Shown here: piece by piece, positions 1 through 24,624 of the stretch
Layout: every line of letters starts with the position of its first letter
Position numbering within the stretch: position 1 is the first letter of the stretch
From: a virus
Taxonomy: Duplodnaviria; Heunggongvirae; Uroviricota; Caudoviricetes
Reading direction: 5' to 3' (one strand)
Length of the DNA stretch: 24,624 nucleotides
IMG/VR virus record: IMGVR_UViG_2585427758_000008
The notes under the pieces: model-generated
The model's database searches: none
Told to the model about the DNA's origin: nothing
The model's input: the letters and a program-made list of their open reading frames with translations, nothing else
Program-made: the position numbers and the translations under genes

Positions 1-1
1 C

Positions 2-24
2 CATAAGCGCTAACTTAAGGGTTG
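2..24. repeat. IS186 terminal inverted repeat (window-left end)
   Basis: Exact reverse complement of 1318..1340. Confidence 0.9.
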
Positions 25-172
25 AACCATCTGAAGAATGCGACGCCTCGGTGCCTCGTTAAGACGATGCCTCGCGTTCTTCAATTGCGCTTTGTAGGCT
101 GTCAGGGATACTGTCCCACGAATGGCCACCTGTAAGCTCCAGATGACCATTTTTGTTATTCTCCACAACGAG

Positions 173-1285
173 TTAGTTCTTCTTTTCGGATCCGGCACTT
201 CTGGGGGGGAAATCCAGCGATGGCTGGATTATGTCGTCAATTAAAAATGCGGCGAGTAGATTAGCAAATATCCACGCTTTCGCGAGTTCAGGTTCCTTTG
301 CACGCAAAGCATCCAGGTGCAGCAAACTTTTGAGCCGCTTAAAAGCCAGTTCAATTTGCCATCGCAGACGGTAACAATCAGCCACTTGCTCTGCTGAATA
401 TTCATCTTCCGGTAATGATGTTAGCAATAGCACATGGCCCGCTGCTTCCAGCGTTTCCGCCTGAACTACTCGTCCTTTTCGACGATTCTCGCTGAGCAGT
501 CGGGTTTTACTGATTAATGCTTTTTCGGGAGGAAGTGATACGGCAATGAGACGTGCCGGAAAGGGAGCTCCGGCTTTTTTATTACCTGAATTGCCTATCA
601 TTACAGTGGTTTCACCGTTCTTACCGCAATCCAGCCCGCGCAGAAAACCCATCATGTCAAAGCGCATTCCTTCTGCAGTTAACCAGCGCAATCCTCGCCA
701 GTGAACCCGGACGATATAATCAGCTTCTCCAAAAGCAAGTGAGCGGATACATTCGGGACGCGAACCGAATCCCCGGTCAGCAATGCGTATCTCGTCTGCC
801 GTTTGCGCAAATCGGTCCAGCCGTTCAGCGTCTCTGCTGTCGGTTAGCTCAAAATCAGTGAACTGACAGGTATGAGGATCATATCCCATATGTAGTCGCC
901 ATTCAGCGCTGCCGCCCCCGGGCGCACTGATTGCTGTTCCATCGACAAGACGCAATCTCTTTCCGCTTGTACAACCCGTAACTGCGGCGCGTACAGCAAG
1001 TGTTTGTGCGGCAAGTATGCCAAACCAGTCGGCGGCATTCCGCAGCCGCTTCAGGAGAGCCACGTCAGATAATGTTGCAACGTCATGGAGCTGAGCCCAT
1101 GCAGTGACTTCACGTAATGACATCCCCCCGGGGCCGTAAGCCAGCCCCAGACGTAGCAGAGTTGCAGCATCACGAATTTCGCGGCGGCGGGTTAGAGCCC
1201 CGGCATTACGTGCCGAAGTATCCAGTTCTTCGGGCTTACCAATATGGGCCAGAATTGCTGACCAGTTATCGTGAGAGTAATTCAT
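173..1285 (-). CDS. insL: IS186 transposase (IS4-family DDE transposase)
   Basis: ORF track 173..1291 begins at a GTG; the ATG two codons in (1285..1283) gives MNYSHDNWSAILAHIGKPEEL..., the InsL N-terminus as I recall it. It fills the space between the IS terminal repeats. Confidence 0.88.
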   Translation of the reverse strand: MNYSHDNWSAILAHIGKPEELDTSARNAGALTRRREIRDAATLLRLGLAYGPGGMSLREVTAWAQLHDVATLSDVALLKRLRNAADWFGILAAQTLAVRAAVTGCTSGKRLRLVDGTAISAPGGGSAEWRLHMGYDPHTCQFTDFELTDSRDAERLDRFAQTADEIRIADRGFGSRPECIRSLAFGEADYIVRVHWRGLRWLTAEGMRFDMMGFLRGLDCGKNGETTVMIGNSGNKKAGAPFPARLIAVSLPPEKALISKTRLLSENRRKGRVVQAETLEAAGHVLLLTSLPEDEYSAEQVADCYRLRWQIELAFKRLKSLLHLDALRAKEPELAKAWIFANLLAAFLIDDIIQPSLDFPPRSAGSEKKN

Positions 1286-1317
1286 CGGCACGTTAAATCA
1301 TATCAGGCGTAATACCA

Positions 1318-1340
1318 CAACCCTTAAGTTAGCGCTTATG
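1318..1340. repeat. IS186 terminal inverted repeat (window-right end)
   Basis: Exact reverse complement of 2..24. Confidence 0.9.
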
Positions 1341-1709
1341 ACCGGCACCCCCACCATCTGCCACGGCCATACCGGCCCGGATGTGAAACCGGGTATGACA
1401 AAAACCGATGAAGAATGTCTGGAACTGCTGGAAAAGGACATGAAATGGGCCTTTGCGGCTATCGATCGTCATGTTCAGGTGCCGCTTACCCGTGGTCAGA
1501 CGGTGGCGCTGGCTTCGTGGATCTTCTGGGCCGGTGAAACGAACTTTCGCAACTCCACGCTTCTGCGCCTGATCAATGCCGGGCAGATGCCCGCGTCCTG
1601 TAAGCAGTATATCCGCTGGATTTATTCAAAGGGGGTAAAACTCCCCGGTCTTGAGGCCCGCCGTTCGGCGGATGAATGGTTATGTCGCTACGATTTGCCG
1701 AAAGTCTGA
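1341..1709 (+). pseudogene. Phage endolysin (T4-lysozyme-like), 3' fragment interrupted by IS186
   Basis: Translation begins ...TGTPTICHGHTGPDVKPGMTKTDEECLELLEKD, resembling the T4-lysozyme YTIGIGHL motif region. The upstream part that should carry the catalytic Glu/Asp and any signal-anchor segment is absent; the reading frame runs straight into the IS186 repeat. Confidence 0.7.
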
Positions 1710-1821
1710 ACCGCTTCTGGCGACCACTCATGATTGCGCTGTTGTGTGTCGTTGTGGTGCTCCGGGGTGTGCTGTGGCTGCGGTGAATAATCCCTTACCG
1801 GCCCTGATTGCCGGAGGGTGT

Positions 1822-2172
1822 ATGGCGGCGCTGGGGGTGATGAGCGTGCTGGCTGCCGTGGTATGGGGAATGCACCAGAAGACACAGCGTCTTGAAGACA
1901 ATAATCATGTGCTTGTGCGTGAACGGGACGAAGCCCGTCTGGTGCTGGCAAACCAGCAACGTACCCTGCAACTCATTTCACAAATCAGTAAGGCGGCCAC
2001 GAATGAAAAACAGCAGAACATGCAGCACAGCGAGGAACAGCAGAGCATTGTCCGCCGGTCGCTGGCAACGGTGCCTGCGGCCTCTGTTCCTGTGCCTGAT
2101 GATGTGGCTGACCGGGTGCGGCGGGCCGTCTGTGAAATACGTGCCGGTGAAGCCGGTGCCGATCCCCGCTGA
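1822..2172 (+). CDS. Inner-membrane spanin (Rz-like), start uncertain
   Basis: Position right after the endolysin; N-terminal hydrophobic segment (AALGVMSVLAAVVWG) followed by a charged, Gln/Glu-rich probable coiled coil; GGAGGG upstream of the ATG at 1822. An upstream in-frame GTG would lengthen the membrane segment. Confidence 0.5.
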   Translation: MAALGVMSVLAAVVWGMHQKTQRLEDNNHVLVRERDEARLVLANQQRTLQLISQISKAATNEKQQNMQHSEEQQSIVRRSLATVPAASVPVPDDVADRVRRAVCEIRAGEAGADPR

Positions 2173-2374
2173 ATGGCTGGCTGACTGTCTGGTTCCTCCT
2201 GTGCCGCAGCCGTTCACGTTTGGCGCATCGGTCACTTACAACCTGCAACTGCTGGCGGTGATTAAGAACTGCAACGTGGACAAGGCCAGCATCCGCCGTC
2301 TGGAGGCACAGCGACAGCATGAATTTACTGATATGGCCGGAACGACTGCTGTTCCGGCAGGAAAGACGAAGTAA
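2003..2374 (+). CDS. Outer-membrane lipoprotein spanin (Rz1-like), overlapping the 3' end of the i-spanin gene in another frame
   Basis: ORF in the +1 frame relative to the i-spanin; lipobox-like LTGC after a hydrophobic stretch (LFLCLMMWLTGCGG); proline-rich mature region; extends past the i-spanin stop. Start codon not certain. Confidence 0.5.
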   Translation: MKNSRTCSTARNSRALSAGRWQRCLRPLFLCLMMWLTGCGGPSVKYVPVKPVPIPAEWLADCLVPPVPQPFTFGASVTYNLQLLAVIKNCNVDKASIRRLEAQRQHEFTDMAGTTAVPAGKTK

Positions 2375-2384
2375 GGAAAAAGGT

Positions 2385-2612
2385 ATGGATGATTCAGATT
2401 GTGCTCAGGCAGTCGTGGAGCGGGCAACAGAACGCGCCCTTTGTGACCGGCTGACACGTAAGTGCCGGGTGGAGGAGACTCCGGGCAGGCGTGTATGCGC
2501 AGACTGCGGGGGTGACATTCCGGCCGCCCGTCTGGTTGCCGTGCCGGATGCCATCCGTTGTGTGAACTGCCAGAGCATCATGGAGGCCGGTCATGTGGGT
2601 CAGCATCGTTAA
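2385..2612 (+). CDS. TraR/DksA-family C4 zinc-finger protein
   Basis: 75-aa product MDDSDCAQAVV... with CADCGGDIPAARLVAVPDAIRCVNCQ (CxxC-17-CxxC); AAGGA Shine-Dalgarno upstream of the ATG at 2385. Confidence 0.55.
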   Translation: MDDSDCAQAVVERATERALCDRLTRKCRVEETPGRRVCADCGGDIPAARLVAVPDAIRCVNCQSIMEAGHVGQHR

Positions 2613-2904
2613 AGATTATGTCGTGCCGATCCTGTCGGCAACAGCCACGGCCGGGGGGATCTTTATGGCGCTGATGCGCAAAACCTTTGTCCCCCGCGAG
2701 GCCTTTGAAAAACTCTCCGACCGGGTTGAGCGGGTGGAGAGCCGGATTTCCGGCCTGCCCACGCAGCAGGAGGTGAACAGACTCAATATCGAAATCACCA
2801 CCCTGCGCGGTGAGCTTAAGGCCACCAATGCCACCCTGAAATCCGTCTCCCACCAGAACGAACTGCTGCTGGAGCAGGCTGTAAGGAAAAAACACAATGA
2901 GTGA
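2593..2904 (+). CDS. Mu gp25-like small membrane protein (one TM helix plus coiled coil; possible lysis accessory)
   Basis: N-terminal hydrophobic segment VVPILSATATAGGIFMALM followed by a heptad-like charged region; GGAGG before the ATG; syntenic with Mu gene 25. Confidence 0.45.
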   Translation: MWVSIVKDYVVPILSATATAGGIFMALMRKTFVPREAFEKLSDRVERVESRISGLPTQQEVNRLNIEITTLRGELKATNATLKSVSHQNELLLEQAVRKKHNE

Positions 2905-3187
2905 TTTCATTACTGAAGATCAGCGTCTTGTCATTCTGCGGTCGCTGGCGGATTACAACGGCGAACTGGGCGAATCCGTGCTTCAGGACTGCCTGGATGA
3001 TTACGGCCACCGCGTGTCCCGCGACACCGTTCACACCCACATTGCCTGGCTTGCTGAGCAGGGACTGGTGCGTAAGCGCACGCTTGTTAACGGTTATTTC
3101 ATCGCTGAACTGACCGGCCGGGGTCAGGATGTGGCGGAAGGTCGTGCCACTGTTCCGGGTGTGAAGAAACCACGCGCAAGGGGGTAA
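2897..3187 (+). CDS. Mu gp26-like small protein (possible winged-helix fold)
   Basis: 96-aa ORF with AAGGA RBS, translationally coupled to neighbours; assigned by synteny only. Confidence 0.4.
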   Translation: MSDFITEDQRLVILRSLADYNGELGESVLQDCLDDYGHRVSRDTVHTHIAWLAEQGLVRKRTLVNGYFIAELTGRGQDVAEGRATVPGVKKPRARG

Positions 3188-3189
3188 CG

Positions 3190-3771
3190 ATGGATAAGCC
3201 GACGCGTGGCCGTGTACGCAAGGTGGATTTGCTCCCCGACAGCATCCGTAAGCCGCTGCTGGAAATGCTGCGTGAAAAACGTCTGACGCAGGTCCAGATC
3301 CGCGAGGAAATCAACCGTCTGATCCGTGAAGCAGGTCTGCCGGAAGAGCAGCAGCTCTCACCGGCGGCCATCAGCCGGGAAGCCTCCCGTAATGAGCTGA
3401 TTGCCCGTAATCTGCGTGATTTACGCGAGCAGACAAAAGCCATGATGGCCGAACTGGGGGATAAGCCGACCGGTGAAACCACGGCACTGATTCTGGAGAT
3501 GTCCCGTGCCCTGATGTACCGCCGTCTGCGTGCCGCCACCGAATCCCTGAACAGCGACAGCGATGTGGATATGCGCCTTATTAAGGACATCCTCCTGTCG
3601 GCACAGCGTGCAGAAAGTGCCGCCGAGCGCAGCATTAAGCGTGAAAAAGAAATCCGGGCCGCATTTGCTGAAGAGATGGCGAATGCGGTCACCGATGAGT
3701 TGCGCGGCGTGGATGGCATGAGCGAGCAGATCGAATTCCGTATCAGGCAGATGCTGCTGGGTAAGGCGTAG
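3190..3771 (+). CDS. Terminase small subunit (Mu gp27-like)
   Basis: 193-aa basic, helical protein directly upstream of the large terminase, as in Mu. Confidence 0.6.
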   Translation: MDKPTRGRVRKVDLLPDSIRKPLLEMLREKRLTQVQIREEINRLIREAGLPEEQQLSPAAISREASRNELIARNLRDLREQTKAMMAELGDKPTGETTALILEMSRALMYRRLRAATESLNSDSDVDMRLIKDILLSAQRAESAAERSIKREKEIRAAFAEEMANAVTDELRGVDGMSEQIEFRIRQMLLGKA

Positions 3772-3781
3772 GAGGTGAATC

Positions 3782-4030
3782 ATGGCAACAGATAACCGCT
3801 CACTGATGAGCAGTGCCCATCAGAAAGCATTCAGTCTTGCAACACAGTTACCTCCTGAAACCATAAAGGTATGTCGTGAGTTGACTGAACTCAGCATTGC
3901 CGGGGAAATATCCCTGGAACAACTGCATTCGCTGCTGGCAGAGGCTGCCACTGATGAGTTGAGCGGCGTGGACGTGATGACTGAAGAGCTTGAGTCCCGA
4001 ATCAAAAGCATTCTGACAGGTAAAGCATGA
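3782..4030 (+). CDS. Small protein whose C-terminus duplicates the small-terminase C-terminal tail
   Basis: Strong RBS (AGGAGG, 7 nt before the ATG). C-terminal AATDELSGVDVMTEELESRIKSILTGKA aligns with the gp27 C-terminus AVTDELRGVDGMSEQIEFRIRQMLLGKA; the underlying DNA is also similar (3950.. versus 3691..). Stop overlaps the large-terminase start (ATGA). Confidence 0.45.
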   Translation: MATDNRSLMSSAHQKAFSLATQLPPETIKVCRELTELSIAGEISLEQLHSLLAEAATDELSGVDVMTEELESRIKSILTGKA

Positions 4031-5694
4031 TGAACAAAGCCAGAGAAACGTCGCCTTCACTGATGCAAATGACGCCTCCCCGCAAAATTGATCTGTCCGG
4101 TGAAAAAGCCCTGCTGGGCGTGGATGTGCCGGACAGCCTTGATTTGCCCGGTGATATGCCGGTGTTTCTGGATTATCAGGCCCGCTGGTTTGCAGATGAA
4201 AGTCAGGTCTGCATCGCGGAGAAATCCCGCCGCACCGGTCTTACCTGGGCGGAAGCCGGGCGTAACGTCATTACTGCTGCAAAACCGAAGCGTCGTGGTG
4301 GCCGCAATGTGTTTTATGTGGGATCAAAGCAGGAGATGGCGCTGGAATATATTTCTGCCTGCGCGCTGTTCTCCCGTGCCTTTAACCAGCTGGCAGATGC
4401 TGATGTGTATGAGCAGACATTCTGGGATCGGGATAAAAAAGAAGAAATTTTGACCTACATGATCCGCTTTCCGAACAGTGGATTCAAAATTCAGGCATTG
4501 TCTTCCCGTCCGTCAAACCTGCGCGGCCTTCAGGGGGATGTGGTGATTGATGAAGCCGCGTTCCACGAGTCACTGGATGAGCTTCTCAAGGCGGCAATGG
4601 CGCTCACTATGTGGGGCGCGCGCGTGCGTATTATCTCCACGCATAACGGCGTCGATAATCTGTTTAATCAGTACATTCAGGAAGCCCGCGAGGGGCGCAA
4701 GGATTACAGCGTCCACCGCATAACCCTGGATGATGCCATTGCGGACGGGCTGTACCGTCGTATCTGTTACGTCACCGATCAGGAATGGTCACCGGAAAGC
4801 GAGCAGAAATGGCGTGATGATCTCTACAAAAACGCCCCGACCCGTGAGGATGCCGACGAGGAATACGGCTGTATCCCGAAAAAATCCGGCGGTGCCTATA
4901 TCCCCCACGCGCTTATTGAAATGGCGATGATCCGCGACATCCCGATTCTGACGTTTGAAGCCCCGGACAACTTCATCAGCCGTGCCGCATGGCTGCGTGA
5001 ATCGGAAGTTTTAACCTGGTGTGAAGAACATTTAAAACCGCTTTTAGAGAAATTAAATCCCCGTTCCCGCTTCAGCTTCGGGGAAGACTTTGCCCGCACC
5101 GGTGACCTGTCCTGCTTTATGCTGCTGGAAATCACCGAATCCCTGGCAAAGCGCGAGGTGTTTCGCGTGGAGCTGCGCAACCTGCCGTATGCCCAGCAGG
5201 AACAGGTGATGATGTACATCCTGACCCGCGTTCCGGCGCTGGTCGGTGCGGCGTTCGACGCCACCGGTAACGGCGGCTATCTGGCAGAGGCCGCACTGCT
5301 GGCCTTTGGCCCGGATATCATCGACTGCGTGATGTTGTCGCCGAAGTGGTACGGCGAGTGGATGCCAAAACTGAAAGCCGAGTTTGAAGATCAGAATATC
5401 CTCGTCGCCCGCCATCAGACCACGCTTGATGATTTGCGCCATGTGAAGGTAGTGAATGGTATCCCGCAAATCGACAAGGGGCGCACGAAGGACCAGAACG
5501 CAACGGCTGCGAACGCCCGCCGCCATGGTGATTTTGCCGTGGCGCTCTGTATGGCAAACCGGGCGTCATACATGGAGGGCTTCATCCTGGATGAATCAGC
5601 CTGTCAGGCGCTACCGGAGCGGTCGCGGGCAATGGAGGGCGGTTATCGTGATGACGATGAGGCATATCATGAATTTGATCGGGGGGGCTGGTAG
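4027..5694 (+). CDS. Terminase large subunit (Mu gp28-like)
   Basis: 555-aa ORF in the expected position and size; contains a DVVIDEAAF segment consistent with a terminase ATPase Walker-B-like motif. Confidence 0.85.
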   Translation: MMNKARETSPSLMQMTPPRKIDLSGEKALLGVDVPDSLDLPGDMPVFLDYQARWFADESQVCIAEKSRRTGLTWAEAGRNVITAAKPKRRGGRNVFYVGSKQEMALEYISACALFSRAFNQLADADVYEQTFWDRDKKEEILTYMIRFPNSGFKIQALSSRPSNLRGLQGDVVIDEAAFHESLDELLKAAMALTMWGARVRIISTHNGVDNLFNQYIQEAREGRKDYSVHRITLDDAIADGLYRRICYVTDQEWSPESEQKWRDDLYKNAPTREDADEEYGCIPKKSGGAYIPHALIEMAMIRDIPILTFEAPDNFISRAAWLRESEVLTWCEEHLKPLLEKLNPRSRFSFGEDFARTGDLSCFMLLEITESLAKREVFRVELRNLPYAQQEQVMMYILTRVPALVGAAFDATGNGGYLAEAALLAFGPDIIDCVMLSPKWYGEWMPKLKAEFEDQNILVARHQTTLDDLRHVKVVNGIPQIDKGRTKDQNATAANARRHGDFAVALCMANRASYMEGFILDESACQALPERSRAMEGGYRDDDEAYHEFDRGGW

Positions 5695-7283
5695 TGGGAC
5701 GCATCATTGATACTGACGGAAAACCTTTCTCCTTTGACCCGGAGATGCAGAGTGCCGCGCTGGATATTCCGCAGATTGCCAGCCGTTATATTGAACATCC
5801 GGCTTCGGGTATCACCCCGAACCGGGCGGCGCAGTGCCTTCGCGGGGCTGAACGTGGCGATCTGATTGCCCAGTCCGATCTGGCCGCTGATATTGAAGAA
5901 AAGGACACCCACCTTTTTGCGGAGCTGGGCAAGCGACGTCTTGCCATTCAGGGGGTGCCATGGAGTATTGAGCCGCCACCGAACGCCAGCGCGAATGAGA
6001 AAAAGGACGCGGAAATGCTCGACGAATATCTGCATTCCGCAGACTGGTTTGATGCCATGCTGTTTGACGCCACGGATGCCATCCTGAAGGGCTATTCCTG
6101 CATGGAAATTGAGCACGGGATGCTCGGTAAAATGCACATCATCCGCGCCATCCGCTGGCGTGACAGCGGGCATTTCTGCCTTAACCCGGATGATTTGAGC
6201 GAACTGCGGCTGCGTGACGGCAGCCATGCCGGGGTGGCGTTTCAGCCTTTTGGCTGGATAGTGCATCAGTCACGTTCACGGACCGGTTACGGTGGCGCAA
6301 CGGGGCTTGTCAGGACGCTTATCTGGCCGTTCATTTTCAAAAACTATTCCGTGCGCGATCTGGCCGAATTTCTGGAGGTGTACGGACTGCCGATGAAGGT
6401 CGGGAAATACCCGTCCGGGGCAACACCGGAGCAGAAAAGCGCCCTGATGCGGGCGGTGATGGATATCGGGCGACGTACAGGCGGGATCATCCCGGCCGGG
6501 ATGTCGCTGGAATTTCAGGCGGCAGCAAACGGGCAGGCCGATCCATTTGAAACCATGATTTCGTGGGGGGAGCGTTCCATCTCCAAAGCAATACTCGGCG
6601 GCACGCTGACCACGGAAGCCGGAGACAAAGGCGCGCGCTCGCTGGGTGAGGTGCATAACGAGGTGCGCCGGGAAATCAGGGATTCTGATTTACGGCAGCT
6701 GGCTGCAACCCTGAACCGCGATCTGGTGTATCCGCTGTACGCCCTGAACACCACGCACACTATTGATATCCGCCGTCTGCCACGTATCTGCTTCCAGACC
6801 AAAGAACCAGGTGATATCACCAAAATCACCAGTGCGGTGATGCAGCTCAGTACGGGGATGGATATTTCTGATCCCTGGATACGGGAGCAGACCGGTATTC
6901 CGCAGCCCACGCCCGGTGAAGCCATATTCCGTGTCCGTCAGAGTGGCAATGAACCGGCTCAGACCGACAGGGAAACACCACCGGAAAAACAGGAAAAAAC
7001 AGAGCAGACGGCGCTGTCAGCCAGACTGCCGGAAGCGAAAAGCACGCCGCGTGATGAACTGGATGATATGGGGGACGCGGTGCCTGCCCGCCGCTTACAG
7101 GAGGCCATCGACCCGGTACTGGAGCCGGTCATTGATGCCATCAGAACGCGGGGGCTGGCGGATGCGCTGGCAGACCTGCCTGCCCTTTATCGTGAAATGG
7201 ATGATTCCCGCCTGATGACGCTGCTCAGTGATGCCATGTTTGCTGCGGAAATGAAGGGGATGCTGGATGACACAGGGGATTGA
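5694..7283 (+). CDS. Portal protein (Mu gp29-like)
   Basis: 529-aa ORF directly after the large terminase; apparent GTG start overlapping the terminase stop (TAGTG); acidic C-terminal region. Confidence 0.8.
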   Translation: MGRIIDTDGKPFSFDPEMQSAALDIPQIASRYIEHPASGITPNRAAQCLRGAERGDLIAQSDLAADIEEKDTHLFAELGKRRLAIQGVPWSIEPPPNASANEKKDAEMLDEYLHSADWFDAMLFDATDAILKGYSCMEIEHGMLGKMHIIRAIRWRDSGHFCLNPDDLSELRLRDGSHAGVAFQPFGWIVHQSRSRTGYGGATGLVRTLIWPFIFKNYSVRDLAEFLEVYGLPMKVGKYPSGATPEQKSALMRAVMDIGRRTGGIIPAGMSLEFQAAANGQADPFETMISWGERSISKAILGGTLTTEAGDKGARSLGEVHNEVRREIRDSDLRQLAATLNRDLVYPLYALNTTHTIDIRRLPRICFQTKEPGDITKITSAVMQLSTGMDISDPWIREQTGIPQPTPGEAIFRVRQSGNEPAQTDRETPPEKQEKTEQTALSARLPEAKSTPRDELDDMGDAVPARRLQEAIDPVLEPVIDAIRTRGLADALADLPALYREMDDSRLMTLLSDAMFAAEMKGMLDDTGD

Positions 7284-8598
7284 TTTAGGTTATGCCGCCA
7301 CGCTTCCCTCAAAAGAGGCGGTAGCATACTTCCGTGTCAAAGGGGCGCATATCAGCTGGAACTGGTTCGAAACAGCCGCGGATGTTCATGCCCGCTCATT
7401 CACGGCAGCAAAAGCGGCACGCCTGGATGTGGTGACCACGTTACAGGCCGAAGTGCAGCGGGCCATTGATGAGGGAATTTCACAGAAAGCATTTATCCGC
7501 ACGCTGACGCCACGCCTGCAAAAGCTGGGATGGTGGGGAAAGCAGATTGTGGTGGACAGCGACGGTAACGCGGAAGAAGTGCAACTGGGCAGTCCCCGTC
7601 GTCTGGCGCTGATTTACAACGTGAACACCCGTGTGGCTTACAATGCCGGGCGTTACACGCAGATGATGAACAACACGGACACGCATCCGTTCTGGCAGTA
7701 TGTGGCGGTCATGGACAGCCGTACCCGCCCGTCGCATTCCGCCCTTAACGGTCTGGTATTCCGCTATGACGATCCGTTCTGGAAAACACACTACCCACCT
7801 AATGGCTGGAACTGCCGCTGCCGTGTGCGGCCATTGTCTCAGGCTCGTCTGGATGCAATGGGGTTATCCGTTTCATCCGGTGAGGATCATCTCTCCACCC
7901 GCAATGTTGAGGCTGGCGTGGATAAACAGACCGGAGAAGTCAGAGAAATGCCGGTGACCACATATTCAGATGGCACCAGAACCATGACACCGGATGTGGG
8001 CTGGTCATATAACCCCGGCTCGGCAGCGTTCGGCACAGACCAGGCGCTGATCCGCAAACTGATCGAGGTGAAAAGCCCGGCGTTACGGGAAATGGTGGTT
8101 CAGGAGATGAACAACAGCCCGGAGCGGCAGCTGGCGTTCCGCATCTGGGCAAAAAACATCATGCAGACCCGGCGAGGTGGTAACGATATCCGCACGCTGG
8201 GCTTTATGACTGAAAGCATTGCGCAGGCAGTGGAAAGCCGGACGGGAACGCCACCGGCCCGCCTGCTGGCGATGAGCGGTAAAAATGTGCTCCATGCAGA
8301 CAGTGTGAAACATCAGAATGACGGCATCGCCCTGATGCCAGAGGACTTCGGGCGCTTACCGGCAATGCTGGCAAAGCCAAAAGCGGTGCTGTGGGACAAA
8401 CGGCACAAAAATCTGATGTATATCGTGGAAAATAAGGATGGCAGTGTGCAGATTGCCGTTAATGCACCGTACAGTCTGAAACGTCAGCCCGACAAACTGG
8501 ATGTGATTGTGAATGCTTACCGGGTTATCAATATGGATAAGCTGAAATCGGATATCCGGGGCGGAATGCTTGAGGTGCTGGAAGGACAAATTGATTAA
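7267..8598 (+). CDS. Mu F-like head morphogenesis protein (gp30-like)
   Basis: 443-aa ORF containing the MuF-type segment PFWQYVAVMDSRTRPSHSALNGLVF...NGWNCRCRV; position after the portal as in Mu. Confidence 0.75.
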   Translation: MTQGIDLGYAATLPSKEAVAYFRVKGAHISWNWFETAADVHARSFTAAKAARLDVVTTLQAEVQRAIDEGISQKAFIRTLTPRLQKLGWWGKQIVVDSDGNAEEVQLGSPRRLALIYNVNTRVAYNAGRYTQMMNNTDTHPFWQYVAVMDSRTRPSHSALNGLVFRYDDPFWKTHYPPNGWNCRCRVRPLSQARLDAMGLSVSSGEDHLSTRNVEAGVDKQTGEVREMPVTTYSDGTRTMTPDVGWSYNPGSAAFGTDQALIRKLIEVKSPALREMVVQEMNNSPERQLAFRIWAKNIMQTRRGGNDIRTLGFMTESIAQAVESRTGTPPARLLAMSGKNVLHADSVKHQNDGIALMPEDFGRLPAMLAKPKAVLWDKRHKNLMYIVENKDGSVQIAVNAPYSLKRQPDKLDVIVNAYRVINMDKLKSDIRGGMLEVLEGQID

Positions 8599-8681
8599 CG
8601 GTCAGTGGCGGGGGTCGAACCCGCATACATGATCCACCCGGAGGCAGGCACCGACTTTACCAGTTAAGCGTACACTGACCG
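8599..8681. other. Structured intergenic element (nested hairpins; tRNA-like T-arm plus acceptor-like stem on the minus strand)
   Basis: cggtcagtg (8599..8607) pairs with cactgaccg (8673..8681); internal hairpin GCGGG-7nt-CCCGC; on the minus strand this reads GCGGGTTCGACCCCCGC followed by CACTGAC, resembling a tRNA T-arm and 3' acceptor strand. A T-rich tract follows on the plus strand. Confidence 0.3.
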
Positions 8682-8719
8682 CCTGTTTATTTTATATTCA
8701 TCCTTTATGCGGAGGCAAT

Positions 8720-9193
8720 ATGTCATCCATTGATGCCGCTGTCGTTGTTGACGTTACGCGTCTCCAGCGGGTGTTTGCCCGGCTTCAGTTTGTGGGCGGC
8801 GGAAAAGACCTGGCCCGCAGTGTGGCGGAGAGTCTTCTGTCATCGTCAGAAATGGCGTTTGAACAGGAAAAAGAGCCGGACGGCGAACGCTGGCATGACT
8901 GGTCAGATCCTTACCGCAAGTGGCGTACCCGTAAGGGATACACGCCCGGCAAAATCCTGACACTGAACGGCGATCTGGCCCGCCGCCTGACCACGGATTA
9001 TGGCGATACCTGGGCGCTGATTGGATCAAATGAACCTTATGCGGCCATTCATCAGTGGGGTGGCCTGCCTGGTATGCCACCGGGACCGGCGGCCATTGGC
9101 GCACGTCCGTATATGGGCTTTGATCAGGTGGCAGAACAGGAGATCATGGACGAAATCAGAAAACGCTTTAAAAAGGCCACAGAAACGCCGTAA
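8720..9193 (+). CDS. Mu G-like virion morphogenesis protein (gp31-like)
   Basis: 157-aa ORF with GGAGG RBS, between the F and I genes as in Mu. Confidence 0.65.
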   Translation: MSSIDAAVVVDVTRLQRVFARLQFVGGGKDLARSVAESLLSSSEMAFEQEKEPDGERWHDWSDPYRKWRTRKGYTPGKILTLNGDLARRLTTDYGDTWALIGSNEPYAAIHQWGGLPGMPPGPAAIGARPYMGFDQVAEQEIMDEIRKRFKKATETP

Positions 9194-9370
9194 TGGTTTA
9201 AGGTATACAAACGCATTACCTTACCCTCTTCAGGCGCGTGTCGTGATTTTCTAACCTGTATTTAACGGGCTTTAAAATCTGCGTGAAGCGCCTTTCTCAT
9301 TTTTCCCCTGTCAGCACTTTCTGAAGTCCCGCAAAACCGGCCCCGAAAAACACCGGCTTATGCTGCCGGA
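9194..9370 (+). promoter_or_regulatory. 177-bp G-I intergenic region; candidate late promoter (Mu PI position)
   Basis: Only long non-coding gap inside the morphogenesis operon; Mu has a C-dependent late promoter upstream of I. No motif could be confirmed by eye. Confidence 0.3.
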
Positions 9371-10495
9371 ATGAAGACGAAAAACACGCCCAAACTTGCT
9401 TATGCCATTCTGAATGCCATCAGCCTGTCCGCAGACGGGGACGGTGACTGGTGTCAGATCATGCCAGCCGGTCGGGTAAAGGCCCGTGACGGTCGCCCGG
9501 AAAAACCGGCGGAAGGCTGGCTGATTAACCATGCGGCCGTTGAGCGCATGGTATCCCGGGTTGTGGCGCTCAATCAGCCGGTAAAAATTGACTACAACCA
9601 CCAGACCCTGATTAAGGGGCATCCGGCACCGGCTGCCGGTTTTGTCATGGCCTCACCGGAAAACTTCCGCTTCAGTGAAGAGCGGGGTTTTGAAGTGCGT
9701 CCGGACTGGAACCCTCCGGCCATTGAACACCTGCGCAATAACGAATTTCCCTGGTTTTCCCCGGTGATTGGTTATGACGAAATCACCGGTGAACCTGTTG
9801 AGCTTCGGATGCTGGCTATTACCGGTGACCCCGGTCTGACTGGCATGAATCCTGTCGCCGCACTGTCGGCGGATGACCTTTATAACGCCTTAAACCCTCC
9901 TTTAAAGGACACCTCCATGAATGAGCAATTACGCCAGTTGCTGACGGCGCTCGGTCTGACCGTGGCCGACGGTGACGAATTTACACCGGAACTGGGCACG
10001 GCGGCGCTGTCTGCCCTTACCGGGATCAAAACCCGTGCGGATGCGCACGACACCCTGAAAACGCAGGTTGCCAGCCTGTCGGCAGAGCTGGAAACCGCAA
10101 AAGGCACACCAACTGGCGGCACTATTGATCTGACGAAATACGTGCCCGTTGAGACGTATAACGCCCTGCGTACCGAATATGTCGCGTTGTCGGCACAACA
10201 CGGCAGCACCACGCTGGAGCAGTTGCTGGATAAGGCCGAGTCCGAAGGACGCATTTTCAAAAGCGAACGCGGATACATGGAAGGACTCGGACAACAGATT
10301 GGTGTTGCGGCACTTTCTGCACAGCTTGACGCCCGCCAGCCGGTTGCGGCTCTGACCACTCTTCAGACCGACACCGTAACCGTGCCGGATAAAAAGACCG
10401 CCACCGCTGCGCTGTCGGCTGAAGATATCGCCGCCGCCCATCTGCTGGGTAAAACCGAAGCCGAGTTCCTGAAAATGAAAGAGGAAATGCAATAA
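9371..10495 (+). CDS. Head maturation protease / scaffold (Mu I, gp32-like)
   Basis: 374-aa ORF directly upstream of the major head gene; the C-terminal half is Ala/Leu/Glu-rich and helical, as expected of a scaffold. Confidence 0.75.
   Translation: MKTKNTPKLAYAILNAISLSADGDGDWCQIMPAGRVKARDGRPEKPAEGWLINHAAVERMVSRVVALNQPVKIDYNHQTLIKGHPAPAAGFVMASPENFRFSEERGFEVRPDWNPPAIEHLRNNEFPWFSPVIGYDEITGEPVELRMLAITGDPGLTGMNPVAALSADDLYNALNPPLKDTSMNEQLRQLLTALGLTVADGDEFTPELGTAALSALTGIKTRADAHDTLKTQVASLSAELETAKGTPTGGTIDLTKYVPVETYNALRTEYVALSAQHGSTTLEQLLDKAESEGRIFKSERGYMEGLGQQIGVAALSAQLDARQPVAALTTLQTDTVTVPDKKTATAALSAEDIAAAHLLGKTEAEFLKMKEEMQ
9917..10495 (+). CDS. Candidate nested in-frame scaffold protein (Mu Z-like) within the I gene
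   Basis: In-frame ATG at 9917 preceded by AAGGA with about 7-nt spacing; in Mu the scaffold Z is translated from an internal start within I. Confidence 0.35.
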   Translation: MNEQLRQLLTALGLTVADGDEFTPELGTAALSALTGIKTRADAHDTLKTQVASLSAELETAKGTPTGGTIDLTKYVPVETYNALRTEYVALSAQHGSTTLEQLLDKAESEGRIFKSERGYMEGLGQQIGVAALSAQLDARQPVAALTTLQTDTVTVPDKKTATAALSAEDIAAAHLLGKTEAEFLKMKEEMQ

Positions 10496-11442
10496 TGCCT
10501 ACCCCGATCACACCGGCGATGATCACCGCCCTGATGACGGGCTACCGTTCTGATTTTCAGGCCGGGATGTCCATGGCTCCGTCTCAGTACCAGAAAATTG
10601 CGATGACCGTACCGTCCACGTCGAAATCCAACACCTACGGCTGGCTGGGGCAGTTCCCGCAGTTCCGTGAGTGGATCGGCTCCCGCGTCATCGAGAAGAT
10701 GAAAGCCTATGGCTACGCCATCGTGAACAAAACCTTTGAAGGCACCGTTGCCATTAGCCGCGATGACTTTGAAGACGACAATCTTGGCATCTACTCCCCG
10801 TTGTTCCAGGAGATGGGGCGCGCTGCGGCGGCACAACCGGATGAACTGGTCTTTGCTGCACTGCGTGATGGTCTGAATGCGGCCTGCTATGACGGCCAGA
10901 ACTTCTTTGATACCGAACACCCTGTTTACCCCAAAGTGGATGGCTCCGGTGATGCACAGATGGTCAGCAATATGTTTGTGGCAAAAACCGGCTCTGTCGG
11001 TGCACAGGCGGATTACAGCGGCCCGGCCTGGTATCTGCTTGACTGCTCCCGCGCGGTAAAACCGCTGATTTATCAGGATCGCCGCAAGGCCGAACTGGTT
11101 GCCCAGACAAAAGTCGATGAAGGCCGTGCGTTTACTGATAACGAGTTTGTGTTCGGTGCTTCCGCCCGTCGCAATGTGGGCTACGGCTTCTGGCAGATGG
11201 CCTACATGATGCAGTCACCGCTGACGCTGGATGCGCTGTGGCACGGCTGGTCAGCCATGCGTGACTTTAAGGCTGACGGTGGCCGCAAACTCGGCATCAA
11301 ACCCACCCATATTGTTGTCCCCACCTCGCTGGAAAAACAGGCGGTGCAGCTGCTGGAGCGCGAGCTGTTCGCGGACGGTAACACCACCGTCTCTAACGAG
11401 ATGAAGGGCAAGCTGGAGCTGGTTGTCGCGGATTATCTGTAA
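10495..11442 (+). CDS. Major head subunit (Mu T, gp34-like)
   Basis: 315-aa ORF; start overlaps the I stop (TAATG); size and position match Mu T. Confidence 0.85.
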   Translation: MPTPITPAMITALMTGYRSDFQAGMSMAPSQYQKIAMTVPSTSKSNTYGWLGQFPQFREWIGSRVIEKMKAYGYAIVNKTFEGTVAISRDDFEDDNLGIYSPLFQEMGRAAAAQPDELVFAALRDGLNAACYDGQNFFDTEHPVYPKVDGSGDAQMVSNMFVAKTGSVGAQADYSGPAWYLLDCSRAVKPLIYQDRRKAELVAQTKVDEGRAFTDNEFVFGASARRNVGYGFWQMAYMMQSPLTLDALWHGWSAMRDFKADGGRKLGIKPTHIVVPTSLEKQAVQLLERELFADGNTTVSNEMKGKLELVVADYL

Positions 11443-11449
11443 ACGGTGA

Positions 11450-11468
11450 GCCGGGCTTACGGCCCGGC
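11450..11468 (+). other. GC-rich stem-loop immediately after the major head gene
   Basis: gccgggc (11450..11456) - ttacg - gcccggc (11462..11468), a 7-bp perfect stem; no U-tract follows, so more likely an mRNA stability or attenuation element than a full terminator. Confidence 0.4.
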
Positions 11469-11485
11469 CCCTGCGGAGGGCAAAT

Positions 11486-11839
11486 ATGAATGAACATCAC
11501 ACTGTGGCAGCAACAGATGATTCAGGCCTTCAGGTCAGTGGTGACAGTCCTGTCACGGTACTGGCAGAAGTGCGTTGCAGTCGTGCGCAGTTTCGTCGTG
11601 CGGGGTTCCTGTTCATGCGGGGACGCCAGCAGGTTGACGTCACCCCGGAGCAGCTTGCCCGACTGGAAGCGGAGCCATGCCTCACTGTACGAATACTACA
11701 GACGCCTGGTGATGATGCGGGAGCCGTGGCGGGGGTGGGTCATGCAGAGACCGGTGCAGATTTAGCCGAAGCCGGACAGGATGCTCCCCGGAAAAAGACC
11801 GGCAATAACGCCAGACAGGCGAAAAAGGCTCGCGCATGA
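11486..11839 (+). CDS. Hypothetical head-associated protein (Mu gp35 position)
   Basis: 117-aa ORF with GGAGGG RBS 6 nt upstream; assigned by synteny only. Confidence 0.4.
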   Translation: MNEHHTVAATDDSGLQVSGDSPVTVLAEVRCSRAQFRRAGFLFMRGRQQVDVTPEQLARLEAEPCLTVRILQTPGDDAGAVAGVGHAETGADLAEAGQDAPRKKTGNNARQAKKARA

Positions 11840-12255
11840 ATTACGCCACCGAAACCGATATGCGGGCACGTTACCGCGAGGATTTGCTCAGGCCATTACT
11901 GGCCGTGCCCCGTTCGGATGAGCCGGACGCGCGCAAGCTGAACCGGGCACTGACGGACGCGTCTGCCCTTATCGACAGTTACCTGTCTGCCCGTTACACG
12001 CTGCCGCTGGCGGTGGTTCCGGCGGTCCTTGTTCAGCATTGCTGCACGATTGCCTTTTATTACCTGTGCGATCAGCGGGCATCCGATCAGGCGCGTGACC
12101 GTTACCGTGAGGCGCTGGCCTGGCTGAAAGATGTCATGAACGGTAACGTGCCGGTCGGCGTGGATACAGACGGTGCGGCCCCTGAATCCGGGGATTTACC
12201 GCAGGTGCAGTCTGATGCGGCGGTGTTCGGGCGCAACCAGAAGGGCTTTATATGA
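11836..12255 (+). CDS. Mu gp36-like head-tail joining protein
   Basis: 139-aa ORF, start overlapping the upstream stop; synteny. Confidence 0.5.
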   Translation: MNYATETDMRARYREDLLRPLLAVPRSDEPDARKLNRALTDASALIDSYLSARYTLPLAVVPAVLVQHCCTIAFYYLCDQRASDQARDRYREALAWLKDVMNGNVPVGVDTDGAAPESGDLPQVQSDAAVFGRNQKGFI

Positions 12256-12815
12256 TTACGGAAACCGAGCAAGCGTACATCGCCCGTATCCGTGAGTATT
12301 TCGGGAATGAACTGGTGTCAGTTGACACGCATCCCGGCGACTGGAGCGACAGTGTGCTGCGCACCATGCTGATTAGCGCCCCGGCGATCTACGTTGCCTG
12401 GCTGGGTGCCGGTGAAGGCCGTACCCGTGGGCGTCTGGTCAGCCACTGGGTGTTCTACGTCATCGGCGACATGCTCAATGGCCGTGAGGTCAGCCGTCCC
12501 GGGCTTTATCAGATTGTGGCCCGCCTGATTACCGTGCTGGACGGCTTCAGAACCGAAAAAACCTCACCGCTTTACTTTGAAAAGGCGGTCAACGGTTACA
12601 CCGAAACGCAGGCCGACAGTGGCGCGGTGATGTATGCGCTTTATTTCTCCTGCGAGGAAATGATCGCACCGCTGACTGATATCAGCTCGCTGGATGATTT
12701 CCTGCGCCATTACGAAACCTTCACCGAACCGGAAGGCACACCGGAATTTAAGGCGCACATCAGCCTGCCAGGTGCAACCGCCGCCGGTGAAAAAGCCGGA
12801 CCGTCAGAGGAATAA
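12252..12815 (+). CDS. Mu gp37-like protein
   Basis: 187-aa ORF, start overlapping the upstream stop; synteny. Confidence 0.5.
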   Translation: MITETEQAYIARIREYFGNELVSVDTHPGDWSDSVLRTMLISAPAIYVAWLGAGEGRTRGRLVSHWVFYVIGDMLNGREVSRPGLYQIVARLITVLDGFRTEKTSPLYFEKAVNGYTETQADSGAVMYALYFSCEEMIAPLTDISSLDDFLRHYETFTEPEGTPEFKAHISLPGATAAGEKAGPSEE

Positions 12816-12818
12816 CAG

Positions 12819-13106
12819 ATGACAACCATTTTTATCAAACCCGCGCCGGGATGCCTGATCCGCGATCCGGACACCATGAAACCGCTGGCGCAGGAGGGAG
12901 AGGAAAAACCCTTCACCCCGTTCTGGTGCCGCCGTCTTAATGACGGGGACGTCATTGTGGTGGAAAAAGCGGCTGAAGCAGCACCGGCAGCAGCGTCTGC
13001 AACGACTGATGCCGCCGGAAAACCCGCGGGAGCGGCAGCAGAAAAACCTGCGACTGAAAAACCCGCGACTGAAAAACCCGCAGCATCAGACAAGGGGACG
13101 TCCTGA
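12819..13106 (+). CDS. Mu gp38-like small protein with Ala/Pro/Lys/Glu-rich repetitive tail
   Basis: 95-aa ORF; C-terminal KPATEKPATEKPAA encoded by tandem 15-bp units; stop overlaps the sheath start. Confidence 0.4.
   Translation: MTTIFIKPAPGCLIRDPDTMKPLAQEGEEKPFTPFWCRRLNDGDVIVVEKAAEAAPAAASATTDAAGKPAGAAAEKPATEKPATEKPAASDKGTS
13041..13085 (+). repeat. Three tandem 15-bp units, in frame, inside the gp38-like gene
   Basis: gaaaaacctgcgact / gaaaaacccgcgact / gaaaaacccgcagca. Confidence 0.7.
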
Positions 13107-14608
13107 TGATTAACTTTGATTATATCGGCGATAACAATCGCATTCCGCTGGTACAGATTGAAATCAATAATTCAATGGCCGTGACCGGCACTCCACCACA
13201 GCGTCAGGCGGTACTGTTGTTTGGTCAGGCTGCAATGAAAGACACCACCATTCAGGGGCGCGGTCAGCTTGATGTACCAGTACGTATTACCCGAGCTTCA
13301 CAAGCAAGAGAACTCTGGGGGCGAGGTTCCATGATTGCACTGATGGTAGAGGAATTTATCGCCATTAACCCTGACACAGAGTTATATGCCATTGCACAGG
13401 GGGCTGGAACAGGTCAGTCCAGGGCATGCGTGATGAATATCATTGGAACAGCATTGGCAGACGGGGTGTTAAGTGTTTACATCGGCGGTCGCCGTTACCT
13501 CCTGCCCGTCAGTAAGGGGAAAAAAGGTAAAGAGCTTGTGGAAGAGCTGGCTAAGGTCATTAACGCTGACACTGATGCGCCATTCACTGCTATCGCAGCT
13601 GAAGTCAGTGGTGATAATGCTGAAGGACTTAAAGGGAGCATGGGGGTTAACGCCCGCTTTATCGGTGAATGCTCAGCTCATGATTTACGGGTGAACTATT
13701 ATGACGGTGAAACTACACCGGCCGGTCTTACGCTGGAGCTCGTCGCGCCAACACAGAAGGCAACAAACCCCGATATCACCCGTAGCGTCTCAGGGATGGG
13801 GAATCGTCAGTACAACTACATCGTCATGCCCTATAAGGATGCGACAAATCTCAAAATTCTGGCGGATGAACTGCTGAAACGCTGGGGACCGGTAAAAATG
13901 TCGGACGGTATGGTCTGGATGGCGCATACCGGCACCTTCGGTACGGCAACCAGTTTTGGTGAATCCCGTAATGACTTCCTGTTTACCTGCACTTCTATTC
14001 CTAAAGCACCAGAGCCGGATTATGTCTGGGCGGCCTCCATTTGTGCGGTCTGTGCGCCCTCCCTGTCAACGGATCCGGCCCGACCATTACAGACACTGGC
14101 GCTGCCTGCCCGTATGGCACCTGAAGCACCGGCTCGTCTGACGCGGGAAGAGCGAAACAGCCTGCTTTATACCGGCATGTCCACGGTGACCGTTGCGGCC
14201 GCTGATGTGGTGCAGATTGAACGTCAGGTGACGATGTACCGTCAGAATGCATACGGCGAAAGCGATCCCAGCTATCTGGATGTAGAAACCATCTACACCC
14301 TGTCATATCTGCGTTATTCCCTGCGCACCTTTATCACGCAGCGTTTCCCGCGCCACAAACTGGCCGATAACGGTACTCCCGTCCGGCCCGGTCAGAATAT
14401 CGTGACGCCGGAGATTATGACGCTCCAGCTGATTGCACTGGGGGAAGAATGGGTGGAACTCGGGCTGGTCGAAAATCTGGACACCTTTAAAAAGAATCTG
14501 CTCGTGGAGCGCAACACAAAAGACCGTAACCGTCTGGATGTGATGTGTACACCGGATCTGGTTAACCAGTTCCGCTTCATGGCCGCGCAGATCCGTTTCA
14601 TTTTGTGA
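13106..14608 (+). CDS. Contractile tail sheath protein (Mu L, gp39-like)
   Basis: 500-aa ORF immediately followed by a 121-aa tube-size ORF; matches Mu order and size. Confidence 0.85.
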   Translation: MINFDYIGDNNRIPLVQIEINNSMAVTGTPPQRQAVLLFGQAAMKDTTIQGRGQLDVPVRITRASQARELWGRGSMIALMVEEFIAINPDTELYAIAQGAGTGQSRACVMNIIGTALADGVLSVYIGGRRYLLPVSKGKKGKELVEELAKVINADTDAPFTAIAAEVSGDNAEGLKGSMGVNARFIGECSAHDLRVNYYDGETTPAGLTLELVAPTQKATNPDITRSVSGMGNRQYNYIVMPYKDATNLKILADELLKRWGPVKMSDGMVWMAHTGTFGTATSFGESRNDFLFTCTSIPKAPEPDYVWAASICAVCAPSLSTDPARPLQTLALPARMAPEAPARLTREERNSLLYTGMSTVTVAAADVVQIERQVTMYRQNAYGESDPSYLDVETIYTLSYLRYSLRTFITQRFPRHKLADNGTPVRPGQNIVTPEIMTLQLIALGEEWVELGLVENLDTFKKNLLVERNTKDRNRLDVMCTPDLVNQFRFMAAQIRFIL

Positions 14609-14616
14609 GGTAAGGC

Positions 14617-14982
14617 ATGAGCGGAAAACAGCATCAGGGCACGGCCACCATCCGTGTGAACGGACAGGAGTACGCCACCCTTGAGGGAGCCACGTTCTCC
14701 CCGTCCGGCTTTGAGCGTGAAGTGGTGAAAGGCGCGAAAGTTTACGGCTATCGCGAGAAACCCCGTGAGGCGACGCTGGACTGTAAATTCCCGGCGGGCG
14801 GAGAAGGGTCACCGGCTGCCGATGAAATCAACACCTGGACTGCGGTCACGATTGAGTTCGTGGCCGATACCGGTGAAGTCCACATGATGACGAAGGCCTG
14901 GAGCAGTGAACCGGCCTCGCTTGACGGTGGTGGTGATATCTCCGCGAAGTTCGCCAGCGCCACCAGTACCCGTGTCCAGTAA
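14617..14982 (+). CDS. Tail tube protein (Mu M, gp40-like)
   Basis: 121-aa ORF after the sheath with AGGTAAGG RBS. Confidence 0.7.
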   Translation: MSGKQHQGTATIRVNGQEYATLEGATFSPSGFEREVVKGAKVYGYREKPREATLDCKFPAGGEGSPAADEINTWTAVTIEFVADTGEVHMMTKAWSSEPASLDGGGDISAKFASATSTRVQ

Positions 14983-14996
14983 TCAGGAAAAATGTA

Positions 14997-15473
14997 ATGA
15001 GCACACGTAAGAAAAAAACGGCGGTTTCTGACGAGGCCGTGATGGAGGCTATCCGGGATGCACTTGAAGACGGCGATCCCCGCACCGCCGGGCTGGCTGA
15101 ACAACTGGCGAACGGCTATGTGGATCTGCTCGACGGTCTGCCGTTCGGGGAATCCCGTGAATACCGCGTCACCTTCCGCGAACTGACGGCAAAAGACAGC
15201 ATTGATGCGGAGAGCGAGGCCGAGCGTCTTATGGAAACCCGAAACGGTCCGGTTCTTGTGGCCTCACCGGCACTGCGCGGCATTGCGCTGCTGCGCCGTC
15301 AGATTGCCGCTGTCGGCCAGATTGAGGGGCCATTGTCTCCGCGTCAGATAGGACAGCTCAGCGAGCGCGATCTCTCCCGACTGATGGCGGCAGTAAGCCT
15401 GCTTGATTCCGCGATGGCCGGAAAGCTGGTCGCTGAACGGGGGCGATCAGATGCAGTGCCGGGATCAGATTGA
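14997..15473 (+). CDS. Tail assembly chaperone candidate (Mu gp41 position)
   Basis: 158-aa acidic ORF between the tube and tape-measure genes. Confidence 0.5.
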   Translation: MSTRKKKTAVSDEAVMEAIRDALEDGDPRTAGLAEQLANGYVDLLDGLPFGESREYRVTFRELTAKDSIDAESEAERLMETRNGPVLVASPALRGIALLRRQIAAVGQIEGPLSPRQIGQLSERDLSRLMAAVSLLDSAMAGKLVAERGRSDAVPGSD

Positions 15474-15597
15474 AGAAGCCGCAATTGTGCTGGGGATGGT
15501 GACAAAAAGCGGCCCGGAGTGGGCGCTTAACCTCCCCTTATCGCAGCTTTACCGGCACTGCCGACAGACCGAAAAAATTCTCAGAACGAAGCAGTAA
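15451..15597 (+). CDS. Small ORF overlapping the chaperone 3' end in the +1 frame and ending just before the tape-measure gene
   Basis: Frame open from 15403 to 15597; ATG at 15451 preceded by GGGGG; stop 3 nt before the tape-measure start. Either an independent small gene or a frameshift extension. Confidence 0.25.
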   Translation: MQCRDQIEEAAIVLGMVTKSGPEWALNLPLSQLYRHCRQTEKILRTKQ

Positions 15598-15600
15598 CCC

Positions 15601-17658
15601 ATGGCAAAAAACCTGAAAGCCTCCCTGATTGTCGATTTACTCGGCAATATTTCTGCCAAATCCCGCCAGTGGTCACAGGAGCTGGGGGCATTCTCCCGTT
15701 CCGGCAGGACGGGGCTGGGTGGTCTTGGAAATGCAGCACGTCGTGCCGGTCAGGAGACAGAACTTGTCGGCTCCCGTATGCAGCGAACGCTTGCCGGTGT
15801 TCGTGGCAGTATCCGCACGGTGACGTCAGATTTTGACCGCCTTCAGGGCAGCATTACCGGCACCATCGGGCGGATAAGCAACCTTTACGGGATGCTGGCG
15901 GGAGGGGCTGCGGTCTACGGGTTTAATAAAGCCTTTATCCGCCCGGCCGCAGAGATGGAGAACTATATTCTGCGTCTCAACGCCATTAATCATGGCGATA
16001 CGGCAAAAACGGAAGCAGTGAAAGCCTGGGCGGTACAGAACGCCAAAGACACCACCTGGGGGCTGGCGGGGGTTATGCAGGAATACGCCTCCAGTCGCGG
16101 GTTCGGTATGAGTGACAGGGAAGCCCGTCGCTTTATTACCATGCTTCAGGATCAGGGCGGCTATCACGGCTGGTCACTGTCAGATGCACAGGGTGCGTCC
16201 CTGCAACTCAAACAGATGTTTGCCCGCCAGAGTATCCAGGCAGCGGACGCCAATATTCTGACCGGATACGGGATTAACGTTTACCAGTTGCTGGCCGATA
16301 AGCTGGGTGTAAACCAGAAGATCATCCGTGAGAAAGGCGAGAAAGGAAAACTGGGACCGGACAGCATTCGCCTGTTATTTCAGGTGATGGCCGAACAGGC
16401 AAAAGGTGCCCAGAAAAACGCCATGAACTCATGGACGGGAATGACGTCCATGATGGGTGACGTCTGGGATCAGTTTGCCCGTGACGTGATGGCGAAGGGA
16501 CCGTTTGACAGCCTGAAAAAGAGCCTGAAAGGCTTTCTGGATTATGCCGATGCGGCACAGAAAAGCGGCTTACAGGATAAGCTGGCCACACAGACGGCCT
16601 CAGCACTGAATCAGGGATTTGAGTATGCCAGAGATGCTGCGACCGGCTTTTACCGGGCCATTCAGAAAGTCAGGGAAACGCTTCAGGCACTGCGCGACGC
16701 CGGTTATGGCGATGCGCTGGATCGTATTGGTCAGGGTGCGCAGACCGCCGCAAAGTACCTGATGTATATGTATCTCGCCTCCCGTGCGCTGAAGGTGCTC
16801 AGGTTTGCAGGGACGGGGGCATTACGTCTCGGCGCAACCCCCTTACGCTATGGCATGGCGATGACCTCCGTGCTGACGTCGCCCTTCCGCAAACCGCAGA
16901 CCACTGTACCGGGAACGCAGCCCGGACGCGCTGGCCGGTTCCTGAATTTCCTTACCGGGGTAAATCCGGCTGCCGTTCAGCCCGTGCTGGTCACCAACTG
17001 GCCTGCGGGTGGCCTGGCCTCAGGTGGCGGGGATGTGGTGGTCAGCGGTGACGGCAAAACCGTGCGCGGCCGTAAAAAACGCGGCCCCGGACGTGGACGG
17101 GGTGTCACGACCGTCGTGACTGCCGGTGAGCAACTGGCGGAGAGTGCCGGTAAACAGGGCTTCTTCGGTCGTATGATGAGCCGTGCCGGTGGTCTGCTAA
17201 CGGCGGCCGGAAACCGCATGGGGCTGGGGCGTTTTGCCGGGCTGTTCCGTGGTGCCGGTCGGCTGGGTGGTGGTGCCCTGTGGGCCGGTGCCATGGCGGC
17301 TCCTGTACTGCTGGACAGCAGCGCCAGTGCAGCCGATAAAGCCGGTGCCGTGGGTTCTCTTGCCGGAAGTATCGCCGGTGGCGCGCTGGGGGCGGCTGCC
17401 GGTCCGGTCGGGGTTGCCATTGGTTCCACGGTGGGCAGCTATCTCGGTGATTATCTGGGGGGCTGGCTGACGCAGGCCTGGCAGAAACTGCGTGGCAGCA
17501 GTGACGAAAACGGCGGACAGGCCACCGCGAAAACCGCCGCACGGGTGGAGCTTGTGGCCCCTGAAGGCTGGCGGGCGCGCAGTATTGATGTGGATGATAC
17601 CGCACAGCATGGCCTGGATGTGAACGTCTGGAACGGAGGGAACTATGGCCTCTACTGA
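15601..17658 (+). CDS. Tail tape measure protein (Mu gp42-like)
   Basis: 685-aa ORF, largest in the tail module; Gly/Ala-rich C-terminal region; position after the chaperone. Confidence 0.75.
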   Translation: MAKNLKASLIVDLLGNISAKSRQWSQELGAFSRSGRTGLGGLGNAARRAGQETELVGSRMQRTLAGVRGSIRTVTSDFDRLQGSITGTIGRISNLYGMLAGGAAVYGFNKAFIRPAAEMENYILRLNAINHGDTAKTEAVKAWAVQNAKDTTWGLAGVMQEYASSRGFGMSDREARRFITMLQDQGGYHGWSLSDAQGASLQLKQMFARQSIQAADANILTGYGINVYQLLADKLGVNQKIIREKGEKGKLGPDSIRLLFQVMAEQAKGAQKNAMNSWTGMTSMMGDVWDQFARDVMAKGPFDSLKKSLKGFLDYADAAQKSGLQDKLATQTASALNQGFEYARDAATGFYRAIQKVRETLQALRDAGYGDALDRIGQGAQTAAKYLMYMYLASRALKVLRFAGTGALRLGATPLRYGMAMTSVLTSPFRKPQTTVPGTQPGRAGRFLNFLTGVNPAAVQPVLVTNWPAGGLASGGGDVVVSGDGKTVRGRKKRGPGRGRGVTTVVTAGEQLAESAGKQGFFGRMMSRAGGLLTAAGNRMGLGRFAGLFRGAGRLGGGALWAGAMAAPVLLDSSASAADKAGAVGSLAGSIAGGALGAAAGPVGVAIGSTVGSYLGDYLGGWLTQAWQKLRGSSDENGGQATAKTAARVELVAPEGWRARSIDVDDTAQHGLDVNVWNGGNYGLY

Positions 17659-19003
17659 CACGCCGGGGCGTGGCTCCTTTCGTGGCGTACCGTTCCTGGT
17701 TTATCAGGAGCAGCGGGAACGGGGCGGACGTAACATTGTGCGCCGTGAATACCCACTGCGTGAAAGCGGCGGTGCGGATGATCTGGGGCCAAAACTCCCG
17801 GAGTTCACATTCACGGTTCTAGTGACCGGAGACGATCTTCAGACACAGCGAAGCCGCCTGCGTGATGCGCTGCGTGCACCCGGTGCCGGTGAACTGATGC
17901 ACCCGGATTACGGCACGTTAAACGTGCTGATAAACAGCTTTGAAAGCCGTTATAACGCCAGCGAGCAGGGAACGGTTGAGTTCACGATCAACGTGACCCC
18001 CGCCAGTGACGATACCGCCCCTTCGGTGGCAGAAGATACGGCAGCTGCGCTGGAGCAGAAAAGCGGCTCAGCAATGAATCAGCTGTTTAACACACTTTCA
18101 GACGGCTGGACGGTGATTTCAGACGGTCTGCATGATGTACAGGCCATGACCGACACCATCAGCGATAAAATTGATGCGCTGGAGAATGCCGTTTCAGGGA
18201 TGGGGATTGTGCAGGATATCAGTGCCTTTACGGCCAGTTTTACTGCCCTGAAAGGGAATGCCGCCGCCCTGATTAATGCGCCCCGTCGCATGGCTGAATC
18301 GCTGGCCGGAATGTTTGCCGTGCTGGCGGGGCTGCCCGGCGATCCTTCCCTGTCGCTGACCGGAAAAGCCGGAACGCCGTCCGGCAGCCTGACCACAAAC
18401 CGTGACAGCACGACAGAGCAGGCCATGCCGCAGCTGTACCGCACACTTTCTTCCCTGCGTTACACCCTCAGCGAACAGGATGATCCGCAGCGCCTGATTG
18501 GTCTGACGCCTGCGGCACAGAACAATATCCGTCTGCTGCGGAGCGTCATGCAGAGTGCAGCCCTGGTGTCGCAGGCGCAGACGGTCGGAAAACTGCTGGA
18601 TCAGGTCATCCGGCAGAATACGACGCACGTTCAGGATACTGACCGTGCGGGCGGACTGGCCTGGCTGGAAAGTTCTGCTGATGTGCAGCGTATCAACCGG
18701 GATTTGAGCGATGCCATGGAACAACAGGTGCTGGATCTGTCCGCACAGGGCCATACCGGCACCGCCCTTGCATTACGTGATGCAGGGCTTGCGCTGACAG
18801 AAGATTTAACCACGCGGAGCGTGCATCTTCCCGGTGCTTTTCAGGTCATGGTGCGAACCACCGAACCGGCACTGGTCACGCTGTACCGTGCCACCGGTAA
18901 CAGCCGCCGCTGGCAGTATTTTGTCCGCAGAAACAATATCCCCGATCCGGTTTTTGTTCCGGGTGGCCGCCGCGTGGAGGTGATCAGTGAGCAGCAGGAT
19001 TGA
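17645..19003 (+). CDS. Mu N-like DNA circularisation / tail protein (gp43-like)
   Basis: 452-aa ORF with GGAGGG RBS, directly after the tape measure as in Mu. Confidence 0.65.
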   Translation: MASTDTPGRGSFRGVPFLVYQEQRERGGRNIVRREYPLRESGGADDLGPKLPEFTFTVLVTGDDLQTQRSRLRDALRAPGAGELMHPDYGTLNVLINSFESRYNASEQGTVEFTINVTPASDDTAPSVAEDTAAALEQKSGSAMNQLFNTLSDGWTVISDGLHDVQAMTDTISDKIDALENAVSGMGIVQDISAFTASFTALKGNAAALINAPRRMAESLAGMFAVLAGLPGDPSLSLTGKAGTPSGSLTTNRDSTTEQAMPQLYRTLSSLRYTLSEQDDPQRLIGLTPAAQNNIRLLRSVMQSAALVSQAQTVGKLLDQVIRQNTTHVQDTDRAGGLAWLESSADVQRINRDLSDAMEQQVLDLSAQGHTGTALALRDAGLALTEDLTTRSVHLPGAFQVMVRTTEPALVTLYRATGNSRRWQYFVRRNNIPDPVFVPGGRRVEVISEQQD

Positions 19004-20111
19004 ACTGTATATCGGCGGCAGTATTTTTTCCGGCTGGCTGACGGTCAGCGTCCGTCGCTCGCTGGAGCATCTGGCCGGGTCGTTTGAACTGGGGCTGATG
19101 CTGCCCGGTGAGCGCATCCCCTCAGCCCTGCGGACCGGTCAGTCCCTGACGCTCAGAATTAACGGGCAGACGGTCATCAGTGGCTGGCTGGATCAGGTCA
19201 GTCAGCGGATCAGTGCAACCCGTCATCAGATCAGCATCAGCGGTCGGGATAAAACCGGCGACCTGGTGGACTGTGCCGCCATCCATCCCGGCAGCCAGTG
19301 GCGCAACCGGACGCTGGCACAGATTGCCGCAGATTTATGTGCGCCCTTCGGGATAGCCGTGCGCTGGCAGGTTAACGACGACACGGCTGCACGCCCCTTC
19401 AGCTCTTTTACGCTGGAAAACTCAGAAACCGTGGCGGATGCGCTGACCCGTGCTGCCCGGCATCGCGGGGTGCTGGTGACCAGTAATGCTGACGGCGATC
19501 TGGTGTTCACCCAGGCAGGAAGCCAGCAGACGGACAGACTGGTGCTGGGAGATAACCTGCTTGATGCCGATTACAACACGGACTGGCGAGGACGATACAG
19601 CGAATACCGTGTCCGGGGACACGGGCGCGGTGGTGGCAAACGGGGAGACAGCGAATCCGCCGCCCGTCTGGCAGCACCTGTGGGCGTCATCAGTGATGAG
19701 CAGATCGGCCGCTACCGGCCGAAAATCATCCTCGCCGATCAACAGACAGACATCACCGGTGCACGGCAGCGTGCCCTGCGTGAAATGCGCCGTGCGATTG
19801 CCCGTTCAGAACGGTTTTCTGCCACCGTGCGTGGCTGGTTCCGGGATGATGGCCGGTTATGGGATGTCAATCTGCTGACCGGTGTTTCAGCCCTGCGTTT
19901 CGGTATAGAACAGACTGAACTGCTGGTCTGTCAGGTGGAGTTTTTACTTGATGAGCATAACGGGGAAGTCACCCGGCTGGTACTGGCACCGCGTGACGGC
20001 TTTATCGTTCCGGCAGAGCCGGACAGTAAGGGCCGGGGTGGTTCCGGTGACGATGTTGATGCCTTTATTCGCCAGCAGATGAAAAAACAGGGGATCAGCT
20101 TTGATGAATGA
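18987..20111 (+). CDS. Baseplate hub protein (Mu gp44-like, P2 gpD-like)
   Basis: 374-aa ORF with apparent GTG start preceded by GGAGG; synteny. Confidence 0.7.
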   Translation: MSSRIELYIGGSIFSGWLTVSVRRSLEHLAGSFELGLMLPGERIPSALRTGQSLTLRINGQTVISGWLDQVSQRISATRHQISISGRDKTGDLVDCAAIHPGSQWRNRTLAQIAADLCAPFGIAVRWQVNDDTAARPFSSFTLENSETVADALTRAARHRGVLVTSNADGDLVFTQAGSQQTDRLVLGDNLLDADYNTDWRGRYSEYRVRGHGRGGGKRGDSESAARLAAPVGVISDEQIGRYRPKIILADQQTDITGARQRALREMRRAIARSERFSATVRGWFRDDGRLWDVNLLTGVSALRFGIEQTELLVCQVEFLLDEHNGEVTRLVLAPRDGFIVPAEPDSKGRGGSGDDVDAFIRQQMKKQGISFDE

Positions 20112-20715
20112 TGAAGTGTTCAGCCGCCTGATTGCCCCGGTAACGCGCGGTATTCGCCTGTTGTTTGGCCGGGGCGTTCTGACCGGCACACATGACGAAC
20201 TGAAAATGCAGAATGTGCAGCTCACCGGCATGGACGGCGAAACCTTTGATGATGTGGAGCGTCCCCAGCAGTACGGGCAGATCAGCGTTCCCCTGCCGGG
20301 TGCGGAAACCTTTTTTGCCTGTCTGGGCGGACAGCGGGATCAGACTGTGGTGCTTGTGGTGGAAGACCGGCGCAGCCGCCCGACCGGACTCACAGCCGGA
20401 GATACGGGGGTGTATCACCATGAGGGGCACCGGATACGGTTAACAAAGGATGGCCGCATTATTGTGACATGCAAAATGCTGGAGATTTACGCCGACGAGG
20501 GGATGCGGGTGGATACGCCGGAAGCCACCTTTACGGGCAATGTGACGGTGGATAAGAACCTGCATGTTAAGGGTAATTTCGCGCTTGAGGGTACGGGGAA
20601 ATCTCAGGGACTGTTCACAATGTCGGATGCCGTTATTGCAGGGATACGGTATTCCGGCCATGTGCATCATGATAACGGCGAAGGCAGTAAGACAGGAGTG
20701 CCGGAGAATGGCTGA
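20104..20715 (+). CDS. Baseplate spike / assembly protein V (Mu gp45-like)
   Basis: About 200-aa ORF overlapping the hub stop; synteny. Confidence 0.65.
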   Translation: MNDEVFSRLIAPVTRGIRLLFGRGVLTGTHDELKMQNVQLTGMDGETFDDVERPQQYGQISVPLPGAETFFACLGGQRDQTVVLVVEDRRSRPTGLTAGDTGVYHHEGHRIRLTKDGRIIVTCKMLEIYADEGMRVDTPEATFTGNVTVDKNLHVKGNFALEGTGKSQGLFTMSDAVIAGIRYSGHVHHDNGEGSKTGVPENG

Positions 20716-21145
20716 TATTGCAATTGTGTGGGATCAGGGATGCGGTTCGCTGCAACTGAACGGTGCCGACCTGCTGACGGATGACAGTCTGCTGACGGCC
20801 GTTCTGATTTCGCTGTTTACTGACCGCCGGGCGCTGGCATCGGATGAAATCCCTGACGGTACGCGCGACCGCCGGGGATGGTGGGGAGACAGTTTTCGCC
20901 CGCGCCCCATTGGCTCCCGTCTGTGGCTTCTCAGCCGGGAAAAAACGCTGGCCTCGGTGATAAGCCGTGCCCGTGCTTACGCGGATGAGGCGCTGGGCTG
21001 GCTCAGTCAGGATGGCGTGGCGTCATCCGTGGTCTGTCATGCAGAACGTGTGGGACACGCGCGGCTGGCGCTTTCGGTGCGCATAACCCTGCCTGATGGT
21101 TCAGTGAGGCCCATGATTTTTTATGCTGATCTTAAGGGGGAGTAA
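20708..21145 (+). CDS. Baseplate protein, GP46 family (Mu gp46-like)
   Basis: MADIAIVWDQGCGSLQLNGADLL... reads like the GP46-family N-terminus; ATG overlaps the upstream stop. Confidence 0.7.
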   Translation: MADIAIVWDQGCGSLQLNGADLLTDDSLLTAVLISLFTDRRALASDEIPDGTRDRRGWWGDSFRPRPIGSRLWLLSREKTLASVISRARAYADEALGWLSQDGVASSVVCHAERVGHARLALSVRITLPDGSVRPMIFYADLKGE

Positions 21146-22227
21146 TGCCTTATCAGCCTTTACCGCTGGCACAGTTAATCACGCAGACACAGCAGGATAT
21201 CAGCCAGCGCCTGCCCGGCTCGCAGCCGGGTGTGAATGAAACCACCCTGAATGCCATTGCTTACGCTCAGGCAGGGTTATCTGCTCAGGAGCATGAGCAT
21301 CTGGCCTGGATTGCGCGTCAGATCATCCCGACCGAAGCCGATGAAGCCGAACTGCTGAAACACTGTGCATTCTGGGGCGTCATGCGTAAGCCTGCCTCTC
21401 GGGGGGACGGGCCGGTTCAGCTGATGCTGACCACGGATGCGGGGATCAAGGAAGGTGTGCTTCTCCAGCGAAGTGATGGCGTGGTTTACCGTATCACCAC
21501 CTCCCTGACCGGTAAGGCCGGTACGCTGAATGTCAGTGTGGAAGCCGAAAGTGCCGGTCGTGCGGGGAATGCCCCGGCAGGGACAAAACTGACATTTATC
21601 ACACCGCAGGCGGGGATCAACCAGACGGCCACGGTGACCGGAACGGGGATCACCGGTGGTGCGGATGTGGAAACCGTGCCGGAGCTGCTTTCCCGTCTGG
21701 TTTTCCGGGTGCAGAATCCACCGTCCGGCGGCACGCAGTATGATTTTGAACGCTGGGCGCGTGAAGTGCCGGGCGTGACGCGGGCATGGTGCCGCCCGGA
21801 ATGGCCGCAGGCGGGCAGCGTGGGGGTAACGTTTGTTCAGGATAATAACCCGGATATTTTCCCCGGTGACGGTGATGTTCAGCGGGTGGCGGATTATATC
21901 CGCAGTCATGATGATCCGGCGACCGGCCAGCCTGTCGGACAGCCTCTGGGGCCGACGGTGACCGTGTTTAAACTGACCAATAAGCCGGTGCCCTTCAGCA
22001 TCAGGATCATCCCGAAAACACCGGAGAATCAGGCGGCCGTAAAACAGGCGCTGACCGACCTGTTGTATAACGAATCCCGGCCCGGCGGTCTGGTTCTGCC
22101 GTCGTCTTTCTGGCGGGCGGTGGCAGGGGTGAAAAATCTGGAGGATTTTGAAGTGCGCAGTCCGCTGACGTCAGTTCAGGCGGGAGACAGTGAGCTGCTG
22201 ACGGTAGGAGAAATCACATGGCTGTAA
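21145..22227 (+). CDS. Baseplate J-like protein (Mu gp47-like)
   Basis: 360-aa ORF, TAATG overlap with the upstream gene; synteny and size. Confidence 0.8.
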   Translation: MPYQPLPLAQLITQTQQDISQRLPGSQPGVNETTLNAIAYAQAGLSAQEHEHLAWIARQIIPTEADEAELLKHCAFWGVMRKPASRGDGPVQLMLTTDAGIKEGVLLQRSDGVVYRITTSLTGKAGTLNVSVEAESAGRAGNAPAGTKLTFITPQAGINQTATVTGTGITGGADVETVPELLSRLVFRVQNPPSGGTQYDFERWAREVPGVTRAWCRPEWPQAGSVGVTFVQDNNPDIFPGDGDVQRVADYIRSHDDPATGQPVGQPLGPTVTVFKLTNKPVPFSIRIIPKTPENQAAVKQALTDLLYNESRPGGLVLPSSFWRAVAGVKNLEDFEVRSPLTSVQAGDSELLTVGEITWL

Positions 22228-22778
22228 CCCTGACCCCGCATCAGCGCGCCCTGTTGCAGTTACTGCCTGACGGGCTGGCATGGGACAAGCGTCCGTCATC
22301 CGTACTGGCATCATTATGTCTGGGCCTCAGTCATTCGACAGCGCGTGTATCCTGGACGGGTAAACAGCTGCTTGCCGAGCGTTTCCCTGACACGTCGCGC
22401 CTGCTGCTGGAAGACTGGGAGCGTTATCTCGGGCTTCCCGAGTGTGATATGGCCGGAGCCACCCTCACGGAGCGACAGCGTTATGCCGGAAATAAATACC
22501 GGATGAAGCCCTCGCTGAACCGTGAATTTTATATCCGGTTTGCGGCGGAGTTTGGTTATCAGATTGACATTCAGCCCTCACCGGATTCGCAGTGGGTCAG
22601 TATTGTCACGATTAACAGTGAAACCGGCTACCGGAATATGAATGTGCTGGATGATATTCTCACGCCGCTGCGTATTTATGAAGGCGGTGCGCTGGAATGT
22701 ATTCTGAACCGTTATAAGCCTGCATGGCAGACGTTTATTTACGTTTATGCAAACAGCCATGAAGAGGAGACTATTTAA
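22218..22778 (+). CDS. Tail protein, Mu gp48 / YmfQ-like
   Basis: 186-aa ORF between the baseplate J gene and the tail fibre gene. Confidence 0.7.
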
Positions 22779-23668
22779 TGTTTCATGTTGATAATAATTC
22801 CGGCGTGGCGAATATGCCTGCGCTGGCACCGGCGCAGAGTAATACCACCACCTGGTTTACCGAAGGTGACGGACAAAAAGGTATCAGCTGGATTGGTCAG
22901 GACTGGCTGAATATTCTCCAGGCCGAACTGCTGAATATTCTGGCTGAAGCCAGTATTCAGCCGGATAAGGCGCAGTTAAACCAGCTTACGCTGTCCATTA
23001 AAGCCATTATCGCTGCGAATGCCTTTTCCCGGAAAAATAACCTGAAAGAAATTGCTGATGCCGGTGCGGAGGCCCAGCGTCTGGCCCGTGGTTATCTTGG
23101 TCTGGGGACGCTTGCCACAAAAAACAGTCTTGGTCCCGCTGACGTTAATGCCCTGGCGAAGGATCAGAATCTCGCCGACCTGGAGAATAAGGGAACCGCC
23201 CGTAATAATCTGGATGTTTACAGCAAAAGCGAAGGTGATAACCGTTACCTGCGCAGGGAGCAGAACGGCGCAGACATTCCGGATAAAGGGGCTTTTATCG
23301 ATAACGTCGGTTTACGGGAAACGGTAAACAGGGCGGCGAATGCCCTGCCATCGGACGGCACCGCCGTTGCCGCGAATAGACTCGCCACCCCAAGAAATAT
23401 TAATGGGGTTCCCTTTGACGGGACGCAGGACATAAACATCACTTCTGGTATAACACAGCAGGATGCGGATTCCCGATATATCCAGGATATCAGGCTGGGA
23501 GCAGAGAACAGGCAGGTAATGTACGGTGGGGCATATTACTCTGCGTACGGTAATGTTATGGCAGGCCTGCAGATTGACAGTAAAGTTGATGCTTCAAACG
23601 ATTTTATAGCATTCAGACCCCTGCAAAAATTAGTCGGAGGTACATGGATTACGGTATCTCAGTTATAA
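22778..23668 (+). CDS. Tail fibre protein S: constant N-terminal part joined to the variable C-terminal part currently in the expressed orientation
   Basis: 296-aa ORF; the recombination site lies at codons 173-181, so roughly the first 177 codons are outside the invertible segment; C-terminus ...[18 protein letters not shown]. Confidence 0.8.
23295..23320. other. gix/hix-like 26-bp recombination site for a serine DNA invertase (left boundary of the invertible segment)
   Basis: TTATCGATAACGTCGGTTTACGGGAA; its reverse complement matches the Mu gix site as I recall it (TTCCTGTAAACCGAGGTTTTGGATAA) at about 22 of 26 positions. The inner half is repeated in inverted orientation at the window edge. 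Confidence 0.6.
23308..23376. repeat. Inverted repeat (69 bp exact) at the left inner end of the invertible segment
   Basis: Exact reverse complement of 24556..24624, checked base by base. Confidence 0.85.
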
Positions 23669-23719
23669 ATAGTCAGTAAATAATATATTTTAAAACAGAT
23701 TTATTTCCAGGAGGATTTT

Positions 23720-24241
23720 ATGGAACTAAAAAATATAACCCGTTATTATCCTGAAAATATGCCATATGGTAATAATGTTCAGTATTTCCAGAGTGAAGAT
23801 GGTAAGGATTTCTACGAATCCCTGCCATTATTCACCAAAAAATATAAACTTTGCATAACACCTGACAGCGGCGTTATCTGCTCAATATCACAGGACGCCT
23901 CGGCGCTGTATCCTGCGGGGTTTTCTGTGGTTGAGGTCGATGAACTCCCTGAAGGCACGGATATTTCAGGAAACTGGAAGTTTGATAATGGCATAATCTC
24001 CCGTATTCCGGTTAACTACGCAAGAAAACTGGAAGCAATGCGCCAGTCATATCTTAATCAGGCATATGAAAAAATTAATGACTGGAGAACGGAGCTACAA
24101 CTGGGCACCATCAGCGATGAAGACAGAGCAGCACTTACCCAATGGATGGCATACATCAGTCAGGTGAAGAAAATGGAACTACCCGCCATTAAAACAGAAG
24201 CTGAATTTAACGCCATTAAATGGCCTGAGCAGCCACAGTAA
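23720..24241 (+). CDS. Tail fibre assembly protein (Mu U-like)
   Basis: 173-aa ORF directly after the fibre gene with AGGAGG RBS; AT-richer than its surroundings. Confidence 0.8.
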   Translation: MELKNITRYYPENMPYGNNVQYFQSEDGKDFYESLPLFTKKYKLCITPDSGVICSISQDASALYPAGFSVVEVDELPEGTDISGNWKFDNGIISRIPVNYARKLEAMRQSYLNQAYEKINDWRTELQLGTISDEDRAALTQWMAYISQVKKMELPAIKTEAEFNAIKWPEQPQ

Positions 24242-24244
24242 TAA

Positions 24245-24264
24245 AGAAGGCCGGAAGGCCTTCT
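24245..24264. terminator. Bidirectional hairpin between the convergent tfa and alternative fibre reading frames
   Basis: agaaggcc - ggaa - ggccttct, an 8-bp stem, lying in the 31-bp gap between two converging stop codons. Confidence 0.5.
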
Positions 24265-24272
24265 GAATATCA

Positions 24273-24624
24273 TTATATACTTGCAGCCGTCACCCATGCT
24301 CCATTTAACAGATACTGCAACGGCCGGTAATACACGCCGCCGACGTTATCTGCCGTATTCTTACCGACATCCTGTACTTTAATTCCGGTAAGAACATTGC
24401 CGCCCCCCAGATTCAGATCCCAGCTTTCCCATGTTCCGGGCATATGTGCGGTCACCGACCCCAGTCTTATGGCGGTTACTGTTCCTGATGAGATAGTGAT
24501 ATCCTGCGTCCCGTCAAAGGGAACACCATTAATTGTGTGGGCATTTGCCAGCCTGTTCGCGGCAACGGCGGTGCCGTCCGATGGCAGGGCATTCGCCGCC
24601 CTGTTTACCGTTTCCCGTAAACCG
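24273..24624 (-). CDS. Alternative tail-fibre C-terminal variable segment, minus strand, 5' part beyond the window
   Basis: Minus-strand frame open from the window edge to a stop at 24273; encodes ...[18 protein letters not shown]...YRPLQYLLNGAWVTAASI, parallel to the C-terminus of S. Confidence 0.65.
   Translation of the reverse strand, partial: GLRETVNRAANALPSDGTAVAANRLANAHTINGVPFDGTQDITISSGTVTAIRLGSVTAHMPGTWESWDLNLGGGNVLTGIKVQDVGKNTADNVGGVYYRPLQYLLNGAWVTAASI
24556..24624. repeat. Inverted repeat at the right inner end of the invertible segment, truncated by the window edge
   Basis: Exact reverse complement of 23308..23376; the last 13 bases ttcccgtaaaccg form the inner half of a second gix/hix-like site. 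Confidence 0.85.

Follow-up and report, generated by a model that had tools for sequence, protein, structure and literature searches.

The window analyzed here is an entire contig of 24,624 bp (JORY01000060.1) from the draft assembly GCA_000713435.1, and its first base lies one base before an insertion sequence. The element at positions 2-1340 was found to be a complete IS186/IS421 (IS4 family) of 1,339 bp with perfect 23-bp terminal inverted repeats, as the earlier note had proposed; its length, its repeats and the identity of its transposase all agree with this assignment. The left repeat (CATAAGCGCTAACTTAAGGGTTG) occupies positions 2-24 and the right repeat, its reverse complement, positions 1318-1340. 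The 370-aa transposase (DDE_Tnp_1; Pfam PF01609, E = 1.6e-26) is encoded on the minus strand at 173-1285; its transcription runs leftward, against that of the phage late genes. It is identical in all 370 residues to the CDS annotated as RefSeq WP_001300563.1 in E. coli 14EC001, where the corresponding copy, located at ybiX-fiu and annotated as 'IS4-like element IS421 family', differs from the window element by 1 nucleotide. By megablast, copies with at least 99% nucleotide identity, annotated as 'IS4-like element IS421 family transposase', were found in 2723 E. coli records. The window copy is complete and, as judged from its sequence, apparently functional.

Phage DNA begins directly at the right edge of the element. 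The region 1341-3200 shows 100% identity to a Mu-like prophage carried by E. coli AF39 (complete genome NZ_OZ547136.1). That prophage has an intact lysozyme gene (lys) for 166 aa at 5869-6369 of the AF39 locus L001, and window positions 1341-1709 match codons 45-166 of it, in frame and with 100% identity. The claim that an endolysin reading frame runs on from base 1341 was thus confirmed by aligning the fragment to an intact Mu-like endolysin. In this IS-free relative, base 1341 corresponds to codon 45 of the 166-aa gene and not to an intact start. The window ORF matches Phage_lysozyme (PF00959) with 110 bits at profile positions 15-124 of 125, while the intact protein covers positions 3-124. 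Since the match begins at profile position 15, the window ORF is N-terminally truncated.

The right inverted repeat ends in an ATG that is read in the same frame as the endolysin 3′ part. Thus, a 123-aa ORF on the plus strand (1338-1709) consists of an IS-derived ATG (1338-1340) and endolysin codons 45-166. This ORF was deposited as KEN31270.1, 'phage lysozyme family protein', of E. coli 7-233-03_S3_C2, which is the sole NCBI accession for it. None of the Shine-Dalgarno-like tetramers AGGA, GGAG and GAGG is present in the 20 bases before the ORF (caacccttaagttagcgctt). The fragment had been described as having neither a start codon nor a ribosome-binding site of its own; the latter part of this description holds, while the former must be corrected because the IS end supplies an in-frame ATG.

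A series of intact late genes follows on the plus strand. An Rz-like i-spanin gene (DUF2570; 1822-2172) is overlapped at its end by the gene of an Rz1-like o-spanin LysC (2156-2374). Next come a TraR/DksA zinc-finger gene (2385-2612), a gene for a DUF2730 protein (PF10805; 2593-2904) and a gp26-like gene (2897-3187). The DUF2730 family includes the Mu gp25 'releasin', which frees SAR endolysins in the holin-less phage Mu (PMC9239132). Closely packed full-length genes occupy positions 3190-9193, namely Gp27/TerS (3190-3771), TerL (4030-5694), and the Mu-type portal, Mu F-like and G-like genes; the portal gene begins the series of Mu F, G, protease, capsid and tail genes from 5694 onward. When the AF39 CDSs were compared in translation with the window, none of the 29 other late-region CDSs proved to be shortened; identities are 96-100%, and the tail-fibre genes of a flipped segment match their alternative copies. 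The late side of the prophage in the window is marked by Phage_Mu_Gp27, Portal_Mu, Phage_Mu_F, Mu-like_Pro_N and Mu-like_gpT domains. The Mu-like element is present in about 230 complete E. coli genomes and in two records of Stx-converting phages, whereas none of the isolated phages resembles it closely. No deposited phage has a protein with at least 60% identity to the endolysin, other than the two Mu-like inserts in the Stx-converting phage records. Thus, the endolysin is less than 60% identical to Mu gp22.

Three further features of the late region were observed. Inverted repeats at 23308-23448 and 24484-24624 (78 nucleotides at 96% and 50 nucleotides at 84%) flank a tail-fibre/assembly segment of about 1.3 kb (~23290-24624). 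Its orientation is opposite to that in AF39, where a recombinase (Gin-like) gene adjoins it; this segment is an invertible host-range switch of the Mu G-segment type. Immediately before the large terminase gene, the Gp27/TerS-like protein and the product of the next ORF (82 aa) end in C-terminal stretches of 31 residues (3676-3768 and 3935-4027, respectively) that are 58% identical, apparently a short tail that has been duplicated. RefSeq annotates a 'tRNA-OTHER' in AF39 (L010, 11260-11339, minus strand; window ~8600-8679) between the Mu F-like and G-like genes. Neither ARAGORN nor Rfam at its gathering thresholds detected a tRNA at window ~8600-8679, and the AF39 annotation is probably spurious.

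The right end of the contig coincides with the outer edge of the inverted repeat of the tail-fibre invertible segment. Both contig ends are therefore assembly breaks caused by repeats, and the left flank of the IS lies outside the window. The single left-flank base at position 1 (C, plus strand) fits the last base of a left 10-bp target duplication ACCGGCACCC. Possible junction products were built from the first 44 codons of the AF39 gene, 0 to 14 right-flank bases and the IS, and seven of them were looked up as exact sequences, for duplications of 0, 8, 9, 10, 11, 12 and 14 bp. The protein collection contained the product for 10 bp (MPKLP...YLDPTGTP, 48 aa, ending at a TAA that reaches across the IS edge) and none of the six products for 0, 8, 9, 11, 12 and 14 bp. 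The TAA is created by the bases CATAA of the left inverted repeat. Among the names of the 48-aa product is 'lysozyme domain protein [Escherichia coli 7-233-03_S3_C2]', the strain to which the 123-aa ORF of the window also belongs. The product is named for a second strain, 3-073-06_S4_C1, as well.

The DNA of the left junction was read in a sister strain (GCA_000704965.1), on contig JNRZ01000037.1 (hereafter L009), while the support from the strain of the window is the exact 48-aa protein record. The gene order of L009 is Mu-type transposase A and B genes, kil, gam, gemA, a Mor-family activator gene, the 48-aa ORF, and IS186 up to the contig end, with the IS oriented as in the window. The corresponding domains are HTH_Tnp_Mu_1/Mu-transpos_C, Phage-MuB_C, Kil, Gam, GemA and Mor, and this early half is collinear with AF39 at 99.5%. 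With a slash at the IS edge, the left junction in L009 reads ...GACCCC-ACCGGCACCC/CATAAGCG, or in a longer reading ...CTCGACCCC ACCGGCACCC/CATAAGCGCTAAC. Laid out for comparison, the left junction is ...TATCTCGACCCC ACCGGCACCC/CATAAGCGC..., the right junction in the window is ...GCGCTTATG/ACCGGCACCC CCACCATC..., and the intact AF39 site is GACCCC ACCGGCACCC CCACC. It was thus revealed that a target-site duplication of 10 bp, ACCGGCACCC, stands on both sides, the right copy at 1341-1350 and the left copy in L009 and in the metagenome contig L011. The IS186 copy at ybiX-fiu has a duplication of 10 bp, too (GGCCTGCGCC). The earlier note had expected a 5′ endolysin part ending at the IS186 repeat and a duplication of 10-12 bp matching the bases at 1341; both were found, the former as the 48-aa start followed by the IS in L009, and neither of the outcomes named in the note as refuting was observed.

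It was considered whether the IS had been misjoined to phage DNA at a repeat during assembly, with the endolysin being in fact intact. The window is a draft contig that begins 1 base before the IS, which fits such an artefact. However, the same junctions were recovered by different assemblers in different projects. They occur in two NCBI isolates, and the right junction is identical in five ENA metagenome contigs (MEGAHIT and SPAdes) and the left junction in one JGI metagenome contig; the JGI scan for the left junction gave a single 2.8-kb contig, broken about 100 bp into the IS. A proper target duplication at both junctions also argues against a misjoin, and this explanation is extremely unlikely.

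No contig spanning the whole IS was found, and every short-read assembly examined breaks within the element. The IS-lys junction was absent from all 5426 complete E. coli genomes, and the left junction had no match in the GTDB representative genomes. With no contig across the IS, the matching duplication is the basis for placing the two halves side by side. The two halves might each abut an IS186 without being neighbors any longer, after an inversion or deletion between copies or through the presence of two IS copies with intervening DNA. Such a rearrangement would be consistent with the lack of a contig across the IS, with the multiple IS186 copies in E. coli (a median of 3 matching places per element-bearing genome, and up to 22) and with documented IS186-IS186 recombination (PMC6925257). 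Recombination with a different IS186 copy, however, would swap one flank, whereas here the same 10-bp direct repeat is found on both flanks and the intact gene is rebuilt exactly, which is the signature of a single transposition. The rearrangement is therefore very unlikely, and I infer that the two contigs adjoin each other in the chromosome.

What does the insertion separate? Residues 5-161 of the intact allele align to R (R21), the SAR endolysin of phage 21 (3HDE; E = 4e-26, 95 bits), as well as to 3HDF and to E. coli RrrD (4ZPU). The alignment to 3HDE/3HDF places the catalytic motif E34-x8-D43-x5-T49 in the intact allele. Residues 12-29 (LIALVLAGAGTFTIATHY), shared by the intact allele and the 48-aa fragment and absent from the window ORF, align to the N-terminal membrane (SAR) segment of R21. 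The IS sits between P44 and T45. Thus, the 48-aa 5′ piece has a basic cytoplasmic tail (R9, K10 and K11), the SAR segment, Glu34 and Asp43, while the 3′ piece of 122 codons has the remaining lysozyme fold and, of the triad, Thr49 only. The prediction that the catalytic acidic residues and the signal-anchor segment lie on the far side of the IS was borne out, although Thr49 remains on the 3′ side.

Because the IS cuts off the SAR segment and both catalytic acids, Glu34 and Asp43, from Thr49 and the remaining fold, neither piece should be an active muramidase. It might be argued that the 123-aa ORF is expressed from the IS ATG and functions as a cytoplasmic lysozyme-fold protein or by reassembly with the 48-aa fragment. 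Its ATG is in frame, gene callers annotate the ORF, and about 88% of the Pfam lysozyme domain is retained together with Thr49. On the other hand, the ORF has neither a Shine-Dalgarno sequence nor a detected promoter upstream, and it lacks Glu34, Asp43 and the SAR segment required for export. In phage Mu, replacement of the homologous Glu (E37A) is enough on its own to inactivate gp22, and extensive nonsense screens recovered no other lysis gene (PMC9239132). A functional 123-aa product is hardly credible. The endolysin is almost certainly inactivated, so that the prophage would be unable to degrade the cell wall and should not lyse its host. The endolysin of another prophage could complement the defect in trans.

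Taken together, I put the probability at about 90% that IS186 transposed into the lys gene of a Mu-like prophage, splitting the gene and exerting polarity. In this reading, an active-looking IS186 copy entered codon 44/45 of a SAR-type endolysin gene (phage 21 R-like, GH24) and duplicated the 10 bp ACCGGCACCC. The IS, the split, the duplication, the loss of the catalytic acids from the 3′ ORF and the intact neighboring genes are seen in the sequence, while the failure to lyse and the polarity are predicted from it. The 48-aa 5′ piece would remain under its native late promoter and is halted by the TAA formed at the IS end, while the 122-codon 3′ piece is preceded only by the terminal ATG of the IS, without a ribosome-binding site. 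The late transcript would be untranslated from the TAA at the IS edge and would then continue as 1.3 kb of antisense IS RNA including a terminator-like hairpin. With translation ended at the IS edge and 1.3 kb of untranslated antisense RNA to follow, less transcription from the late promoter should reach the spanin, releasin, terminase, portal and head genes. A lysis defect and displacement of the late promoter had been offered as alternatives in the earlier note; they are not alternatives, as the same insertion would lead to both.

In classical polar insertions, the gene at the head of an operon is inactivated by the IS that enters it, and weaker expression of the genes behind it is expected. 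Margolin et al. reportedly found in 1989 that the Mu Plys transcript extends through the head genes. The Plys late transcript of Mu has lys as its first gene (PMC9239132). From lys to the F-like gene of the present prophage, genes overlap or are separated by gaps of a few bases, and the first gaps of more than 100 bp occur after F and after G. From this spacing and the Mu precedent, the genes up to 9193 would be on the same late transcript as lys and would be exposed to the polarity of the IS. Lower expression of the spanins, the releasin and the packaging genes is likely, and the prophage is probably unable to package efficiently.

A GC-rich terminator-like hairpin with a U-run (UUUUUUAUUA) is located at 555-584 on the plus strand, in phage sense and antisense to the transposase (-16.5 kcal/mol, z = -2.25). 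The hairpin, a candidate source of the polarity, could stop transcripts that enter IS186 from outside; terminator-like sites numbered 2 against 2.8 expected in shuffled sequences, so this one is not distinguished from chance. A consensus scan of positions 1-2600 detected no sigma-70-like promoter on either strand, the scan being insensitive enough to have missed the IS's own transposase promoter. In the literature examined, no support was found for an outward-reading IS186 promoter that drives downstream genes. A single 140-aa Mor/C-family activator gene lies 71 bp upstream of lys, outside the window (L001, 5375-5868; L009, 9507-10000). The late promoter is presumed to be located in the 71-bp Mor-lys spacer, on the other contig.

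The element also has ends that affect any gene it enters. IS186 starts with CATAA (window 2-6) and finishes with TTATG (1336-1340). Thus, for any insertion, incoming translation meets a stop within 1, 4 or 20 codons, and in one of three frames the downstream fragment gains an outward ATG. This accounts for the annotation of the two halves as separate proteins. The 'lysozyme domain protein' and the 'phage lysozyme family protein' of GenBank represent one IS-disrupted pseudogene.

How widespread is the disrupted allele? For the 48-aa 5′ junction product, the collection has 79 indexed blocks, which cover NCBI isolates, Logan and ENA metagenomes; 54 contigs were listed for it and 24 were read, compared with 130 contigs listed for the intact 166-aa protein of identical sequence. 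The presence of the 48-aa product in 79 blocks indicates that the disrupted allele is inherited and fairly widespread, which may reflect a single successful clone, sampling or selection. Short N-terminal fragments named 'lysozyme, partial' in the cluster suggested recurrent IS hits, but this idea was rejected because they run off contig ends and contain no IS-derived residues. The endolysin is the sole visibly damaged gene, which suggests that the event is fairly recent. The junction is a handy clonal marker for tracking strains that carry the allele. It also bears on the prediction of viability: tools based on gene content would score the prophage as 'intact', yet lysis should fail.

Has lys::IS186 spread along with a successful E. 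coli lineage, as a stable and heritable 'grounding' of a Mu-like prophage whose other genes are all intact? If true, stable grounding implies selection for retention of the prophage while the release of virions is blocked. A Mu-like phage, however, destroys its induced host by replicative transposition, with or without lysis. An induced host would therefore not be spared by the loss of lysis and there is no strong selective argument; the grounding idea is very unlikely. Disruption of prophage genes by IS elements is a well-known route of prophage decay. The lys::IS186 allele, the product of a transposition in the preferred reading, is an ordinary gene disruption of an already known type and raises no new biological question.

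In comparison with the IS186/IS421 reference, the window element is the same in length, inverted repeats, transposase, 10-bp duplication and GC-rich target, and no difference was found within the element. The target itself deviates in part. The preferred IS186 target is GGGG(N6/N7)CCCC, as cited in PMC6925257, and the target of the ybiX-fiu copy (GGGG CCTGCG CCCC) fits this published form. In contrast, the lys target (GACCCC-ACCGGCA-CCCCC) has C-runs on both sides (CCCC N7 CCCCC). It is GC-rich with a 3′ C-run, but its 5′ run is of C and not of G; it thus carries half of the consensus, which is a preference and not a requirement. In many genomes, the IS matches extend to window position 1360. 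These were rejected as a shared flank, since the ybiX-fiu copy shows that they reflect a chance likeness of two C-rich targets.

The intact endolysin resembles phage 21 R and RrrD in having the same Gly/Ala-rich N-terminal membrane segment, the E-x8-D-x5-T triad and the PF00959 domain, with moderate similarity. The window, in contrast, holds a split gene with no more than residues 45-166.

The lysis cassette has the order known from Mu (gp22, the gp23/23.1 spanins and the gp25 releasin; Chamblee et al. 2022, PMC9239132). The order common to both is a Mor/C-family activator, the endolysin, overlapping i- and o-spanins, a small zinc-finger gene, DUF2730, gp26/gp27-like genes and the terminase. 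No holin-like gene was seen in the lysis cassette, as in Mu. R9, K10 and K11 precede the SAR segment here, and K6 and K7 do likewise in Mu gp22 (PMC9239132). The features of the Mu-type holin-less system are present, namely a DUF2730 gene downstream of the gene for a SAR endolysin with a basic tail, and the releasin dependence is putative. In contrast to Mu, which has separate mor and C genes, this prophage has a single Mor-family gene directly upstream of lys. It also differs from the cryptic E. coli prophages 'grounded' by IS elements, in that every other late gene is intact here and decay is not yet visible.

Follow-up and report, generated by a model that had tools for sequence, protein, structure and literature searches.

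A chimeric small gene at the TerS/TerL junction of E. coli Mu-like prophages, probably formed by in-frame illegitimate recombination

The window, by which we mean the whole 24,624-nt stretch of DNA that was analyzed, carries a small gene of 82 codons (ORF82) between the genes of the small and large terminase subunits, TerS and TerL (Table 1). ORF82 is composed of an N-terminal part (N-part) and a second copy of the TerS C-terminal tail. The tail of TerS itself is called tail A and the copy at the end of ORF82 tail B. The gene starts behind a Shine-Dalgarno sequence, GGAGGTG, located 5 nt before the start codon (TAG, GAGGTGAATC and ATG together occupy positions 3769–3784). The consensus Shine-Dalgarno sequence and the start codon, either ATG or GTG, are kept in all alleles. 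The strong ribosome-binding site that a preliminary description of this DNA had given ORF82 is this Shine-Dalgarno sequence, and the ORF behind it is separate from TerS. At the other end, the ORF82 stop codon overlaps the TerL start, where most ORF82 alleles have the second ATG alone (GCCTGATG).

Table 1. Features of the terminase junction and of the genes downstream, in positions of the window.
Feature	Position	Strand	Basis or remark
TerS, small terminase, Mu gp27 family, 193 aa	3190–3771	+	PF11985 Phage_Mu_Gp27 E=3.1e-33; phrog_426 E=8.6e-55
Tail A, TerS codons 163–193 + stop, MANAVTDELRGVDGMSEQIEFRIRQMLLGKA*	3676–3771	+	aligns with tail B
TerS stop / Shine-Dalgarno (AGGAGGTG) / 10-nt gap before ORF82 start	3770–3781	+	sequence reading
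ORF82, chimeric small gene, 82 aa, ATG	3782–4030	+	phrog_30922 E=6.9e-52
N-part, MuF-N-like helical module, ORF82 codons 1–55	3782–3946	+	'SAHxKAF' family
Tail B, ORF82 codons 52–82 + stop, LAEAATDELSGVDVMTEELESRIKSILTGKA*	3935–4030	+	relic of TerS 3' end
ORF82 stop / TerL start overlap, ATGATGA	4027–4032	+	sequence; TGATG as in ORF-less relatives
TerL, large terminase, 554 aa from second ATG	4030–5694	+	phrog_2 E=1e-42
TerL variable N-terminal leader, ~19 codons	4030–4086	+	swapped together with junction
Mu-type portal, after TerL	5694–7283		PF06074
MuF/gp30 minor head protein gene	7267–8598	+	PF04233 E=9.8e-30, whole protein
MuF/gp30 residues 35–89, homologous to ORF82 N-part	7369–7533	+	hhalign

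ORF82 is not a by-product of the expression of its neighbors. A read-through or frameshift product of TerS is rejected because the frame of ORF82 differs from that of TerS, and the TerS frame meets a TAA 12 nt past its TAG. A frameshift into TerL is rejected as well, as the TerL frame contains a TAA at 4021–4023 and the region has no slippery site. Nor could we attribute the segment to an RNA element or a regulatory site: Rfam matches stayed within noise, and neither a promoter nor a convincing terminator was found. There are no promoter-like sites in 3000–4600. The number of terminator-like sites does not exceed that in shuffled sequences, and none of them flanks ORF82 on the + strand. Around the start of TerL, the RNA has no structure (z=+1.3) and so gives no sign that TerL translation depends on that of ORF82.

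The two tails are clearly related. TerS residues 163–193 and ORF82 residues 52–82 align without gaps, with 18/31 identical and 24/31 positive positions (BLASTP E=3e-10). The local alignment score of the tails is 90, compared with 31.9 ± 5.5 for 2000 shuffles, none of which scored as high (z=10.5). The resemblance over roughly 30 terminal residues that the preliminary description had noticed is thus genuine, also against the shuffled controls that it named as a check. In DNA, 63/96 positions are identical between 3676–3771 and 3935–4030, at an offset of 259 nt, and the runner-up among all 96-mers of the window reaches only 44/96. The earlier count of about 26 identities among the first 31 aligned bases, starting at 3691 and 3950, is essentially right. 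As the identities at the three codon positions are 25/32, 24/32 and 14/32, the copies differ mainly at third positions. TerS also matches positions 51–82 of phrog_30922, the profile of the ORF82 family, with E=6.3e-8. No solved structure matching TerS was found.

The conserved TerS tail reads ...TDELRG.DGMSE.LE.RI...LLGKA. Tail B aligns at 18/31 positions, but departs from the family-invariant G14 and S16, from the near-invariant R10 (present in 41 of 43 tails) and from L28, a position that is otherwise only L or M; seven of its residues are not seen in any of 43 distinct TerS tails. Tail A has residues that are unusual for the family in its last helix (I19, F21, Q25 and M26), and the same 31 residues are also present in the sister phage L021 and in E. 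coli CI5.

The N-part has a different ancestry. ORF82 residues 1–51 do not resemble TerS residues 1–162 (z=−0.2), and hmmscan of ORF82 gives no PF11985 match even at E≤10. Accordingly, a duplication of the last 82 TerS codons is rejected. A phmmer search with ORF82 residues 1–55 against 1.84 billion representatives returned, besides ORF82 alleles, a 67-aa protein (P0132, E=1.4e-7) and two weaker matches to repetitive, unrelated-looking proteins. The homologues of the N-part are stand-alone proteins (P0132 and P0135–P0141), and a profile search divides them into five subtypes of 56–69 aa, none of which bears a tail. This small-ORF family, which was defined in the present analysis and which we call 'SAHxKAF', occurs in a subset of the Mu-like phages of Escherichia, Salmonella and Yersinia. 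Its members all directly follow a Gp27-type TerS. The start is located 11 nt past the TerS stop in the window (3771 to 3782) and in L021, L026, L030, L032 and L002, and its position is common to all five subtypes. ORF82 alleles score 63–85 bits against the family HMM and contain its S-A-H-x-K-A-F and S...QL motifs within ~55 residues. ORF82 is a derived, atypical member of this family. Typical members stop soon after the QL motif and are followed by a 119–433-nt spacer and an independently started TerL, whereas ORF82 lacks the early stop and the spacer, has a TerS tail in their place and ends in an overlap with the start of TerL. Within the family, only the E. coli ORF82 type bears this tail.

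The small-ORF family is in turn related to the N-terminus of the MuF/gp30 minor head protein, another product of the packaging and head module. Alignment of the family profile with a profile of 78 MuF N-termini gives a hhalign probability of 96.7% and E=4.5e-10, with family residues 3–57 mapping to MuF residues 35–89. On the family HMM, the 78 MuF N-termini score 16.5 bits on average (maximum 31.9), as opposed to −3.7 bits (maximum 8.0) for shuffled sequences. The profile phrog_220, 'minor head protein and DNA pilot', matches the family with E=8e-5 to 4e-3. The N-part and its relatives share the pattern AH..AF..A......D.......(I/L)......G.S......L with proteins of the PF04233 type, such as MuF/gp30 and SPP1 gp7, but the common stretch is only ~55 residues long, and the NGWNCRC region, which is the conserved core of MuF, is missing from ORF82. 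ORF82 does not match PF04233 itself, and P0136 alone reaches 13.3 bits (E=0.14) against a cut-off of 29.6. The fold predicted for the small-ORF family consists of three helices. The MuF domain has no known function, and the MuF protein gp7 of SPP1 binds the portal (PMC5576092).

The gene has a narrow distribution and its composite nature has not been annotated. ORF82 is known from E. coli Mu-like prophages only and was found in 25 of 5426 complete E. coli genomes, where it aligns without gaps over 281/281 nt and overlaps a CDS annotated as 'hypothetical protein'. It lies invariably between TerS and TerL, which answers a question raised in the preliminary description. Matches to distant IMG/VR records (L012–L014) were spurious and fell in high-GC actinophage tail proteins. 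The prophage copy in the window has a truncated endolysin; intact relatives are those at L015–L020. Residues 2–82 of ORF82 align with positions 2–82 of the 82-position profile phrog_30922, whereas the tail-less relatives cover only its first ~55 positions. The entry has no function or description, and its annotation makes no mention of a MuF N-terminal segment joined to a TerS tail. ORF82 matched no family in Pfam, NCBIfam or PADLOC and no functionally annotated PHROG. A Foldseek comparison of AF2 models (pLDDT 70 and 74) with BFVD and the PDB found nothing at E≤0.001.

In Mu, genes 27 and 28 are separated by 7 nt, and the statement in the preliminary description that no equivalent gene lies between them was correct. 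Including that of ORF82, the same phage backbone carries four alternative layouts of this junction. In the Sp18-type relatives, which are shorter by exactly 259 nt, and in Salmonella prophages, a TGATG or TAATG overlap joins TerS directly to TerL. The sister phage L021 has an identical TerS protein, the same Shine-Dalgarno sequence, ATGGCAACAGATAACCG, and a tail-less 67-aa version of the ORF (ORF67), which diverges from ORF82 after codon ~35–55 and continues with a C-terminus of its own, a 119-nt spacer and a separately started TerL. In E. coli CI5, the small gene has been deleted and a remnant of nine codons is left. The slot seems to be dispensable: besides CI5, the ORF-less junction is present in ~205 complete E. 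coli genomes, compared with 25 carrying ORF82. The L021-type arrangement of ORF67 and spacer is absent from complete E. coli genomes and plasmids, among which only its deleted CI5 derivative was found. The boundaries of the exchanged segment are sharp, with identity changing between ~97% and <75% at 3680–3700 and at 4085. It includes the TerL leader, in which 41–48/60 nt are identical to the Sp18-type relative, as opposed to ~98% identity downstream. L021 and CI5 have a different TerL leader, and homology resumes at PPRKIDL.

As L021 combines the same TerS and ribosome-binding site with a tail-less ORF and a spacer, ORF82 looks like an in-frame recombinant of two of these layouts. We consider it probable that ORF82 is a lineage-restricted chimeric gene created when illegitimate recombination joined two sequences in frame between TerS and TerL of an E. 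coli Mu-like prophage. The left partner would have had the L021 layout (TerS, small ORF, spacer and TerL) and would have contributed codons 1 to ~55 from an accessory gene for a 56–69-aa protein, starting 11 nt past the TerS stop and a stand-alone relative of MuF/gp30 residues ~35–89. The right partner would have had the Sp18-type layout, and the last ~28–31 codons would derive from the TerS 3' end of a phage in which the stop codon of TerS and the start codon of TerL overlap. An Ala-x-Ala common to both partners would mark the joint, and the small ORF would thus have acquired its stop/start overlap with TerL. That the event went in this direction is suggested by the tail-less state of every other family member.

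The preliminary description had instead proposed a local partial duplication of the TerS 3' end that has since diverged. A tandem duplication of the resident gene would account for two tail copies in direct orientation at a distance of 259 nt, and for the second copy ending exactly where TerS ends in the relatives. It would not account for the 51 residues that precede tail B, which are unrelated to TerS and homologous to another gene family. Furthermore, the synonymous divergence (pS) between tails A and B is 0.66, far above the ~0.1 found among ORF82-bearing alleles (for TerS, the window and L021 differ by 0.21), and the value drops to 0.42 when tail B is compared with the Sp18-type TerS tail, which in turn is 0.71 from the resident tail A. 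Finally, L021 has the same left half, including an identical TerS, tail A and the ribosome-binding site, but no tail copy. Recombination of two junction types fits the unrelated N-part, the Sp18-type pS and the tail-less L021 better than duplication in place, which we regard as very unlikely. To be counted against the recombinant model is the lack of a close parent: a search of 5426 E. coli genomes for a closer donor of tail B and the TerL leader gave at best 82.8% DNA identity.

The single tail of the Sp18-type phages looks like a hybrid of the two tails at the protein level. Its DNA, however, differs by ~18–36% (a hand count on the codon alignment) from either tail in each half, so that it is not a recent recombinant, and its origin by a recent deletion between both tails is rejected. 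Three polymorphisms of tail B (A56V, S72F and K75R) shift it toward tail A residues, a change that might result from gene conversion or from selection toward a common partner. Conversion from tail A to tail B would agree with the three changes, yet an intervening CGA/CGT site is unconverted.

Since the fusion, constraint on ORF82 has been relaxed. Its 12 alleles contain 33 nonsynonymous and 17 synonymous changes (33 N:17 S), with a neutral expectation of 35.5 ± 3.2 N (P=0.27). The coding constraint that the preliminary description had looked to in relatives is therefore essentially missing from present-day alleles. Strong purifying selection is seen in the TerS body, with 6 N:36 S in 12 alleles, and the ratios are 2:18 in tail A and 2:28 in gp26, as opposed to 8:7 in tail B and 6:2 in the TerL leader. 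The Nei-Gojobori dN/dS is 0.46 for ORF82 and 0.01–0.04 for its neighbors. Some alleles carry Leu70Pro or have lost the family His, and the database also contains frameshifted and in-frame-deleted alleles. With ~50 substitution events in ORF82, 1.3 stop mutations are expected and the probability of none is 0.25, so that neutrality and weak selection are both compatible with the data.

We interpret ORF82, as the best reading of these findings, as a dispensable evolutionary scar that brought the TerL start region along. Of the three fates that had been envisaged for the gene, namely a packaging modulator, a decoy or a fossil, the evidence favors the last. The tail copy was probably kept mainly because its DNA carries the TerL translation-initiation region and the stop/start overlap. 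The ORF82 protein is likely to be dispensable, and if tail B still binds TerL to some extent, this would be incidental and not selected. Several findings count against this reading: ORF82 is intact and free of indels in all 12 distinct alleles and all 25 complete genomes, its pairwise dN/dS (0.46) stays under 1, the three tail B polymorphisms described above move toward tail A, and the RNA at the start of TerL gives no hint of translational coupling.

Alternatively, ORF82 would be a packaging modulator or adaptor, with a tail that binds TerL in competition with or in support of TerS and a MuF-N-like module that contacts the partner of the MuF N-terminus, plausibly the portal or procapsid, as the portal binding of SPP1 gp7 might suggest. 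Its intactness in all complete genomes that have it and its strong Shine-Dalgarno sequence would fit this reading. ORF82 would then tune or bridge the assembly of the packaging motor. In agreement with such a role, 24/31 tail B residues are ones that genuine TerS tails also have, among them the D-E-L, G-x-D, E-x-L-E, R-I and G-K-A elements. The C-terminal region of TerS is the TerL-binding part in lambda and P22, where the TerL site was mapped, in P22, to the first 23 residues (PMC9611059), and the block swapped at this junction combines the tail with the TerL N-terminal leader. Over longer times, the N-part family, compared between the N-part and ORF67, shows moderate purifying selection (dN/dS 0.25–0.30). 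We nevertheless regard a modulator role as unlikely. The N/S ratio of present alleles is near neutral, tail B has lost the invariant and near-invariant residues named above, the last helix of one allele contains a proline, and the AF2 tail is of low confidence (pLDDT 49–67). The tail-bearing form is, moreover, a single narrow E. coli sublineage in an otherwise tail-less family, and CI5 has lost its homologous small ORF. At the opposite extreme, ORF82 might be an untranslated chance frame in a spacer left by recombination, with which the near-neutral substitutions, the restricted distribution and the lack of a Pfam or NCBIfam family are consistent. This is highly improbable given the conserved Shine-Dalgarno sequence and ATG/GTG start, the start position shared by five divergent subtypes, the family-level dN/dS, the significant match of the family profile to an actual protein domain, and 246 nt without stops or indels in 25 genomes.

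A more specific and, in our opinion, unlikely version of the modulator is a two-handed adaptor or decoy, whose MuF-N-like module would take the place of the MuF N-terminus on the portal or procapsid while the TerS-derived tail holds TerL, in which case the stand-alone relatives would be undescribed packaging accessory factors. If true, the adaptor would either connect motor docking with the TerS-dependent recognition of DNA or separate the two, and the stand-alone MuF-N-like proteins would indicate that MuF, TerS and TerL are in physical contact. The tail copy, if it is a scar as is probable, provides a tidy example of how intragenic illegitimate recombination builds in-frame ORFs in phage late operons. 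In addition, some enterobacterial Mu-like phages have a gene for a free-standing MuF N-terminal segment right after TerS, and such a separate fragment beside the terminase is a handle for testing what this MuF segment binds.

Among known systems, one of the closest is the C-terminal TerL-binding region of the small terminase subunits gpNu1 of lambda and gp3 of P22, since tail B has its homologue in the 31 C-terminal residues of a Gp27-type TerS. The tail and the TerL N-terminal leader are exchanged here together as one mosaic block, which is a point of likeness. ORF82 differs from small terminases in that it lacks the DNA-binding and oligomerization parts and is altered at family-invariant residues of the tail. 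The exchanged block is made up of a TerS tail plus the first ~19 TerL codons, and in P22 it is these two segments that contact each other (PMC9611059). Natural chimeras such as ORF82 therefore offer matched and mismatched sets of tails and leaders for mapping the putative Mu-type TerS–TerL contact.

Proteins that interfere with packaging by acting on terminase subunits are exemplified by Ppi of SaPIs, which binds the phage TerS, and Rpp of PICIs; the family and fold searches above gave ORF82 no match of this kind. ORF82 resembles a moron in being an extra, dispensable small gene that is present between conserved late genes in some relatives only, but it has no promoter or convincing terminator of its own and is embedded in the operon through its stop/start overlap with TerL. 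In the Hendrix model, the mosaic 'novel joints' of tailed-phage genomes arise by illegitimate recombination. The sharp transitions in identity, the four layouts on one backbone and the Ala-x-Ala microhomology at the putative joint are all features of this kind. However, novel joints usually survive at gene boundaries, whereas the one in ORF82 lies inside two coding sequences and yields an in-frame chimera.

The window derives from a Mu-like prophage of E. coli and spans its late region. ORF82, the 82-codon gene between those of the small (TerS) and large (TerL) terminase subunits, is a mosaic phage joint that yields an in-frame chimeric open reading frame. The preliminary description had recognized a copy of the TerS C-terminal tail at its end, a matching likeness of the DNA and a strong ribosome-binding site, and all three were borne out. 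The last 31 TerS residues (163-193, tail A) and ORF82 residues 52-82 (tail B) align without gaps with 18/31 identities (E=3e-10) and a local alignment score of 10.5 SD over 2000 shuffles. Positions 3676-3771 and 3935-4030, offset by 259 nt, share 63 of 96 bases, whereas the runner-up 96-mer anywhere in the window reaches 44. At the three codon positions the tails agree in 25/32, 24/32 and 14/32 cases, so both were constrained as protein through most of their separation. The gene has a consensus Shine-Dalgarno sequence (SD), AGGAGGTG, begins 11 nt past the TerS stop, and ends with a TGA that overlaps the start of TerL (ATGATGA). As most alleles contain the second ATG alone (GCCTGATG), TerL probably starts at 4030. 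Within the TerL N-terminus, 4112-4126 is a third TG.G.GGCGTGGA.G copy, 87% identical to 3701-3715; the encoded LLGVDV echoes RGVDG and SGVDV of the two tails, probably by chance.

Features of the window around the terminase genes
Feature	Position	Strand	Remark
IS186	173-1291	minus	372-aa transposase
Truncated endolysin	1338-1709		after IS186
Lysis genes			between truncated endolysin and DUF2730 gene
DUF2730 protein	2593-2904		gp25-like
gp26-like protein	2897-3187
TerS	3190-3771		PF11985
ORF82	3782-4030
TerL	4027/4030-5694
Portal	5694-7283		Mu-type
MuF	7267-8598		gp30-type minor head protein
Head and tail genes			beyond MuF

The endolysin ORF adjoining IS186 is 5'-truncated (123 aa versus 166 aa in relatives), and similarity to intact relatives starts at 1341. 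On this side the prophage lacks the early region and Mor, and this copy is therefore probably defective.

Residues 1-51 of ORF82 show no TerS similarity (z=-0.2), and the gene is therefore not a duplicated TerS 3' end. The earlier observation stands, but its interpretation survives only in part, as the proposed local duplication is not supported. With residues 1-55 as query, phmmer run exhaustively on 1.84 billion representatives recovered a 67-aa protein (P0132, ORF67) with 59% identity across residues 1-46 and an unrelated C-terminus of its own, in addition to two weaker matches to repetitive, unrelated-looking proteins. A profile search extended this to a small family whose members measure 56-69 aa and come from Mu-like phages of Escherichia, Salmonella and Yersinia (P0132, P0135/P0137/P0140, P0136/P0139, P0141 and, in Yersinia Muvirus Tongde, an ORF that lacks annotation). 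In every member the start codon lies 11 nt beyond a Gp27-type TerS stop, and a conserved S...QL motif stands close to the C-terminal end; wherever TerL is in view, an independently started TerL follows at 119-433 nt. In this set, no member other than ORF82 carries a TerS tail, and the tail is for this reason a derived state. The dN/dS of 0.25-0.30 between ORF82 and P0132 points to a real, moderately constrained gene over longer times.

Sequence comparison shows homology between this family and the MuF N-terminal segment. Three members match phrog_220 ('minor head protein and DNA pilot'; E=8e-5 to 4e-3), and the family HMM scores 78 distinct IMG/VR MuF N-termini at 16.5 bits on average and 31.9 at most, versus -3.7 and 8.0 bits for shuffled ones. 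Profile-profile alignment (96.7% probability, E=4.5e-10, 55 columns) pairs window MuF residues 35-89 with family residues 3-57. PF04233 gave no significant match to proteins of this short length, and sequence searches detected no solved relative for TerS or MuF. The AF2 model of P0132 predicts three helices (pLDDT 74); that of ORF82 (pLDDT 70) adds a poorly placed fourth helix, the tail (49-67). Fold searches of BFVD and PDB with these models returned nothing informative. We know of no earlier description of a stand-alone MuF-N-like gene family beside TerS, here joined to a TerS tail.

The two sides of the joint resemble two sister layouts. In the sister phage L021, the TerS protein, tail A included, equals that of the window and is followed by the identical junction TAGGAGGTGAATCATGGCAACAGATAACCG, the tail-less ORF67 and a spacer of 119 nt. 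The L021 TerL then starts with another, longer N-terminal leader, and its homology to the window picks up again at PPRKIDL. ORF82/ORF67 similarity extends up to Ala-x-Ala (ORF82 residues 53-55); at the corresponding point TerS has Ala-Asn-Ala, with the tail directly after. The right side of ORF82, comprising tail B, the TGATG overlap and a short TerL leader, is arranged as in ORF-less Sp18-type prophages, in which a single TerS tail ends in a stop overlapping the TerL start. The synonymous distance to the Sp18-type tail is smaller for tail B (pS 0.42) than for tail A (0.71); between A and B it is 0.66, and synonymous diversity inside the ORF82-bearing clade is about 0.1. Relative to Sp18-type prophages, ~3680 to ~4085 is a divergent block in DNA otherwise 93-100% identical. 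The simplest history would be an in-frame illegitimate crossover between a TerS - small ORF - spacer - TerL phage and a TerS|TerL phage. Among otherwise near-identical phages (the window, L001, L021, L026, L027), the first ~15-20 TerL residues (4030-4086 in the window) are hypervariable, with 6 N to 2 S events among alleles and abrupt conservation from PPRKIDL.

In a search of 5.8 billion proteins ORF82 was limited to E. coli, other matches being unnamed metagenomic entries; matches were 79-94% identical, accompanied by truncated or frameshifted versions. IMG/VR holds eight close loci, and 50,697 phage records no full-length copy. All 25 carriers among 5426 complete E. coli genomes align over 281/281 nt without gaps and have an annotated CDS over ORF82, and at every locus the gene lies between a Gp27-type TerS and TerL. 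Sp18-type relatives of the same prophage, lacking exactly 259 nt, occur in about 205 complete E. coli genomes (O157, O111 and O145 strains).

Coding constraint since the fusion is relaxed. Across 12 distinct alleles, non-synonymous (N) and synonymous (S) events number 2 and 28 in gp26, 6 and 36 in the TerS body and 2 and 18 in tail A. For ORF82 the counts are 33 N and 17 S, and neutrality at the observed ts/tv predicts a similar 35.5 ± 3.2 N (P(N ≤ observed) = 0.27). Across its codon positions, variable sites are spread evenly (13, 15, 19; TerS body 2, 2, 38), and its Nei-Gojobori dN/dS is 0.46 versus 0.01-0.04 for the neighbours. Seven tail B residues are absent from 43 distinct TerS tails, in which G14 and S16 are invariant, R10 is R in 41/43 and only L or M occurs at position 28. 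Tail B alleles include Gly62Ser, Leu70Pro and a variable last residue, and in two ORF82 alleles the SAHxKAF motif no longer has its His, a residue conserved in MuF too. Frameshifted and in-frame-deleted versions are also in databases. The 12 alleles and 25 complete genomes contain no indel or stop, which says little because only 1.3 stop mutations are expected in ~50 events. In the last 13 codons of tail A (3730-3768), I19, F21, Q25 and M26 are absent from the 43 other TerS tails; these 13 residues are unchanged in 11/12 alleles, most of the variation being synonymous. Among phages, this type of tail was met only where an ORF82/ORF67 gene is present or recently was, which could be co-adaptation or simple linkage.

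ORF82 would be translated from its own SD and end on the TerL start codon, and TerL translation would depend on it. Its TerS-derived codons were probably kept because their DNA is TerL's native translation-initiation region (AGGT 8 nt upstream, TGATG overlap), with the tail B peptide as a decaying passenger. We infer that ORF82 has no selected protein function. RNA folding gave no support for an occluded TerL start. ORF82 could alternatively be a TerL-binding modulator or adaptor, which we consider unlikely. The analogy comes from lambda and P22, whose TerS bind TerL by their C-terminal regions, the P22 site on TerL being its first 23 residues (PMC9611059), and from SPP1 gp7, a MuF protein that binds the portal (PMC5576092). 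The exchanged block around ORF82, moreover, is exactly tail plus TerL leader.

The slot between TerS and TerL is both unstable and dispensable. In E. coli CI5 (L115, NZ_CP011018.1; 1512-1560), the TerS, tail A and SD are those of the window, but after 'MATD' the junction gene has been naturally deleted, and the 9-codon ORF that is left (MATDWFSYE*) overlaps a TerL start of the L021 type. Among Salmonella prophages, some couple TerS directly to TerL (TerS|TerL), and others place a family member and an opposite-strand ORF between them; in those with the 69-aa member, as in L026 (GCA_020707715.1, 3429-3647), this ORF has 72 aa. A 291-aa Logan protein (P0013) fuses gp26 and TerS in frame and is a genuine read-through variant or else an artefact of assembly. 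Mu gp28, the large terminase, is labelled 'putative portal protein' in RefSeq NC_000929.1 (L003/L034) and 'terminase large subunit' in AF083977.1. In Mu, genes 27 and 28 are separated by 7 nt; Yersinia phage vB_YpM_Tongde (L002, MT591577.1; 1676-2057) has Mu's TerS and, between gp27 and gp28, a 409-nt insertion holding an unannotated 58-aa MuF-N-like family member (1676-1852) and an annotated 64-aa ORF.

Follow-up and report, generated by a model that had tools for sequence, protein, structure and literature searches.

Results

A tail-fibre gene with two alternative tips

Near its right end the window, by which we mean the whole 24,624-nt stretch of DNA analyzed (IMG/VR record IMGVR_UViG_2585427758_000008), carries a tail-fibre gene S (22778..23668, + strand), which in the current orientation encodes 296 aa and is a shortened homologue of Mu S. 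The protein matches phrog_1833 'tail fiber protein' over its full length (E 4e-129) and the Mu tail fibre S of PDB 5yvq_A (E 4.9e-51) in two blocks, residues 1-198 corresponding to Mu S 1-191 and residues 229-294 to Mu S 435-502. Its constant part, Sc (22778..23306, +; ~176 codons), matches Mu S 1-191. This N-terminal part lies outside the invertible segment described below, and the alternative C-terminal parts lie inside it. Variable tip A (Sv; 23309..23668, +) is fused to Sc and has a tip domain homologous to the Mu S tip; because it is the one currently joined to Sc, tip A is the expressed tip. Variable tip B (S'v; 24273..24624, − strand) is silent in the present orientation; its open frame comprises 116 codons and a stop and extends to the window edge. 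A virtual flip of the segment gave a fibre of 293 aa with the same sequence as the protein labelled S' in NZ_OZ547136.1. Sc is therefore in frame with either tip, and both fusions are full length (296 aa with tip A, 293 aa with tip B). About 230 complete E. coli genomes share Sc at 92-100% identity, whichever cassette comes next.

The S stop is followed by an AT-rich spacer of 51 nt (23669..23719, +), in place of which Mu has 2 nt; no sigma-70-like site was found on the + strand of this spacer. It leads to tfa (23720..24241, +; 173 aa), the sole tail-fibre assembly chaperone gene and a homologue of Mu U, whose product matches Pfam Caudo_TAP (E 4.8e-19), phrog_136 (E 4.7e-56) and Mu U in PDB 5yvq_B (E 4.2e-16). 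The folds of the fibre and Tfa follow from their sequence matches to Mu S, S' and U, whose structures are solved. Both the fibres and the Tfa complex are oligomeric. The stops of tfa (24241) and tip B (24273) are only 31 nt apart, and between these two convergent genes lies a GC-rich, terminator-like hairpin (24245..24264, −) followed by TTATTACTGT. Judged by its structure the hairpin may act as a terminator, with the number of terminator-like sites in the window at chance level.

Recombination sites and inverted repeat

The left recombination site (23295..23320; sites and repeat arms are given without strand) is a 26-bp gix-like sequence inside the fibre gene, reading TTATCGATAACGTCGGTTTACGGGAA, with the central crossover dinucleotide TC at 23307-23308. 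It is identical to the gix site of phage Mu (AF083977, TTATCCAAAACCTCGGTTTACAGGAA) at 22/26 bases and was the sole position in the whole window to score at least 17/26 against it, the control of 100 shuffles giving a best score of 20 and a mean of 16.4. As the reverse complement it reads TTCCCGTAAACC-GA-CGTTATCGATAA. The right site is present with its inner half and first core base, 13 nt in all (24612..24624; TTCCCGTAAACC-G), and the remainder, A-GGTTTTCAGGAA, falls outside the window. Of the two central crossover bases the first is 24624, with which the window ends, and the window edge runs exactly between them. In E. coli relatives 99.6-99.9% identical over the region the right site is completed as TTCCCGTAAACC-GA-GGTTTTCAGGAA, which is identical to Mu gix at 21/26 bases. 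The two sites are inverted with respect to each other, and each consists of two imperfect 12-bp half-sites flanking the identical 2-bp core.

From the left core inward, positions 23308-23376 are the exact reverse complement of 24556-24624, a stretch of 69 nt, and the repeat extends to 78 nt at 96% (left arm 23308..23385; right arm 24547..24624, which pairs with it); when the window was shuffled 30 times, the longest exact inverted repeats measured 14.8 nt on average and 18 nt at most. The left arm codes for the conserved start of the variable part. A second, weaker left arm (23399..23448), 84% complementary to 24484-24533, is still coding sequence common to both tips. In the relatives the arms stay identical for exactly one base past the window end, which is the second base of the core; beyond it the identity ends, since the outer halves of the two sites are different (5/12 positions here). 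From core to core the segment measures 1,319 bp. In one locus, L018, the core has changed in a matched way: both sites have TT, whereas the core of every other locus is TC.

The original prediction of a 26-bp gix/hix-like site in S is borne out by these data, as are the proposed contents of the segment, namely the variable 3' end of S, tfa and an alternative C-terminus on the opposite strand, all of which are found in the sequence. The predicted 69-bp exact inverted repeat is real; its supposed start at the centre of the site is an effect of the window edge.

Inversion between otherwise identical prophages

In two E. coli strains, NCCP 13983 (L004) and FORC_029 (L005), the prophage is the same and has inserted at the same place in the chromosome, and the two loci are identical over 18.6 kb apart from the 1,319-bp segment, which in one is the exact reverse complement of the other. 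The left gix-like site is the breakpoint of this inversion. Arm-specific markers at 20, 23, 25 and 38 nt inside the core had all moved with the segment, so that the exchange must have taken place in the outermost 19 bp, made up of the core, the inner half-site and 5 bp further in; the position of the exchange is thus resolved to 19 bp and not to the 2-bp core.

Both orientations were also seen in larger collections. Among 5,426 complete E. coli genomes the Sc-tipA junction was present in 6 and the Sc-tipB junction in 23, and among viral contigs, which fell into four segment-length classes, the numbers were 4 and 13. Each allele group shows both orientations.

A predicted invertase beyond the window edge

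In E. coli loci 99.6-99.9% identical to the last 1.8 kb of the window, a gene for a 190-aa serine invertase starts 79 nt after the last base of the window, and a Gin-family invertase always adjoins the right site in complete loci. The invertase of the relatives matches Pfam Resolvase (PF00239, E 1.6e-51) and HTH_7 (PF02796, E 4.9e-15), aligns end to end with the solved Gin (PDB 4m6f and 3uj3, E 2.5e-88) and is 72% identical to Mu Gin. None of the NCBIfam models was specific to the fibre or to Tfa, and against other serine-recombinase models of that collection the invertase scored only below the cut-off. In one near-identical relative, DLI.5a (L001), the invertase is frameshifted. The genome from which the window derives probably carries an intact copy, the gene lying outside the window.

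The residues S9, K46/R47/K50 of helix B, H106 and M114 are all present in the invertase of the relatives. We take H106 of Gin to be the equivalent of His107 of Hin, and the wild-type H106/M114 to be the Fis-dependent form. The roles of Ser9, of M114 and of helix B with its enhancer-contacting basic residues have been described (PMC3575834, PMC3798978). The stretch from the site into the 5' part of the invertase gene is 82% identical to its Mu counterpart. A recombinational enhancer is ~65 bp long, acts in cis from the 5' part of the invertase gene and has a Fis site at each end, with an expected spacing of 48 bp between them. We searched the invertase gene with a strict Fis pattern and then with a relaxed G-N13-C pattern at 48-bp spacing. 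AT-centred 15-mers of the G-N13-C type occur at positions 94 and 140 of the gene, a spacing of 46 bp, and also in Mu gin; the O157 allele is without them. The switch may depend on Fis and an enhancer.

Several parts of the original prediction concerned the flip itself and the DNA past the right edge. The segment of about 1.3 kb that was expected to flip has its exact length in the core-to-core distance and its inversion in the NCCP 13983 and FORC_029 pair; the swap of the fibre C-terminus agrees with the two in-frame products, and the existence of both orientations with the genome and contig counts. The outer half-site and the roughly 190-aa serine invertase were found where they had been placed, as seen in the relatives, the window's own copy of the invertase being outside the view.

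A single chaperone gene and a locked lineage

Exactly one tfa was present in 17 of 17 complete relatives, always co-oriented with tipA, and a second tfa, one per tip as with U and U' of Mu, is absent from the segment. Tfa of one type (90-91% identical) accompanies tips that are only 26-42% identical in their variable parts. The correlation of Tfa alleles with tip alleles was similar for the two tips (r 0.73 for tipA and 0.69 for tipB), values that are confounded by shared ancestry.

Some relatives form a locked lineage in which the right site, tip A and the invertase are all missing; 7 of 7 such loci are in the tipB-on state. There tipB is expressed and tfa is antisense yet intact, with a dN/dS of 0.10-0.23 at a dS of 0.11-0.43, which suggests that tfa is under purifying selection in this lineage. 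Scans for sigma-70 promoters and terminators around tfa in the window, upstream of the invertase and in one locked locus gave counts at chance level throughout.

One possible interpretation, which we hold tentatively and at somewhat less than even odds, is that having one chaperone gene is a working arrangement: a Tfa of fairly generic specificity would serve both tips and would be supplied in either orientation, perhaps through a promoter of its own located in the AT-rich spacer or close to it. The constant single tfa, its upkeep in the locked lineage and the pairing of one Tfa type with diverse tips favour this interpretation. Alternatively, tipB may fold without Tfa, or Tfa may arrive in trans from other prophages; likewise, the divergence of tfa among the locked loci may have come from recombination with invertible relatives. 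If the one-chaperone reading is right, such a segment is a more compact solution than that of Mu, P1 and e14, in which the genes are paired as S-U / U'-S'.

Discussion

We conclude that the region is very probably the part of a Mu-like (Sp18-type) E. coli prophage that inverts to change host range, run by a serine DNA invertase of the Gin/Pin/Hin family. Two inverted 26-bp gix-like sites, the left one inside the fibre gene and the right one at the window edge, bound the 1,319-bp segment. In the mechanism we propose, dimers of the invertase would bind both sites and cut at the central 2-bp core (TC/GA), and one pair of half-sites would be rotated and religated, leaving the segment reversed. The late operon would then read from Sc into whichever tip faces it, giving Sc-tipA followed by tfa in the present orientation and Sc-tipB in the flipped one, and the outcome would be virions with two alternative receptor-binding tips. 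Tips A and B presumably bind different receptors. For the source genome, invertase activity is a prediction and as such unproven, as the window contains neither the gene nor the right-hand outer half-site.

A static inverted duplication, in which two paralogous tip cassettes face each other, no active flipping occurs and the gix-like sequence is a relic, would account for the fact that part of the inverted repeat is coding sequence shared by the two tips, and the invertase is indeed lost or broken in some relatives (the L001 frameshift and the locked lineage). We give it almost no credence, however, in view of the exact inversion between otherwise identical 18.6-kb loci, the occurrence of both orientations within each allele group, the abrupt end of arm identity at the core dinucleotide and the matched core change in L018. 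Inversion by RecA-dependent homologous recombination between the 70-130-bp repeats, and not by the invertase, is also very improbable. The 69 identical nucleotides of the window arms are enough for rare homologous exchange, but the exchange between L004 and L005 fell in the outermost 19 bp, which is the gix-like site, and not in the longer identical block of 32 bp (positions 39-70); in addition, a conserved Gin-family invertase stands beside the right site in every complete locus, and the lineage that has no invertase is fixed in one state.

An invertase-driven switch could still be a remnant in this particular genome. An IS4-family element interrupts the lysozyme gene of the window's prophage copy, so that the prophage may no longer release phage and the switch may be without consequence here. 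Flipping in such a defective prophage would have no effect on phage host range, and if the switch has kept a role it would be one that serves the host, such as making a fibre-derived protein that blocks other phages. A fibre-derived block of this kind has been reported for the e14 P segment and PinQ, and inversion of the e14 P segment creates StfE2, a blocker of T2 adsorption (PMC12529663). We consider this unlikely, at perhaps one chance among several, because the fibre, baseplate and tfa frames of the window are all intact and nothing here indicates a host-side function. The remnant explanation bears on the consequence of flipping and not on its mechanism.

One of the closest known systems is the G segment of Mu with Gin (S-U / U'-S'). 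The position in a Mu-type late region is the same, with gp47 and gp48 ahead of the fibre gene and the invertase gene after it. Mu S has its homologues in Sc and the tip domain, and Mu U in Tfa; the core is likewise GA/TC, the sites are identical to gix at 21-22 of 26 bases, and the crossover falls at about the same fibre codon (177 here, 170 in Mu). The segment is much shorter, however, 1,319 bp as against ~3 kb, and the fibre has ~295 aa as against 504 or 488 aa in Mu because the shaft is missing. There is one tfa where Mu has U and U'. The two 26-bp sites of Mu are identical, whereas here the outer half-sites differ and the repeat runs inward for 70-130 nt; and DUF6645, DUF1378 and DUF826 lie between the invertase and com/mom in the relatives. 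SfMu was considered as the closest relative and rejected, since it has a full Mu-type G segment.

The layout is that of Sp18 of E. coli O157:H7 Sakai: Sc, site, tipA, tfa, reversed tipB, site, invertase and DUF6645. We found it at an O157:H7 locus (L006) and in 17 viral contigs. Sc of Sp18 is ~92-94% identical in DNA, but its alleles are different (variable parts of the tips ~38-42%, Tfa 61% and invertase 80% identical) and its segment measures 1,377 bp. The invertible host-specificity region of Sp18, with genes distinct from those of Mu, has already been described (PMC2669165). The e14 P segment, inverted by PinE and also by PinQ and PinR, is likewise a small serine-invertase switch in the tail-fibre genes of an E. 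coli prophage, and e14 has a gp48-like gene, YmfQ, upstream; its P segment, however, is 1,797 bp long with two tfa genes, tfaP and tfaE, and the site sequences quoted for it (TTGGTTTGGGAGAAGG) are unlike the sites here (PMC12529663). The H segment of Salmonella shares the recombinase subfamily and the 26-bp sites with a 2-bp core, and Hin uses a Fis-dependent enhancer located toward the 5' end of its gene (PMC3798978). In that system the inverted piece contains hin itself and a promoter governing flagellin, whereas here coding sequence is swapped and the invertase lies outside.

The family occurs in ~230 of the 5,426 complete genomes of E. coli, O157 and further STEC among them, and Mu-like prophages of 225 genomes match the window all the way from base 1341 to its end. 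A megablast search of the phage GenBank collection gave two partial hits, both to Sc alone in Mu-like inserts of Stx phages, and no complete phage record with the present cassette. Switching of tail-fibre tips by serine invertases is textbook knowledge from Mu G, P1 C and e14 P. The Gin-type switch described here is real but ordinary, its mechanism being known since phage Mu and the family having been noted with Sp18, and the conceptual gain is little. Its use lies in the material: the family supplies natural isogenic genome pairs in both states, and the compact one-chaperone layout together with a naturally locked derivative is convenient for studying how Tfa recognizes fibre tips. Public annotation misses the switch: its parts go under the names 'recombinase family protein', 'phage tail protein (partial)' and 'hypothetical protein', and antisense ORFs are annotated in error. 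Assemblies are also interrupted at the recombination site; 12 draft contigs stop 150 nt or less from the crossover.

Recombination sites at the ends of the segment

The 26 bp at 23295-23320, inside the tail-fibre gene S, read TTATCGATAACGTCGGTTTACGGGAA and agree at 22 of 26 positions with the gix site of phage Mu (TTATCCAAAACCTCGGTTTACAGGAA, read directly from AF083977), which bears out the original prediction of a gix/hix-like site. All other positions in the window scored below 17/26, and 100 shuffled versions of the window gave best scores of at most 20 (mean, 16.4). The 69 nt from 23308 are the exact reverse complement of 24556-24624, the final bases of the window, far above the longest exact inverted repeats found across 30 shuffles (average, 14.8 nt; maximum, 18 nt). 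A repeat finder extended this inverted repeat to 78 nt at 96% and detected a second pair of arms at 84% (23399-23448 and 24484-24533). The repeat runs inward because the fibre tip expressed in the window orientation (tipA) and the silent tip on the minus strand (tipB) open with the same coding sequence.

The continuation in two full-length relatives, L001 (DLI.5a) and L004 (NCCP 13983), completes the right site as ...TTCCCGTAAACC-GA-GGTTTTCAGGAA, 26 bp in inverted orientation, and therefore the end of the window falls exactly between its two central bases. The identity between the segment ends reaches one base beyond the window end, to the second core base, and stops there. Thus the repeat does begin at the site centre as seen in the window, but this start reflects the position of the window edge and not the biology. 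The outer half-sites of the window-type segment differ from each other, whereas both 26-bp sites of Mu are identical. In the relative L018, the core is TT instead of TC at both sites (4952-4977 and 6327-6352); recombination by serine invertases generally needs identical cores, and this is therefore a matched change.

An invertase gene next to the right site in relatives

When 22778-24624 was searched by megablast against complete E. coli genomes, the whole stretch was present in five at 94-99.9% identity, and many more matched only 23290-24624. Near-identical relatives contain both elements expected just to the right of the window, namely the outer half-site and a serine recombinase of about 190 residues: a 190-aa ORF begins 79 nt past the last base of the window. 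Its product matches Pfam Resolvase (E 1.6e-51) and HTH_7 (E 4.9e-15), has 'DNA invertase' as the top PHROG match, can be aligned from one end to the other with Gin structures (4m6f, 3uj3; E about 1e-88) and is 72% identical to Mu Gin. It retains Ser9, the basic helix-B residues K46/R47/K50, M114 and H106, the last of which we take to be the equivalent of Hin His107. The roles of S9 (catalytic), M114 and the helix-B residues have been described (PMC3575834, PMC3798978).

Mu gin is directly followed by com/mom, whereas in the window family the invertase is separated from com/mom by genes for a DUF6645 protein (684 aa; phrog_143, of unknown function), DUF1378 and DUF826 (11354-14025 in L004; 1610-4281 in L002, NZ_OZ547136.1). 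In L001 (NZ_CP103972.1 3510223-3524069), which is nearest to the tail end of the window (99.9%), the invertase is frameshifted and there is a large internal deletion: the early genes up to DUF2730 run directly into a partial gp48-like gene, with loss of the head and tail genes. Judging from its sequence, this copy is a remnant.

Inversion between the two cores

Over the full length of the window the nearest genome is L002 (99.4%), in which the segment is reversed with respect to the baseplate genes and the two junctions are reciprocal and lie at the central GA. The predicted flipping of a segment of about 1.3 kb was seen most clearly in NCCP 13983 (5,189,943 bp) and FORC_029 (5,189,944 bp), which carry one prophage with the same fimbrial usher gene as insertion site. 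Over 18,600 bp the two loci differ only in the core-to-core stretch of 1,319 bp, where one is the reverse complement of the other without a single mismatch. The repeat arms can be told apart here by differences 20, 23, 25 and 38 nt inward of the core. Since each of these four markers travelled with the segment, the exchange is confined to the outermost 19 bp, made up of the core, the inner half-site and a further 5 bp. Homologous recombination between the repeat arms would favour a longer block of identity, 32 bp, further into the repeat, but the exchange lay outside this block, and we regard such an origin of the inversion as highly improbable.

Gin-type site-specific inversion, the classical mechanism, is the best supported one, and we hold it with high confidence. 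Invertase dimers would bind both sites and cut both strands at the 2-bp core, one subunit pair would rotate, and religation of the ends would leave the segment reversed, so that the late transcript would continue from the constant 5′ part of S (Sc) either into tipA, then tfa, or into tipB. Inversion is predicted to depend on Fis. In the source genome the invertase would lie beyond the window, and activity of the switch in this copy is predicted from its relatives.

Both orientations also occur among genomes and viral contigs. Queries spanning the junctions detected the full-length Sc-tipA junction of the window in 6, and the Sc-tipB junction in 23, of 5,426 complete E. coli genomes. The viral-contig collection held 17 complete segments, with length classes reported as four (1,318/1,319, 1,377 and 1,427/1,428 bp); tipA was expressed in 4/17 and tipB in 13/17, and both states were found within allele groups. 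The tipB-on state is thus about 3-4 times commoner than tipA-on in raw counts that ignore strain kinship, despite tfa then being antisense to the fibre gene. Twelve related draft contigs (L028, L031-L036, L040, L043, L044, L059, L086) stop less than 150 nt from the crossover; this is indirect evidence, consistent with assemblies breaking off at a repeat or at a site of mixed orientation.

Fibre tips and tfa

The variable 3′ end of S, a tfa gene and an alternative fibre C-terminus on the opposite strand were all found between the arms, as anticipated. The fibre ORF (22778-23668, +; 296 aa), whose 3′ end lies between the arms, is a shortened homologue of Mu S: in the match to PDB 5yvq_A (E 4.9e-51), residues 1-198 pair with positions 1-191 of Mu S and the tip, 229-294, with positions 435-502, while the shaft of about 240 residues is absent. 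The tipB frame (24273-24624, −; 116 codons plus stop) is open as far as the window edge. A virtual flip of the segment gives an in-frame protein of 293 aa with the same sequence as the annotated S′ of L002, so that the flip swaps the fibre C-terminus. Both fusion products match phrog_1833 over the full length, and tipA, tipB and the Mu tips have in common a terminal motif, RP-Q, four residues and W, near the C-terminus. The two tips may differ in receptor specificity.

The tfa gene (23720-24241, +; 173 aa; Pfam Caudo_TAP) encodes a homologue of Mu U (PDB 5yvq_B, E 4.2e-16). Within 23450-24241, G+C is 0.45 in the variable part of tipA and 0.425 in tfa, against 0.563 for the whole window, a composition consistent with exchange of the cassette from a different source. 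The 31-nt gap between the convergent tfa and tipB contains a GC-rich hairpin (24245-24264; AGAAGGCC-GGAA-GGCCTTCT), terminator-like on the minus strand, that would end the fibre transcript in the tipB-on state.

Public annotation serves the switch badly (L001 7496-7913; L006 4771-5658): it places short 'hypothetical protein' ORFs within tipB and antisense to it, and treats the silent tip as a partial pseudogene. In L006, the O157:H7 locus, the fibre frame is stop-free from 4771 to its end, yet is not annotated as one gene.

Comparison with known switches and the single tfa

In Sp18 of E. coli O157 this region has already been called invertible, with genes distinct from those of Mu (Asadulghani et al., PMC2669165), and L006 has exactly the layout of the window with different cassette alleles. 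The window switch is therefore another allele of an already noted invertible region, and its mechanism is well known. SfMu was ruled out as the closest relative, as it carries a full Mu-type G segment (PMC4406740). The segment, at 1.3 kb, is smaller than Mu G (~3 kb) and the P segment of e14 (1,797 bp, PMC12529663). Each tip comes with a tfa of its own in Mu (U and U′), P1 and e14 (tfaP and tfaE, PMC12529663), whereas the window-type segment has one tfa for two tips.

In 17/17 complete relatives (L009-L052) and in O157:H7, this single tfa points the same way as tipA and runs towards tipB. Seven viral contigs (L010, L011, L012, L014, L020, L027, L030) form a locked lineage with one common ancestral deletion, in which tipA and the right site are lost together with most of the invertase (L026 coordinates 6457-7431) and ~130 nt of unrelated sequence stand in their place; Sc is fused to tipB, and tfa is antisense. 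Their tfa is intact, and dN/dS of 0.10-0.23 at dS 0.11-0.43 indicates purifying selection. In addition, one Tfa type (90-91% identical) occurs with tips merely 26-42% identical in their variable parts. Together with the single tfa, these observations suggest, tentatively, that one rather generic Tfa might serve both tips and be supplied whatever the orientation. Promoter scans around the window tfa, upstream of the invertase and in a locked locus gave nothing above chance. Neither the one-chaperone layout nor the locked lineage was found described in the literature searched; both are small variations.

Prophage setting and window ends

The switch lies in the late region of a Mu-like prophage: from base 1341 to its end, the window finds counterparts among the tail, baseplate, gp46, gp47 and gp48 genes of such prophages in 225 genomes. 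The first part is an IS4-family element (2-1342): inverted repeats (CATAAGCGCTAACTTAAGGGTTG) form its ends, at 2-24 and 1320-1342, and it encodes a transposase of 372 aa (ORF 173-1291, −); from the terminal repeats we presume it to be IS186-like. All matches to Mu-like prophages begin at base 1341, which is inside the lysozyme CDS of an intact relative, and the element therefore interrupts the prophage lysozyme gene. This copy is probably lysis-defective and may release no phage at all. On the left the window begins one base before the IS, and on the right it breaks off between the two core bases of the right site; both ends lie at repeat boundaries, as expected of a short-read contig.

Follow-up and report, generated by a model that had tools for sequence, protein, structure and literature searches.

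How can an invertible tail-fibre segment with two alternative tips manage with a single tail-fibre assembly gene (tfa)? This question is raised by the DNA stretch of 24,624 nucleotides analysed here (the window), in which positions 23308-24624 represent a Gin-type invertible segment of a Mu-like E. coli prophage. The G segment of phage Mu possesses two chaperone genes, U and U', one per tip, whereas only one tfa is present here. In the following, we describe the layout of the segment, its inversion in public genomes, the relationship of the two tips and of Tfa to their homologs, and the explanations that might account for the single chaperone gene.

Layout of the invertible segment

The segment contains one tip joined to the fibre gene S, one tfa, a GC hairpin and one opposing, promoterless tip that is in frame. 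Its features and those of the adjoining DNA are:

22778-23668, plus strand: tail-fibre gene S, 296 aa, from the list of open reading frames
22778-23307, plus strand: constant N-terminal part of S (Sc), outside the invertible segment, from the open reading frame and the match to Mu S
23295-23320: gixL-like site, 26 bp, TTATCGATAACG-TC-GGTTTACGGGAA, central dinucleotide at 23307-23308
23308-23448: left arm of the inverted repeat, encoding the shared start of both tips
23309-23668, plus strand: tip now fused to Sc, class T1 (variable part 72 aa), in cis to tfa
23669-23719, plus strand: AT-rich spacer of 51 nt from the S stop to the tfa start, GC content dropping to 0.30
23720-24241, plus strand: tfa, the single tail-fibre assembly gene, 173 aa, from the Pfam, phrog_136 and Mu U matches
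24245-24264: GC hairpin between the convergent stop codons, 8-bp stem
24273-24623, minus strand: alternative tip S'v, 116 aa, class T2 (variable part 69 aa), promoterless and in frame with the repeat
24547-24624: right arm of the inverted repeat, at which the window ends
24612-24624: inner half and first central base of the gixR-like partner site, TTCCCGTAAACC-GA-GGTTTTCAGGAA

The inverted repeat consists of two blocks, 23308-23385 paired with 24547-24624 (78 nt, 96%) and 23399-23448 paired with 24484-24533 (50 nt, 84%). On the minus strand the reading frame is open from 24623 to the stop codon at 24273-24275, which gives the alternative tip of 116 aa. An earlier note on this DNA had placed the two stop codons 31 bp apart with a hairpin in between and had concluded that a second tfa would find no room. 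Both statements were confirmed: the gap between the stop codons comprises positions 24242-24272 (31 nt) and encloses the hairpin stem, tfa is the sole Caudo_TAP gene, and no second tfa was found among the segment's open reading frames of at least 40 aa that were checked against Pfam. The other open reading frames between the two tips are antisense, have a length of 60 and 45 aa and are without Pfam match, and the search of positions 22700-24624 against Rfam returned no RNA family. Elsewhere in the window's own prophage, the lysozyme gene is interrupted by an insertion sequence.

Crossover sites and inversion in nature

The gixL-like site is unique within the window, where none would be expected by chance, and it is present in all relatives. 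The window stops at base 13 of the gixR-like site, and the whole site with its GA core was found in the relatives L001-L009. The gix-like sites are similar to those of the Mu-type prophage L006. In near-identical relatives a gene for a recombinase of 190 aa, which matches Mu Gin (PDB 3uj3, 4m6f) at about 2e-88, starts 61 nt past gixR; the window stops short of this gene. L002 is a flipped locus, and its inner half-sites have changed places exactly at the site centre. The repeats are thus real recombination sites, as the earlier note had supposed, given the gix-like sites and the exact exchange of half-sites in flipped genomes. Likewise, the arrangement that it had predicted to follow inversion, with the alternative tip joined to Sc and tfa opposing the late operon, is exactly what is seen in public genomes (L002).

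The switch is active, and its inversion occurs in nature. The exact cassette set of the window is flipped in 18 complete E. coli genomes, with S'v (T2) fused to Sc, and window-oriented in five; the same fusion is found in database proteins of 293 aa. Strain NCCP 13983 has the window orientation and an intact gin, and FORC_029 and FORC_069, whose segments are at least 99.3% identical to that of NCCP 13983 and whose genomes are of nearly equal size, are flipped; orientation is the only difference between these nearly clonal strains. The strains DLI.5a, TOE17 and AST46 each harbour two prophage copies in opposite orientations. Overall, the element was matched in 231 of 5,426 complete genomes, O157:H7 included. 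In EPEC E2348/69, inversion of the segment of a Mu prophage, which may differ in type from that of the window, has been reported in culture (PMC4272514); coordinates for this prophage are absent from the text and supplements of that publication.

Two homologous tips under selection

Residues 1-198 of S match residues 1-191 of Mu S (PDB 5yvq_A, 4.9e-51), and a second match, of residues 229-294 to Mu S 435-502, covers the tip domain and makes T1 a homologue of the Mu S tip. For the T2 tip, matches were obtained with the S' chimera 8ju3 and with the short fibre of phage phiTE (9cuy). The variable part of the tips comprises 69-72 aa in the window and 69-79 aa across the lineage; all tips belong to one family, and both tips of the window carry the C-terminal motif RPLQ.L..G.W.T. 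The suggestion of the earlier note that the fibre C-termini are alike is supported by the homology of the tips as well as by the shared motif, and given this homology a single chaperone could suffice for the two.

The two positions are occupied by different classes. The tfa-distal tip belonged to the T2 or T4 class in 12 of 12 segments, and the classes found in cis to tfa are T1, T3, T5 and T7. Among 79 clusters of full-length fibres, 48 have a distal class on Sc and 26 a cis class. Distal tips showed dN/dS values of 0.06-0.19, at dS values from 0.7 to saturation, and the T2 tip gave 0.09 in comparison with the allele of Citrobacter rodentium. Both tips are under purifying selection.

Tfa and its putative tip partners

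Tfa matches the Pfam family PF02413 (Caudo_TAP) with 69.2 bits (4.8e-19; gathering cut-off 22.1), phrog_136 (4.7e-56) and, over residues 18-153, Mu U (5yvq_B, 4.2e-16). The closest phage homologue is tail2 of Rac-SA53 (49% identity over the full length), the gene of which starts 2 nt past a fibre ending in a T4-class tip. Directly 3' of T4-class tips, tfa genes were also found in the two-tfa Mu-type prophage L006, in fiAA91-ss and in Citrobacter braakii; the loci with this order include L018 and L010. Judged by these neighbours, Tfa looks like a partner of the distal tip class. One and the same tfa allele co-occurs with more than one cis tip and with more than one distal tip, showing that tfa alleles reassort freely with the tips on both sides, and the N-domain of Tfa is conserved at 70-90% across cassette combinations. 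These patterns suggest that Tfa may be a generalist that serves the distal tip, too.

Two independent derivatives that have lost the invertase are locked in the tfa-convergent state, and both possess an intact tfa together with its upstream spacer. The locked derivatives are clonal, their copies being identical to each other, so tfa may persist in them only because the deletion is recent.

Proposed expression of tfa in both orientations

A Tfa shared by both tips requires expression of tfa in either orientation. The gene is preceded by AGGAGG 7 nt before its ATG, inside the 51-nt spacer. Spacers of 51-120 nt precede tfa in the 12 segments of the E. coli group, and one of 69 nt in C. braakii, as compared with 1-11 nt in co-directional fibre-tfa pairs. 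The long AT-rich spacer is the only hint of a signal belonging to tfa itself and would be the candidate site for a promoter that works independently of orientation. The spacers fall into three types that are unrelated in sequence and thus share no conserved element. A scan of the segment and of the gixR-gin spacer in both orientation contexts detected no sigma-70 consensus promoter facing tfa. Relaxed scanning of the 220 nt upstream of tfa at nine loci yielded only weak -10-like hexamers, as expected for AT-rich DNA. A late-promoter-like motif, derived from three sites only (before lys (L001), I and P), was found at these source sites and nowhere in or beside any of the segments.

The hairpin lies within the 31-35-nt gap in every aligned relative. 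In a 45-nt context it folds with a dG of -14.4 kcal/mol (z = -4.7), and none of 200 shuffled sequences folded as well. In the allele of the window it resembles a terminator on the minus strand, where it is followed by TTTATT, which corresponds to the fibre transcript after inversion. If the chaperone is shared, tfa would be expressed in both orientations.

The strongest competing explanation is that Tfa acts on the cis tip alone (T1, T3, T5 or T7), while the distal T2/T4 tip folds and trimerises unaided, so that the flipped state would neither need nor express tfa. The scans described above, in which no promoter for tfa was detectable in the flipped state, agree with it, as do the hairpin of the window allele, which would end the flipped fibre transcript as though the operon closed with S'v, and the strict restriction of the distal position to T2/T4. 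Nevertheless, tips of the T4 class directly precede a tfa at the other loci named above, among them the one that encodes the closest phage homologue of Tfa, the locked derivatives retain an intact tfa, and the long spacer would be left without explanation. We regard unaided folding of the distal tip as rather unlikely.

Conservation of the one-tfa layout

The 12 intact invertible segments that were parsed all carry exactly one tfa of 173 aa and a hairpin gap of 31-35 nt, and this layout is kept even though the cassette parts are shuffled among the segments. Scanning GTDB species genomes with Sc returned only four loci, since a single-sequence query reaches close relatives only; the informative one, in Citrobacter braakii, follows the same one-tfa plan with a Tfa of 229 aa. 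The one-tfa layout characterises this lineage, which corresponds to the Sp18 type known from E. coli O157.

The earlier note had considered that one orientation might be crippled and the switch decaying, and had proposed comparison with related prophages to see whether a second tfa was lost. Such an explanation would mean that flipped virions lack proper fibres and that the segment is the decaying remnant of a two-tfa G segment. It could draw on the antisense position of the flipped tfa relative to the late operon, for which no promoter was found, on the degraded state of some copies (frameshifts affect gin in L001 and L027, and both tips as well as gin in L005), and on the interrupted lysozyme gene mentioned above. 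This reading is not supported by the comparison and appears very unlikely: the same layout recurs in shuffled cassette sets and in more than one genus, purifying selection on the distal tips is strong despite saturated synonymous divergence, the state with tfa antisense is the commoner one, and decay, where it occurs in L005, looks different. Moreover, no remnant of a second tfa was detected in any allele, the gap always measuring 31-35 nt, and evidence for the loss of such a gene was not found. A degenerate segment was rejected on the grounds of the conserved layout, the selection and the frequency of both orientations.

Tfa proteins are able to cross-complement between phages, for instance lambda Tfa for T4 gp38. 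Supply of the flipped-state chaperone in trans, by the tfa of another prophage or by a second, oppositely oriented copy in the same cell, could make use of this capacity, of the free reassortment of tfa alleles with tips and of the paired copies in DLI.5a, TOE17 and AST46, but appears likewise very unlikely: most genomes show no sign of a second copy (a median of one or two matching places per genome, where a single window-state copy already accounts for two places with the flipped query alone), a phage moving between hosts could hardly rely on an unrelated, uninduced prophage, and the conserved spacer and the tfa retained in the locked derivatives would stay unexplained.

A shared chaperone as the preferred explanation

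On the explanation that we prefer, the segment acts as a functional host-range switch in an Sp18-type Mu-like prophage and amounts to a minimal Mu G segment, in which a single generalist Tfa would fold both tips; on the sequence comparisons above, we consider the chances that this is correct to be about evenly balanced. According to this model, a serine invertase of the Gin family, encoded just to the right of the window, would recombine the two inverted 26-bp gix-like sites, and inversion would join Sc to one or the other of two homologous tip domains, both of which would be folded by the one Tfa. In the orientation of the window, tfa would be transcribed as part of the late operon, together with S. 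After inversion, the fibre transcript would end at the hairpin, and the convergent reading of tfa would depend on a separate signal, probably located in the AT-rich spacer.

The strict asymmetry of the distal position (T2/T4 in 12 of 12 segments) is not predicted by a fully symmetric model of a shared chaperone. According to a more specific proposal, tfa might be an autonomously transcribed gene, with an orientation-independent promoter in the spacer and a two-way terminator shared with the fibre gene, and might encode a generalist chaperone whose real cognate is the convergent T2/T4 tip. We put this forward tentatively, as a proposal whose prospects fall slightly short of even.

The exchange of tail fibres is the main route by which phages and tailocins are re-targeted, and fibre swaps often fail, each new tip being thought to need its own chaperone. 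In E. coli, a natural, conserved and widespread switch runs two or more tip classes on one Tfa. This Tfa would then have to be a generalist, or else one class of tips would have to fold by itself, and both outcomes would be of use in fibre engineering. If an autonomous, shared tfa proves true, it would provide a design rule for minimal switches in which only a tip of 70-80 residues is exchanged and the chaperone is shared. The segment also raises the regulatory question of how a gene placed in antisense to the late operon by inversion is expressed on time, and the long spacer before tfa offers a simple comparative marker for the one-tfa architecture.

Comparison with known systems

Serine invertases that exchange fibre C-termini have been described also for carotovoricin Er, where the enzyme is Ein (PMC13195805), and for the P2-like shufflon of EPEC (PMC4272514). 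The shufflon and Min of p15B are multi-site systems, and these systems reside on other phage backbones (P2-like or tailocin). In systems of the Ein, Min (p15B) and EPEC-shufflon type, chaperone genes and tips need not occur in equal numbers. Phage P1 (C segment) and e14 (P segment) possess kindred invertible segments. In the tail1/tail2 pair of Rac-SA53 the fibre carries a terminal T4-class tip and thus resembles the distal tips described above, and in the P2-like fiAA91-ss gene H, with its T4-class tip, is followed by G; these pairs are non-invertible, co-directional and 2-3 nt apart, and thus represent the ordinary coupled arrangement.

Within the lineage, the prophage of O157:H7 strain Z869 (L007), which we take to be of the Sp18 type, shows the same architecture of S, convergent tfa, orphan tip, recombinase and DUF6645 gene. 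Its cassettes are T5 and T4, compared with T1 and T2 in the window, where tfa is in the sense orientation. For Sp18 itself, the Mu-like prophage of O157:H7 Sakai, the host specificity was scored as atypical and the DNA was found to be efficiently packaged (Asadulghani et al.). Literature searches for a single-tfa invertible segment turned up nothing that notes or explains the arrangement, the only remark found being that the Sp18 region is 'atypical'.

The closest parallel is the G segment of Mu. A Gin-family invertase adjoins the segment in Mu and in the near-identical relatives of the window. In Mu as well as here, the inverted repeats end in gix-like sites of 26 bp with a 2-bp core, and a constant fibre N-terminus is combined with alternative C-termini, the tips here being homologous to those of Mu S and S'. 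The position of the crossover within S is the same, marked by GLQETVNRA in Mu and by GLRETVNRA in the window, and Tfa is a Caudo_TAP protein homologous to Mu U. The differences concern size and content. The segment measures 1.3-1.4 kb here, compared with about 3 kb in Mu, and S has 296 aa, compared with 504 aa in Mu S, residues 192-434 of which have no counterpart. The variable part is confined to the terminal tip of about 70-80 aa, the middle part of roughly 240 aa in Mu being absent. The Mu-type prophage L006 has the canonical pair of tfa genes, each 1-2 nt past its own tip, whereas the segments described here have one tfa behind a spacer of 51-120 nt and a distal tip that is always of one class.

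Anatomy of the segment

Four elements follow one another across window 22778-24624: the tail-fibre gene S, a spacer, the fibre-assembly gene tfa and an opposing minus-strand frame.

Features of the invertible segment in the window
22778-23668, plus strand: tail-fibre gene S (ORF, 296 aa)
S stop to tfa start, 51 nt: AT-rich spacer (GC minimum 0.30)
23720-24241, plus strand: tfa, the single tail-fibre assembly gene (173 aa; PF02413)
24623 to stop 24273-24275, minus strand: alternative tip, an opposing open frame (116 aa)
23295-23320: left crossover site, 26 bp, TTATCGATAACG-TC-GGTTTACGGGAA, at the outer end of the left repeat
23308-23385 and 24547-24624: inverted repeats, main pair (78 nt, 96%)
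23399-23448 and 24484-24533: inverted repeats, weaker block
24245-24264: GC stem of 8 bp between the convergent stop codons

The first 26 residues of the opposing frame are the same as the repeat-encoded portion of S. The stop of tfa and that of the opposing tip converge 31 nt apart, and the hairpin between them folds, in its 45-nt context, with a dG of -14.4 kcal/mol (z = -4.7). The Tfa protein clearly belongs to the Caudo_TAP family (PF02413, 69 bits) and is homologous to Mu U. The earlier note had counted one tfa in the segment, and this was correct as written: a second tfa is absent, the remaining ORFs between the tips being short antisense frames without a family match. The motif RPLQ.L..G.W.T, which it had described as shared, is present in both tips.

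The window's fibre is a shortened Mu S. Its residues 1-198 align with Mu S 1-191 and the crossover falls at the equivalent position; its final ~70 residues correspond to the tip domain of Mu S (435-502), and a middle of roughly 240 residues of Mu S has no counterpart. Matches to the opposing tip are the tips of Mu S' and of the phage phiTE short fibre. Both window tips fall in the same PHROG family; their identity is 47% across the full alignment and about 30% in the variable part.

Crossover sites and inversion

The left 26-bp site occurs once in the window. In near-identical E. coli loci its right partner is TTCCCGTAAACC-GA-GGTTTTCAGGAA, and a 190-aa recombinase that matches Mu Gin (PDB 3UJ3, 4M6F; about 2e-88) starts 61 nt beyond it. 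The invertase gene gin itself is not within the window, which ends at base 13 of the right-hand site. In L002 (NZ_OZ547136) the whole segment is inverted and the inner half-sites are swapped exactly at the central dinucleotide, so that the other tip is fused to S and tfa is convergent on S. The exact window cassette set was found in complete E. coli genomes in the flipped state 18 times and in the window state five times, three of these five being second copies that are degraded and have gin frameshifted. Strain NCCP 13983, which has the window orientation, encodes an intact recombinase (WP_000904914.1), the same protein as in L002, and FORC_029 and FORC_069 are flipped. Since these three genomes are of nearly equal size and carry segments at least 99.3% identical in opposite orientations, the inversions are recent. 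The proposal that the repeats are recombination sites is thus borne out by the 26-bp sites and the half-site exchange, and the switch is, as judged from these sequence comparisons, active.

The genomes of DLI.5a (NZ_CP103972), TOE17 (NZ_CP069093) and AST46 (NZ_AP043639) each hold two prophage copies, a degraded one with frameshifted gin, frozen in the window orientation (in AST46 both tips are frameshifted too), and a flipped one whose flanking tail genes are annotated as intact. Citrobacter braakii ATCC 51113 has three gix-like sites rather than two, at 5812, 7839 and 8205 of locus L010; the third, immediately ahead of the invertase gene, can be paired with the left site (34 nt at 85%) and might represent a relic or allow a second inversion.

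Window 24612-24624 comprises 13 bases of the 26-bp right site, and its last base coincides with the outer edge of the inverted repeat. Short-read contigs typically break in this way at inverted repeats or at segments that occur in both orientations. The contig start also lies in a repeat, an insertion sequence (1-1341, the window starting inside it) with 23-bp terminal inverted repeats, CATAAGCGCTAACTTAAGGGTTG, and a minus-strand DDE_Tnp_1 transposase (173-1291); we take it to be IS186-like. The element has disrupted the phage lysozyme gene, and only a C-terminal part is present (1338-1709); because of this insertion the window's prophage copy is probably lysis-defective and may be unable to lyse its host.

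The one-tfa layout across relatives

We parsed 12 intact invertible segments, some of them relatives by descent, from E. coli, from Citrobacter rodentium and from a Stx-phage record into which a Mu-like phage is inserted; the sample takes in one O157:H7 strain, whose Mu-like prophage is presumably of the Sp18 type. Each of the 12 carries one 173-aa tfa and no more, with a hairpin gap of 31-35 nt ahead of the opposing tip. The C. braakii prophage follows the same plan; its fibre is longer (472 aa) and its Tfa has 229 aa. L006, a Mu-type prophage of another E. coli strain, has the canonical two-tfa arrangement. We consider the one-tfa layout characteristic of the lineage.

The cis tip, beside tfa, belongs to one of four classes, T1, T3 (Mu S-like), T5 and T7 (T1-T7 are labels coined here), and the distal tip is of the T2/T4 class in 12/12 segments, with the signature ..SGINVQ[DE]TG.NSADNIGGVYYRPVQ... 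When the parts of each segment were clustered at 93% DNA identity, the same tfa allele recurred with more than one cis tip and with more than one distal tip, and shuffling breakpoints were present at every junction. Between loci, the cis tips T1 and T3 hardly differ, whereas distal T4-class tips are far more divergent (synonymous divergence of 0.7 to saturation), which suggests different evolutionary dynamics on the two sides of the segment.

A non-invertible relative (L018, 3001-4583) is without orphan tip, gix sites and recombinase; 11 nt past the T4-like tip of its S begins a 219-aa Tfa that runs in the same direction and is of a different type (a weak Caudo_TAP match together with DUF4376). 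Between gin and com/mom every relative also encodes a protein of about 684 aa that combines a SASA (sialate O-acetylesterase-like) domain with DUF6645 (for example L001 7583-9637, right of gin) and may be a second host-surface-acting function of the lineage.

Possible expression of tfa in the flipped state

Once the segment is flipped, tfa runs antisense to the late operon. Neither the segment nor the spacer between the right crossover site and gin was found to contain a sigma-70 consensus promoter pointing towards tfa. A late-promoter-like motif, TYCCGCAAAWCCKGCCCC, ~17 nt, TAYGCT, derived from the regions before lys, I and P and so from three sites only, is absent in all segments. It precedes gene I and lys, and a looser form precedes P (window 9327-9344 and 18925-18943; L001 2784); these sites are probably activator-dependent late promoters of the phage.

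All 12 E. coli-group segments have an AT-rich spacer of 51-120 nt between cis tip and tfa, and that of C. braakii measures 69 nt; co-directional fibre-tfa pairs are 1-11 nt apart. The hairpin, placed between two convergent genes, is terminator-like for the flipped fibre transcript in the window, and in most other alleles its T-run, judged by eye, is on the tfa-sense strand. This pattern hints at a two-way terminator, as expected between separately transcribed genes, and the long AT-rich spacer together with the convergent hairpin may point to an independent signal for tfa. Since the three spacer types compared are unrelated in sequence, no conserved spacer element can be named.

Which tip Tfa serves

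Within the phage collection, Tfa is most closely related to tail2 of phage Rac-SA53 (49% identity overall, about 62% in the N-terminal 90 residues as counted from the alignment), which begins 2 nt past a fibre whose end is a T4-class tip. A tfa also lies directly downstream of a T4-class tip in L006, in P2-like fiAA91-ss and in C. braakii. Furthermore, the invertase is gone from two independent derivatives, both locked with the T4 tip expressed and tfa convergent; each keeps tfa intact together with its upstream spacer. In L033/L034 (3900-4800) a 0.87-kb deletion took the orphan tip, the right crossover site and most of gin; L030/L031 (3960-5000), of a different lineage, have a Tfa with the same N-domain joined to a DUF4376 C-domain and retain a degenerate remnant of the right site. 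These observations suggest that the Tfa family is a normal partner of T4-class tips. With the T4-tip pairings, the locked derivatives and the reassortment of alleles, the most economical reading is that one generalist Tfa would serve all tips of the family.

The main rival, that the T2/T4 tip needs no chaperone, would account for both the missing tfa promoter and the strict asymmetry of the segment, but is at odds with the company that T4-class tips keep with tfa elsewhere. A crippled orientation or a decaying switch, as the earlier note had considered, is judged improbable. The reading of one orientation as a dead end before loss is ruled out, because both tips are maintained (dN/dS of 0.06-0.19 in distal tips, at a synonymous divergence of 0.7 to saturation) and the tfa-antisense state is common (7/12 sampled segments; a T2/T4 tip on the constant part in 48, and a cis-class tip in 26, of the 79 full-length fibre clusters taken from the protein database). 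Real decay is seen in L005, with frameshifts in both tips and gin, and the window does not resemble it.

Comparison with known systems

Our literature search found no paper noting or explaining the single tfa. Phase variation of a Mu prophage segment has been shown in EPEC (Goldberg et al., 2014; PMC4272514), and the host specificity of Sp18 was scored as atypical and its DNA was found to be packaged efficiently (Asadulghani et al.). The choice between a shared chaperone and a chaperone-free tip is directly testable and bears on fibre engineering. From sequence we infer the functions of switch, tips and Tfa, and on this basis the window element would work like the Mu G segment, with which it shares all testable defining features but one, the presence of one tfa per tip.
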